IMG/VR virus record: IMGVR_UViG_3300011560_000039
Direction: 5' to 3' (one strand)
From: a virus
Lineage: Duplodnaviria > Heunggongvirae > Uroviricota > Caudoviricetes
Length of the DNA stretch: 24,717 nucleotides
In this document: positions 1-24,717 of the stretch, piece after piece
How positions within the stretch are numbered: position 1 is the first letter of the stretch
How the letters are laid out: every line of letters begins with the position of its first letter
The notes under the pieces: model-generated
What the model saw: the letters and a program-made list of their open reading frames with translations, nothing else
What the model was told of the DNA's origin: nothing
Database searches by the model: none
Position numbers and translations under genes: made by a program

Positions 1-1236
1 CTACGATAACCGCGCATTCAACATGGCTATCTGTTCGTCGTTCATGTCATCAATCCACATACCGTAAATTTCATACACCATCTGCGCAGTTTCATGCCCC
101 ATTTGGCTGGCTATAAATGCCGGGTTCGCTCCTGCCGTCAACAGCCAGCAGGCAAAAGTATGCCGCGTATGGTACGGATTACGGCGGCGAATACCAGCAC
201 GTTTTACTGCTGCATTCCACCTTGCCCCCAAACTGCTTACCGAGTAATAAGGTTTTTGTTTTCCGTTACACACCCTGGGCATGAAAACAAAATGCAGTTT
301 TTGCTTTTCGGTTCTGCCGTACTCCCGATGATAAAAGGTGATTTCGCTTTTGCGATGATGCCCGGTCAGTTTGTATTGCTCCTTCAGTGCTTCAAGAGCA
401 GGCTGCAGTAGTGTTACTGTTCGGATCCCGGCATTTGTTTTTGGGGGACCGAACATATCAAGTATCGTCAGGTTTCTTCTGACATTCACTATTCCCTTTT
501 CGAGATCCACATCCTCCCACGCCAGAGCTGCCAGTTCCCCGTGACGAAGTCCTGAGTAAACGGCAAATTTCCACAAGTTCTGGCTCTGTCCTTTTTCACT
601 TTCCATTAATGCATTGAATTCTGTTTTAGATAACGGATCAGGCTTTATTCTGTTTCGCTGTAATTTTTTTACTCCTTCAAATGGTTTGGTTGATATAAAT
701 CCCGACTGATACGCAAAACGCAACAGCGAACAGAGCAGGGCGATATAGTTATCAACTGTGCGCACGGTTCTTCCTTTTTTGTTGGATCTTGGATTATCCA
801 GGTAAAGCGTTTCTCCATGCAGCAGTTCATTCCGGTAGTTTAAGATATCGCTATAACGAATATGTGATATCGGGGTACTTTCACAAATTATTATTCTGAG
901 TGTTTTTAATTGTGATTTCGTTTTCTTCATTGTGTTTGTTGTTAACTCTGTCTCTTTAATTTTTGTCCAGATATCACAAAGCTCTCCGAACGTTTTTATG
1001 ACTCTCGTTGTCACCATTTTTGCCCCAGTGCTGGACTGGGGAAAACGTCTTAAATACTCAAATTCACCGGAGTTTATTTCATGAACTATCAGCGCTCTTA
1101 AATTTCCGGCCTTTTTAATATTACTGTTTGTAATCTCCCAGCCTTTTAATGTTTCCCGACATCGTTTTCCTCGAAACATGAACCAGATGCGAATGTATCT
1201 ACCTCTAATCTCGACACCTGTTGGTAATTTAGACAT
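1..1236 (-). CDS. intR: Tyrosine-type phage integrase (Rac-type), complete 411 aa; stop codon at 1-3
   Basis: Full-length ORF, ATG at 1236; protein recalled as the Rac prophage integrase; position at the prophage left end next to xis. Confidence 0.9.
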   Translation of the reverse strand: MSKLPTGVEIRGRYIRIWFMFRGKRCRETLKGWEITNSNIKKAGNLRALIVHEINSGEFEYLRRFPQSSTGAKMVTTRVIKTFGELCDIWTKIKETELTTNTMKKTKSQLKTLRIIICESTPISHIRYSDILNYRNELLHGETLYLDNPRSNKKGRTVRTVDNYIALLCSLLRFAYQSGFISTKPFEGVKKLQRNRIKPDPLSKTEFNALMESEKGQSQNLWKFAVYSGLRHGELAALAWEDVDLEKGIVNVRRNLTILDMFGPPKTNAGIRTVTLLQPALEALKEQYKLTGHHRKSEITFYHREYGRTEKQKLHFVFMPRVCNGKQKPYYSVSSLGARWNAAVKRAGIRRRNPYHTRHTFACWLLTAGANPAFIASQMGHETAQMVYEIYGMWIDDMNDEQIAMLNARLS

Positions 1237-1237
1237 A

Positions 1238-1453
1238 TCATGAGTCTTTGATAAACTGATTTATCTTTGGATAGTTGTACCAGATAATCCCTCGTTTGCT
1301 GTCTGGCTTACCTAAAGGAGATACTCGTTTGAAGTGGAAGCCCTCCACCCAACAGTTCTGGCGGTATGCTTCAATTTGTCTGGCCCCCAGACCAGTGCGA
1401 AGCATCAGGCCGTATTCAACCATCCACTCTTCATTAAAGATTACTTGTGCCAT
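1238..1453 (-). CDS. xisR: Excisionase-like protein (71 aa from first ATG; track ORF extends to a TTG at 1477)
   Basis: Small ORF immediately upstream of int on the same strand; sequence [15 protein letters not shown]... recalled as YdaQ/XisR; first ATG is at 1453. Confidence 0.75.
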
Positions 1454-1531
1454 CGCATCACCTCTGGCAGGCGCCAATGTTAGACTGAAATTGACGCCCG
1501 ATGTTGATTATTAATAATCAGCTATGAAGTT

Positions 1532-1741
1532 TTAATTTGAATACAATGCAATTCTCGAGGACTGAAGTTTCTCGCAATTAAAATTTATCAGTTTTACTTT
1601 CTGCTCTCTGGAAACGCCTGCTTCTTTTTTACCTGAGAGCATTTTTTCGCATTCTGATTTCGTTAGTTTAGATTTTGAATATCTTGTCCAGTTAGTAGGA
1701 GTGCCACCTTCCTTTTCAATAGTGGCGGTAATTTTATACAT
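1532..1741 (-). CDS. ydaC: Small Rac-type protein YdaC (DUF1187), 69 aa
   Basis: ORF from MYKITATIEKEGG...; overlaps the ralR 3' end by 8 nt; synteny with the Rac early-left operon. Confidence 0.7.
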   Translation of the reverse strand: MYKITATIEKEGGTPTNWTRYSKSKLTKSECEKMLSGKKEAGVSREQKVKLINFNCEKLQSSRIALYSN

Positions 1742-1928
1742 GAACACCTCCATTATTATTTCCAGTGGTTCGTTTATTCCATCTTTCGAGTGCTTCTTTT
1801 TCACTTCCACCATAACCGGTTCGGGATTCGCATCCGTTACACTTCGCTCGGTAATATCCTGAAATGGCTTTCACCGTTACTGATGGACAACCACAAAATG
1901 GACATGGTTTAACATTGTCATATCTCAT
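1734..1928 (-). CDS. ralR: Restriction alleviation protein Lar/RalR, 64 aa
   Basis: MRYDNVKPCPFCGCPSV...CNGCESRTGYGG has the Cys-rich Lar signature; located just downstream of recT as in Rac. Confidence 0.8.
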   Translation of the reverse strand: MRYDNVKPCPFCGCPSVTVKAISGYYRAKCNGCESRTGYGGSEKEALERWNKRTTGNNNGGVHV

Positions 1929-1984
1929 AATTTTTCTCATAAAAAATATTTCAAGTTGGCGGTGCATTACACCGCCAGGCTGAA

Positions 1985-2794
1985 TTATTCCTTTGAATTA
2001 TCGATTACACTGTATTCCCCGGTTAATACAGAGGAATCTGCAGGATCGATTGTCAGTGGTTCCTTTTCATCCATTGATACTGCACGCTGGATCTCAATTG
2101 ATACGGGCAGATATTTGAACAGGCGACGAATAGCCGTTTTCTTTGCCATTTCTTCCCAGTGAGTTACCCACGGCCCGTTATTACCAGCTTTACTCAGGAT
2201 GCGCACCAGCTCAATCTGTTTGCGCGTCATAACTTCAAACTGAGTACCTCCGTCTTTCAGTCTTGCGACAGCATAGACGTGGGTAACCGGGGCATCTTCG
2301 TTTTCTCCCGGGCGGTGTATTAACTTTTCATCAAGGCCAAATTCGAAGCTAAACTCGTCACCTTCACGGACAACACGGGCTGACAGGCTGGCGATTTGAC
2401 CAGAACGGCGAGCCAGATCAATCATGCCGCGATAGCCAATGATTAGCTGAACGTTCTTTTTACCGCTCTTTTCGTTTTTATTACCAAAAGGCAGTAAATA
2501 TGCATGACCGAGGGCGCTACCTGGCTCAAGTCCGAGCTGTGAACACTGTACGATCGCACTGACAAAACTCATAGTGTCACAGTTTCCTAACGCCGGAACT
2601 TTACGAATTTCTGTGGTGGCGATACGGATCATACGTTCAGCCGTCATATGGCGTGGAAGAGCTGCTGCCAGTTGCTCTTTCATTGATGGCTGGTTAATAA
2701 AACTAATCACGTCGCTATTTTTAACTGCTGCTGGTGCACGGTTTCCCTGAGTTTTTTGCAGATCGGCTTTTGCGATTGGTGGTTGCTTAGTCAT
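1985..2794 (-). CDS. recT: Recombinase RecT (single-strand annealing protein), 269 aa
   Basis: [16 protein letters not shown]... recalled as RecT; start ATG at 2794 overlaps the recE stop (2787-2789), consistent with translational coupling. Confidence 0.9.
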
Positions 2795-5387
2795 TTGCAT
2801 ATTCCTTAGCCCAGCGGGGCAGTGATAATGTCTTAATAGCTGGCCATTCATCGGTATTCAGGCAGTCAGACAGGGTTCGCAGATTGCGGTGATATTCCTG
2901 TTGACCTGCCAGTTTTGCTTCTTCGCCCATCATGAAAATTTCAACCGGATAACGTCCGCATTCAATAGTTGTGCTGGCAACCAGAAAAACGAAAGTTGGC
3001 TGCACTCCAAACTGTGCTTCATAACCGTCACTGTAGAATGCATCCTGAACGTGATAGCGGTAGTCGTAATAAGCGGTTTTGAATCGTTGAATATCCGCCG
3101 TAGTTTTCACGTCCATGATCCAGTGAAATTCAGGGATAATTTTGTCCGGACGGCACCGACACAAAATTCCTGTTTCAGGATCTTCCCAGTAAATTGATGA
3201 TTCAGCGTGTCCGGCGCTTTCAACAAGCCATTGCCCCAGCGGCAAAGCCATAACGCTTTGATACATGAGTTCAATTTTCCGGCCTTCTTCCGCAGTGATA
3301 ACCGTTTTTCCTGTGCTTGCGCATTCCATCAGAAACGCTTTCTCTTCTTCTTTTCCGGCGTTTGTACGGCGGTTAAATTCAGGTGCTACGATAAAGCGGT
3401 TACTGAATTCTTCCGGTTCAAGTACCCGGCAGTGGAAAGCAGTTCCTAAATCGAGCGTTTTTGTCTTTGTGGTGTCCACGGGGGCATTTTTACGCCACAA
3501 ATATAGTGCCGGAGTATCAGCAATGTCATCGAGCTGAGACTTACTGATACCGGGACCCGCGTGGTAATTCTCATTCGAAATTCCGTAATAAATACCTGGC
3601 TCTATGTCTTCTACGATTACGGGATCTGCGACTTCGCCAGTTTCATCACTGCAATCGCGATGCGGATCGCTGCCAGCATTCTCATTGTGCGGATGTTCAG
3701 CGCCTTCCATTTCCTCCGGATCATTTTCCTTAGCTTCAACCTGACTCTCTTCATCGAATGTTTCCTGGTATGTTGCGTCGCCCATCACCGCACCACAGTC
3801 AGGGCAGTTATCCCCGCCAGTCTGGCCGCAGGCATTGCAGGCTATTTCCGGTTCCTGTTGCACTACTGGCTCAGGTTGATTCATATCCGGGCTGGTTTTT
3901 TCCGTTTCTGGCTGGTTCTGGTACACACAATCGCGAGTCTGGATCCCCTTTACCCATTTCGGATCGTTCGGGTCGCTAATTCCGTCAACAAATTCACCAC
4001 GTGATGCAGCAAGCAATTTATCGGCATCGACAGGATTTTTTGATGGAATGTTTTTCCGGGCTTCATGGAGTTCTGCCCGCAGTTCCTGATATTTCGCATC
4101 AACAGAATTTACCTGTGACTGAGCATCCAGCGGCTGCGTGTCCTGATGATGTTCAGTTGCGTCCTGTTCCATTGTTTCAGCCTCTCCCTGTTCAACTGCC
4201 GTTGTTCCAGATGGTTGCGGTTTTTCTTCATCATCCTGTTTTCCTTCTTCTGTTACTCGCTGCGGCATCGGGGCAGAGGAGCGACCGCAGGCAATATCCA
4301 CGATTTCCGGATCAGGGTTGGCATGATCGGTTTCAGTCAGTACTTTGTTCAGATATTCAGTGACGTGCGCGGGGATGACCTCGATCCCAATTGGTGCTTC
4401 TTTTACGGACGCAACCACGATGGCGCGGGAATAATCCAGCCCGCCAGGCATGGTGATGAATTTGTCGCGGAAAACAGAAAAGGGCGGTTTATTTTCAGCG
4501 ATAATTTCCTCAATGCGTTTAGCGTGTGCCGGATGAAGGTTATAGATGTCCAGATCCATTGAACGGGCCAGTACGCCAGTGGCTACGTCGCGCGCCAGTG
4601 ACGTCAGATCGTGTACGAAACCTTCGCCGCGATCGGTGAGGTTTCCGCCGCCAGCATTAGCACCGGAAGCCGTGCGAGTGATGTGTGAAACACGATTACC
4701 CTTCATCCACTCTTTTGTCAGCAGTCCTCGATCGGTGTAGTCAGCGTTCAGGTATGCTTCGAAAAAAGCAGTTATCAGTCCCAGGTTTGAATTACCAGGA
4801 TTAGGGAAAACTTTGTCAGTGTCACGAACCAGTTTGTGGAGTTCGCGAATTTCCAGCGGGTCGAGCAGGCTGGTTTTGTGGGAAACAGCCAGGGCAGTAA
4901 CAGCCGGTAGTTCTTCAGCCCGAGCAATGTGTAATGCCTGGAGTCCGTCGCGTGAAACGTGCGTTACCGGTTTTTCGCTGCCGTGTTGAGCAAGCCAACG
5001 AATGGGCAGTTCCTGGCCAGAAATTGGGAGTAGCATATTCTCCTCAATCTCAGTCATGTCTTCGCCGTTGACGTTGGTATTGCCTTGATAGTGAGCGTTG
5101 TCTGGTGCTGCTCCCGGTTTTAGTTCCCATGTCATGGAGTCTTTGCTGAGTTGATAGCGTTCACTCCAGGTAAAATCGATCTCACCTTCAGCGGGCAGGT
5201 CATTAACGACAGGAAAATTCGTGGCAACAGCTTTAAAATAGCTGCTCAGTTTTTTACCTGACTTAACGATCAGGTAGTCCAGAGTGGCACAGGTCGATTC
5301 AAAATCGTTGCTTGCCCACAGGACGACGTCAGGTTCACCGGATGATTTTTTCGCTTTCCGTAACAGGAAGAGTGGTTTTGTGCTCAT
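2787..5387 (-). CDS. recE: Exodeoxyribonuclease VIII (RecE), 866 aa
   Basis: 866-aa ORF with acidic linker regions; recalled as RecE; directly upstream of recT on the same strand. Confidence 0.9.
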
Positions 5388-5458
5388 TGTTTTTTAACCT
5401 CAACTCAGATTAAAATTCGTTTTGTTCAGTGAATGATCTTGCCGGATACACACTGTTC

Positions 5459-5483
5459 ATAGCCTGCGTCATACGCAGGCTAT
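5459..5483. other. Perfect hairpin (11-bp stem ATAGCCTGCGT / ACGCAGGCTAT, 3-nt loop) in the recE-racC intergenic region
   Basis: Inverted repeat read directly; on the + strand it is followed by TTTCTTTC; no U-run on the minus-strand transcript. Confidence 0.5.
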
Positions 5484-5488
5484 TTCTT

Positions 5489-5764
5489 TCAGATTTCACC
5501 TTTTAATTTCATTGCAATTAGAGTTGCCAGAAATTCGGCTTTTTTTTCTGTGGGCAGATTCTTTCCGATATGCACCAGGCACATTTTTTTGACACCTTCA
5601 TCAAGTGTTTTTACGTTGCCTGATGGACCATCGATATCAACCACAGTGAATGGGGTTTCTTTATTTTCTGTTTTAATTACGTAGCCAATGCGCTTTCCTT
5701 CCAGATTCACCTCGTGAACAATGTCATCGGTAGTTACAACAGTGGCTTCATAATTGGTAATCAT
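5489..5764 (-). CDS. racC: RacC protein, 91 aa
   Basis: MITNYEATVVTTDDIVHEVNLEGKR...; ATG at 5764 preceded by an AAGGAG Shine-Dalgarno; Rac synteny. Confidence 0.75.
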   Translation of the reverse strand: MITNYEATVVTTDDIVHEVNLEGKRIGYVIKTENKETPFTVVDIDGPSGNVKTLDEGVKKMCLVHIGKNLPTEKKAEFLATLIAMKLKGEI

Positions 5765-5838
5765 GTTTTTCTCCTTAATTAAGGTTGAGCGAATACCTGC
5801 CATTTCTGGCATAAATTCAGTTTCGAATAGTCAATTAA

Positions 5839-6009
5839 TTAAAGTTCATGTGCCATCTGGTCTTTTTCGGCACAAGCTTCACTGCAATATTTTCTCGGTT
5901 CGTCTTTTGATAAAATCCCGTGCATGAAGTGAAGCATTCTTTCAATAGCTTTGCTTTCTTCAACGTCTTTTTTGCAAAGGTGGTAAGCACATTTTATTTT
6001 CTTAGTCAT
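5839..6009 (-). CDS. ydaE: Small Cys-rich protein YdaE, 56 aa
   Basis: Hand-translated [56 protein letters not shown]; its ATG overlaps the kilR stop (ATGA); not in the ORF track because it is under 60 aa. Confidence 0.7.
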   Translation of the reverse strand: MTKKIKCAYHLCKKDVEESKAIERMLHFMHGILSKDEPRKYCSEACAEKDQMAHEL

Positions 6010-6230
6010 CACCATGACTCCGCCTTTACAGGTAAACCATCACGACCGAGGAAGACTTTAATCATGCGGTCAGTAATGCATGTTTTTGTGGTCAGGTTAC
6101 GAATATATAGTTTTCGCTTTTTAATATTGTTTGCCGAGGCAATATATGTCCGGCCTTCATGAAGAACATAATCGCCAGGAGTCACACACTGACGTGGTAT
6201 TTCATCAGTTCCGAAGTGATGTGCAATCAT
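6009..6230 (-). CDS. kilR: Kil-type host-killing / cell-division inhibitor protein KilR, 73 aa
   Basis: [32 protein letters not shown]...; ATG at 6230 has a GGAGA Shine-Dalgarno; the upstream ATG at 6242 lacks one. Confidence 0.75.
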
Positions 6231-6671
6231 AATTATCTCCATTTTTACAAATGAACTTTGTTGATGCGGTGCCTGGTGCCTCCAGGTGACTGCAACCAGT
6301 TAACAATTACAGTCGGCTTTCCCACCCAAACCAATAAGGACTAACATGACTTTTAACTGTGCCACGTGCGCTTAGCCGCATTCACCGCATCACAAAATTC
6401 ACTTTAAAAAGGGCGGACATCAGCCGAACTTCAAGAAAAAAACTGATGCCGCCAGGACTACACACAGCAATGTCGTTATTTACAACCGGAGGCGCACTCC
6501 CACCATTTAAATTTAACAGACAAGACCGACTCTTTATGGATATCGGAAATGCGCCTTCGTGTTGTGCCCGGTTTTATTTCACCACCTCCGGGCTTCGGTG
6601 GTCTCGGCTATACCCCTACAGCGAGAGCTTGTGTTAACATTTCAATACCCTTACAGTTGAGAGTTATTGAT

Positions 6672-7160
6672 ATGTTGGATGTATTTACTCCATTGTTGAA
6701 ATTTTTTGCTAACGAGCCACTCGAAAGACTTATGTATACGATTATCATTTTTGGTCTCACTCTCTGGCTGATACCGAAAGAGTTTACTGTCGCATTCAAT
6801 GCTTATACTGAAATACCTTGGCTCTTTCAGATTATCGTTTTTGCCTTTTCTTTCGTGGTCGCCATTTCCTTCTCAAGATTGCGAGCGCATATTCAAAAGC
6901 ATTATTCATTACTACCAGAGCAACGAGTATTGCTTCGTTTATCTGAGAAAGAAATCGCTGTATTTAAAGATTTCCTTAAAACAGGAAATCTTATTATCAC
7001 TTCTCCTTGCCGTAACCCGGTTATGAAAAAATTAGAACGGAAGGGCATCATTCAACATCAGAGTGATAGCGCAAACTGTTCTTATTATCTCGTCACCGAA
7101 AAATACTCCCATTTTATGAAGTTATTCTGGAACAGCAGGAGTAAACGTTTTAATCGTTAG
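6672..7160 (+). CDS. sieB: Superinfection exclusion protein SieB, 162 aa
   Basis: MLDVFTPLLKFFANEPLERLMYTIIIFGLTLWLIP... with hydrophobic membrane segments; the 203-aa track ORF extends upstream with no ATG or RBS support. Confidence 0.8.
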   Translation: MLDVFTPLLKFFANEPLERLMYTIIIFGLTLWLIPKEFTVAFNAYTEIPWLFQIIVFAFSFVVAISFSRLRAHIQKHYSLLPEQRVLLRLSEKEIAVFKDFLKTGNLIITSPCRNPVMKKLERKGIIQHQSDSANCSYYLVTEKYSHFMKLFWNSRSKRFNR

Positions 7161-7312
7161 CTTACTGTGTGCTTCTCCAACCATCGGCGCGCACCAGTTT
7201 CGGTTTTAAATGTTTTGCTTTTGGTATACGTCATGGCAGTGAACGTTCCATCCTGGTTGGGGAACACGCCGCACACCAGGGATTCGTTGTTGCCGAGGTC
7301 GATTTTTTGCAT
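7157..7312 (-). CDS. ydaF: Small Rac protein YdaF (DUF1391), 51 aa
   Basis: Hand-translated MQKIDLGNNESLVCGVFPNQDGTFTAMTYTKSKTFKTETGARRWLEKHTVS; convergent with sieB with overlapping stops. Confidence 0.6.
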   Translation of the reverse strand: MQKIDLGNNESLVCGVFPNQDGTFTAMTYTKSKTFKTETGARRWLEKHTVS

Positions 7313-7322
7313 TTTGCGAATC

Positions 7323-7457
7323 TCACATCTTGTTGCTACGTATAGCGACTTCTGCCTGCCAGAGATCCCAGTCGTTGCTGCGTAAAGCCTGCACAGCCTG
7401 GTTGTAAGTGATACCGCAACAATCCATCAAATACTGAACTACTTCGTAATGCACCAT
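7323..7457 (-). CDS. ydaG: Small Rac protein YdaG, 44 aa
   Basis: Hand-translated MVHYEVVQYLMDCCGITYNQAVQALRSNDWDLWQAEVAIRSNKM; first gene of the leftward operon downstream of the OL-like operator block. Confidence 0.6.
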   Translation of the reverse strand: MVHYEVVQYLMDCCGITYNQAVQALRSNDWDLWQAEVAIRSNKM

Positions 7458-7635
7458 CTTATCTCTCCCCTTAACGCCGGGTGGCGGAACTAACTGCTGC
7501 ACTGCAAAATTTGAATCCCGCCGTCATGTTCATACGCCTCGGGCTGGCTACTTAACCCCTTACCACTGCCTGGTAACTCGAAGTATTGCCCGGCGTTCTG
7601 TGGGGCGGGGTGGGTGGTATGCTGGAACTATAGGT

Positions 7636-7692
7636 AATGCCTAATTGATTGTCAATAGGCTATGCCTAATGTTTTGAGCGTAACCTAATAGG
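7636..7692. promoter_or_regulatory. OL-like operator block: repeated GCCTAAT/ATTAGGC half-sites including a 24-bp copy (7648-7671) of the OR-side element in inverted orientation
   Basis: attgtcaataggctatgcctaatg is the reverse complement of cattaggca(c)agcctattgacaat at 8294-8317 with one mismatch; positioned to control the leftward ydaG-to-int operon. Confidence 0.6.
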
Positions 7693-7765
7693 TGATGGCG
7701 ACAGCAGAAAGTGATGGGGGGGTTAAATAACGGAATCCAGGAGTTTTCCGTCAGACCATATAAGT

Positions 7766-8242
7766 TTAAGTTCCAGTTTTTGTGATGTTCTGGCTTTTCC
7801 GTTCAGATTCAAGAGCTTTCAGATACTTACCCACTTTCATTTCCATCGCTGCTATGTAGGCGCGAACATCGTGGTCAACCCAATCTGGTTCTGTAGCATT
7901 TCCAGATAACAGGAAAGCTACAATCGCTCTTATTTCATCAGAGGCTGCTTGATAAAGGTTGTTTATATCTAAAAGTTCACTTTTTGTATCTGAATTGGTG
8001 GGGGTTGGTATGGGGTATTCGTTAAGCCCCCAATGCTCTGGACCAACAACATCAGAAAAGAAACGCCATAATTCTGGAAGTTTATCTTTACTTATAGAGC
8101 CTTTCTTAATCCAGTCATAAATTGATGGTGGTTGGACTTTAAAGTGGCGTGCGACCTCCGCCTTTGATTTGACGGATCCCGATGCGATTTTTTTGTTAAT
8201 GGCCTGCTCTATCGCTCGGCCTAAGTTTTTACCACTAAGCAT
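7766..8242 (-). CDS. racR: Prophage repressor RacR (cI-like), 158 aa
   Basis: N-terminal HTH (KAEVARHFKVQPPSIYDWIKKG); divergent from ydaS; flanked by operator repeats. Confidence 0.9.
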   Translation of the reverse strand: MLSGKNLGRAIEQAINKKIASGSVKSKAEVARHFKVQPPSIYDWIKKGSISKDKLPELWRFFSDVVGPEHWGLNEYPIPTPTNSDTKSELLDINNLYQAASDEIRAIVAFLLSGNATEPDWVDHDVRAYIAAMEMKVGKYLKALESERKSQNITKTGT

Positions 8243-8267
8243 TGCTTAATATTCTCCTATGCGCATT

Positions 8268-8338
8268 ACATTAGGCAATCCCTACCCTTACTGCATTAGG
8301 CACAGCCTATTGACAATTGCGTTAGGCGTCGCCTAATA
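8268..8338. promoter_or_regulatory. OR-like divergent promoter/operator region between racR and ydaS, with a perfect palindrome TTAGGCG-T-CGCCTAA (8322-8336) and ATTAGGC repeats
   Basis: Palindrome and repeats read directly; lies between divergent repressor and cro-like genes. Confidence 0.65.
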
Positions 8339-8365
8339 TTTCTGTGTGTTTTTGGAGTTCATTCG

Positions 8366-8662
8366 ATGAAAAAAGAGAACTATTCATTCAAGCAAGCTTG
8401 TGCTGTTGTCGGTGGGCAATCAGCAATGGCTAGGCTTTTAGGTGTATCACCTCCAAGCGTAAATCAATGGATCAAAGGGGTACGTCAATTGCCTGCCGAG
8501 AGATGTCCAGCAATTGAACGTGCAACAAGAGGTGAGGTTCTGTGCGAAGAACTTCGTCCTGATATTGACTGGTCATATTTACGACGTTCGGCATGTTGTT
8601 CGCAGAATATGTCAGTGAAGCAACTAAATGACAGTAACAAATCCTCATTTGATCATACCTGA
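8366..8662 (+). CDS. ydaS: Cro-like HTH regulator YdaS, 98 aa
   Basis: HTH QSAMARLLGVSPPSVNQWIKG; first gene of the rightward operon; GGAG Shine-Dalgarno. Confidence 0.85.
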   Translation: MKKENYSFKQACAVVGGQSAMARLLGVSPPSVNQWIKGVRQLPAERCPAIERATRGEVLCEELRPDIDWSYLRRSACCSQNMSVKQLNDSNKSSFDHT

Positions 8663-8684
8663 AACATCAAGAGGCAAATGATTC

Positions 8685-9107
8685 ATGAAAATCAAGCATG
8701 AGCACATCGAATCAGTGTTGTTTGCCCTAGCAGCCGAAAAAGGGCAGGCATGGGTAGCCAATGCAATTACTGAAGAATATCTGCGCCAGGGGGGCGGCGA
8801 ATTGCCCCTGGTTCCAGGCAAGGACTGGAACAATCAGCAGAATATCTATCACCGTTGGTTGAAAGGTGAAACGAAAACGCAAAGAGAAAAAATTCAGAAG
8901 CTGATCCCAGCAATTCTGGCAATCCTTCCGCGCGAGCTGCGTCACCGACTCTGCATCTTCGATACCCTGGAACGCCGTGCATTACTGGCGGCGCAGGAAG
9001 CGTTAAGTACGGCAATTGATGCGCATGATGATGCAGTCCAAGCCGTTTACCGGAAAGCGCATTTCAGCGGCGGCGGTTCTTCCGACGATTCTGTCATTGT
9101 TCATTAA
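8685..9107 (+). CDS. ydaT: YdaT (cII-position protein; reported toxic when derepressed), 140 aa
   Basis: Sequence and synteny with the Rac ydaS-ydaT pair. Confidence 0.85.
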   Translation: MKIKHEHIESVLFALAAEKGQAWVANAITEEYLRQGGGELPLVPGKDWNNQQNIYHRWLKGETKTQREKIQKLIPAILAILPRELRHRLCIFDTLERRALLAAQEALSTAIDAHDDAVQAVYRKAHFSGGGSSDDSVIVH

Positions 9108-9119
9108 GCAAAAGTTTCC

Positions 9120-9977
9120 ATGCTGTTTGTGCTTATTCTAAGCCACCGGGCAGCATCATACGGGGCAATTATGGCCGCATTACCATACATGCAACTGTAC
9201 ATAGCTGATTACCTGGCTGACACCATGCATTTGTCAGCAGAGGAGCATGGTGCGTATTTGTTGCTGATGTTCAATTACTGGCAAACAGGAAAGCCAATAC
9301 CTAAAAACAGGCTGGCAAAAATTGCCCGTCTGACTAACGAGCGATGGGCTGATGTTGAACCATCCTTGCAGGAGTTTTTTTGCGATAACGGCGAGGAATG
9401 GGTGCATCTTCGGATTGAGGAAGATCTGGCATCAGTCAGGGAAAAATTAACCAAAAAATCAGCCGCAGGAAAAGCATCTGTTCAGGCCAGAAGAAGCAGA
9501 AAGGAAGCAGATGTTCAAACAAAACAAGAGAGAAATTTAACAGGTGTTCAAACAGATGTTGAAGTGGTGTTTGAACATGATGTCAACACAAAGGCAACTA
9601 ATAAAGATACAGATAAAGATCTAAAAACAGATCCCCCCCTAAATCCCCCCCGGGGGAATCGAGGTGTCAAAAAGTTTGACCCTCTGGATATTACTTTGCC
9701 GAACTGGATTTCTGTCTCGCTTTGGCGTGAGTGGGTTGAATTTCGCCAGGCATTGCGAAAACCGATTCGAACGGAGCAGGGCGCTAACGGGGCGATACGG
9801 GAGCTGGAAAAATTCCGCCAGCAGGGTTTTTCACCTGAGCAGGTGATTCGACACAGCATCGCCAATGAATACCAGGGCTTGTTCGCGCCGAAAGGTGTTC
9901 GACCTGAGACGTTACTCCGACAGGTTAACACCGTCTCGTTACCGGATAGTGCGATCCCGCCAGGCTTCAGGGGGTAA
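9120..9977 (+). CDS. ydaU: Replication initiation-like protein YdaU (lambda O position, DUF1376), 285 aa
   Basis: Synteny upstream of the DnaC-like ydaV; the central linker contains C7 tracts. Confidence 0.8.
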   Translation: MLFVLILSHRAASYGAIMAALPYMQLYIADYLADTMHLSAEEHGAYLLLMFNYWQTGKPIPKNRLAKIARLTNERWADVEPSLQEFFCDNGEEWVHLRIEEDLASVREKLTKKSAAGKASVQARRSRKEADVQTKQERNLTGVQTDVEVVFEHDVNTKATNKDTDKDLKTDPPLNPPRGNRGVKKFDPLDITLPNWISVSLWREWVEFRQALRKPIRTEQGANGAIRELEKFRQQGFSPEQVIRHSIANEYQGLFAPKGVRPETLLRQVNTVSLPDSAIPPGFRG

Positions 9978-9983
9978 CTGACC

Positions 9984-10730
9984 ATGAAAAATATTGCGAC
10001 AGGCGACGTTCTTGAACGTATCCGCAGACTGGCCCCGTCACATGTAACCGCGCCATTCAAGACGGTAGCGGAGTGGCGCGAGTGGCAACTTTCCGAAGGC
10101 CAGAAACGTTGTGAGGAGATCAACCGTCAGAATCGTCAGTTGCGGGTGGAAAAAATTCTGAATCGCTCTGGCATCCAGCCATTGCACCGCAAATGCTCGT
10201 TTTCGAATTACCAGGTGCAGAACGAAGGGCAGCGATACGCGTTGAGTCAGGCGAAATCCATCGCTGATGAACTGATGACCGGGTGTACAAATTTTGCGTT
10301 CAGCGGAAAACCTGGTACCGGGAAGAACCACTTAGCGGCAGCTATCGGGAATCGCCTGCTGAAAGACGGTCAGACAGTGATTGTGGTTACCGTGGCTGAT
10401 GTTATGAGTGCCCTGCACGCCAGCTATGACGACGGGCAGTCAGGCGAAAAATTTTTGCGGGAACTGTGCGAAGTGGATCTGCTGGTTCTTGATGAAATTG
10501 GCATTCAGCGCGAGACGAAAAACGAGCAGGTGGTACTGCACCAGATTGTTGATCGCCGGACAGCGTCGATGCGCAGCGTGGGGATGCTGACAAACCTGAA
10601 CTATGAGGCCATGAAAACATTGCTTGGCGAGCGGATTATGGATCGCATGACCATGAACGGCGGGCGATGGGTGAATTTCAACTGGGAGAGCTGGCGTCCG
10701 AATGTCGTCCAGCCAGGAATTGCGAAGTAA
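9984..10730 (+). CDS. ydaV: DnaC/IstB-like AAA+ helicase loader YdaV, 248 aa
   Basis: Walker [11 protein letters not shown] and Walker B LLVLDEIG. Confidence 0.85.
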
Positions 10731-10752
10731 TTTTTACCGGGAGAAAAATTTA

Positions 10753-11502
10753 ATGGAGACTGTTTTTGACGCACTGAAAGCAATGGGAAAAGCCACATCC
10801 ATAGAACTTGCTGCGCGACTTGATATCAGTCGTGAAGCAGTGCTGAACGAACTATGGGAACTGAAAAAAGCTGGTTTCGTTGATAAAAGCGCGTACACCT
10901 GGCGTGTGGCTGATAACAACGTTCAGCAGGAACAGCCAATGCAGGCAGAACTGCCGGAAGAAACCACCACGGCAACTGTAGTGAAAATCTCAGAGTGCGA
11001 TTTAACCGCGACGATTGAACAACGCGGACCACAAACGGCGGATGAACTGGCTACGCTGTTCGGTACAACATCCCGCAAAGTTGCTTCAACGCTGGCAATG
11101 GCAATCAGCAAAGGACGCCTGATTCGCGTAAACCAGAACGGTAAATTTCGTTACTGCATACCGGGCGATAATTTACCAGCAGAGCCGAAAGCTGCATCGG
11201 TAACGGAAACTGATTTTAAAGCCTTTCCTCAGCCAGCAGGTGTTGCGTTACCGGTACAGAAAGATGCAACACAGGAAGATATTAAAACAGAAACTGTAGC
11301 GGACATTGTGCAGTCGCTGCCATCGTTTACTGAAACGCGAGCGGATGACCTGGTTTTACCATCACTGCATATGGCAAACCGCGAACTGCGTAGGGCGAAG
11401 AATCATGTCCAGAAGTGGGAGCGAGTCTGCGCCGCGCTGCGGGAGCTGAACAAGCACTGGGATATTGTCCATAAAGTTATTGCAGCAGGTATGGAGAAAT
11501 AA
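10753..11502 (+). CDS. ydaW: YdaW-like protein with two tandem winged-helix-like segments (apparently full-length), ~250 aa from ATG 10753
   Basis: [43 protein letters not shown] and a second similar segment [34 protein letters not shown]; track ORF starts at 10702 inside ydaV without RBS support. Confidence 0.7.
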
Positions 11503-11755
11503 ATACTCCTGATTATATGAGTCATCCTGCTGCAGTTGTGACCAATATGATCGGTTGTGCAGAGTTCTTCAGATAGGGGTAATGAAAACTGCGGTGATTT
11601 GTATTCGCTGCAGTTAATATAAACTCGTCGAATTTTTTCATGAAATGTGATCTTAGTCATATTTATATCACGTCTATTTATCAGGTTCTGATGAAATCAT
11701 CAGGTGTTAAGATACTATTTGTGCTGTCACCTCAATGGGTTAAAAAGGAATCTGG
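11503..11755 (+). promoter_or_regulatory. AT-rich upstream region of the cargo gene with a 16-bp palindrome CTGATGA-AA-TCATCAG (11688-11703) and a 9-bp direct repeat GCTGCAGTT (11529-11537, 11607-11615)
   Basis: Repeats read directly; AAGGAA Shine-Dalgarno 7 nt upstream of ATG 11756; promoter hexamers not confidently assignable by eye. Confidence 0.45.
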
Positions 11756-13825
11756 ATGAAAGGTAATATTCTTGGGGATATCCGAGCTGAACATGACGAA
11801 AAGATGTTGGAAGCTTCATTTTGGCAAACAACTGATTATAAAGCTCTTCTCGAATCCTACGATCGATGCATCATTGTTGGCCGCAGAGGAACAGGAAAAA
11901 GTGCTCTGGTGCATATGCTTTCCAAACATTGGCATGCTAAGCCAAAAACCTATGTGATGACTATTAGTCCGGTTGAAGAACAAATTATTGGATTAAGGGA
12001 TGTTATTTCTTTATTTGGTGAAAATTACTTACATATAAAAGCCGGTAGCAAGTTAGCATGGCGATATGCTATTTATATGGAGCTGCTTTCTGAGATCGCA
12101 AGTCATTACAAGATGAAAAACGATCTTGACTACAAAAGTGTAGAGTCGCATTTATTATCTTGGGGACCGAAGAGACAAAATATAAGTAGCAAAATAAGAA
12201 AAAAATTGAACGCTATTCTCGATGATAACAAAAATATAAAACCAGCTACAAGAATAGCCGAATTATCCGATAAATTTGAACTTGACTTATTGGAAGAGGT
12301 GATAGAAGAAGCAATTTCGAAGTCAAATAATCAATTTGTTATTTTTGCTGATAGGCTTGATGAAGGCTATACACCGGATAATCTTGGTGTTGCAATAGTT
12401 GATGGTTTCATTCAGGCTGTGATTGATATAAAACAAAATATGAATGAAAAGGTTATTGCCTTTGCATTTGTTAGAGATAATATTCATCGAGCCATATCAA
12501 AAATGGACCCTGATTTTACTCGAAATATTGAAGGGCAAGTACTGAGATTACATTGGGATGAATATAACTTGTTTAATCTTGTATGCAATAGAATGAGGGT
12601 CGCTTTTAACTCAACCATTGAGAACAACACGAGGGTGTGGAATGCTTACACCGCAAATGAATTACAGTCTAATACCGGTTTTAAAGAAACATTGAAACTG
12701 ACTCTATATAGGCCAAGAGATATTTTGGTTTTGTTAAATAATGCATTCTTGCGAGCAAACACACATGATCGTAATCGTATTGTCATTGATGACATTCAAG
12801 CAACAGCGAATACTATTTCACAAAATAGACTCAATGATTTGTTAAAAGAATATGAGAATGTATTTCCTGCATTAGATATATTTACATCGCAATTTGCTAA
12901 TAGCAAACCTTACTACAGTGTTTCTGAAGCGTCATCTAAGATACAATATGCCCTTGATCTCAATGGCGTTATTGACAAGATGAAAATGCAGGATTTACTT
13001 CTTTTTGAAGGGCCAATCCAGGTGATTCAACGACTTTACAGTGTTGGATTTATTGGGTTGTATAACCAGCAGTCATCTTCATATGTATTTTGCCATGACG
13101 GTAAGGAACCTGAAAAAGAATTTACACCAGATTCAAAATTGCTATTGCATCCATGCTACTGGCTAGCATTAAGTGTTCATGAATCAGAGATGACTCCCGA
13201 TGCTGCTGATGATATTCATGATGAATATGATATTGAGGTCAGCTCTGTTTCCGAAGAGCAGAGGAAACAACGAATCGGTTCGTTGCTCCAAGAACTACAT
13301 AATATACCTGAAGGACCTGAAGGTGCTGTCGATTTTGAAGCATGGGCGCTCAAAACTATAAAGTTACTATTTGCTACGAATTTAACGAACATTGAGTTGC
13401 ATCCCAATAAAAATGGGTTGCAGCAAAGAGATATTATAGCGACAAATATAGCTGACACTCCAGTTTGGAAGAGAATTCTGACAGATTATCAGACACGGCA
13501 AGTTGTTTTTGAAGTGAAAAACTATAAAACATTAGGTGCTGCAGAATATAGACAGGTAAATTCCTATTTGTTTAAAGACTATGGGCGGATAGCTTTTATC
13601 ATAAATAGAGATCACACAGAGAATTTAGAAAAACATAAAGAGCTTACGTGGGTAAAAGAAATTTATGATAATCATAATAAATTAGTTGTGAAGTTACCCT
13701 CTAAGTTCCTTGAAAGGCATCTGTCAAAAATGAGAAGCCCGCAAAAACATGACGAAGTTAATAAACAATTAGGTAAACTGCTCGATCAGTACATAAGGGT
13801 CTATTTAAATAATAAATGTAAGTAA
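11756..13825 (+). CDS. Cargo protein, 689 aa: N-terminal P-loop NTPase (Walker A GRRGTGKS; Walker B-like VIFADRLDE) with a C-terminal PD-(D/E)xK-like nuclease motif (D..x24..EVK); candidate anti-phage defence or abortive-infection protein
   Basis: Long ORF with RBS; markedly AT-rich compared with flanking Rac genes; motifs read from the translation; occupies a variable position between the replication and nin/Q modules; not recognised as a named family. Confidence 0.85.
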   Translation: MKGNILGDIRAEHDEKMLEASFWQTTDYKALLESYDRCIIVGRRGTGKSALVHMLSKHWHAKPKTYVMTISPVEEQIIGLRDVISLFGENYLHIKAGSKLAWRYAIYMELLSEIASHYKMKNDLDYKSVESHLLSWGPKRQNISSKIRKKLNAILDDNKNIKPATRIAELSDKFELDLLEEVIEEAISKSNNQFVIFADRLDEGYTPDNLGVAIVDGFIQAVIDIKQNMNEKVIAFAFVRDNIHRAISKMDPDFTRNIEGQVLRLHWDEYNLFNLVCNRMRVAFNSTIENNTRVWNAYTANELQSNTGFKETLKLTLYRPRDILVLLNNAFLRANTHDRNRIVIDDIQATANTISQNRLNDLLKEYENVFPALDIFTSQFANSKPYYSVSEASSKIQYALDLNGVIDKMKMQDLLLFEGPIQVIQRLYSVGFIGLYNQQSSSYVFCHDGKEPEKEFTPDSKLLLHPCYWLALSVHESEMTPDAADDIHDEYDIEVSSVSEEQRKQRIGSLLQELHNIPEGPEGAVDFEAWALKTIKLLFATNLTNIELHPNKNGLQQRDIIATNIADTPVWKRILTDYQTRQVVFEVKNYKTLGAAEYRQVNSYLFKDYGRIAFIINRDHTENLEKHKELTWVKEIYDNHNKLVVKLPSKFLERHLSKMRSPQKHDEVNKQLGKLLDQYIRVYLNNKCK

Positions 13826-13835
13826 TTCAATCTTT

Positions 13836-13867
13836 ACCGAAAGATCATGTATCTTTCGGTATTTTTA
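13836..13867 (+). terminator. Rho-independent terminator of the cargo gene (stem ACCGAAAGAT / ATCTTTCGGT, loop CATGT, then ATTTTTA)
   Basis: Perfect 10-bp inverted repeat followed by a T-run, 11 nt after the stop codon. Confidence 0.75.
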
Positions 13868-13959
13868 AGTGAGAGTAATCAAAATCGTAATGAGAGCTAT
13901 ATAATAATCTGTATAGATTAATTTACGAACGATTCAACATTTACCGTTATTATGACGGT

Positions 13960-14095
13960 GCAGGTTGCAAGGAAAGACCTCTGCGAGGTACGAATCCGAA
14001 CCGACCAGACGGAGGTCGCTGTCTTCACAGCTTACGAACTTGGGGAGTAAGAGGACCAGCGGGGAGAAATCCCCGCAACCTCTGATGTATTATGC
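13960..14095. other. GC-rich structured island inside an otherwise AT-rich ~650-bp non-coding gap; candidate structured ncRNA or gene remnant
   Basis: Local hairpins GCGGGGA-GAAA-TCCCCGC (GNRA-type loop), ACCTC-TGC-GAGGT and GACC-AGACGGA-GGTC; no ORF of 60 aa or more on the + strand. Confidence 0.35.
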
Positions 14096-14513
14096 ATCCT
14101 CAACGCAGCCACAGTTAACCTGATTGGCGGGTTTACTTCATCTGTAAATATTTTTATAAAAATAATGCCCACGCACAGCATAAAACAAAAAGTATTACAG
14201 ATAAAAAAGGAACGTAATGTACAGATTTGTTGTTTTCCATATTTACTCACCTTAATATGATTAACCCTGATAGGGCTGTTATTTCAGCGGTTTTCAAATG
14301 AGATATTATGGTGATCTGACAAATTTGCATAACATTAAAATTTAATTTGTTTAACCGCTTTTAATAATAAGCGTTGTTTGTATCCCAGCAATCTGTTGTT
14401 TGGTCTTTATTCCATTAAGGTGGGGGCTTTACACTGGAACCAGTTTATTTATACTTTATACGTCAGCCTGAACAACTGGCATCTGCTGCACTGCGCCATC
14501 GAGAGATTGAGAA

Positions 14514-15113
14514 ATGGCGCATATACAACTGGTCAAACAAACTTCTTCTGGTTTACTTCTCCCGGCGACGCCGGAGAGTTGCGATTTTCTGCATCAAATC
14601 AAAATAGGTGAGTGGATACACGCAGACTTTAAGCGTGTGCGTAACTACGCATTCCACAAGCGTTTTTTCAAACTCCTGCAACTGGGATTCGATTACTGGA
14701 CTCCGGTCGGTGGGGCGATCACGCCTCGCGAACGAGAACTGCTGTCTGGTTTCGTTGATTACCTGTGCGAATCAGTTGGTCGGGAACACACGCCAGCCCT
14801 GAGTGATGCCGCAGAGCAATACCTTAACACCGTTGCGACTCGTAGAACCCGGGATACGGCGTTGCTAAAGTCGTTTGAGGCTTTCCGCGAGTGGGTAACC
14901 ATTCAGGCCGGATTTTACACCGAGCATATTTATCCGGACGGTAGCCGTGGGCGTCGGGCAAAATCCATCGCTTTTGCGAATATGGACGAAGTCGAGTTTC
15001 AGCAGGTTTATAAATCTGTACTGAATGTGCTGTGGAACTGGATTCTGTTCCGTAAATTCTCCTCTCAGGAGGAAGTTGAAAATGTGGCCGCACAACTACT
15101 GGAGTTTGCGTAA
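14514..15113 (+). CDS. nin-region phage protein, DUF1367/YbcN-like, 199 aa
   Basis: MAHIQLVKQTSSGLLLPATPES...AAQLLEFA recalled as a YbcN-type nin-region protein; family name from memory only. Confidence 0.6.
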   Translation: MAHIQLVKQTSSGLLLPATPESCDFLHQIKIGEWIHADFKRVRNYAFHKRFFKLLQLGFDYWTPVGGAITPRERELLSGFVDYLCESVGREHTPALSDAAEQYLNTVATRRTRDTALLKSFEAFREWVTIQAGFYTEHIYPDGSRGRRAKSIAFANMDEVEFQQVYKSVLNVLWNWILFRKFSSQEEVENVAAQLLEFA

Positions 15114-15403
15114 TGGTGAATTTACGTAAAGCGGCTAAAGGCCAGATGTGCCAGATCAGAATCCCTGGCTACTGCAATCACAATCCCGAAACCTCTGTGC
15201 TGGCGCATTACAGGCTGGCGGGGACGTGCGGAACAGCGACAAAACCACACGATATGCAGGCGGCGATAGCCTGTAGCTCATGCCACGATCTAATCGACGG
15301 GCGGGTAAAAACCAGCGATTACACCAAAGAAGAATTGCGCCTGATGCATGCTGAAGGGGTTTTTCGCACACAAGAAATCTGGAGAAAGAAAGGTCATTTA
15401 TGA
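15113..15403 (+). CDS. DUF1364 (YbcO/YnaK-like) Cys/His-rich putative nuclease, 96 aa
   Basis: LRKAAKG.MCQIRIPGYCNHNPETSVLAH...ACSSCHD pattern; ATG overlaps the upstream stop (TAATG). Confidence 0.7.
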   Translation: MVNLRKAAKGQMCQIRIPGYCNHNPETSVLAHYRLAGTCGTATKPHDMQAAIACSSCHDLIDGRVKTSDYTKEELRLMHAEGVFRTQEIWRKKGHL

Positions 15404-15942
15404 TTTACCCAACGAATACAGGAAAAAGCGGAGAACACCTTCGCCTCACCACGCTGGAAAGTGTCTGGATTCAGGGAAAACTACGTATGTGGGGGCGCTG
15501 GTCGTATATTGGCGGTGGCAGGTCAGGGAATATGTTCAATCAGTTGTTGGCATCCAAAAAACTGACGAAAACAGCCATTAATGAAGCCCTGCGCAGAATG
15601 AAAAAAGCGGGAATAGAGAAAGCTGAGCTGGAAGCGTTTTTGCGAGAGATGATCAACGGCAAGCAAAAGAGCTGGCTGGCGCATTGTACTGATGCAGAGG
15701 CGTTATGTATTGATCGAGTCATAAGTGAGGTGCTGGCAGAGCATCCAGGATTGATTTGCATTCTCCGGCAACGCTATGAAGGGCGGGGGATGGCTAAGCG
15801 CAAAATGGCTGAATTGCTAAATGATGCACACCCAGAGTGGTGTTTTAGCACATGCGAAAAACGGATTGCTAATTGGTTAGCTGTTGCTGAGTATGCCCTA
15901 TATATTCCCATGCGTGAATCATTTGCTGAGAAAATGGCTTGA
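15400..15942 (+). CDS. Putative late-gene antiterminator Q (phage 82/21-type), 180 aa
   Basis: Position immediately upstream of a strong terminator and the lysis cassette; Cys-containing C-terminal region; ATG overlaps the upstream stop. Confidence 0.6.
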   Translation: MIYPTNTGKSGEHLRLTTLESVWIQGKLRMWGRWSYIGGGRSGNMFNQLLASKKLTKTAINEALRRMKKAGIEKAELEAFLREMINGKQKSWLAHCTDAEALCIDRVISEVLAEHPGLICILRQRYEGRGMAKRKMAELLNDAHPEWCFSTCEKRIANWLAVAEYALYIPMRESFAEKMA

Positions 15943-16022
15943 TTTCTTACGTATAAACTGCTTCAATTTTGCTATGCTTCGCAAAGCTGTATCGCGAGGC
16001 GGATTGCAGACATGGACATCGT

Positions 16023-16050
16023 AAAAAAACCGCTTAATGCGGTTTTTTTT
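16023..16050 (+). terminator. tR'-like rho-independent terminator downstream of Q (AAAAAAACCGC-TTAAT-GCGGTTTTTTTT)
   Basis: Hairpin plus T8 run about 80 nt after the Q stop; the late promoter and qut site are expected in 15943-16022. Confidence 0.75.
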
Positions 16051-16370
16051 ACGTCAGGAAAGCAGGGGAGAATGCTGCTAGTTGGGCAACTGGTCTTTCT
16101 GCTCCAAATTATAACAGAGACCAGTTATAGTTTCGGTGCTGTGTTTTTTTTACAATATTGTGATAACACATTGCTGGCGGGAGTTTTGATATTTCTTGGC
16201 AGGGGCTGATGATGCGTTATCCTGATGTCGTCAACTCATATAAAATGAGATGAGAGATCATTGCAGGGTGGTTTGTAATTCGCTGTTTAGCGGGACAATA
16301 TGTTGTCTGATACAAGACACCCGACGCCTCAGATTACTATAATAAAGACGAAGCATCCTTTGTATTAACC

Positions 16371-16396
16371 AACCGCCTGTTTAGGCGGTTCTTTTT
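16371..16396 (+). terminator. Second rho-independent terminator (AACCGCC-TGTT-TAGGCGGTT, then CTTTTT)
   Basis: Inverted repeat plus T-run read directly. Confidence 0.6.
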
Positions 16397-16987
16397 GGGC
16401 TGGTTTATTGTATGCCAAATGATTATTAAAAAGGTTGTGTTAATAACAAAATCCGAAATAATATGCCTGCATATTTTTATCTTGCTTATATTCTGCATAT
16501 TGTGCATAGCAGGCTCATCCCTGCAATCAAAACTGTATGATGAGTATTTTTTGTTTTCCTTTTTTCCAGTCATCTGATGATGACCTGCTTCTTTTTAATC
16601 CGGATCGACATCAGTTTTTTAAGATAATTCCTGCGAGTTATATGCATAAATACCACAAACTCCGCATTTTATGTGGTTGGGAGTTGCCGGGCGCGCAGTG
16701 AGTTTGCTAAGAAAACTCCTGCATGGTGAATCCCCCTGTGCGGTGGGGTGATACCATTAACCTTTTCTGTCGCCGACAGGTATCACGAACATTTTGTTCA
16801 CCGGGAGGCACCCGGCACCATGCACTTCAATAGATTCTCTCCACATTATGGATATTCTTTCAGAATATCCCACGCAGACTTTGTGTAAATGTTAACAAAT
16901 GTGCGTTTTATTTGATCTGATTCGCTGTTTGAGCGTCCAAAACAACGGTATATATAATCCTTTACTATATGACATATGTGAGGAAAA

Positions 16988-17416
16988 ATGGGTTTTCGTA
17001 GCGCATCAATTCTTACGTTGATTATTAGTGGGATTATTATCGGGTGCACTGATGCTGTATCGACAAATTATCATGACCGTACATCATATTACTCCGATAA
17101 AGCAATAGAGACACAGTATGTGAGTTCATCTGAACGTACTTCTGATGTTAGTGAGGATATCCGTCTGTATGCCCATCAAATCAAGAGCGCCATCGAAAAA
17201 CAGTTCGGGGATGCGAGTAAGTATTCAGGAAAAGAGTGTACACTGAGAATGCATATGGCCCCGAATGGCCTTCTACTGGAGGTTAAAAGAGAAAGTGGAG
17301 ACCTCGATTTATGTCGTGAAGCGATGAATGCGATAAAGAATGCTGATATACCTGCCCCCCCTTCGCCGGAAGTATATAAAGTATTTCAAAATGGGGTGCT
17401 GGATTTTAAACCCTGA
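16988..17416 (+). CDS. Lipoprotein with TolA C-terminal domain III homology (moron), 142 aa
   Basis: Signal peptide plus lipobox IIIGC; C-terminus QIKSAIEKQFGDASKYSGKECTLRMHMAPNGLLLEVK...IPAPPSPEVYKVFQNGVLDFKP parallels the recalled TolA C-terminus (...GKTCTLRIKLAPDGMLLDIK...IPKPPSQAVYEVFKNAPLDFKP); GAGGAAAA RBS. Confidence 0.8.
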   Translation: MGFRSASILTLIISGIIIGCTDAVSTNYHDRTSYYSDKAIETQYVSSSERTSDVSEDIRLYAHQIKSAIEKQFGDASKYSGKECTLRMHMAPNGLLLEVKRESGDLDLCREAMNAIKNADIPAPPSPEVYKVFQNGVLDFKP

Positions 17417-17566
17417 TATTTATTGTTTTGTAATAAACGGTTTCGGCTTAGGTTTGTTCTGACACAGCTACGGCACTGAGCTAAATTTAGCGGATAGTCA
17501 GCTCTGAGCCAGTGGCGGACGTAACAACTACTATTGCTGAGATTTTAATGGATTGAGGAGCAAGAA

Positions 17567-17962
17567 GTGGGATTAAAGAAAATCGTTATGTTGACTTTTT
17601 GGGTCGGTTTTGTTGCGGGATGCACACCTTTACACCCTTCAGATTGCCACAAAACTACTGCTACAGGTAGTTGCAGTTCAGGACGCTGGGATGATCAGGA
17701 TGAATGGGGGGCGCAAGCGCGGGGAATCAGAGCTGCAATTAATGCCAAACTTGATGAGCCGCATAACTGGAAAGGGAAAAAATGCAGGTTGCATATGGAA
17801 TTCTCTCAGGATGGCACGGCGTTAAAAATATCTACCAGTAACGGTGATAAAGCCTATTGCGAAGCGATAAAGTCCGCAGCTCATAAAGCCAAATTTCCGG
17901 CCTTCAACAATCCGGAAGTCTACAGAGATTTTCAGAAATCTGGCTTTGACATGCGAGGTTAG
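17567..17962 (+). CDS. Second, divergent TolA domain III-like lipoprotein (GTG start), 131 aa
   Basis: Signal peptide MGLKKIVMLTFWVGFVAGC with lipobox; C-terminal GKKCRLHMEFSQDGTALKIS...FPAFNNPEVYRDFQKSGFD is paralogous to the upstream gene; GAGGAG RBS before GTG. Confidence 0.75.
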   Translation: MGLKKIVMLTFWVGFVAGCTPLHPSDCHKTTATGSCSSGRWDDQDEWGAQARGIRAAINAKLDEPHNWKGKKCRLHMEFSQDGTALKISTSNGDKAYCEAIKSAAHKAKFPAFNNPEVYRDFQKSGFDMRG

Positions 17963-18087
17963 CTCTTCAATTACTATATCTCATTCATAGCAAACTGACA
18001 GATTTGATGATGTTCTATATACGAAACCTGTGATGTCAAGTCTGAGCTAATACAAATAAACATAATATCAGAGAAATACATTTTATT

Positions 18088-18109
18088 AGCTCGCTACGGC
18101 GAGCTTTTT
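18088..18109 (+). terminator. Rho-independent terminator between the moron lipoproteins and the holin (AGCTCGC-TACG-GCGAGCT, then TTTTAT)
   Basis: Perfect 7-bp stem plus T-run. Confidence 0.7.
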
Positions 18110-18213
18110 ATATTGCATCGTCTCCAGCATATATATCAATTAAGGCTCTGATTGATGTGTCTGAAAGCCTACACATAATAACTATGCCATCCGTTCCGTG
18201 CGGAGGTGAGGCT

Positions 18214-18429
18214 ATGAAATCCATGGACAAAATTTCAACAGGCATTGCCTACGGCACCTCCGCAGGCAGTGCTGGCTACTGGTTTTTACAGTTGCTCGAT
18301 AGAGTAACTCCGTCACAGTGGGCTGCAATCGGTGTGCTGGGTAGTCTGGTATTTGGCCTACTGACGTACCTGACAAACCTTTATTTCAAGATTAAAGAAG
18401 ATAAGCGCAAGGCTGCGAGAGGTGAATAA
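18214..18429 (+). CDS. Phage-21-type pinholin S with dual start MKSM (antiholin/holin), 71 aa
   Basis: [26 protein letters not shown]...[19 protein letters not shown]; GGAGGTGAG Shine-Dalgarno; the 90-aa track ORF extends upstream. Confidence 0.85.
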
Positions 18430-18757
18430 TGCCTCCANNNNNNNNNNNNNNNNNNNNNNNNNNNNNNNNNNNNNNNNNNNNNNNNNNNNNNNCCTTGCCA
18501 CTGTCGCCAGACAAATTAACCCGTACATCAAAGTCGATATACCGGAAACAACGCGCGGCGCTCTTTACTCATTCGTTTACAACGTGGGTGCTGGCAATTT
18601 CAGAACATCGACGCTTCTTCGCAAAATAAACCAGGGCGATATCAAAGGCGCATGTGATCAGCTACGTCGCTGGACATATGCTGGCGGTAAGCAATGGAAA
18701 GGTCTCATGACTCGTCGTGAGATTGAGCGTGAAATCTGTTTGTGGGGTCAGCAATGA
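18429..18757 (+). CDS. SAR endolysin (phage-21 R-type lysozyme), interrupted by an assembly gap; N-terminal part missing
   Basis: C-terminal 87 aa [27 protein letters not shown]...ICLWGQQ; expected ATG at 18429 (MPP...) overlaps the holin stop but is out of frame with the C-terminal segment across the N-run. Confidence 0.8.
18438..18492. other. Assembly gap (55 N)
   Basis: Run of N; the frame mismatch across it shows the true length is unknown. Confidence 0.99.
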
Positions 18758-19215
18758 ACAGAGTAACCGCGATTATCTCCGCTCTGGTTATCTGCATCGT
18801 CGTCTGCCTGTCATGGGGTGTTAATCATTACCGTGATAACGCCATCGCCTACAAAGAACAGCGCGACAAAAATGCCAGAGAACTGAAGCTGGCGAACGCG
18901 GCAATTACTGACATGCAGATGCGTCAGCGTGATGTTGCTGCGCTCGATGCAAAATACACGAAGGAGTTAGCTGATGCGAAAGCTGAAAATGATGCTCTGC
19001 GTGATGATGTTGCCGCTGGTCGTCGTCGGTTGCACATCAAAGCAGTCTGTCAGTCAGTGCGTGAAGCCACCACCGCCTCCGGCGTGGATAATGCAGCCTC
19101 CCCCCGACTGGCAGACACCGCTGAACGGGATTATTTCACCCTCAGAGAGAGGCTGATCACGATGCAAAAACAACTGGAAGGAACCCAGAAGTATATTAAT
19201 GAGCAGTGCAGATAG
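18754..19215 (+). CDS. i-spanin Rz, 153 aa
   Basis: N-terminal transmembrane segment and coiled-coil-like body; ATG overlaps the endolysin stop (ATGA). Confidence 0.85.
18974..19156 (+). CDS. o-spanin Rz1 lipoprotein embedded in Rz (+1 frame), 60 aa
   Basis: Lipobox VVVGC and a proline-rich body ([15 protein letters not shown]); entirely inside Rz. Confidence 0.85.
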
Positions 19216-19246
19216 AGCTGCCCATATCGATGGGCAACTCATGCAA

Positions 19247-19540
19247 TTATTGTGAGCAATACACACGCGCTTCCAGCGGAGTATAAATGCCTAAAGTAAT
19301 AAAACCGAGCAATCCATTTACGAATGTTTGCTGGGTTTCTGTTTTAACAACATTTTCTGCGCCGCCACAAATTTTGGCTGCATCAACAGTTTTCTCCTGT
19401 CCAATTCCCGAAACGAAGAAATGATGGGTGATGGTTTCCTTTGGTGTTACTGCTGTCGGTTTGTTTCCAACAGTAAACGTCTGTTGAGCACATCCTGTAA
19501 TAAGCATTGCCAGAGCGGCAGAAAACAACATTTTTTTCAT
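19247..19540 (-). CDS. bor: Bor/Iss-family outer-membrane lipoprotein, 97 aa
   Basis: MKKMLFSAALAMLITGCAQQTFTV... with lipobox LITGC; opposite strand to the lysis genes, as for lambda bor. Confidence 0.85.
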   Translation of the reverse strand: MKKMLFSAALAMLITGCAQQTFTVGNKPTAVTPKETITHHFFVSGIGQEKTVDAAKICGGAENVVKTETQQTFVNGLLGFITLGIYTPLEARVYCSQ

Positions 19541-19984
19541 CTTATTATCCTGCATTGTTAAAAACGGCAGAATCCTATGTGACAACAATTAAACGATAGT
19601 TAAATGGATTGATGAAAATTAAAACTATATAGGTGGATGCTCAGCCTATTGGAGGAGGGGGGGGGCACTCAGAATCCTGTGGAATGAAATAAACCGCTCT
19701 ATCTGTTCATTACCCTTTTAGCAGCGCTGTATCGTCGCCGTATTCCCGCATTAACCATGACCGTAGCCCGACGGGGAATTCCTTCTGCGTGAGTGTGCGG
19801 GAATAATCAAAAACGATGCACACCGGGTTTTTACCGCGTTTATGGTTCGCGGGGGTGTCCCTCATGCTCGCCAGTCCTGTGCGGGGGTGGAAGAAACAGG
19901 ACGTGTATTCAGGTCTGTGTGACTGTGGTCGCAAGACTTTTGTCGTTCAGCTATTAAATCCCATTACGAAGTAGACCAGAACGG

Positions 19985-20200
19985 CCAACGGGTCCTTTCC
20001 GGCGATCCGACAGGTTACGGGGCGGCGACCTCGCGGGTTTTCGCTATTTATGAAAATTTTCCGGTTTAAGGCGTTTCCGTTCTTCTTCGTCATAACTTAA
20101 TGTTTTTATTTAAAATACCCTCTGAAAAGAAAGGAAACGACAGGTGCTGAAAGCGAGCTTTTTGGCCTCTGTCGTTTCCTTTCTCTGTTTTTGTCCGTGG
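19985..20200 (+). other. Lambda-type cos site in prophage configuration: cosN 12-nt cohesive end GGGCGGCGACCT at 20020-20031 and cosB R-elements CGTTTCC at 20072-20078, 20133-20139 (inverted) and 20173-20179
   Basis: ...CCGACAGGTTACG|GGGCGGCGACCTCGCGGGTTTTCGC... matches the recalled lambda right-end/left-end junction; directly upstream of nu1. Confidence 0.85.
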
Positions 20201-20208
20201 AATGAACA

Positions 20209-20728
20209 ATGGAAGTCAACAAAAAGCAGCTGGCTGACATTTTCGGTGCGAGTATCCGTACCATTCAGAACTGGCAGGAACAGGGAATGCCCGTTCTGCG
20301 AGGCGGTGGCAAGGGTAATGAGGTGCTTTATGACTCTGCCGCCGTCATAAAATGGTATGCCGAAAGGGATGCTGAAATTGAGAACGAAAAGCTGCGCCGG
20401 GAGGTTGAAGAACTGCGGCTGGCCAGCGAGGCAGATCTTCACCCCGGAACACTTGAATTTGAGCGCCATCGCCTGACTCGTGCTCAGGCGACGGCGCAGG
20501 AACTGAAAAATGCCAAAGAATCGGCTGAAGTGGTGGAAACCGCATTCTGTACTTTCGTGCTGTCGCGTATAGCAAGGGAAATATCCAGTATTCTCGACGG
20601 TATTCCTCTGTCGGTGCAGCGACGTTTTCCTGAGCTGGATAACCGGCATATTGATTTCCTGAAACGGGATATCATCAAAGCCATGAACAAAGCAGCCGCG
20701 CTGGATGAACTGATACCGGGGTTGCTGA

Positions 20729-20754
<26 letters not shown>
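20209..20754 (+). CDS. nu1: Terminase small subunit Nu1, 181 aa
   Basis: MEVNKKQLADIFGASIRTIQNWQEQGMPVLRGGGKGNEV... recalled as lambda Nu1, with a few substitutions. Confidence 0.95.
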
Positions 20755-24435
<3,681 letters not shown>

Positions 24436-24455
<20 letters not shown>

Positions 24456-24717
24456 TCTCCCGCATATTGCCAGCATGGCTTTTAATGAGCCGCTGATGCT
24501 TGAACCCGCCTATGCGCGGGTTTTCTTTTGTGCGCTTGCAGGCCAGCTTGGGATCAGCCGCCTGACGGATGCGGTGTCCGGTGACAGCCTGACTGCCGGA
24601 GAGGCACCCGCGACGCTGGCGTTATCCGGTGATGATGACGGACCACGACAGGCCCGCAGTTATCAGGTCATGAACGGCATCGCCGTGCTGCCGGTGTCCG
24701 GCACGCTGGTCAGCCGG
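24436..24717 (+). CDS. C: Head maturation protease/scaffold gpC, 5' part only (truncated by the window end); GTG start 20 nt before the B stop
   Basis: Hand-translated (V/M)TAELRNLPHIASMAFNEPLMLEPAYARVFFCALAGQ...; the overlap geometry matches the lambda B/C arrangement. Confidence 0.85.

Follow-up and report, generated by a model that had tools for sequence, protein, structure and literature searches.

A predicted leftward promoter with paired RacR operator motifs downstream of racR suggests a lambda-type OL/PL module in the Rac prophage

Introduction

How does one repressor silence early genes that lie on both sides of its own gene? This question is raised by the immunity region of the Rac prophage, from which RecET recombineering, the KilR division inhibitor and the RalR toxin derive, and whose repressor gene, racR, is essential in E. 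coli K-12.

RacR was shown to bind its motif to the right of racR by EMSA and ChIP-qPCR (PMC5700373) and by DNase I footprinting (PMC9638921), and the footprints, EMSA and ChIP-qPCR reported so far all concern the racR-ydaS intergenic region only (PMC5700373, PMC9638921). Loss of RacR is also felt to the left. Depletion of RacR by C protein was found to raise ydaC, kilR and ralA more than 70-fold and ydaF, ydaG, ydaE and racC about 40-fold (PMC6765115), and xisR and intR rose about 100-fold, this only with RacR under its natural level (PMC11014345). Overall, derepression of the leftward genes, including recET, amounts to 40-100-fold in transcriptomes and qRT-PCR (PMC6765115, PMC11014345, bioRxiv 10.64898/2026.09.06.749655). 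Recent work has RacR acting only at racR-ydaS, which leaves the roughly 100-fold rise of xisR and intR, and excision, unaccounted for. Here, a module downstream of racR is described that may supply the missing connection. In the searchable literature, no RacR sites and no promoter downstream of racR were found described, an earlier mention in older papers being possible, and ydaG figures in the Rac literature only within lists of induced genes.

Locus and gene layout

The window, meaning the whole stretch of DNA analyzed (24,717 nucleotides), was compared with E. coli K-12 derivatives over bases 7300-8700, a region comprising racR, ydaS, ydaT, ydaF and the small phage gene ydaG, and was found to be 99.9% identical. 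In the annotated K-12 record, this match is located in the Rac prophage. The repressor gene racR (158 aa) occupies 7766-8242 on the minus strand, and ydaS, the first gene of the rightward operon, occupies 8366-8662 on the plus strand and encodes a Cro-like regulator (Pfam YdaS_toxin and P22_Cro). On the minus strand, ydaG (7323-7457) is the first gene after the promoter predicted below and ydaF (7157-7312) is the next, the two together spanning 7157-7457. The gene order of the K-12 record is intR, xisR, rcbA, ralR, recT, recE, racC, ydaE, kilR, sieB, ydaF, ydaG and racR on the left, with sieB on the opposite strand within the proposed leftward operon, and ydaS, ydaT and ydaU to the right of racR. 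Apart from a weak helix-turn-helix match, no sequence similarity of RacR to CI was detected, and no solved structure was matched by RacR at the sequence level.

An inverted repeat and operator motifs around racR

An earlier note on this DNA had described a 24-bp inverted repeat around racR with one mismatch, additional GCCTAA/TTAGGC half-sites on both sides and a perfect palindrome at 8322-8336, and these observations were all confirmed. The segment 7648-7671 (ATTGTCAATAGGCTATGCCTAATG) and the reverse complement of 8294-8317 differ at exactly one position, and the extended arms reach 35 nt with 83% complementarity. When both racR flanks were shuffled 200 times with dinucleotides preserved, the best inverted repeat, one mismatch being allowed, had a mean length of 9.6 nt and never exceeded 13 nt. 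The palindrome at 8322-8336 reads TTAGGCGTCGCCTAA, and the window (24.7 kb) holds nine TTAGGC/GCCTAA hexamers, seven of them between 7639 and 8336.

These half-sites belong to a known motif. The RacR operator, (T/A)TAGGC-n3-GCCTA(T/A), was deduced from footprinting with DNase I between racR and ydaS (PMC9638921). Its core, TAGGC-n3-GCCTA, occurs in the window three times exactly and six times with at most one mismatch, whereas shuffled sequence gives 0.01 and 0.44-0.53 on average. Of these six sites, five lie to either side of racR (starts 7631, 7656, 8272, 8297 and 8323), and the sixth operator-like site, at 18239, is inside chance expectation. Over the 10 specified positions, the two left sites, here called OL1 and OL2, match the RacR operator with one and zero mismatches. 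Together, the inverted repeat and the operator matches are far outside chance. An operator abutting a TTGACA -35 box is present once on each side of racR; thus, the 24-bp inverted repeat consists of an operator plus a -35 box.

The racR-ydaS side

Four operators were located on the right side of racR. The site over the racR start codon, TAAGCATTGCTTA (8236-8248, two mismatches), corresponds to the published O3 (PMC9638921) and is kept at position -6 in all homologous loci. The racR promoter-region operator, TAGGCAATCCCTA (8272-8284, one mismatch), is inside the racR-ydaS intergenic region, for which DNase I protection by RacR was reported (PMC9638921). The OR2-equivalent, TAGGCACAGCCTA (8297-8309; PMC9638921), is an exact match that abuts the -35 box of PydaST and forms part of the right arm of the 24-bp inverted repeat. 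The OR1-equivalent, TAGGCGTCGCCTA (8323-8335), also exact, is located in the PydaST spacer and shares 2 nt with the -10 hexamer. The number of intergenic inverted repeats was given as three in the 2022 paper (PMC9638921) and as four in later papers, with O3 among the four.

In a sigma-70 scan, two promoters stood out, namely PydaST and a mirror-image left promoter, PL. PydaST, the PR equivalent, consists of TTGACA, an 18-nt spacer and TAATAT (8310-8339, plus strand). It was mapped by experiment and found to be very strong (PMC9638921, PMC11879457), and operator O1 was placed over this ydaST promoter (PMC9638921).

A predicted promoter and operator pair downstream of racR

The predicted PL, TTGACA-17-TATAGT, runs from 7655 to 7627 on the minus strand and points toward ydaG; it agrees with the sigma-70 consensus at 11 of 12 positions in a simple scan and is the top sigma-70 match within bases 1-7800. 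Its -35 hexamer is located at 7650-7655 and its -10 hexamer at 7627-7632. The promoter-proximal site OL1, TAGGTAATGCCTA (7631-7643, one mismatch), occupies the spacer between the two hexamers and overlaps the -10 hexamer by 2 nt, mirroring OR1 at PydaST. OL2, TAGGCTATGCCTA (7656-7668, exact), abuts the -35 box, and OL2 and the -35 box together form the left arm of the 24-bp inverted repeat. OL1 and OL2 are 25 bp apart center to center, and the OR1 and OR2 equivalents 26 bp. The left pair lies 98-135 bp past the racR stop codon. The published right-side RacR operators are identical to the left sites in motif and in position relative to a TTGACA promoter, and the left repeat arm is a near-copy of the operator adjoining the PydaST -35 box. 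However, the published operators are all upstream of racR, whereas the left pair is downstream and faces the opposite way from the PydaST side.

A weak candidate for a third left site, TGAGCGTAACCTA (7675-7687), carries three mismatches and overlaps a palindrome, ACCTAATAGGT (7683-7693), the two having a joint extent of 7675-7693. The third-site position has two mismatches in phage vB_EcoS-683R6; its conservation was looked for in genera other than Escherichia and was not found, and the palindrome ACCTAATAGGT is likewise conserved within Escherichia only. The earlier note had likened the geometry to lambda OL/OR, and this likeness held for the operator pairs on outward promoters on both sides of racR, but the left side has two good sites and not three.

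Between racR and PL, the sole terminator-like feature is a weak hairpin directly after the racR stop codon (7728-7753, minus strand; 8-bp stem followed by UUUAA). Its fold is not better than that of shuffled sequence (z = -0.28), and the terminator scan listed no minus-strand terminator at this position. In the absence of a convincing terminator between racR and PL, RacR bound at the left sites might stop read-through from racR.

Conservation of the left module

A protein-seeded search with one genome per species, which constitutes an unbiased sample, yielded ten RacR-homologue loci. An operator pair 25 bp apart was found downstream of the repressor gene in nine of them, the loci being from E. 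coli, E. ruysiae, Mixta, Morganella, Proteus, Achromobacter and Pigmentiphaga, with RacR homologues of 57-99% protein identity or of 73-74% over the DNA-binding domain only. At the homologous locus of Klebsiella sp. R390, no operator pair was detected within 4 kb, and the right promoter was found to be decayed as well, with its -35 box lost. The left pair is also present in an O157:H7 prophage with 86% DNA identity across the immunity region, where the module has changed only in the n3 spacer, in the linker between the sites and at the OL1 position that was degenerate already.

When the left regions of nine taxa were aligned, the only invariant columns were TAGGC, GCCTATTGAC, TAGG, CCTA and the last T of the -10 hexamer, while the flanks of the module could not be aligned. 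In terms of the elements described above, the OL2 half-sites are invariant with a variable n3, as are TTGAC of the -35 hexamer, the TAGG and CCTA cores of OL1 and the final T of the -10 hexamer. Conservation of the left copy in related prophages is one of the points on which the earlier note had staked its reading; the comparison revealed that the operator pair and promoter are kept across genera in unalignable surroundings.

The left module was also found in all four phage records examined, which likewise form an unbiased sample seeded by protein. In the complete genome of Klebsiella phage KpF5, it is located 1.4 kb downstream of the repressor gene, past an inserted DUF450 gene. Two Pseudomonas phages share with RacR only its DNA-binding domain (42-53% identity) and carry TTAGGCATTA(C/G)CTA, TTTACA and TTAGGCATT... 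in this order, 2-3 kb downstream of the repressor start. A scan of IMG/VR with a composite-module pattern returned at least 120 contigs, 107 of which encode a RacR homologue. Among contigs with adequate flanks, 99 of 100 have at least two operators upstream and a pair spaced 24-26 bp downstream, a sample that is biased because the scan required one module. Outside both clusters, 17 operator-like sites were counted in 1.03 Mb of viral contigs versus about 30 by chance. The left module is oriented outward from the repressor gene in all homologous loci and viral contigs. Between the repressor stop codon and the left pair lie 65 bp to 2.3 kb, and the distance between left and right operators ranges from about 0.6 to 3 kb among relatives; because the latter varies, no fixed geometry is conserved.

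The segment following the predicted promoter

Transcription from PL is predicted to start near 7620 on the minus strand and would produce a 5' leader of about 160 nt (7458-7620) ahead of ydaG and ydaF. Bases 7466-7619, directly past the predicted PL, show 80-90% identity to many of about 2,400 E. coli records among the matches listed. At the loci examined, this segment lies downstream of at least four repressor types, namely RacR, a second helix-turn-helix protein, a repressor of the LexA family, and a regulator followed by a RelB/ParE pair. It is also present in phages Evi and Tritos and in an Actinobacillus phage, and is mostly unannotated.

An Rfam scan of 7100-8800 at permissive thresholds returned nothing relevant, and comparison of the leader with the HK022 cI-nun intergenic region, as a test for a put-type antiterminator RNA, gave no sequence similarity. 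A consensus fold of eight copies had a covariation term of -0.08, essentially none, because they differ too little from one another. The leader contains a short ORF that the Actinobacillus phage copy does not preserve. Any role of the segment in antitermination or as a leader is a guess.

Comparison with lambda and CP-933P

The lambda features and spacings used here are established knowledge, and are also described in PMC8630535. Lambda and Rac are alike in having the repressor gene between two divergent early promoters that fire outward (the left one predicted in Rac), tandem palindromic operators of one consensus over the -35 and -10 elements of both promoters, and adjacent sites about 24-26 bp apart center to center. 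In both, a leaderless or near-leaderless repressor gene diverges from a Cro-like gene, the repressor is octameric, and the leftward operon contains kil, recombination, xis and int genes. However, the Rac operators are 13-15 bp long with a 5-n3-5 core, whereas those of lambda are 17 bp; Rac has two good left and four right sites instead of three and three; and the left-right operator distance is about 0.65 kb in Rac and 2.3 kb in lambda. Moreover, Rac contains no recognizable N gene or nutL site, unlike lambda, and has a different conserved leader after PL.

A bipartite layout is expected for a lambdoid prophage and was already demonstrated in CP-933P of E. coli O157:H7, a Rac-like lambdoid prophage with the repressor PaaR2, in which YdaS and YdaT are the analogues of Cro and CII (PMC8630535). 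As in Rac, a second promoter is located downstream of the repressor operon, with the hexamers and operator repeats of PR, and PaaR2 is an octamer (PMC8630535). Reporter fusions confirmed this PL with its three OL sites beyond the paaR2 operon, and in such assays PaaR2 and YdaS each repressed it about 100-fold (PMC8630535). The CP-933P operators differ from those of Rac, being 18-bp palindromes of the GTTTAGTAA type. In addition, CP-933P has a toxin-antitoxin pair between the repressor gene and PL, and its left promoter was established by experiment, whereas the Rac left module is predicted. A PaaR2-like protein could be aligned with RacR over 53 residues only, at 34% identity, and the primer sequences for PL933P had no match among the comparison loci. 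Repressors of the PaaR2 and RacR types are thus barely similar, and CP-933P is an analogue of Rac but a different system.

How might RacR act on both promoters?

We consider it highly probable that racR lies between two mirror-image promoter-operator modules, both controlled by RacR, and that the left one is the Rac equivalent of lambda PL/OL. The lambda-type OL/PL reading of the sequence is well supported in silico; from it, we infer that RacR binds at OL1 and OL2 and that PL is active. Each module consists of an operator, a TTGACA -35 box and a second operator running into the -10 hexamer. RacR dimers recognize TAGGC-n3-GCCTA, and with both sites filled they would cover a stretch from the -35 box through the spacer to the edge of the -10 hexamer and so would block RNA polymerase.

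Of the leftward early genes, PL would drive ydaG and ydaF, and probably also kilR, ydaE, racC, recE, recT, ralR, xisR and intR. No strong minus-strand terminator was found between PL and intR, and the transcript could therefore run on to intR. Since both promoters would be occluded by RacR, its loss would open both directly, and this opening would explain why the leftward genes are derepressed and why Rac excises. The earlier note had assigned both operons to one repressor. This assignment gained from the overlap of the left copy with a promoter directed toward ydaG and from the derepression of the leftward genes without RacR, but the single ydaG-to-int transcript that it implied is only plausible. 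The derepression after RacR loss could be partly indirect, via YdaS or YdaT, and xisR and intR may have promoters of their own.

An indirect route could also be the whole explanation. RacR would then act only at racR-ydaS, YdaS or YdaT would activate the left genes, and the left palindromes would be bound by YdaS or unbound. It is known that YdaS expression promotes Rac excision and that YdaT is a transcription factor with targets beyond its own locus (PMC11014345, PMC11879457). However, the left sites match the footprinted RacR motif with zero and one mismatches and share the right-side positions relative to the -35 and -10 elements, and the YdaT box (ATGATT-n6-AATCAA) is absent from 7620-7700. 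A lone TTGATT half at the left site was considered as a YdaT box and rejected, having no AATCAA partner. Operator sharing between a Cro-like protein and a repressor is expected, and is compatible with direct repression by RacR. Activation through YdaS or YdaT may contribute, but it leaves exact RacR motifs over a conserved promoter unexplained, and as the sole cause it is unlikely. Far more improbable is the view that duplication or recombination between promoter regions left the left copy behind as an inert remnant, or that this copy is only a hairpin terminator of racR. Rac is a decayed prophage, and a consensus scan flags 7656-7668 as a plus-strand terminator-like hairpin. Against a remnant, it is exactly the half-sites and the -35 box that stay invariant between Escherichia, Pigmentiphaga and the Pseudomonas phages, amid flanks that have fully diverged. 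The terminator reading was rejected: the stem is only 5 bp, the flagged T-run is on the wrong strand, and the minus strand, which is the racR strand, has UUGACAAUCAAUU after the hairpin and no U-tract.

Granted direct repression by RacR on both sides, do the two modules act together? RacR was found to be an octamer by size-exclusion chromatography (PMC11014345), and we infer OL-OR looping from this published octamer alone. An octamer occupying both left sites together with the promoter-proximal pair on the right would bridge the two pairs, which are 641-692 bp apart center to center, and repression via such a loop of about 0.65 kb is a tentative proposal, to which we give somewhat less than an even chance. 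Were it true, the published model, in which four dimers sit side by side to the right of racR, would need revision, and the remaining two right-side sites would serve racR autoregulation. A serious competitor, which likewise falls a little below even odds, is that the left module is repressed by RacR independently of the right, with the octamer on the four right-side sites and no OL-OR loop. The four right-side operators (8236, 8272, 8297 and 8323) fit four dimers, and the authors who described the octamer attributed it to four adjacent right-side dimers acting in this independent manner, no loop being needed (PMC11014345); the variable left-right distance among relatives also suits such a model. 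On the other hand, the closest analogues, lambda CI and PaaR2, are also octamers with operators at two locations (PMC8630535), and the pairing of sites 25-26 bp apart on both sides is a 2+2 arrangement that an octamer could bridge. The present data fit both models, and nothing in them distinguishes the two.

What does the left module mean for Rac and its relatives?

A RacR-controlled leftward promoter 98-140 bp downstream of racR would provide a direct route to the rise of xisR and intR and to excision. The left module bears on the control of recET and kilR, offers an alternative reading of the RacR octamer, and is a place in which to seek sbcA mutations; if the proposed arrangement is true, the classical sbcA point mutations that activate recET are candidate left-operator or left-promoter mutations. 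In that case, a two-module design with loops of 0.6-3 kb would also be conserved in a repressor family unrelated to CI, one that spans Enterobacteriaceae to Burkholderiales as well as Pseudomonas phages. The conserved module of operator, -35 box and operator would make both early promoters predictable in any RacR-type phage, and would give this CI-unrelated repressor family a two-promoter signature.

A conserved segment downstream of the predicted left promoter

Directly 3' of the predicted leftward promoter PL (7655->7627, minus strand) lies a conserved non-coding segment of about 155 nt (window 7466-7619, minus strand). Copies were found at six comparison loci, L138 (2501-2662), L139 (2501-2654), L140 (2501-2658), L142 (2501-2655), L143 (1501-1663) and L144 (1501-1654), and matches of 80-90% identity occur in many E. 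coli genomes. The repressor genes upstream of segments of this type belong to at least four immunity types. Annotation of such segments is mostly missing, and in several deposited phage records the label "head-DNA stabilization protein D" has been placed either on the ydaF/DUF1391 gene or on the conserved leader, as at 6931-7083 of phage vB_EcoS-683R6 (locus L016; also hits H41 and H42), which looks like an annotation error. No Rfam match was obtained for the segment, nor any similarity to HK022 put, and covariation was absent among the compared copies because these are too similar to one another. The segment may act as a leader or in antitermination.

The interval that separates the racR stop codon from the predicted left promoter (7669-7765) lacks a convincing intrinsic terminator. 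The sole terminator-like feature here is a weak hairpin (7728-7753), and the predicted RNA fold of 7669-7775 was not better than those of shuffled sequences. Transcripts of racR may be kept from running on into ydaG by other means, such as Rho, or RacR occupying the predicted left sites. The start of ydaG itself is ambiguous (7323-7502): the longest open reading frame, from a GTG at 7502, encodes 59 residues, and the RefSeq start, an ATG at 7457, gives a product of 44 residues. The 44-residue YdaG has a Pfam match to a UBA-like domain (UBA_4, E = 3e-5, above cut-off).

Additional palindromes and repeats

A perfect palindrome, ACCTAATAGGT, is located at 7683-7693, 15 nt past the left operator OL2, with the operator half-sites arranged in reverse, tail-to-tail. 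It overlaps an operator candidate with three mismatches (7675-7687). The palindrome is kept in E. coli, E. ruysiae and an O157 relative, with variable adjoining bases, and is not present in the other genera compared. An isolated operator-like site with one mismatch, CAGGCATTGCCTA, occurs in the tail-fibre region (18239-18251), within chance expectation (~0.5 per window). Finally, the ydaG/ydaF junction (7318-7336) and the interior of ydaS (8522-8540) form a 19-nt inverted repeat of 89% complementarity, so that GCAACAAGA(G/T)GTGAG(G/A)TTC is found on both coding strands; a rough estimate, made by hand rather than computed, is that such a repeat would arise by chance in <1% of 1.4-kb regions.

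RacR homologues in other genomes

A 5.2-kb contig (L004, JARKOR010000130.1) labelled as a metagenome-assembled genome of Candidatus Nanosynbacter carries a racR gene of 99% identity together with all of the E. coli operators; this contig is almost certainly wrongly binned E. coli DNA. In Klebsiella sp. R390 (L008), the right promoter of the RacR homologue no longer has a -35 box, a left operator pair was not found within 4 kb, and the gene next after the homologue is similar to the DUF450 insert of Klebsiella phage KpF5. The immunity region here (3900-4800) has probably decayed.

Achromobacter, Pigmentiphaga and Pseudomonas phages (L010, L011, L145 and L146) carry the N-terminal DNA-binding domain of RacR joined to differing C-terminal parts, one of these fusions being annotated as a 283-residue CI repressor. 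Despite the different C-terminal parts, all four loci retain the motif of the operators as well as both modules, each an operator pair with an outward promoter, one on either side of the repressor gene. Thus, the DNA-binding domain of RacR travels with its operators.

Follow-up and report, generated by a model that had tools for sequence, protein, structure and literature searches.

The compact GC-rich island that lies downstream of the cargo gene in this prophage is very probably what is left of the 3' portion of a hok/gef type I toxin gene of the hokD type, marking the right boundary of the cargo module. The window, by which we mean the whole 24,717-nt stretch of DNA that was analysed, is a Rac-like lambdoid prophage of Escherichia in which the genes run in the order ydaV, DUF1627 gene, 689-aa Sll1717-family ATPase, DUF1367, DUF1364 and DUF1133/Q-like genes. 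The island is situated in non-coding DNA, with the cargo gene on one side and the DUF1367 gene on the other. This DUF1367 gene, at 14514, was initially annotated as the first nin gene, which it is not in the strict lambda sense; in the Rac and Rac-SA53 phages, the corresponding synteny is hok-(rem)-DUF1367-DUF1364-Q. The sequence at 13826-14513 is 100% identical in many E. coli chromosomes. Elsewhere in the window, two small RNAs scored above their Rfam gathering thresholds, namely the RalA sRNA (the antitoxin of the RalR toxin) at 1557-1735 (225 bits) and the STnc100 sRNA at 16691-16877 (86.6 bits), and a scan for tRNA and tmRNA found none.

The initial annotation had described a GC-rich patch with local hairpins in an AT-rich gap that contains no convincing ORF, and had offered three readings of it: a structured ncRNA linked to the adjacent ATPase, a remnant of a displaced gene, or a recombination scar at the cargo boundary. 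As a description, this holds. The GC content is 0.54-0.55 at 13950-14099 (100-nt windows) compared with 0.26-0.38 in the flanks, and the gap has no ORF of at least 50 aa with a family match and none of useful size; the sole meaningful frame is a fragment of 32-35 codons (13943/13952-14050). Small ORFs on the minus strand (14035-14250 and 13918-14028) and on the plus strand (13965-14120, 14165-14257 and 14378-14608) matched nothing in Pfam or NCBIfam, and no tandem repeats were found. The limits proposed for the island, 13960-14095, require correction, because homology sets them at 13940 to ~14135, a length of ~195 nt. All three of the hairpins that had been named are present, at coordinates slightly shifted from those implied: GCGGGGA-GAAA-TCCCCGC at 14059-14076 (-15.2 kcal/mol, z = -5.05, with none of 200 shuffles as stable), ACCTC-TGC-GAGGT at 13977-13989 and GACC-AGACGGA-GGTC at 14003-14017. 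The latter two are alternatives to one longer hairpin at 13976-14017, which is preferred by the minimum-energy fold. Relative to dinucleotide shuffles, 13960-14095 folds with z = -3.4 and 13940-14140 with z = -4.96. The Rfam search that had been proposed for the island matched no family there (the whole window at gathering thresholds; 13700-14600 and 13930-14180 at E <=10), and the matches returned for the latter two intervals at E <=10 were chance-level eukaryotic snoRNA and miRNA models only.

Of the three readings, that of a displaced gene proved to be correct, what was left behind being the 3' portion of a gene for a Hok toxin. The frame at 13943-14050 matches Pfam HOK_GEF at positions 16-42 of 42 (E 9.5e-13; 48 bits against a cut-off of 22), RefSeq/PGAP records it as a pseudogene, "Hok/Gef family protein, incomplete; missing N-terminus", and 32 of the 35 residues of the truncated frame match residues 17-51 of the intact Hok of E62. 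By homology, the sequence belongs to the hok/gef family; it has residues 17-51 only, and a complete Hok frame with the N-terminal transmembrane helix is absent. It had been stated beforehand that a clear match with the 3' end of a protein-coding gene already known would tell against an ncRNA, and such a match is what was found. At the nucleotide level, homology to annotated hokD starts at 13940-13941 and stops at ~14134-14138 in every comparison among the matches listed, and no homology with intact hok loci was found upstream of 13940. Of 5,426 complete E. coli genomes, BLAST located hok-homologous sequence in 5,425, regardless of the cargo. An allele of 95-96% identity occupies this position in ~50 genomes, and both of the carriers that were examined, E62 and HKUOPY1, have an intact hok followed by the same DUF1367 gene. 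Compared with E62, the window has 0 mismatches over 13970-14145 and 3 mismatches over 13970-14513. Because the island is the leftover 3' part of hok, it is an ordinary gene relic of a known kind, already annotated as a pseudogene, and not a novel RNA. The features of the region are collected in Table 1.

Table 1. Features of the cargo module, the hok remnant and the adjoining spacer in the window.
Feature	Position	Strand	Basis
Cargo module: new DUF1627 3' end, spacer, ATPase gene, terminator, AT-rich spacer	11471..13939	+	Homology breakpoints
Intrinsic terminator of the cargo gene: 11-bp stem, 5-nt loop, T-run	13835..13866	+	Terminator scan; -13.6 kcal/mol, z = -5.5
Diverged hok fragment: ~codons 16-25, residual transmembrane-coding part	13940..13969	+	Comparison with E62 and L029
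Truncated hok frame: Hok residues 17-51 and TAA stop	13943..14050	+	PGAP, Pfam HOK_GEF, comparison with E62 Hok
Crossover interval	13970..14003	+	Identical in the window, L029 and the E62-type hok allele
Coding-region hairpin of hok	13976..14017	+	Minimum-energy folds; two small hairpins use the same bases
Post-stop stem-loop GCGGGGA-GAAA-TCCCCGC	14059..14076	+	Fold z = -5.05
fbi (fold-back inhibitory) element CCTCAACGCAGCC	14098..14110	+	E62 minimum-energy fold
Terminal hairpin of the hok transcript	14113..14137	+	Fold -8.2 kcal/mol
AT-rich non-coding spacer, hok to the DUF1367 gene	14138..14513	+	Common to intact loci

The truncation removed the greater part of what makes a hok/sok locus: the promoter, tac, ucb, mok, the Sok target, the sok gene and hok codons 1-15 are missing from the window. 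The transmembrane part of the toxin is likewise missing, with profile positions 1-15 absent; the truncated frame lacks an N-terminal transmembrane helix as well as a start context and a Shine-Dalgarno sequence. In four intact loci, the Rfam model of the hok leader/sok region, RF01794, gives scores of 89-122 bits immediately 5' of hok, but it has no match in the window; therefore, the leader, the Sok target, sok and codons 1-15 are gone, and neither a hok/sok 5' leader nor an antisense sok is present.

What was retained is the hok coding sequence from codon 17 to codon 51 with its stop, together with a 3' UTR that has a protective stem-loop, the fbi element and a terminal hairpin, and all three of these 3' UTR elements are identical to those of the E62 allele. 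In the hok mRNA of plasmid R1, the last 3' stem-loop of the processed mRNA protects against 3' exonucleases (PMC9841398), and the stem-loop at 14059-14076 corresponds to it by position. In the minimum-energy fold (z = -10.2) of the intact E62 mRNA, whose 3' sequence is identical, GGGUGCUUGAGG at the 5' end pairs with the fbi stretch, and the local hairpins of the window recur; tac, the pairing partner of fbi at the 5' end of the mRNA, is deleted here. The retained parts, together with this predicted E62 fold, match the architecture of the published tac/fbi fold-back model of the hok mRNA (PMC9841398). The terminal hairpin at 14113-14137 is a weak terminator with no clean U-run, as it is in the intact E62 allele, and Rac-type alleles have the canonical terminator ACCCGC-TTCG-GCGGGT-T6 in its place.

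A comparison of the hairpins across homologous loci, which had also been proposed as a check, bore out the pairing, although it yielded little covariation in the coding region. Across 60 distinct hokD-type sequences, the retained hairpins are paired in 99-100% of cells of the comparison, the pairs of 13976-14017 being kept in 99.8-100%, with nearly invariant columns, and those of 14059-14076 in 99.8%. Because the columns of the coding-region hairpin almost never vary, covariation support is weak and conservation says little there. The post-stop stem-loop alternates at two pairs, one of which is GU in 35, AU in 14 and GC in 11 of the 60 sequences, and the other GC in 52 and AU in 7. One long-range pairing in the fold of the remnant, between 13962-13973 and 14070-14081, was rejected: it involves the cargo-linked diverged patch and, with only 54% of cells paired among the hok sequences, was treated as fortuitous. 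The hairpins of the island are conserved folds of the hok mRNA that have survived the truncation, and presumably they now do nothing. The remnant would have no promoter of its own, would stand behind the cargo terminator, and would provide neither a membrane-inserting toxin nor Sok or a Sok target. Because the membrane helix is absent, no toxicity is expected of any product.

The module that replaced the 5' part of hok is ~2.5 kb in size and terminates on the right at codon 16, inside hok. Its gene (11756-13825) encodes a 689-aa P-loop ATPase assigned to NCBIfam ATPase_Sll1717 (254.7 bits against a cut-off of 75). The GC content of this gene is low, 0.33-0.40, even in its homologues from Pseudomonas and Marinobacter, and the protein has weak PADLOC matches to the candidate defence proteins PDC-M36A (residues 527-623) and PDC-M28C. 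On the left, the module begins at ~11465-11470, within the 3' end of the DUF1627 gene, whose last ~10 codons it therefore provides. Homology with the window reaches this boundary in 2,416 E. coli genomes, and only 40 extend past ~11470 into this cargo. On the other side, the intrinsic terminator at 13835-13866 is located upstream of the hok remnant, which therefore lies outside the normal cargo transcript, although read-through or antiterminated transcripts might reach it during prophage induction. An imperfect 14-nt direct repeat, TTCAATCTTTACCG (13826-13839) and TTCAACATTTACCG (13933-13946), brackets the 107-nt spacer from the cargo stop to the hok breakpoint; it was rejected as a signal, being by a rough estimate at approximately chance level for AT-rich DNA.

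Other prophages carry different cargo in the same slot. In one, a DUF977 gene and an IS3 element follow the DUF1627 gene; in another, a fimbrial pseudogene and the Paa adhesin lie between the DUF1627 gene and hokD; and DUF262 and AAA ATPase genes have also been found upstream of hok. The stretch from the DUF1627 gene to hok is thereby shown to be a variable cargo slot in Rac-like lambdoid prophages. The right edge of the cargo is not fixed. In E62 the cargo stops upstream of the hok promoter; in K-12 Qin, whose cargo is relBE, it extends to ~15 nt short of the hok ATG; in the window it reaches codon 16, and in phage 683R6 the hok terminator.

The third of the initial readings, a recombination scar at the cargo boundary, was essentially correct as well, with 13940 as the right boundary and 13970-14003 as the crossover interval. 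The segment at 13940-13969 differs from the intact E62 allele at 8 positions (7 substitutions and a 1-nt deletion at 13942-13943). In the viral contig L029, the cargo, the spacer and the diverged stub are the same, but the hok 3' end is of the Rac/Tritos type, whereas that of the window is of the E62 type; the stub, to judge from these alleles, travels with the cargo. The last mismatch between the window and E62 is at 13969, and the first cluster of mismatches to L029 begins from 14004. Because the switch of the 3' end between L029 and the window falls within 13970-14003, at least one homologous exchange occurred inside the remnant. A homology patch for recombination was provided by the near-invariant hok coding stretch. 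The copies of the cargo-hok junction, in ~40 genomes, are nearly identical; therefore, their conservation does not separate selection on the remnant from youth. In three loci (L008 from E. coli PCP06102, L026 and L028), an IS4-like IS421 element is inserted inside the hairpin at 14059-14076 and duplicates 12 bp (14062-14073); PCP06102 additionally has its cargo ATPase gene broken into two CDSs.

Downstream of the remnant, the spacer at 14138-14513 is 97-99% identical to that of E62 and HKUOPY1 and ~92-95% identical to that of phage 683R6, and it is at the position occupied by rem in Rac and Qin. A rem pseudogene was considered here and rejected, as tblastn with two Rem proteins detected no homology. 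The spacer includes a terminator-like site at 14356-14373 and a promoter-like site at 14428-14455 (TTTACA-16-TATACT, 10/12 matches), both by consensus only; the second of these precedes the start codon of DUF1367 by 59 nt. The sequence directly after the latter site, CAGCCTGAACAACTGGCA, is conserved in Rac-SA53 as well. In the promoter scan, the counts equalled the shuffle expectation, and no plus-strand site was found upstream of the island.

Could the island have a function of its own? It folds better than shuffled sequence, and a candidate defence gene with weak PADLOC matches (PDC-M36A and PDC-M28C) lies directly upstream, which would suit a structured ncRNA partner needed by the adjacent ATPase in the manner of the retron msr-msd or the type III ToxI. 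We regard this as extremely improbable, and the distribution of the two elements does not support it: hok DNA occurs in essentially every E. coli genome without the cargo. Among the 33 loci retrieved with the cargo protein as query (45-100% identity; Phytobacter, Pseudomonas, Marinobacter, Photobacterium, metagenome-assembled genomes and viral contigs), the island accompanies only the 100% identical protein, always within one prophage lineage. The homologues at 45-89% identity have no island and share no common downstream element, and the nucleotide homology of cargo copies that are 74-78% identical stops within ~8 nt of the stop codon. Because relatives of the cargo elsewhere are not followed by such an element, the idea of an RNA partner is unsupported. 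It is opposed further by the strong terminator at 13835-13866 that stands between the cargo and the island, by the absence of the tandem repeats that are the hallmark of ToxI and of any Rfam match, by the nature of the neighbour, which is a P-loop ATPase with no reverse-transcriptase domain (the retron hallmark), and by the IS421 element that splits the main hairpin in three loci.

It is also conceivable, if very unlikely, that the retained hok 3' UTR has been put to new use, either as a stable 3'-derived small RNA or as a cis element (a terminator or RNA stabiliser) for DUF1367-DUF1364-Q. Stable RNAs typically end in structures such as the terminal hairpin and the very stable stem-loop at 14059-14076, phage 683R6 retains the terminator end of hok only, and the Rac-type 3' UTR weakly resembles the Rfam isrK model, at 33.2 bits, which is under the 50-bit threshold. 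However, no plus-strand promoter-like site was found from the cargo terminator to the hairpins, the window allele has no isrK match even at E = 10, the terminal hairpin has no U-run, and the stem-loop is interrupted by IS421 in L008, L026 and L028, which speaks against constraint. The isrK match itself (RF01394, a small RNA of the Gifsy-1 prophage) spans the full model length at L002:1620-1700, in the hok 3' UTR of phage Rac, a segment equivalent to 14059-14137 of the window; this likeness could be due to a distant common origin or to a generic pattern of a hairpin followed by a terminator. With a gathering threshold of 50 bits, the window does not qualify as an IsrK member, and literature searches for links between IsrK and hok, or between Sll1717 ATPases and phage, returned nothing useful. 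Improbable too is a wider proposal in which the remnant is active, as a stable 3'-derived sRNA (distantly IsrK-like) processed from read-through or antiterminated transcripts or by tuning transcription into the late-regulatory DUF1367-DUF1364-Q genes, and the hok stretch in addition acts as a homology handle by which defence cargo hops among Rac-like prophages. There remains the frame of 32-35 codons, which is open from 13943 (ATG 13952) to 14050 and keeps the conserved C-terminal residues of Hok. That it encodes a functional truncated peptide has practically no probability, given that there is no Shine-Dalgarno sequence before ATG 13952 and no promoter, that mok, which is needed for translational coupling, is gone, and that the frame lacks the N-terminal membrane helix, with V to M, L to Q and T to A substitutions in the residual part. 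A truncated R1 Hok with a stop codon was non-toxic (bioRxiv 10.1101/2025.08.07.668861), which again counts against such a peptide.

If the island is a 3' remnant of hok at the edge of the cargo, how could the junction have formed? Rac-like lambdoid prophages have a complete hok/sok cassette, consisting of the promoter, the tac/ucb leader, mok, the Sok target, the antisense sok, a 51-codon hok and the 3' UTR, just upstream of the DUF1367-DUF1364-Q genes, and an ancestor of this prophage presumably did too. The 2.5-kb Sll1717-family ATPase module has taken the slot, replacing the part of hok/sok that lies 5' of codon 16. The cargo, with its diverged hok stub, is joined to an E62-type 3' end in the window and to a Rac/Tritos-type 3' end in L029, through a crossover within 13970-14003 in either of the two lineages.

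The impact of these results on annotation is small, in that the NCBI pipeline already flags the hok pseudogene and the hairpins are well-studied folds of the hok mRNA. Nevertheless, hairpin-rich GC islands beside prophage cargo may be decapitated type I toxin loci, and a comparison with hok-family sequences should come before any proposal of a new RNA. The loci considered here form a graded series of hok/sok erosion at the right edge of the slot, from the intact cassette of E62, through K-12 Qin, in which the leader is lost, and the cut at codon 16 described here, to phage 683R6, in which nothing but the terminator end persists. The crossover inside the remnant shows, furthermore, how cargo moves among prophages.

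Among known systems, hokD (relF) of the K-12 Qin prophage is of the same hok subfamily as the remnant, with ~85% nucleotide identity, and occupies the same place in the prophage, with rem, the Q-proximal genes and Q downstream of it. It was likewise decapitated by cargo, with relBE replacing the whole hok leader; however, the 51-codon hok frame is intact in Qin, whereas in the window the cut lies 45 nt inside the gene, and the toxin itself was therefore destroyed. Pedersen and Gerdes (1999) are said to have attributed the inactivation of hokD to a major rearrangement. The intact hok/sok loci (E62, HKUOPY1, Rac, Rac-SA53 and Tritos, and that of plasmid R1) have the 3' coding region and the 3' UTR elements in common with the window, which differs from them in having no promoter, tac, ucb, mok, Sok target, sok or codons 1-15. 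Lambdoid phages exchange modules at conserved boundary sequences, including the slots for morons and defence cargo. The window resembles such an exchange in its varied cargo between conserved flanks and in the crossover within a near-invariant stretch, but it differs in that the homology at the boundary is provided by a decaying toxin gene.

Follow-up and report, generated by a model that had tools for sequence, protein, structure and literature searches.

In the Q units of lambda (Q-PR'-tR') and of phage 21, whose regulator Q21 is represented by PDB entries 6P18 and 6JNX, the regulator gene lies directly 5' of a promoter, which is followed by a short transcribed region, an intrinsic terminator and the lysis genes. 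In Gifsy-1, a promoter immediately 3' of antQ yields both the short terminated IsrK RNA and a readthrough mRNA, with orf45-anrP placed downstream of isrK, and AntQ interferes with termination, showing an antiterminator phenotype (Hershko-Shalev et al. 2016, PMC4825925). Stx prophages and their lambdoid relatives carry STnc100, PasD and PasA in their late regions (RF02076; Zhu, Shabalina & Storz 2026, bioRxiv 10.64898/2026.05.13.724894; PMC12370729), where STnc100-family elements, often multiple or in tandem, are found between Q and the holin gene beside cargo genes such as stx or nanS-p. PasD, STnc100 and IsrK are expressed sRNAs of prophage late regions (PMC12370729; bioRxiv 10.64898/2026.05.13.724894; PMC5331693; PMC4825925), and in EDL933 the STnc100 copies show transcription without induction (PMC5331693).

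Lambdoid morons are extra genes that stand between conserved neighbours in one phage and are missing in its sister phages. A promoter-like site lies on one side of them and a terminator on the other, and their G+C content is somewhat lower. The bor and lom genes of lambda belong to this class, the definition of which is said to be that of Juhala et al. in 2000.

The window, here the whole stretch of 24,717 nucleotides that was analysed, is an intact Rac-type lambdoid prophage of E. coli, as judged by comparison of type and gene order. The DUF1367-YbcO genes are followed by the DUF1133 gene and then by the lysis genes, of which the lysozyme gene is partly masked by N. Prophages of the Rac type are frequently defective. 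The region between the DUF1133 gene and the holin gene probably represents the late-operon leader and cargo section of this prophage, with antitermination of the Q21 family. Its layout is that of an ordinary lambdoid phage, an architecture of a known kind, although the reading given in a preliminary description of this DNA is partly revised below. The three terminators composed of a hairpin and a T-run that were claimed in that description are all present, at the positions of T1, T2 and T3 (Table 1).

Table 1. Features of the late region, in coordinates of the window
Feature	Coordinates	Strand	Basis and remarks
DUF1133 protein, 180 aa, Q21-family late antiterminator candidate	15400..15942	+	Pfam, PDB profile, position
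Block conserved with the DUF1133 gene: candidate late promoter and initially transcribed region	15943..16001	+	Homology, footprinting
T1, intrinsic terminator equivalent to tR'	16023..16050	+	Fold statistics, comparative loci
Conserved noncoding unit	16104..16396	+	Alignments; in other prophages follows a tRNA cluster after Q
Decayed copy of STnc100-like structured RNA	~16205-16396	+	3' part of the noncoding unit 16104..16396
T2, terminator of the decayed STnc100-like RNA	16371..16396	+	Pattern scan, fold, comparison
STnc100-family RNA element (RF02076)	16691..16877	+	Rfam 86.6 bits, gathering score 47
Sigma-70-like promoter match TTGAGC-18-TATAAT, 5' of lipoprotein gene 1	16929..16958	+	10/12 consensus
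Lipoprotein 1, 142 aa	16988..17416	+	Putative signal peptide, lipobox IIGC, TolA domain III
Weak promoter-like match CTGACA-17-TAAATT, 5' of lipoprotein gene 2	17459..17487	+	9/12 consensus
Lipoprotein 2, 131 aa, GTG start	17567..17962	+	Lipobox VAGC, diverged TolA domain III
T3, intrinsic terminator	18088..18109	+	AU-rich stretch before; holin start codon 105 nt downstream
Holin, phage 21-type (S21/EssD), first gene of the lysis cassette	18214..18429	+	PF04971, E 2e-35

The DUF1133 gene and its promoter-terminator slot

The DUF1133 protein matches Pfam DUF1133 with an E-value of 4e-107, and as a single sequence it scores 25.1 bits against PF06530 (Phage_antitermQ), below the cut-off of 26. 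Comparison of a profile of 14 DUF1133 homologues with the PDB returned Q21 as the sole significant match (6p18/6jnx; E 1.7e-5, 27.5 bits). The homologues have precomputed PF06530 matches and are labelled antiterminator or late gene regulator in some sources. The profile match and the PF06530 matches of the homologues identify the gene, called Q in the preliminary description, as a Q21-family relative. The family overlaps PF06530; a difference from the Q proteins of lambda and phage 21 is that the protein bears the label DUF1133 and falls short of the PF06530 cut-off. By analogy with the Q proteins of lambda, 21 and 82 and with AntQ, it may function as an antiterminator.

A scan of viral contigs for DUF1133 relatives found only proteins at least 93% identical, so that a genome scan with alignment was needed to obtain divergent loci. 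A -10-like hexamer, TAnGCT, occurs at a fixed position in 27 of the 34 DUF1133 loci, combined with TGn in 18 of these, and is followed by a conserved stretch of ~25 nt. The hexamer lies ~60 nt upstream of a terminator (in 22 loci, the terminator stem ends 51-74 nt from it). In the window this position holds the extended -10 TGcTATGCT (15970-15978), with a predicted start at ~15985. Phylogenetic footprinting is what points to a promoter here; a -35/-10 consensus scan from the Q stop codon to T1 found no canonical sigma-70 promoter. As in lambda and phage 21, the candidate promoter would directly follow the regulator gene and precede a short transcribed region, a terminator and the lysis genes, but the predicted terminated RNA is ~65 nt long, in contrast to the 194 nt of the lambda 6S RNA.

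T1 has the form A7-CCGC-TTAAT-GCGG-T8 and is predicted to fold with -15.9 kcal/mol (z -4.0; none of 200 shuffled sequences is as stable). Since its arms are symmetric, it could act in both directions. A terminator 42-115 nt past the DUF1133 stop codon is present in 31 of the 34 loci, which span more than 12 genera. In sister prophages, homology of ~90% runs through the DUF1133 block and ends at 16001, and three hairpins unrelated in sequence occupy the position of T1. In loci L105 and L108 the equivalent slot is Rfam isrK (67-76 bits). These two loci, the only ones in which isrK was seen, encode a 184-aa DUF1133 variant; a search for isrK downstream of the Salmonella DUF1133 loci L098, L100 and L102 gave no match. 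The recurrence of terminator and hexamer, together with the IsrK slot in Gifsy-type relatives, makes T1 a good equivalent of tR', in agreement with the earlier view of a tR'-like terminator directly after Q.

If AntQ is a DUF1133 protein, as its synteny with isrK suggests, the predicted order in the window is that of Gifsy-1, where a promoter follows within ~33 nt of the DUF1133-family gene and gives a short RNA that stops at a Rho-independent terminator. It differs in that the post-Q RNA of the window (15976-16049) reaches only 21.6 bits against Rfam isrK, below the gathering score of 50. The cargo also differs: Gifsy-type loci have a C4-type RNA after isrK, whereas sRNA relics and TolA-like genes are found here.

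T2 and T3 were detected by a terminator pattern scan of the region. T1 was not picked up, which we attribute to the pairing of its A7 and T8 arms, leaving no free T tail. Across the region, nine terminator-like sites compare with 5.7 ± 2.6 in shuffled sequences, a number not significant by itself. When both strands of the window were scanned crudely from end to end, ~9 hairpins were obtained that are compact, rich in G+C and followed by a T tail; T1, T2 and T3 are among them, all three on the plus strand and within 2.3 kb. For the predicted terminator function, the comparative data are stronger evidence than such site counts.

Structured RNA elements upstream of the cargo genes

The interval 16060-16990 had been described as AT-rich and as lacking a confident gene. 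Its composition (31-46% G+C, versus 46-53% in the adjoining genes) and the lack of a conserved protein gene bear this out, but it holds the STnc100 element and a decayed RNA. A small hydrophobic open reading frame proposed at 16419-16577 was rejected as a gene for want of conservation: locus L002 has ATC in place of the ATG, the frame is shifted in L002 and L003, and it has no Pfam match. A search of the interval for tRNA genes, such as those of the sister prophages, found none.

T2 (ACCGCC-TGTTT-GGCGGT followed by TCTTTTT) is the 3' end of a structured element of which intact copies exist elsewhere. Across the copies the stem ACCGCC/GGCGGT is kept and the loop is variable, and RNAalifold applied to 11 intact copies predicts 33 pairs, seven of them with compensatory double changes. 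In common with STnc100 and PasD, the element has a long-range helix and an GGGAGGCACCC hairpin, and an AU-rich linker leads to its terminator. A covariance-type model built from the intact copies (R1) matches the window at 16205-16396 with 45.8 bits and cross-matches its STnc100 element with 28.5 bits; an intact copy reaches 22.9 bits against Rfam STnc100, which is sub-threshold. The family thus lies below the Rfam STnc100 threshold, and it has no BLAST similarity to the PasD2, PasA and PasC regions of E2348/69, with which both window positions 15943-18213 and the intact elements were compared. An identity with PasA, PasC or PasD was set aside on this result; PasA also lies on the opposite strand to the T2 element.

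The copy in the window lacks ~19 nt, among them the 5' arm of an invariant hairpin, and has a mismatch within the long helix. In its 51-nt context T2 is predicted to fold with -13.9 kcal/mol and a weak z-score of -1.6 (10 of 200 shuffles). In view of this weak fold and of the decayed element, T2 may have no current role. From the covariation and the R1 match, T2 is assigned as terminator to a decayed STnc100-like RNA gene, and the earlier proposal that it insulates the lipoprotein genes as morons is abandoned.

The STnc100 match spans the full length of the model, and 110 nt separate it from the start of lipoprotein gene 1. Its position between Q and the holin gene, beside cargo genes, is that of the elements in Stx-type late regions. 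Unlike those, the copy in the window has no terminator: its 3' hairpin, GGATATTCT-TTC-AGAATATCC, is AT-rich and is followed by CACGCAGAC, and neither the G+C-rich 3' terminator of the family nor a T-run was found in it. A mosaic junction lies inside the element, at 16797.

These losses bear on a reading in which the terminators are uncoordinated 3' ends of separate small units or relics (the short RNA behind Q, the pseudogene of an sRNA and the operon formed by the cargo) in a decaying prophage where Q has ceased to drive the late operon. The 19-nt deletion and long-helix mismatch of the T2 element, the STnc100 copy without its terminator and a 60-nt deletion in the window relative to L002 and L003 agree with it, as does the defective state of the K-12 Rac prophage. 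On the other hand, ~8% of the complete genomes of E. coli carry the prophage. At least 80% of the 2.35-kb arrangement is present in ~450 complete genomes, and among the matches listed it is 100% identical over 2.35 kb. Moreover, the EC93 prophage has a complete complement of lysis and morphogenesis genes, phage records such as vB_EcoS-666R9 share the Q module and a T1-type terminator, and the promoter-terminator slot is kept across genera. We consider general decay unlikely, and favour a late leader and cargo section under Q21-family control.

The lipoprotein genes and the pre-holin terminator

Both lipoproteins contain the C-terminal domain III of TolA, of the Tol-Pal system (PDB 1S62, 1TOL and 3QDP), to its last residue. 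Lipoprotein 1 matches PF06519 (E 2e-23), and its residues 55-142 align with residues 334-421 of E. coli TolA (E 5e-28; ~60% identical by our own count of the alignment). Lipoprotein 2 is more diverged (PF06519, E 1e-14; TolA structures, E 5e-9), and its GTG start aligns with ATG in pO157. In place of domains I and II of TolA, the proteins have a putative lipoprotein signal peptide, in which position +2 is Thr; the translations show the lipoboxes IIGC and VAGC, each with the invariant Cys. In E. coli, the residue at +2 directs the membrane placement of lipoproteins, and on account of the Thr both are predicted to be anchored in the outer membrane. The lipoprotein-2 family occurs in Citrobacter, Enterobacter, Serratia and Klebsiella, and its members in Enterobacter chromosomes and on pO157 stand alone, outside any phage context. 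Literature searches on prophage TolA-like lipoproteins gave nothing relevant.

The lipoprotein genes were found to be mosaic cargo, as had been proposed: they are missing from sister prophages, with conserved neighbours on either side. Homology to these prophages resumes at ~18201-18203, in a shared holin module, and the content between 16001 and that point differs. The segment 16797-18250 is also present behind a different Q in phage mEp460_ev081, and in H65 lipoprotein gene 2 occurs alone with the holin module.

T3 (AGCTCGC-TACG-GCGAGC followed by T5) is predicted to fold with -13.0 kcal/mol (z -3.3; 1 of 200 shuffles). A similar hairpin, with an A-T to G-C change, stands behind other cargo in L051 and L072. 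A terminator just before the holin gene is a recurring feature: most of the cargo classes examined have one whose distance to the downstream holin is 47-125 nt, the role being filled by at least five unrelated hairpin sequences. Capture of T3 together with lipoprotein gene 2 was rejected: homology with the pO157 and Enterobacter copies stops well upstream of it. T3 is thus a sequence of the phage context and not a terminator of the moron itself. A promoter-like site between T3 and the holin gene (TTGATG-16-CATAAT, 18152-18179) would, if active, bypass the insulation proposed for T3.

The classic moron arrangement proposed earlier is partly supported, namely in its mosaic cargo, its T1 slot and its pre-holin terminator, and the region resembles lambdoid morons in a flanking promoter-like site and terminator and a somewhat lower G+C content, but T2 and T3 are not the morons' own terminators. 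T3 is absent from the pO157 and Enterobacter copies, and T2 belongs to an RNA element; both TolA-like genes do lie between them, as had been stated, without T2 acting as an insulator. Further differences from lambdoid morons are that T3 is outside the captured gene unit, that the promoters are candidates, and that the lipoprotein cargo travels with an RNA element as the module 16797-18250.

A second alternative assigns T2, T3 and the RNA ended by T1 mainly to small-RNA biogenesis, an AU-rich stretch plus a terminator being the 3' end of Hfq-type RNAs, with one such RNA derived from the 3' untranslated region of the lipoprotein-2 mRNA and holin insulation as a by-product. The STnc100/PasD-like architecture and covariation of the T2 family fit this, as does the expression of PasD, STnc100 and IsrK in prophage late regions. 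R1 also matches the AU-rich linker and terminator at 18026-18114 (21.3 bits), but the match covers these parts only, an AU-rich run and a hairpin being generic features. The T2 copy in the window lacks part of its body, and these elements have no known target or seed. As the main account this alternative is rather unlikely; it is in any case compatible with insulation or antitermination, the roles given to the terminators in the favoured reading.

The consensus promoter matches upstream of the two genes suggest that the lipoproteins may be expressed in the lysogen. The match at lipoprotein gene 1 has TGTAAT as its -10 in L002, a 94%-identical copy, and that at lipoprotein gene 2 lies outside the homology with the pO157 and Enterobacter copies. 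Such weak promoter evidence would suit a third alternative, in which the two are true late genes, transcribed only from the Q-dependent late promoter, so that a burst of periplasmic TolA domain III disturbs Tol-Pal and weakens the outer membrane just before lysis. They lie directly upstream of the holin gene in the late operon, in the same orientation, and the STnc100 variant upstream makes readthrough into lipoprotein gene 1 possible, since it has no terminator. Periplasmic TolA domain III reportedly causes outer-membrane leakiness, a result attributed to Levengood-Freyermuth et al. in 1993. However, the relatives of lipoprotein 2 in Enterobacter chromosomes and on pO157 are presumably self-expressed, as they stand alone there, and a terminator before the holin is hard to explain for one obligate late unit. 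An exclusively late role thus appears improbable.

In the lysogen, the lipoproteins might serve as outer-membrane decoys of TolA domain III, conferring colicin tolerance or excluding superinfection by receptor mimicry, and the pO157 and Enterobacter genes might act likewise; if expressed late, they might instead sabotage Tol-Pal and aid lysis. We put this forward tentatively, as a possible role. An old result is said to link periplasmic TolA domain III to colicin tolerance. Decoys of this kind would sequester either the N-terminus of TolB or the domains with which group A colicins, or the g3p of filamentous phages, bind TolA.

Proposed mechanism and implications

The observed anatomy, family assignments, mosaic boundaries and conservation of the promoter-terminator slot can be combined into a model in which antitermination by the DUF1133 protein, activity of the promoters and expression of the lipoprotein genes in the lysogen are the conditional steps. 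The Q21-family gene would be followed by the conserved extended -10 promoter, with T1 ~65 nt further on. In the lysogen, this promoter would yield only a short terminated RNA, like IsrK in Gifsy-1. On induction, the antiterminator would load onto polymerase at the post-Q promoter, and the modified polymerase would pass all three terminators and transcribe the holin, lysozyme and spanin genes and beyond; this readthrough is modelled on the lambda/21/82 paradigm and on the work on AntQ (PMC4825925). Between T1 and the holin, the exchangeable cargo would consist of the decayed STnc100-like RNA gene that supplies T2, the STnc100-family element without its usual terminator, and two lipoproteins of outer-membrane type made of TolA domain III. 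T3 would stop transcription initiated in the cargo from reaching the holin gene.

The architecture is textbook lambdoid, with Q, a short terminated RNA, cargo separated by terminators and lysis genes, and its confirmation would mainly tidy the annotation of this prophage. Beyond it, DUF1133 may be treated as a family of Q21-type antiterminators, whose slot of extended -10 and terminator includes the known sRNA IsrK. A family of structured RNAs related to STnc100 and PasD, backed by covariation and lying below the Rfam threshold, fills these intervals and explains their orphan terminators. Finally, prophages and plasmids widely carry uncharacterised lipoproteins built from TolA domain III as cargo, for which the decoy hypothesis is simple and testable.

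Prophage setting and gene order

The window corresponds to an intact lambdoid prophage of Rac type from E. coli. Many complete genomes carry 15900–18250 at 100% identity, and 450 genomes contain at least 80% of this stretch. Strain EC93 has this DNA within a prophage adjoining ttcA, with a gene set comprising intR, xisR, ralR, recET, kilR and sieB, then DUF1367, DUF1364/YbcO and DUF1133 genes and, 3′ of the last, two TolA-like genes, essD-rrrD-Rz and a complete set of head and tail genes. A match to RalA, the antitoxin small RNA of the RalR/RalA type I system, is consistent with the Rac-type identity. A 689-aa open reading frame (ORF) in the early-right region, immediately 5′ of a Hok/Gef remnant, carries the EC93 annotation P-loop ATPase, Sll1717 family, and could be a defence-type cargo gene. 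Past the spanin genes, a Bor-like lipoprotein gene of opposite orientation occupies the place held by trkG in EC93 and thus represents another cargo swap. A run of N hides part of the lysozyme gene 3′ of the holin gene, where the integrity of the lysis cassette is not readable.

Features of the window, and STnc100 arrays at comparison loci from other genomes
Feature	Coordinates	Details
RalA	1557–1735	Rfam, 225 bits
689-aa ORF	11756–13825	
DUF1367	14514–15113	
YbcO	15113–15403	
DUF1133 (Q)	15400–15942	
TGcTATGCT motif	15970–15978	candidate extended −10
isrK match	15976–16049	21.6 bits, sub-threshold
T1	16023–16050	−15.9 kcal/mol; z −4.0; 0/200 shuffles fold as well
Conserved noncoding unit	16104–16396	
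Mini-ORF	16209–16253	14 codons
T2	16371–16396	−13.9 kcal/mol in 51-nt context; z −1.6; 10/200 shuffles fold as well
STnc100 (RF02076)	16691–16877	Rfam, 86.6 bits
Promoter match, lipoprotein 1	16929–16958	TTGAGC-18-TATAAT; 10/12 consensus
TolA-C lipoprotein 1	16988–17416	
Promoter match, lipoprotein 2	17459–17487	CTGACA-17-TAAATT; 9/12 consensus
TolA-C lipoprotein 2	17567–17962	
T3	18088–18109	−13.0 kcal/mol; z −3.3; 1/200 shuffles fold as well
Promoter-like site	18152–18179	TTGATG-16-CATAAT; 9/12
S21-type holin	18214–18429	
N run	18440–18493	
Bor-like lipoprotein	19247–19588	− strand
STnc100 arrays, L003	3310–4425	
STnc100 arrays, L097	5440–6361	
STnc100 arrays, L002	1317–1530, 3436–3609, 4331–4793	

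The Q21-family relative and the post-Q terminator

The three hairpins with T-runs between the DUF1133 gene and the holin gene (T1–T3) lie exactly where the preliminary description placed them, and belong to a set of approximately nine compact G+C-rich hairpins with T tails that a crude two-strand scan of the entire window recovered. A terminator pattern scan detected T2 and T3 and missed T1, we think because its A7 arm pairs with its T8 arm, so that no unpaired tail remains. Terminator-like patterns in 14000–20000 numbered nine, versus 5.7 ± 2.6 in shuffled sequence, a raw count that alone is not significant. For terminator function, comparative evidence is a stronger argument than fold or count statistics.

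The gene upstream of T1 had been called Q. Pfam assigns its product to DUF1133 (E 4e-107), with Phage_antitermQ (PF06530) just below threshold (25.1 bits, cut-off 26). Homologues in a large protein collection match both families, and the names antiterminator, antitermination protein Q or late gene regulator are attached to them in a few sources. When a profile built from 14 homologues was run against every PDB sequence, the only match was phage 21 Q (6P18, 6JNX; E 1.7e-5), across the N-terminal W..G.L..WG.W.Y motif and residues 95–178; the single sequence likewise had phage 21 Q as its top match (E 0.3). Given these matches and a Q-like HHpred result already noted for DUF1133 (PMC8136144), the protein is accepted as a Q21-family relative, and we infer that it acts in antitermination.

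In close relatives, homology with the window covers the end of the DUF1133 gene plus 59 nt and breaks at 16001. Past this point every variant has a hairpin and T-run at the same distance despite the lost homology, and the T1 position is filled by stems of three unrelated sequences (CCGC/GCGG, CCCGCC/GGCGGG and CCACC/GGTGG). The slot was surveyed in 33 further DUF1133 loci from more than a dozen enterobacterial genera (protein identity 52–99%; n = 34 with the window). A terminator lies 42–115 nt past the stop codon in 31 of the 34, and a TAnGCT hexamer occupies a fixed place in 27, preceded by TGn in 18 of these, a combination that resembles an extended −10 promoter. The distance from hexamer end to terminator stem end is 51–74 nt in 22 loci and 92–100 nt in four. 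From the window motif, transcription is predicted to start near 15985 and to yield an RNA of approximately 66 nt ending at T1. A −35/−10 consensus scan called no promoter between the DUF1133 stop codon and T1, so the candidate post-Q promoter rests on footprinting.

At one E. coli and one Salmonella locus, both encoding a 184-aa variant of the DUF1133 protein, the slot is Rfam isrK (67–76 bits, gathering threshold 50), starting 33 nt past the stop codon; three other Salmonella DUF1133 loci gave no isrK match. In Gifsy-1, isrK lies directly 3′ of antQ, which encodes a Q-like antiterminator; the isrK promoter gives rise to an mRNA by readthrough as well as to a short terminated RNA, and AntQ interferes with termination (Hershko-Shalev et al., PMC4825925). 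By synteny, AntQ should be a DUF1133 protein. The retained terminator, the unrelated stems in one place and isrK in the same slot bear out the description of T1 as tR′-like, and its assignment as the tR′/IsrK-slot terminator is well supported. In Gifsy-type relatives (L105 3575–3776; L108 3588–3768 and 290–476), isrK overlaps a c4-a1b1 target match and is followed by a P1-type C4 antisense RNA; their post-Q RNA seems to belong to an immunity module of the C4/ant type.

Two STnc100-type RNAs in the AT-rich gap

The gap at 16060–16990 had been described as AT-rich and without a confident gene, but with a possible small hydrophobic ORF. It is AT-rich (31–46% G+C) and holds no sound protein gene, but it is not empty: an STnc100 element and a decayed element ending in T2, both RNAs of STnc100 type, had been overlooked. 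The ORF (16419–16577) is not upheld as a gene, as its ATG is ATC in L002, frameshifts interrupt it in L002 and L003 (the 83%- and 74%-identical copies), and a Pfam search returned no match.

T2 had been taken for an insulator around the lipoprotein genes. It ends a single conserved noncoding unit, which in other prophages comes after the tRNA cluster found 3′ of Q; tRNA genes are absent from the window. In intact copies, the 3′ ~175 nt comprise a long-range helix, two to three internal hairpins, an AU-rich linker and a terminator (ACCGCC-loop-GGCGGT-T8), and the hairpin TCGGG-AGGCA-CCCGA is invariant. RNAalifold on 11 copies gave 33 pairs, seven with compensatory double changes, as in the long helix, whose variants are GGTG/CACC, GGCG/CGCC and GACG/CGTC. 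This is the architecture of STnc100, yet the Rfam model, which spans an intact copy at full length, scores only 22.9 bits; PasA, PasC and PasD were ruled out by BLAST. A covariance model derived from these intact copies gave three notable matches in the window: 16205–16396 (45.8 bits), the STnc100 copy (28.5 bits) and 18026–18114 (21.3 bits), the last confined to generic features, namely the AU-rich linker and T3. The window copy of the unit is short of approximately 19 nt, among them the 5′ arm of the invariant hairpin, and has a mismatch in the long helix; T2 is thus the surviving terminator of a decayed STnc100-like RNA gene. Within the unit, a mini-ORF (MMRYPDVVNSYKMR) follows a GGGG run, and its first ~8 codons are retained with third-position changes in diverged copies (MHYPDVVN, MHHSGVVK, MCHPDVVN); it could be a small peptide, a leader or merely conserved RNA sequence.

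STnc100 is a known prophage small-RNA family related to PasD. In Stx2 phages it lies just downstream of stx2B, and it is transcribed in uninduced EDL933, one copy being confirmed by northern blot (PMC5331693). The window copy ends in an AT-rich hairpin with no T-run, so transcription could run on into lipoprotein gene 1, 110 nt downstream; both L002 copies checked (n = 2) end in a strong terminator of their own. At other loci, STnc100 forms tandem arrays of at least four head-to-tail copies in the Q-to-holin interval, flanking cargo genes, and late transcription would there face many terminators one after another. Such arrays lie upstream of SASA esterase genes and on either side of TolA-like genes. 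Just upstream of the STnc100 element, at 16611–16612, the window is without a 60-nt segment (ACGGGGAT...GCATCGTCAG) found in two diverged copies, L002 (3300–3360) and L003, another sign of spacer decay.

TolA-like cargo and the pre-holin terminator

Lipoprotein 1 has the lipobox IIGC, and an end-to-end alignment pairs its last 88 residues with E. coli TolA 334–421 (E 5e-28, ~60% identity by our own count). In lipoprotein 2, the lipobox is VAGC and the TolA domain III is more diverged (E 5e-9); its GTG start, preceded by GGAG, aligns with the ATG of the pO157 copy. Both have Thr at +2, a residue that in E. coli directs outer-membrane anchoring, and this sorting rule predicts such anchoring for both proteins. 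Each gene has an upstream promoter match. As these are consensus matches only, and the first −10 is altered to TGTAAT in the 94%-identical copy L002, lysogenic expression of the lipoproteins is plausible and unproven.

The module at 16797–18250 (half of STnc100, both lipoprotein genes, T3 and the holin gene) is common to some prophages and lies behind a different Q in phage mEp460_ev081; other prophages share only 17407–18250 with the window, and pO157-type plasmids only 17537–17965 (87% identity). Members of the lipoprotein-2 family occur widely in Citrobacter, Enterobacter, Serratia and Klebsiella, and the family is not phage-specific: in Enterobacter chromosomes a close relative stands alone among housekeeping-type genes (L093 5001–5435), and a close pO157 relative lies beside a nikB relaxase remnant (L092 3995–4426). 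Across three aligned copies (~87% identity with pO157), the frame is unbroken from start to stop despite nucleotide differences, which fits a functional gene.

T3 had been counted among the terminators that insulate the moron genes. The pO157 and Enterobacter homology stops well short of it, so T3 is part of the surrounding phage sequence and was not captured with the gene. In sister prophages, the common holin module begins only at ~18201, all upstream sequence being cargo-specific. A terminator lies 47–125 nt upstream of the holin start in most cargo classes examined, with at least five unrelated hairpin sequences; the holin was not located in three classes, and L045 has no pre-holin terminator at the thresholds applied. 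In L051 and L072, a T3-like hairpin with an A-T to G-C change stands 3′ of different cargo. This recurrence fits a lysis cassette shielded from upstream transcription unless the polymerase is termination-resistant. Between T3 and the start codon of the holin gene there is a promoter-like site, whose activity in the lysogen, if any, would circumvent terminator insulation.

The interval is best explained as a Q-dependent late operon whose cargo is set apart by terminators, T2 being a small-RNA-gene relic and T3 a generic pre-holin terminator; the system is a further instance of an already known architecture. We found no paper on the function of these TolA-like lipoproteins. Periplasmic TolA domain III reportedly causes colicin tolerance and leakiness (Levengood-Freyermuth et al. 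1993), and on this phenotype builds our leading guess, that the lipoproteins are a decoy for Tol-dependent colicins, filamentous phages or TolB. The most interesting point is the role of these TolA domain III copies, predicted to be anchored in the outer membrane.

Follow-up and report, generated by a model that had tools for sequence, protein, structure and literature searches.

The window (the whole 24,717-nucleotide stretch of DNA that was analysed) carries two tandem genes, A and B, which encode small predicted lipoproteins with a C-terminal domain homologous to domain III of E. coli TolA, and both are intact genes under purifying selection. Together they form one moron in a Rac-type lambdoid E. 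coli prophage, between the Q antiterminator and the holin. Both reading frames were found at the coordinates given in the initial annotation, and the features of this region are as follows.

15400..15942, + strand: Q-like antiterminator (DUF1133) of the upstream flank (phrog_753, E 4e-79; DUF1133 family protein in RefSeq)
16803..18150, + strand: mobile cassette (moron) with both genes, G+C below that of the flanking phage genes
16929..16958, + strand: sigma-70-like promoter candidate TTGAGC-18-TATAAT from a consensus scan (10/12 matches), 30 nt upstream of the gene A start
16988..17416, + strand: gene A, 142-aa lipoprotein with signal peptide and lipobox, disordered linker and TolA-III domain
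17355..17361, + strand: poly-C(7) tract within gene A, the site where frameshifted variants arise
17567..17962, + strand: gene B, 131-aa lipoprotein with signal peptide and lipobox, Cys-rich N-terminal motif and TolA-III domain
18088..18105, + strand: intrinsic-terminator-like hairpin in the gap from gene B to the holin gene, with a 7-bp stem (5 G-C pairs) and a TTTTT run behind it
18157..19215, + strand: lysis cassette of the downstream flank, with holin, endolysin (partly masked by N) and Rz/Rz1

Domain homology and export signals

Both proteins matched the Pfam family of the TolA C-terminal domain (PF06519, gathering threshold 25 bits), A with 82.6 bits (E 2.4e-23) and B with 54.6 bits (E 1.3e-14). 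When the PDB sequences were searched with phmmer, residues 55-142 of A aligned gaplessly on TolA 334-421 (E 5e-28) and residues 50-129 of B on TolA 340-419 (E 5e-9), the identity to E. coli TolA being 52/88 (59%) and 27/80 (34%), respectively. Since these gapless alignments cover the domain from end to end, core cysteines included, a similarity confined to low-complexity sequence was ruled out, and the comparison with the TolA C-terminal domain that the initial annotation had called for indeed revealed true homology. That annotation had also described the C-terminal halves of the two proteins as mimicking TolA III. The likeness holds, but the domain occupies ~60% of the mature protein rather than half of it, and A and B resemble TolA III by common descent and not by convergent mimicry. 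As A and B share only 29% identity with each other, their earlier description as divergent paralogues was correct. The TolA domain in these proteins is already named by RefSeq.

The alpha/beta fold and the disulfide cysteines of E. coli TolA domain III (~334-421; PDB 1TOL, 1S62, 2X9A, 3QDP, 3QDR) are common to A and B. The AlphaFold2 models, with block-mean pLDDT values of ~81-95 for residues 51-142 of A and 82-96 for residues 41-131 of B, predict the TolAIII arrangement of a long helix, a three-stranded sheet, a second helix and a C-terminal strand for both proteins. In Foldseek searches, the A model was superposed on the TolAIII chain of 2X9A (2X9A_B) with an rmsd of 0.6 Å and a TM score of 0.96, and the B model on 3QDP with an rmsd of 1.1 Å and a TM score of 0.92. 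The cysteines of the TolA C363-C388 disulfide are kept as C84/C109 in A and C73/C98 in B, and the pair is present in 15/15 A-family and at least 119/120 B-family sequences, a count of cysteines in which the bond itself is a prediction.

Neither protein is a full-length TolA, as both are devoid of the N-terminal transmembrane anchor and the long helical domain II. Consistently, the matches to the full-length TolA profile NF007065 covered only positions 293-386 of 387 for A and 304-382 for B, with scores (107.8 and 53.7 bits) under the 213-bit cut-off. In the case of TIGR02794, A passed with 75.6 against a cut-off of 59.45, and passing this laxer cut-off is probably the origin of the RefSeq "partial tolA" label of gene A.

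Lipoprotein signal peptides with lipoboxes had been noted on both proteins in the initial annotation, and this was borne out by a PROSITE PS51257-type rule (a K/R-containing n-region, a hydrophobic core and the lipobox [LVI][ASTVI][GAS]C with the Cys at 15-35), which matched both A and B. Gene A starts at ATG 16988 with GAGGA upstream, and its product has R4 in the n-region, the lipobox IIGC, Cys20 (17045-17047) and Thr at +2, followed by a disordered linker (residues 21-~50) and the TolA-III domain (residues 55-142; 17150-17413). Gene B starts at GTG 17567 with GAGGAG upstream, and its product has K4 and K5 in the n-region, the lipobox VAGC, Cys19 (17621-17623) and likewise Thr at +2, followed by a conserved Cys-rich motif (residues 20-48; 17624-17710) and the TolA-III domain (residues 50-129; 17714-17953). 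The lipobox was found in 111/120 B-family cluster representatives and in most full-length A-family members, and Asp at +2 was never found in either family. By the E. coli +2 rule, A and B are thus predicted to sort to the outer membrane. The cysteines in the N-terminal motif of B are probably disulfide-bonded; the AlphaFold2 pLDDT of this motif is <50.

The cassette and selection on its genes

The cassette has a G+C content of 0.416, versus 0.49-0.54 in the flanks, and is 99.9% identical over 1,354 bp to the corresponding segment of phage mEp460_ev081, which has a different Q gene upstream; the left junction is at ~16803. A 1,355-bp variable block annotated as "TolA protein, hypothetical protein" also appears in a UPEC genome comparison (PMC6854850). 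The cassette is therefore a discrete ~1.35-kb insertion behind differing Q genes, with variable presence and a deviant base composition, as expected for a moron. The promoter candidate, a consensus match, falls within the conserved part of the cassette, and the terminator-like hairpin is kept in the mEp460_ev081 copy. Such putative promoter and terminator sites, together with the low G+C, are typical of morons.

RefSeq (PGAP) labels gene A "tolA, incomplete; missing N-terminus", i.e. as a pseudogene. The label, together with the A variants frameshifted at the poly-C tract, would fit a reading in which the genes are decaying, functionless fragments of a captured tolA gene. However, gene A has its own Shine-Dalgarno sequence and ATG, and it encodes a complete lipoprotein signal peptide, which TolA does not have. 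The frameshifted variants (P0135 and P0130), which enter a +1-frame tail (LRRKYIKYF...) at the tract, are a small minority by cluster size, with a few tens of members against 520 + 57 in the clusters of intact A. Furthermore, the dN/dS of the A domain was 0.09-0.34 between variants that are 66-91% identical, while that of the signal peptide and linker was 0.4-0.8, and gene B gave a dN/dS of 0.11 over 306 pairs across genera. Decay is thus highly improbable, and the classification of gene A as a pseudogene is effectively refuted by the signal peptide and the selection data.

Within B, the N-terminal Cys motif is as constrained as the TolA domain (dN/dS 0.10 vs 0.12), suggesting that B is more than a passive copy, and the mature length of 113 aa was unchanged in 27 sequences.

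Ligand-site residues and proposed competition in the periplasm

A keeps 13/16 of the tested residues of the TolB/g3p/ColN site, the terminal LDFKP among them, and the colicin A box is largely retained. The two TolA elements that contact TolB, g3p-N1 and colicin N, the beta3 strand and the alpha2 helix, are nearly identical in A, which retains D, I, Y, A, I, K and I in alpha2 and F, L, D, F, K and P in beta3, including the equivalents of D418 and K420. In TolA, the replacement of D418 or K420 by Pro abolishes the binding of ColN, g3p and TolB, and mutating these residues gives the full tol phenotype (PMC4339652). The excess of TolA-identical residues at the groove of A (13/16 vs 35/63, Fisher p = 0.09) is a marginal enrichment only. 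B, in contrast, keeps 5/12 of the tested site residues and none of the three colicin A cation-pi lysines, and its contact residues are unlike those of TolA and yet conserved inside the B family. Judging from the residues, the divergence of B affects both known ligand sites, and B, unlike TolA III, carries the additional family-specific Cys motif. The different ligand specificities proposed earlier for the two copies are thus probable. Since beta-strand addition rests largely on backbone contacts (PMC3365938), however, the diverged side chains of B would still leave TolA-type ligands possible. The interaction of TolA with Pal, given earlier as background, stands less well, as direct TolA-Pal binding is now disputed (PMC7391070).

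We propose, as a reading that is quite possible though just short of probable, that A and B are TolA III decoys protecting the carrier cell from bacteriocins and filamentous phage. [quoted passage not shown] In contrast to TolA, with its membrane anchor and domain II, a protein with a lipoprotein signal and a short tether would be uncoupled from TolQR and from the proton-motive force and would transmit no force. The tethered domain would compete for ligands that otherwise dock on host TolA III by beta-strand addition, namely the g3p N1 domain of filamentous phages and the translocation domains of group A colicins and related bacteriocins, and would hold them near the outer membrane, away from energised TolA, so that import stalls and the carrier cell gains tolerance. 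As a faithful copy, A should use its beta3/alpha2 groove for the TolA ligands, with beta2 probably taking up colicin A, whereas the remodelled surface and extra conserved motif of B probably point to a different partner. The affinities for TolA III are ~1 µM for ColN, 1-15 µM for g3p-N1 and ~40 µM for TolB (PMC4339652), so that modest expression in the lysogen could protect the cell from the parasitic ligands without abolishing Tol-Pal function.

An engineered counterpart provides a direct experimental analogue, in which a free periplasmic domain competes with native TolA as proposed for A. Levengood-Freyermuth, Click and Webster (J Bacteriol, 1993) reportedly found that TolA III alone, exported to the E. 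coli periplasm, makes the cells leaky and tolerant to group A colicins and filamentous phage. The engineered domain is said to be soluble and heavily over-produced, while A and B are natural and predicted to be lipid-anchored.

The intact TolB groove of A implies that A should compete for TolB as well, with possible harm to Tol-Pal. As the main rival reading, it is conceivable, although rather unlikely, that interference with Tol-Pal is itself the benefit to the element. The tethered domain, especially that of A, would then sequester the TolB N-terminus at the outer membrane, so that energised TolA could not pull TolB off Pal, and the weaker link between outer membrane and peptidoglycan would give a partial tol phenotype with leakiness, hypervesiculation and easier lysis. 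The late-operon position beside the holin, endolysin and spanin suggests, under such interference, an accessory role in lysis and release or a vesiculation factor of the lysogen, and the place between Q and holin is indeed the late-operon slot of other late-expressed morons. The same position argues against decoys, since peak expression just upstream of the lysis genes may follow induction, when protection from colicins would be useless. Interference would also agree with the TolB-binding beta3 strand kept in A, with the reported use of over-produced periplasmic TolA III to make E. coli leaky, and with the leakage and copious vesicles that result from tol-pal defects (PMC7391070). On the other hand, the weak TolA-TolB affinity would require high copy numbers, the promoter-like and terminator-like signals of the cassette suggest expression independent of lysis, and homologues occur on plasmids and chromosomes with no lysis to assist. 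Moreover, a weakened outer membrane leaves unexplained the pairing with a TonB C-terminal domain on the bacteriocin plasmids described below. Should Tol-Pal be perturbed after all, the proteins would act in nature as regulators of how stable the outer membrane is and how much it vesiculates.

Mobile elements carrying TolA-type lipoproteins

The cassette was present in 771/5,426 complete E. coli genomes (14%). The A+B tandem is confined to E. coli and Shigella, and each gene is also found alone. In the phage GenBank collection, mEp460_ev081 was the sole record with either gene, so phage genomes are of little comparative power. B occurs singly in the genomes of 29 other species, and no conserved synteny around B was found in the 30 species searched for it. 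Its non-phage chromosomal loci include those of Enterobacter, among housekeeping-type genes, and Serratia, beside nrdDG and GmrSD/HEPN genes. Furthermore, B is carried by 607 plasmids, of which 259 are conjugative, including pO157 and IncK/I types; it lies directly behind the relaxase gene in an IncK2/Z plasmid and near psiB/psiA/hok in pO157, whose protein WP_001453090.1 is 88% identical to B. The initial annotation had regarded both genes as prophage morons, and the prophage moron setting was confirmed, but B proved not to be specifically a prophage gene, given its Enterobacter and Serratia chromosomes and ~600 plasmids.

Alternatively, B, perhaps together with A, may have a separate function in the envelope, apart from the known TolA ligands. 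B would then be an accessory lipoprotein of the outer membrane that binds another partner through its N-terminal Cys motif and remodelled TolA-fold surface, the prophage and plasmids merely carrying it as cargo. Several observations would agree with such a role: the invariant mature length of B, an N-motif constrained like the domain, contact residues that depart from TolA but are conserved in the family, the solitary occurrence of B in other species, and its place beside the chromosomal genes named above in Enterobacter and Serratia. In a library of 1.84 billion proteins, moreover, short stand-alone proteins with a TolA domain were numerous; 69 of the best 146 new representatives were 100-175 aa long, and strict lipoboxes were present in at least 40. 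We nevertheless regard this alternative as unlikely, as the gene neighbourhoods suggest no other partner, strand addition, being largely backbone-dependent, may tolerate diverged side chains (PMC3365938), and a distribution this patchy and mobile is what conflict genes typically show, unlike core envelope functions. For B, however, the loss of most TolA ligand-contact side chains and the ordinary chromosomal neighbourhoods fit a dedicated anti-invader role less well.

Overall, the genomic context favours an import-blocking or decoy role. In Klebsiella ColRNAI bacteriocin plasmids, a TolA-III lipoprotein ending in NAPLDFRP is directly followed by a Sec-exported TonB_C domain, and the pair adjoins a colicin-like tRNase/immunity/lysis operon. 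TolA III and the TonB C-terminal domain have little in common except as the two import handles for bacteriocins and phages. The presence of B on conjugative-family plasmids argues in the same direction, since their pili serve filamentous phages that need TolA; indeed, TolA III is the co-receptor for both I-pilus and F-pilus filamentous phages (PDB 2X9A, 1TOL). More broadly, and with distinct reserve, we suggest that exported, untethered TolA III and TonB C-terminal domains may constitute a widespread, unrecognised class of tolerance factors on prophages and on conjugative, virulence (pO157) and bacteriocin plasmids. Such domains would titrate out the epitopes through which group A and B bacteriocins and pilus-specific filamentous phages are imported, and so protect the carrier cells, with paralogues like A and B tuned to different invaders.

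The plasmid-borne TolA-III lipoproteins, both the B-type proteins of pO157, IncK and IncI and the Klebsiella proteins of ColRNAI and IncF plasmids, which end in NAPLDFRP or AALDFRL, are likewise uncharacterised and differ from A and B in their setting, lying after a relaxase gene, near psiB/psiA, by a bacteriocin operon with a TonB partner or beside a thioredoxin-fold protein. Among known systems, Llp of T5, Cor of phi80 and N15, TraT of F and Ltp of S. thermophilus are also small lipoproteins encoded by accessory genes of mobile elements, and they protect the carrier from phages in the envelope (bioRxiv 10.64898/2026.03.26.714494; PMC3952083). They have no sequence relationship to A and B, and they block an outer-membrane receptor (e.g. 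FhuA) or DNA injection, whereas A and B would imitate a periplasmic co-receptor, a mechanism that we found described nowhere in the literature searched. Both A and B match PHROG 5772 ("unknown function"), neither protein is matched by a PADLOC model or by a described defence or exclusion family, and our literature search turned up no work on the function of TolA-domain proteins from phages or plasmids, the only mentions being gene-list entries (PMC6854850) and a speculative remark on the "TolA" of a Cronobacter prophage (PMC2833190).

If A and B are decoys, they would represent a new principle in the envelope immunity of mobile elements, in which a periplasmic co-receptor is imitated instead of a surface receptor being blocked. 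The genes are common, occurring in 14% of complete E. coli genomes and on ~600 plasmids including pO157, and related genes are found on epidemic bacteriocin plasmids of Klebsiella. They could therefore influence warfare by colicins and klebicins in the gut, and perhaps also how well engineered bacteriocins and filamentous-phage tools work and what it costs to carry conjugative pili. Two annotation points also deserve attention, namely the RefSeq pseudogene call for gene A and the RefSeq start of gene B, which is placed at an ATG and cuts off the charged n-region of the signal peptide.

TolA domain III in two tandem prophage lipoproteins

We analysed two tandem genes, A and B, which are located between the Q antiterminator and the holin of the prophage:

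16988-17416, gene A, 142 aa
17355-17361, poly-C(7) tract in gene A
17567-17962, gene B, 131 aa

The initial annotation had described the products as divergent lipoproteins whose C-terminal parts mimic domain III of E. coli TolA (TolA III), the docking site for TolB, the filamentous-phage protein g3p and colicins. Indeed, both proteins matched Pfam PF06519 (A, 82.6 bits; B, 54.6 bits; cut-off, 25) and aligned with TolA without gaps, TolA 334-421 with A 55-142 (59% identity, E 5e-28) and TolA 340-419 with B 50-129 (34% identity, E 5e-9); the identity between A and B is 29%. AlphaFold2 modelled both domains with confidence and the N-terminal tether with low confidence, and the model of A superposed on the solved TolA III structure 2X9A at 0.6 Å, and that of B on 3QDP at 1.1 Å. 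Since the similarity thus extends over the whole domain, including both disulfide cysteines, a resemblance confined to low-complexity sequence is ruled out, and the C-terminal parts are true TolA domains III. A and B are therefore members of the TolA C-terminal domain family, with all of its defining features that could be tested here, but they are not TolA itself, because the anchor and domain II are absent and the equivalog score of full-length TolA is not reached. The homology is not new, as the domain already has a name in automated annotation ('cell envelope integrity TolA C-terminal domain-containing protein'); PHROG 5772, the family of A and B, is listed as 'unknown function'.

The lipoprotein signal peptides recognized in the initial annotation were also borne out by the PROSITE-type rule: in both proteins an n-region with K/R precedes a hydrophobic segment free of charged residues, and the lipobox reads IIGC in A (Cys20) and VAGC in B (Cys19). 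Among 120 representatives of the B family, 111 keep the lipobox, as do most A-family members of full length. The +2 residue is Thr in both proteins and Asp in no A- or B-family sequence compared, which under the E. coli Lol rule predicts sorting to the outer membrane.

RefSeq/PGAP treats A as a partial tolA pseudogene (entries of comparison locus L001, 17457-17717 and 17889-18263, for A and B) and starts B at the internal ATG 17588, so that the signal peptide loses its charged (Lys-Lys) n-region. Neither call looks correct in view of the Shine-Dalgarno sites (GAGGA upstream of the ATG of A, GAGGAG upstream of the GTG of B), the lipobox conservation and the dN/dS values. With A-type variants of 66% and 91% identity, dN/dS was 0.09-0.34 for the A domain and 0.4-0.8 for the signal peptide and linker, and 306 pairwise comparisons of 27 B sequences from different species gave 0.11, with an invariant mature B of 113 residues. 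On the evidence of the signal peptides and dN/dS, it is very improbable that A and B are pseudogenes or remnants, a reading that we consider essentially excluded. Frameshift variants of A at the poly-C tract are a minority; database variants with C6 or C9 continue into a +1-frame tail (LRRKYIKYF...), and the length differences may reflect on/off switching by strand slippage or, alternatively, errors made in the homopolymer when short reads were assembled.

Distribution of stand-alone exported TolA III domains

Of 5,426 complete E. coli genomes, 771 contained the whole cassette, a 1.35-kb block carrying both genes. Members of the A family come almost exclusively from E. coli and Shigella, and A was found between Q and holin in every case examined, with B sometimes absent; the variants 66% and 91% identical to A occupy this slot in other lambdoid prophages without B (loci L045-L052, gene 5001-5429). 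Some of these variants adjoin genes for AraC-type regulators, or PmrD-like or nanS-p-like esterase genes. The B family is widespread; its 370 clusters derive from Citrobacter, Enterobacter, Klebsiella, Raoultella, Serratia, Leclercia and others. Among 30 species genomes, B was a single gene everywhere except at one Shigella locus and had no conserved synteny around it, and in Enterobacter and Serratia it lay in non-phage chromosomal neighbourhoods. Furthermore, 607 plasmids, 259 of them conjugative, carry B. The following plasmid loci contain B-type or other TolA-III lipoprotein genes:

L003 5815-6246, pO157-type plasmid, B-type gene 88% identical to B of the window, near psiB/psiA/hok and upstream of toxB
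L043 6965-7396, IncK2/Z plasmid pSH286-2, B-type gene, 88% identical, directly after the relaxase genes nikA-nikB
L002 4908-5641, K. pneumoniae p1_020030 (NZ_CP028788.2), example of the ColRNAI locus
L044 5229-6258, K. pneumoniae pCuAs (NZ_CP006663.1), thioredoxin-fold gene (CVYC motif) just upstream of a TolA-III lipoprotein gene

On the 10-kb ColRNAI bacteriocin plasmids, which are common in Klebsiella, the gene for a TolA-III lipoprotein (lipobox LLTAC, C-terminus NAPLDFRP) is followed at once by that for a Sec-exported TonB_C-domain protein, with overlapping stop and start codons, and the pair adjoins a colicin-like tRNase/immunity/lysis operon. On a Klebsiella IncF plasmid, another TolA-III lipoprotein is paired with a periplasmic thioredoxin-fold protein; that of pCuAs may be a helper dedicated to disulfide formation.

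When 1.84 billion representatives were searched without filters, 333 relatives emerged. The best 146 new ones included 69 stand-alone proteins with a length of just 100-175 aa, of which at least 40 have a strict lipobox and several others a Sec signal peptide. Together with the distribution on mobile elements, these counts indicate that stand-alone exported TolA-III domains form a large class. We found no published characterisation of any such protein in the searchable literature, where the breadth of the class and the function proposed here appear to be undescribed.

Ligand surfaces and proposed function

TolB, the N1 domain of g3p and colicin N bind the β3/α2 groove of TolA III by β-strand addition (PMC4339652; PMC7391070), and the D418P and K420P substitutions abolish all three interactions and cause a tol phenotype (PMC4339652). 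Colicin A uses the opposite β2 edge (375-LLDIKP-380 plus K368, L392 and K396; PMC3365938). Of the 16 groove positions tested, 13 are retained in A, including all seven α2 residues and the terminal LDFKP; A also retains four of the nine colicin A-site residues, three more being conservatively changed. B keeps 5/12 and 2/9, respectively, with all three cation-π lysines of the colicin A site replaced, and its own residues at the ligand-site positions are conserved within its family. In addition, B carries a family-specific N-terminal motif with two extra cysteines, which is constrained like the TolA domain (dN/dS 0.10):

17624-17710, B residues 20-48, the part following the first cysteine of C-(A/T)PLHPS-x-CHKTTATGSCSSGRWDDQDEWG, AlphaFold2 pLDDT <50

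Judged from these residues, A is a faithful copy of the TolA ligand surfaces and B a specialised derivative. The conserved motif, the remodelled surface and the chromosomal copies would also suit a B that binds a different partner altogether, which we consider unlikely.

Without the anchor and domain II, A and B cannot transduce energy, and binding is what remains. A domain tethered near the outer membrane would intercept ligands bound for host TolA by competition, and this decoy function is the best-supported reading, albeit a tentative one. It is suggested by the retained groove of A and by the pairing of TolA III with a TonB C-terminal-domain protein on bacteriocin plasmids, since the obvious function common to the two domains is that of import handles for bacteriocins and phages. 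The occurrence of B on plasmids of conjugative families also points to a decoy, because their pili expose cells to filamentous phages, for which TolA III is the co-receptor (PDB 1TOL, 2X9A). Moreover, parasitic ligands bind TolA III at ~1-15 µM, ~3-40 times more tightly than TolB at 40 µM (PMC4339652), so that a moderate decoy could protect the cell without crippling Tol-Pal. The exclusion lipoproteins Llp, Cor and TraT have an ecological role similar to that proposed here without homology to A or B, but they block a surface receptor, whereas A and B would imitate a periplasmic co-receptor.

In the work of Levengood-Freyermuth et al. in 1993, TolA III alone, exported to the periplasm, reportedly caused colicin and phage tolerance together with leakiness, and A and B would work like this engineered domain. 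The leakiness is equally a precedent for the main rival reading, interference with Tol-Pal, in which A binds TolB and deliberately weakens the outer membrane, and a role in release or vesiculation would fit the adjacency of A to the lysis genes. However, we regard such interference as rather unlikely, because the affinity for TolB is weak, the moron has candidate signals of its own, homologues occur on plasmids and chromosomes, and TolA III is found paired with a TonB C-terminal domain. The observation is solid and the genes are widespread, and the decoy hypothesis, in which the function of A and B is entirely inferred, is cheap to test.

The cassette in its prophage

The window is a Rac-type lambdoid prophage, with the following features in order:

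integrase and RalR/RalA toxin-antitoxin, first
1557-1735, +, RalA antitoxin sRNA (225 bits)
RecT, RecE and SieB, next
6549-7160, +, SieB superinfection-exclusion protein
YdaS/YdaT and replication genes, next
NinB and HNH/YbcO-like gene, before the antiterminator
15400-15942, Q-like antiterminator
16691-16877, +, Rfam sRNA family STnc100, matched at 86.6 bits (gathering score 47)
18157 onwards, holin, downstream of the cassette
endolysin, then Rz/Rz1
19247-19588, -, Bor outer-membrane lipoprotein, on the opposite strand
lambda-type terminase and portal genes, last

Phage mEp460_ev081 carries the block that runs from ~16803 as far as 18150 or beyond with 99.9% identity, downstream of another Q gene. 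The phage-borne variable regions listed in a comparison of UPEC genomes include one of 1,355 bp with the entry 'TolA protein, hypothetical protein' (PMC6854850). The G+C content of the cassette is 0.416, versus 0.49-0.54 in the flanking phage genes; a promoter-like TTGAGC-18-TATAAT lies 30 nt upstream of A, and a terminator-like good hairpin with a T-run lies 3' of B. With these candidate signals, the architecture appears typical of a moron.

The STnc100 match, which follows the Q-like gene and overlaps the left edge of the cassette, may represent the short leader RNA made from the late promoter; it contains a perfect 8-bp hairpin, GGATATTC...GAATATCC, at ~16849-16869. Since the cassette lies downstream of the match and thus in the late operon, Q-dependent read-through into it after induction is likely. 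Because 55 consecutive N (18438-18492) mask a portion of the endolysin gene, its ORF looks split or truncated in ORF lists. Finally, the nin region contains a possible defence-type moron, an ORF of 689 aa (11756-13825, +) that is assigned to phrog_13260 (unknown function) and weakly matches AAA_16 and ORC-CDC6-like ATPases.
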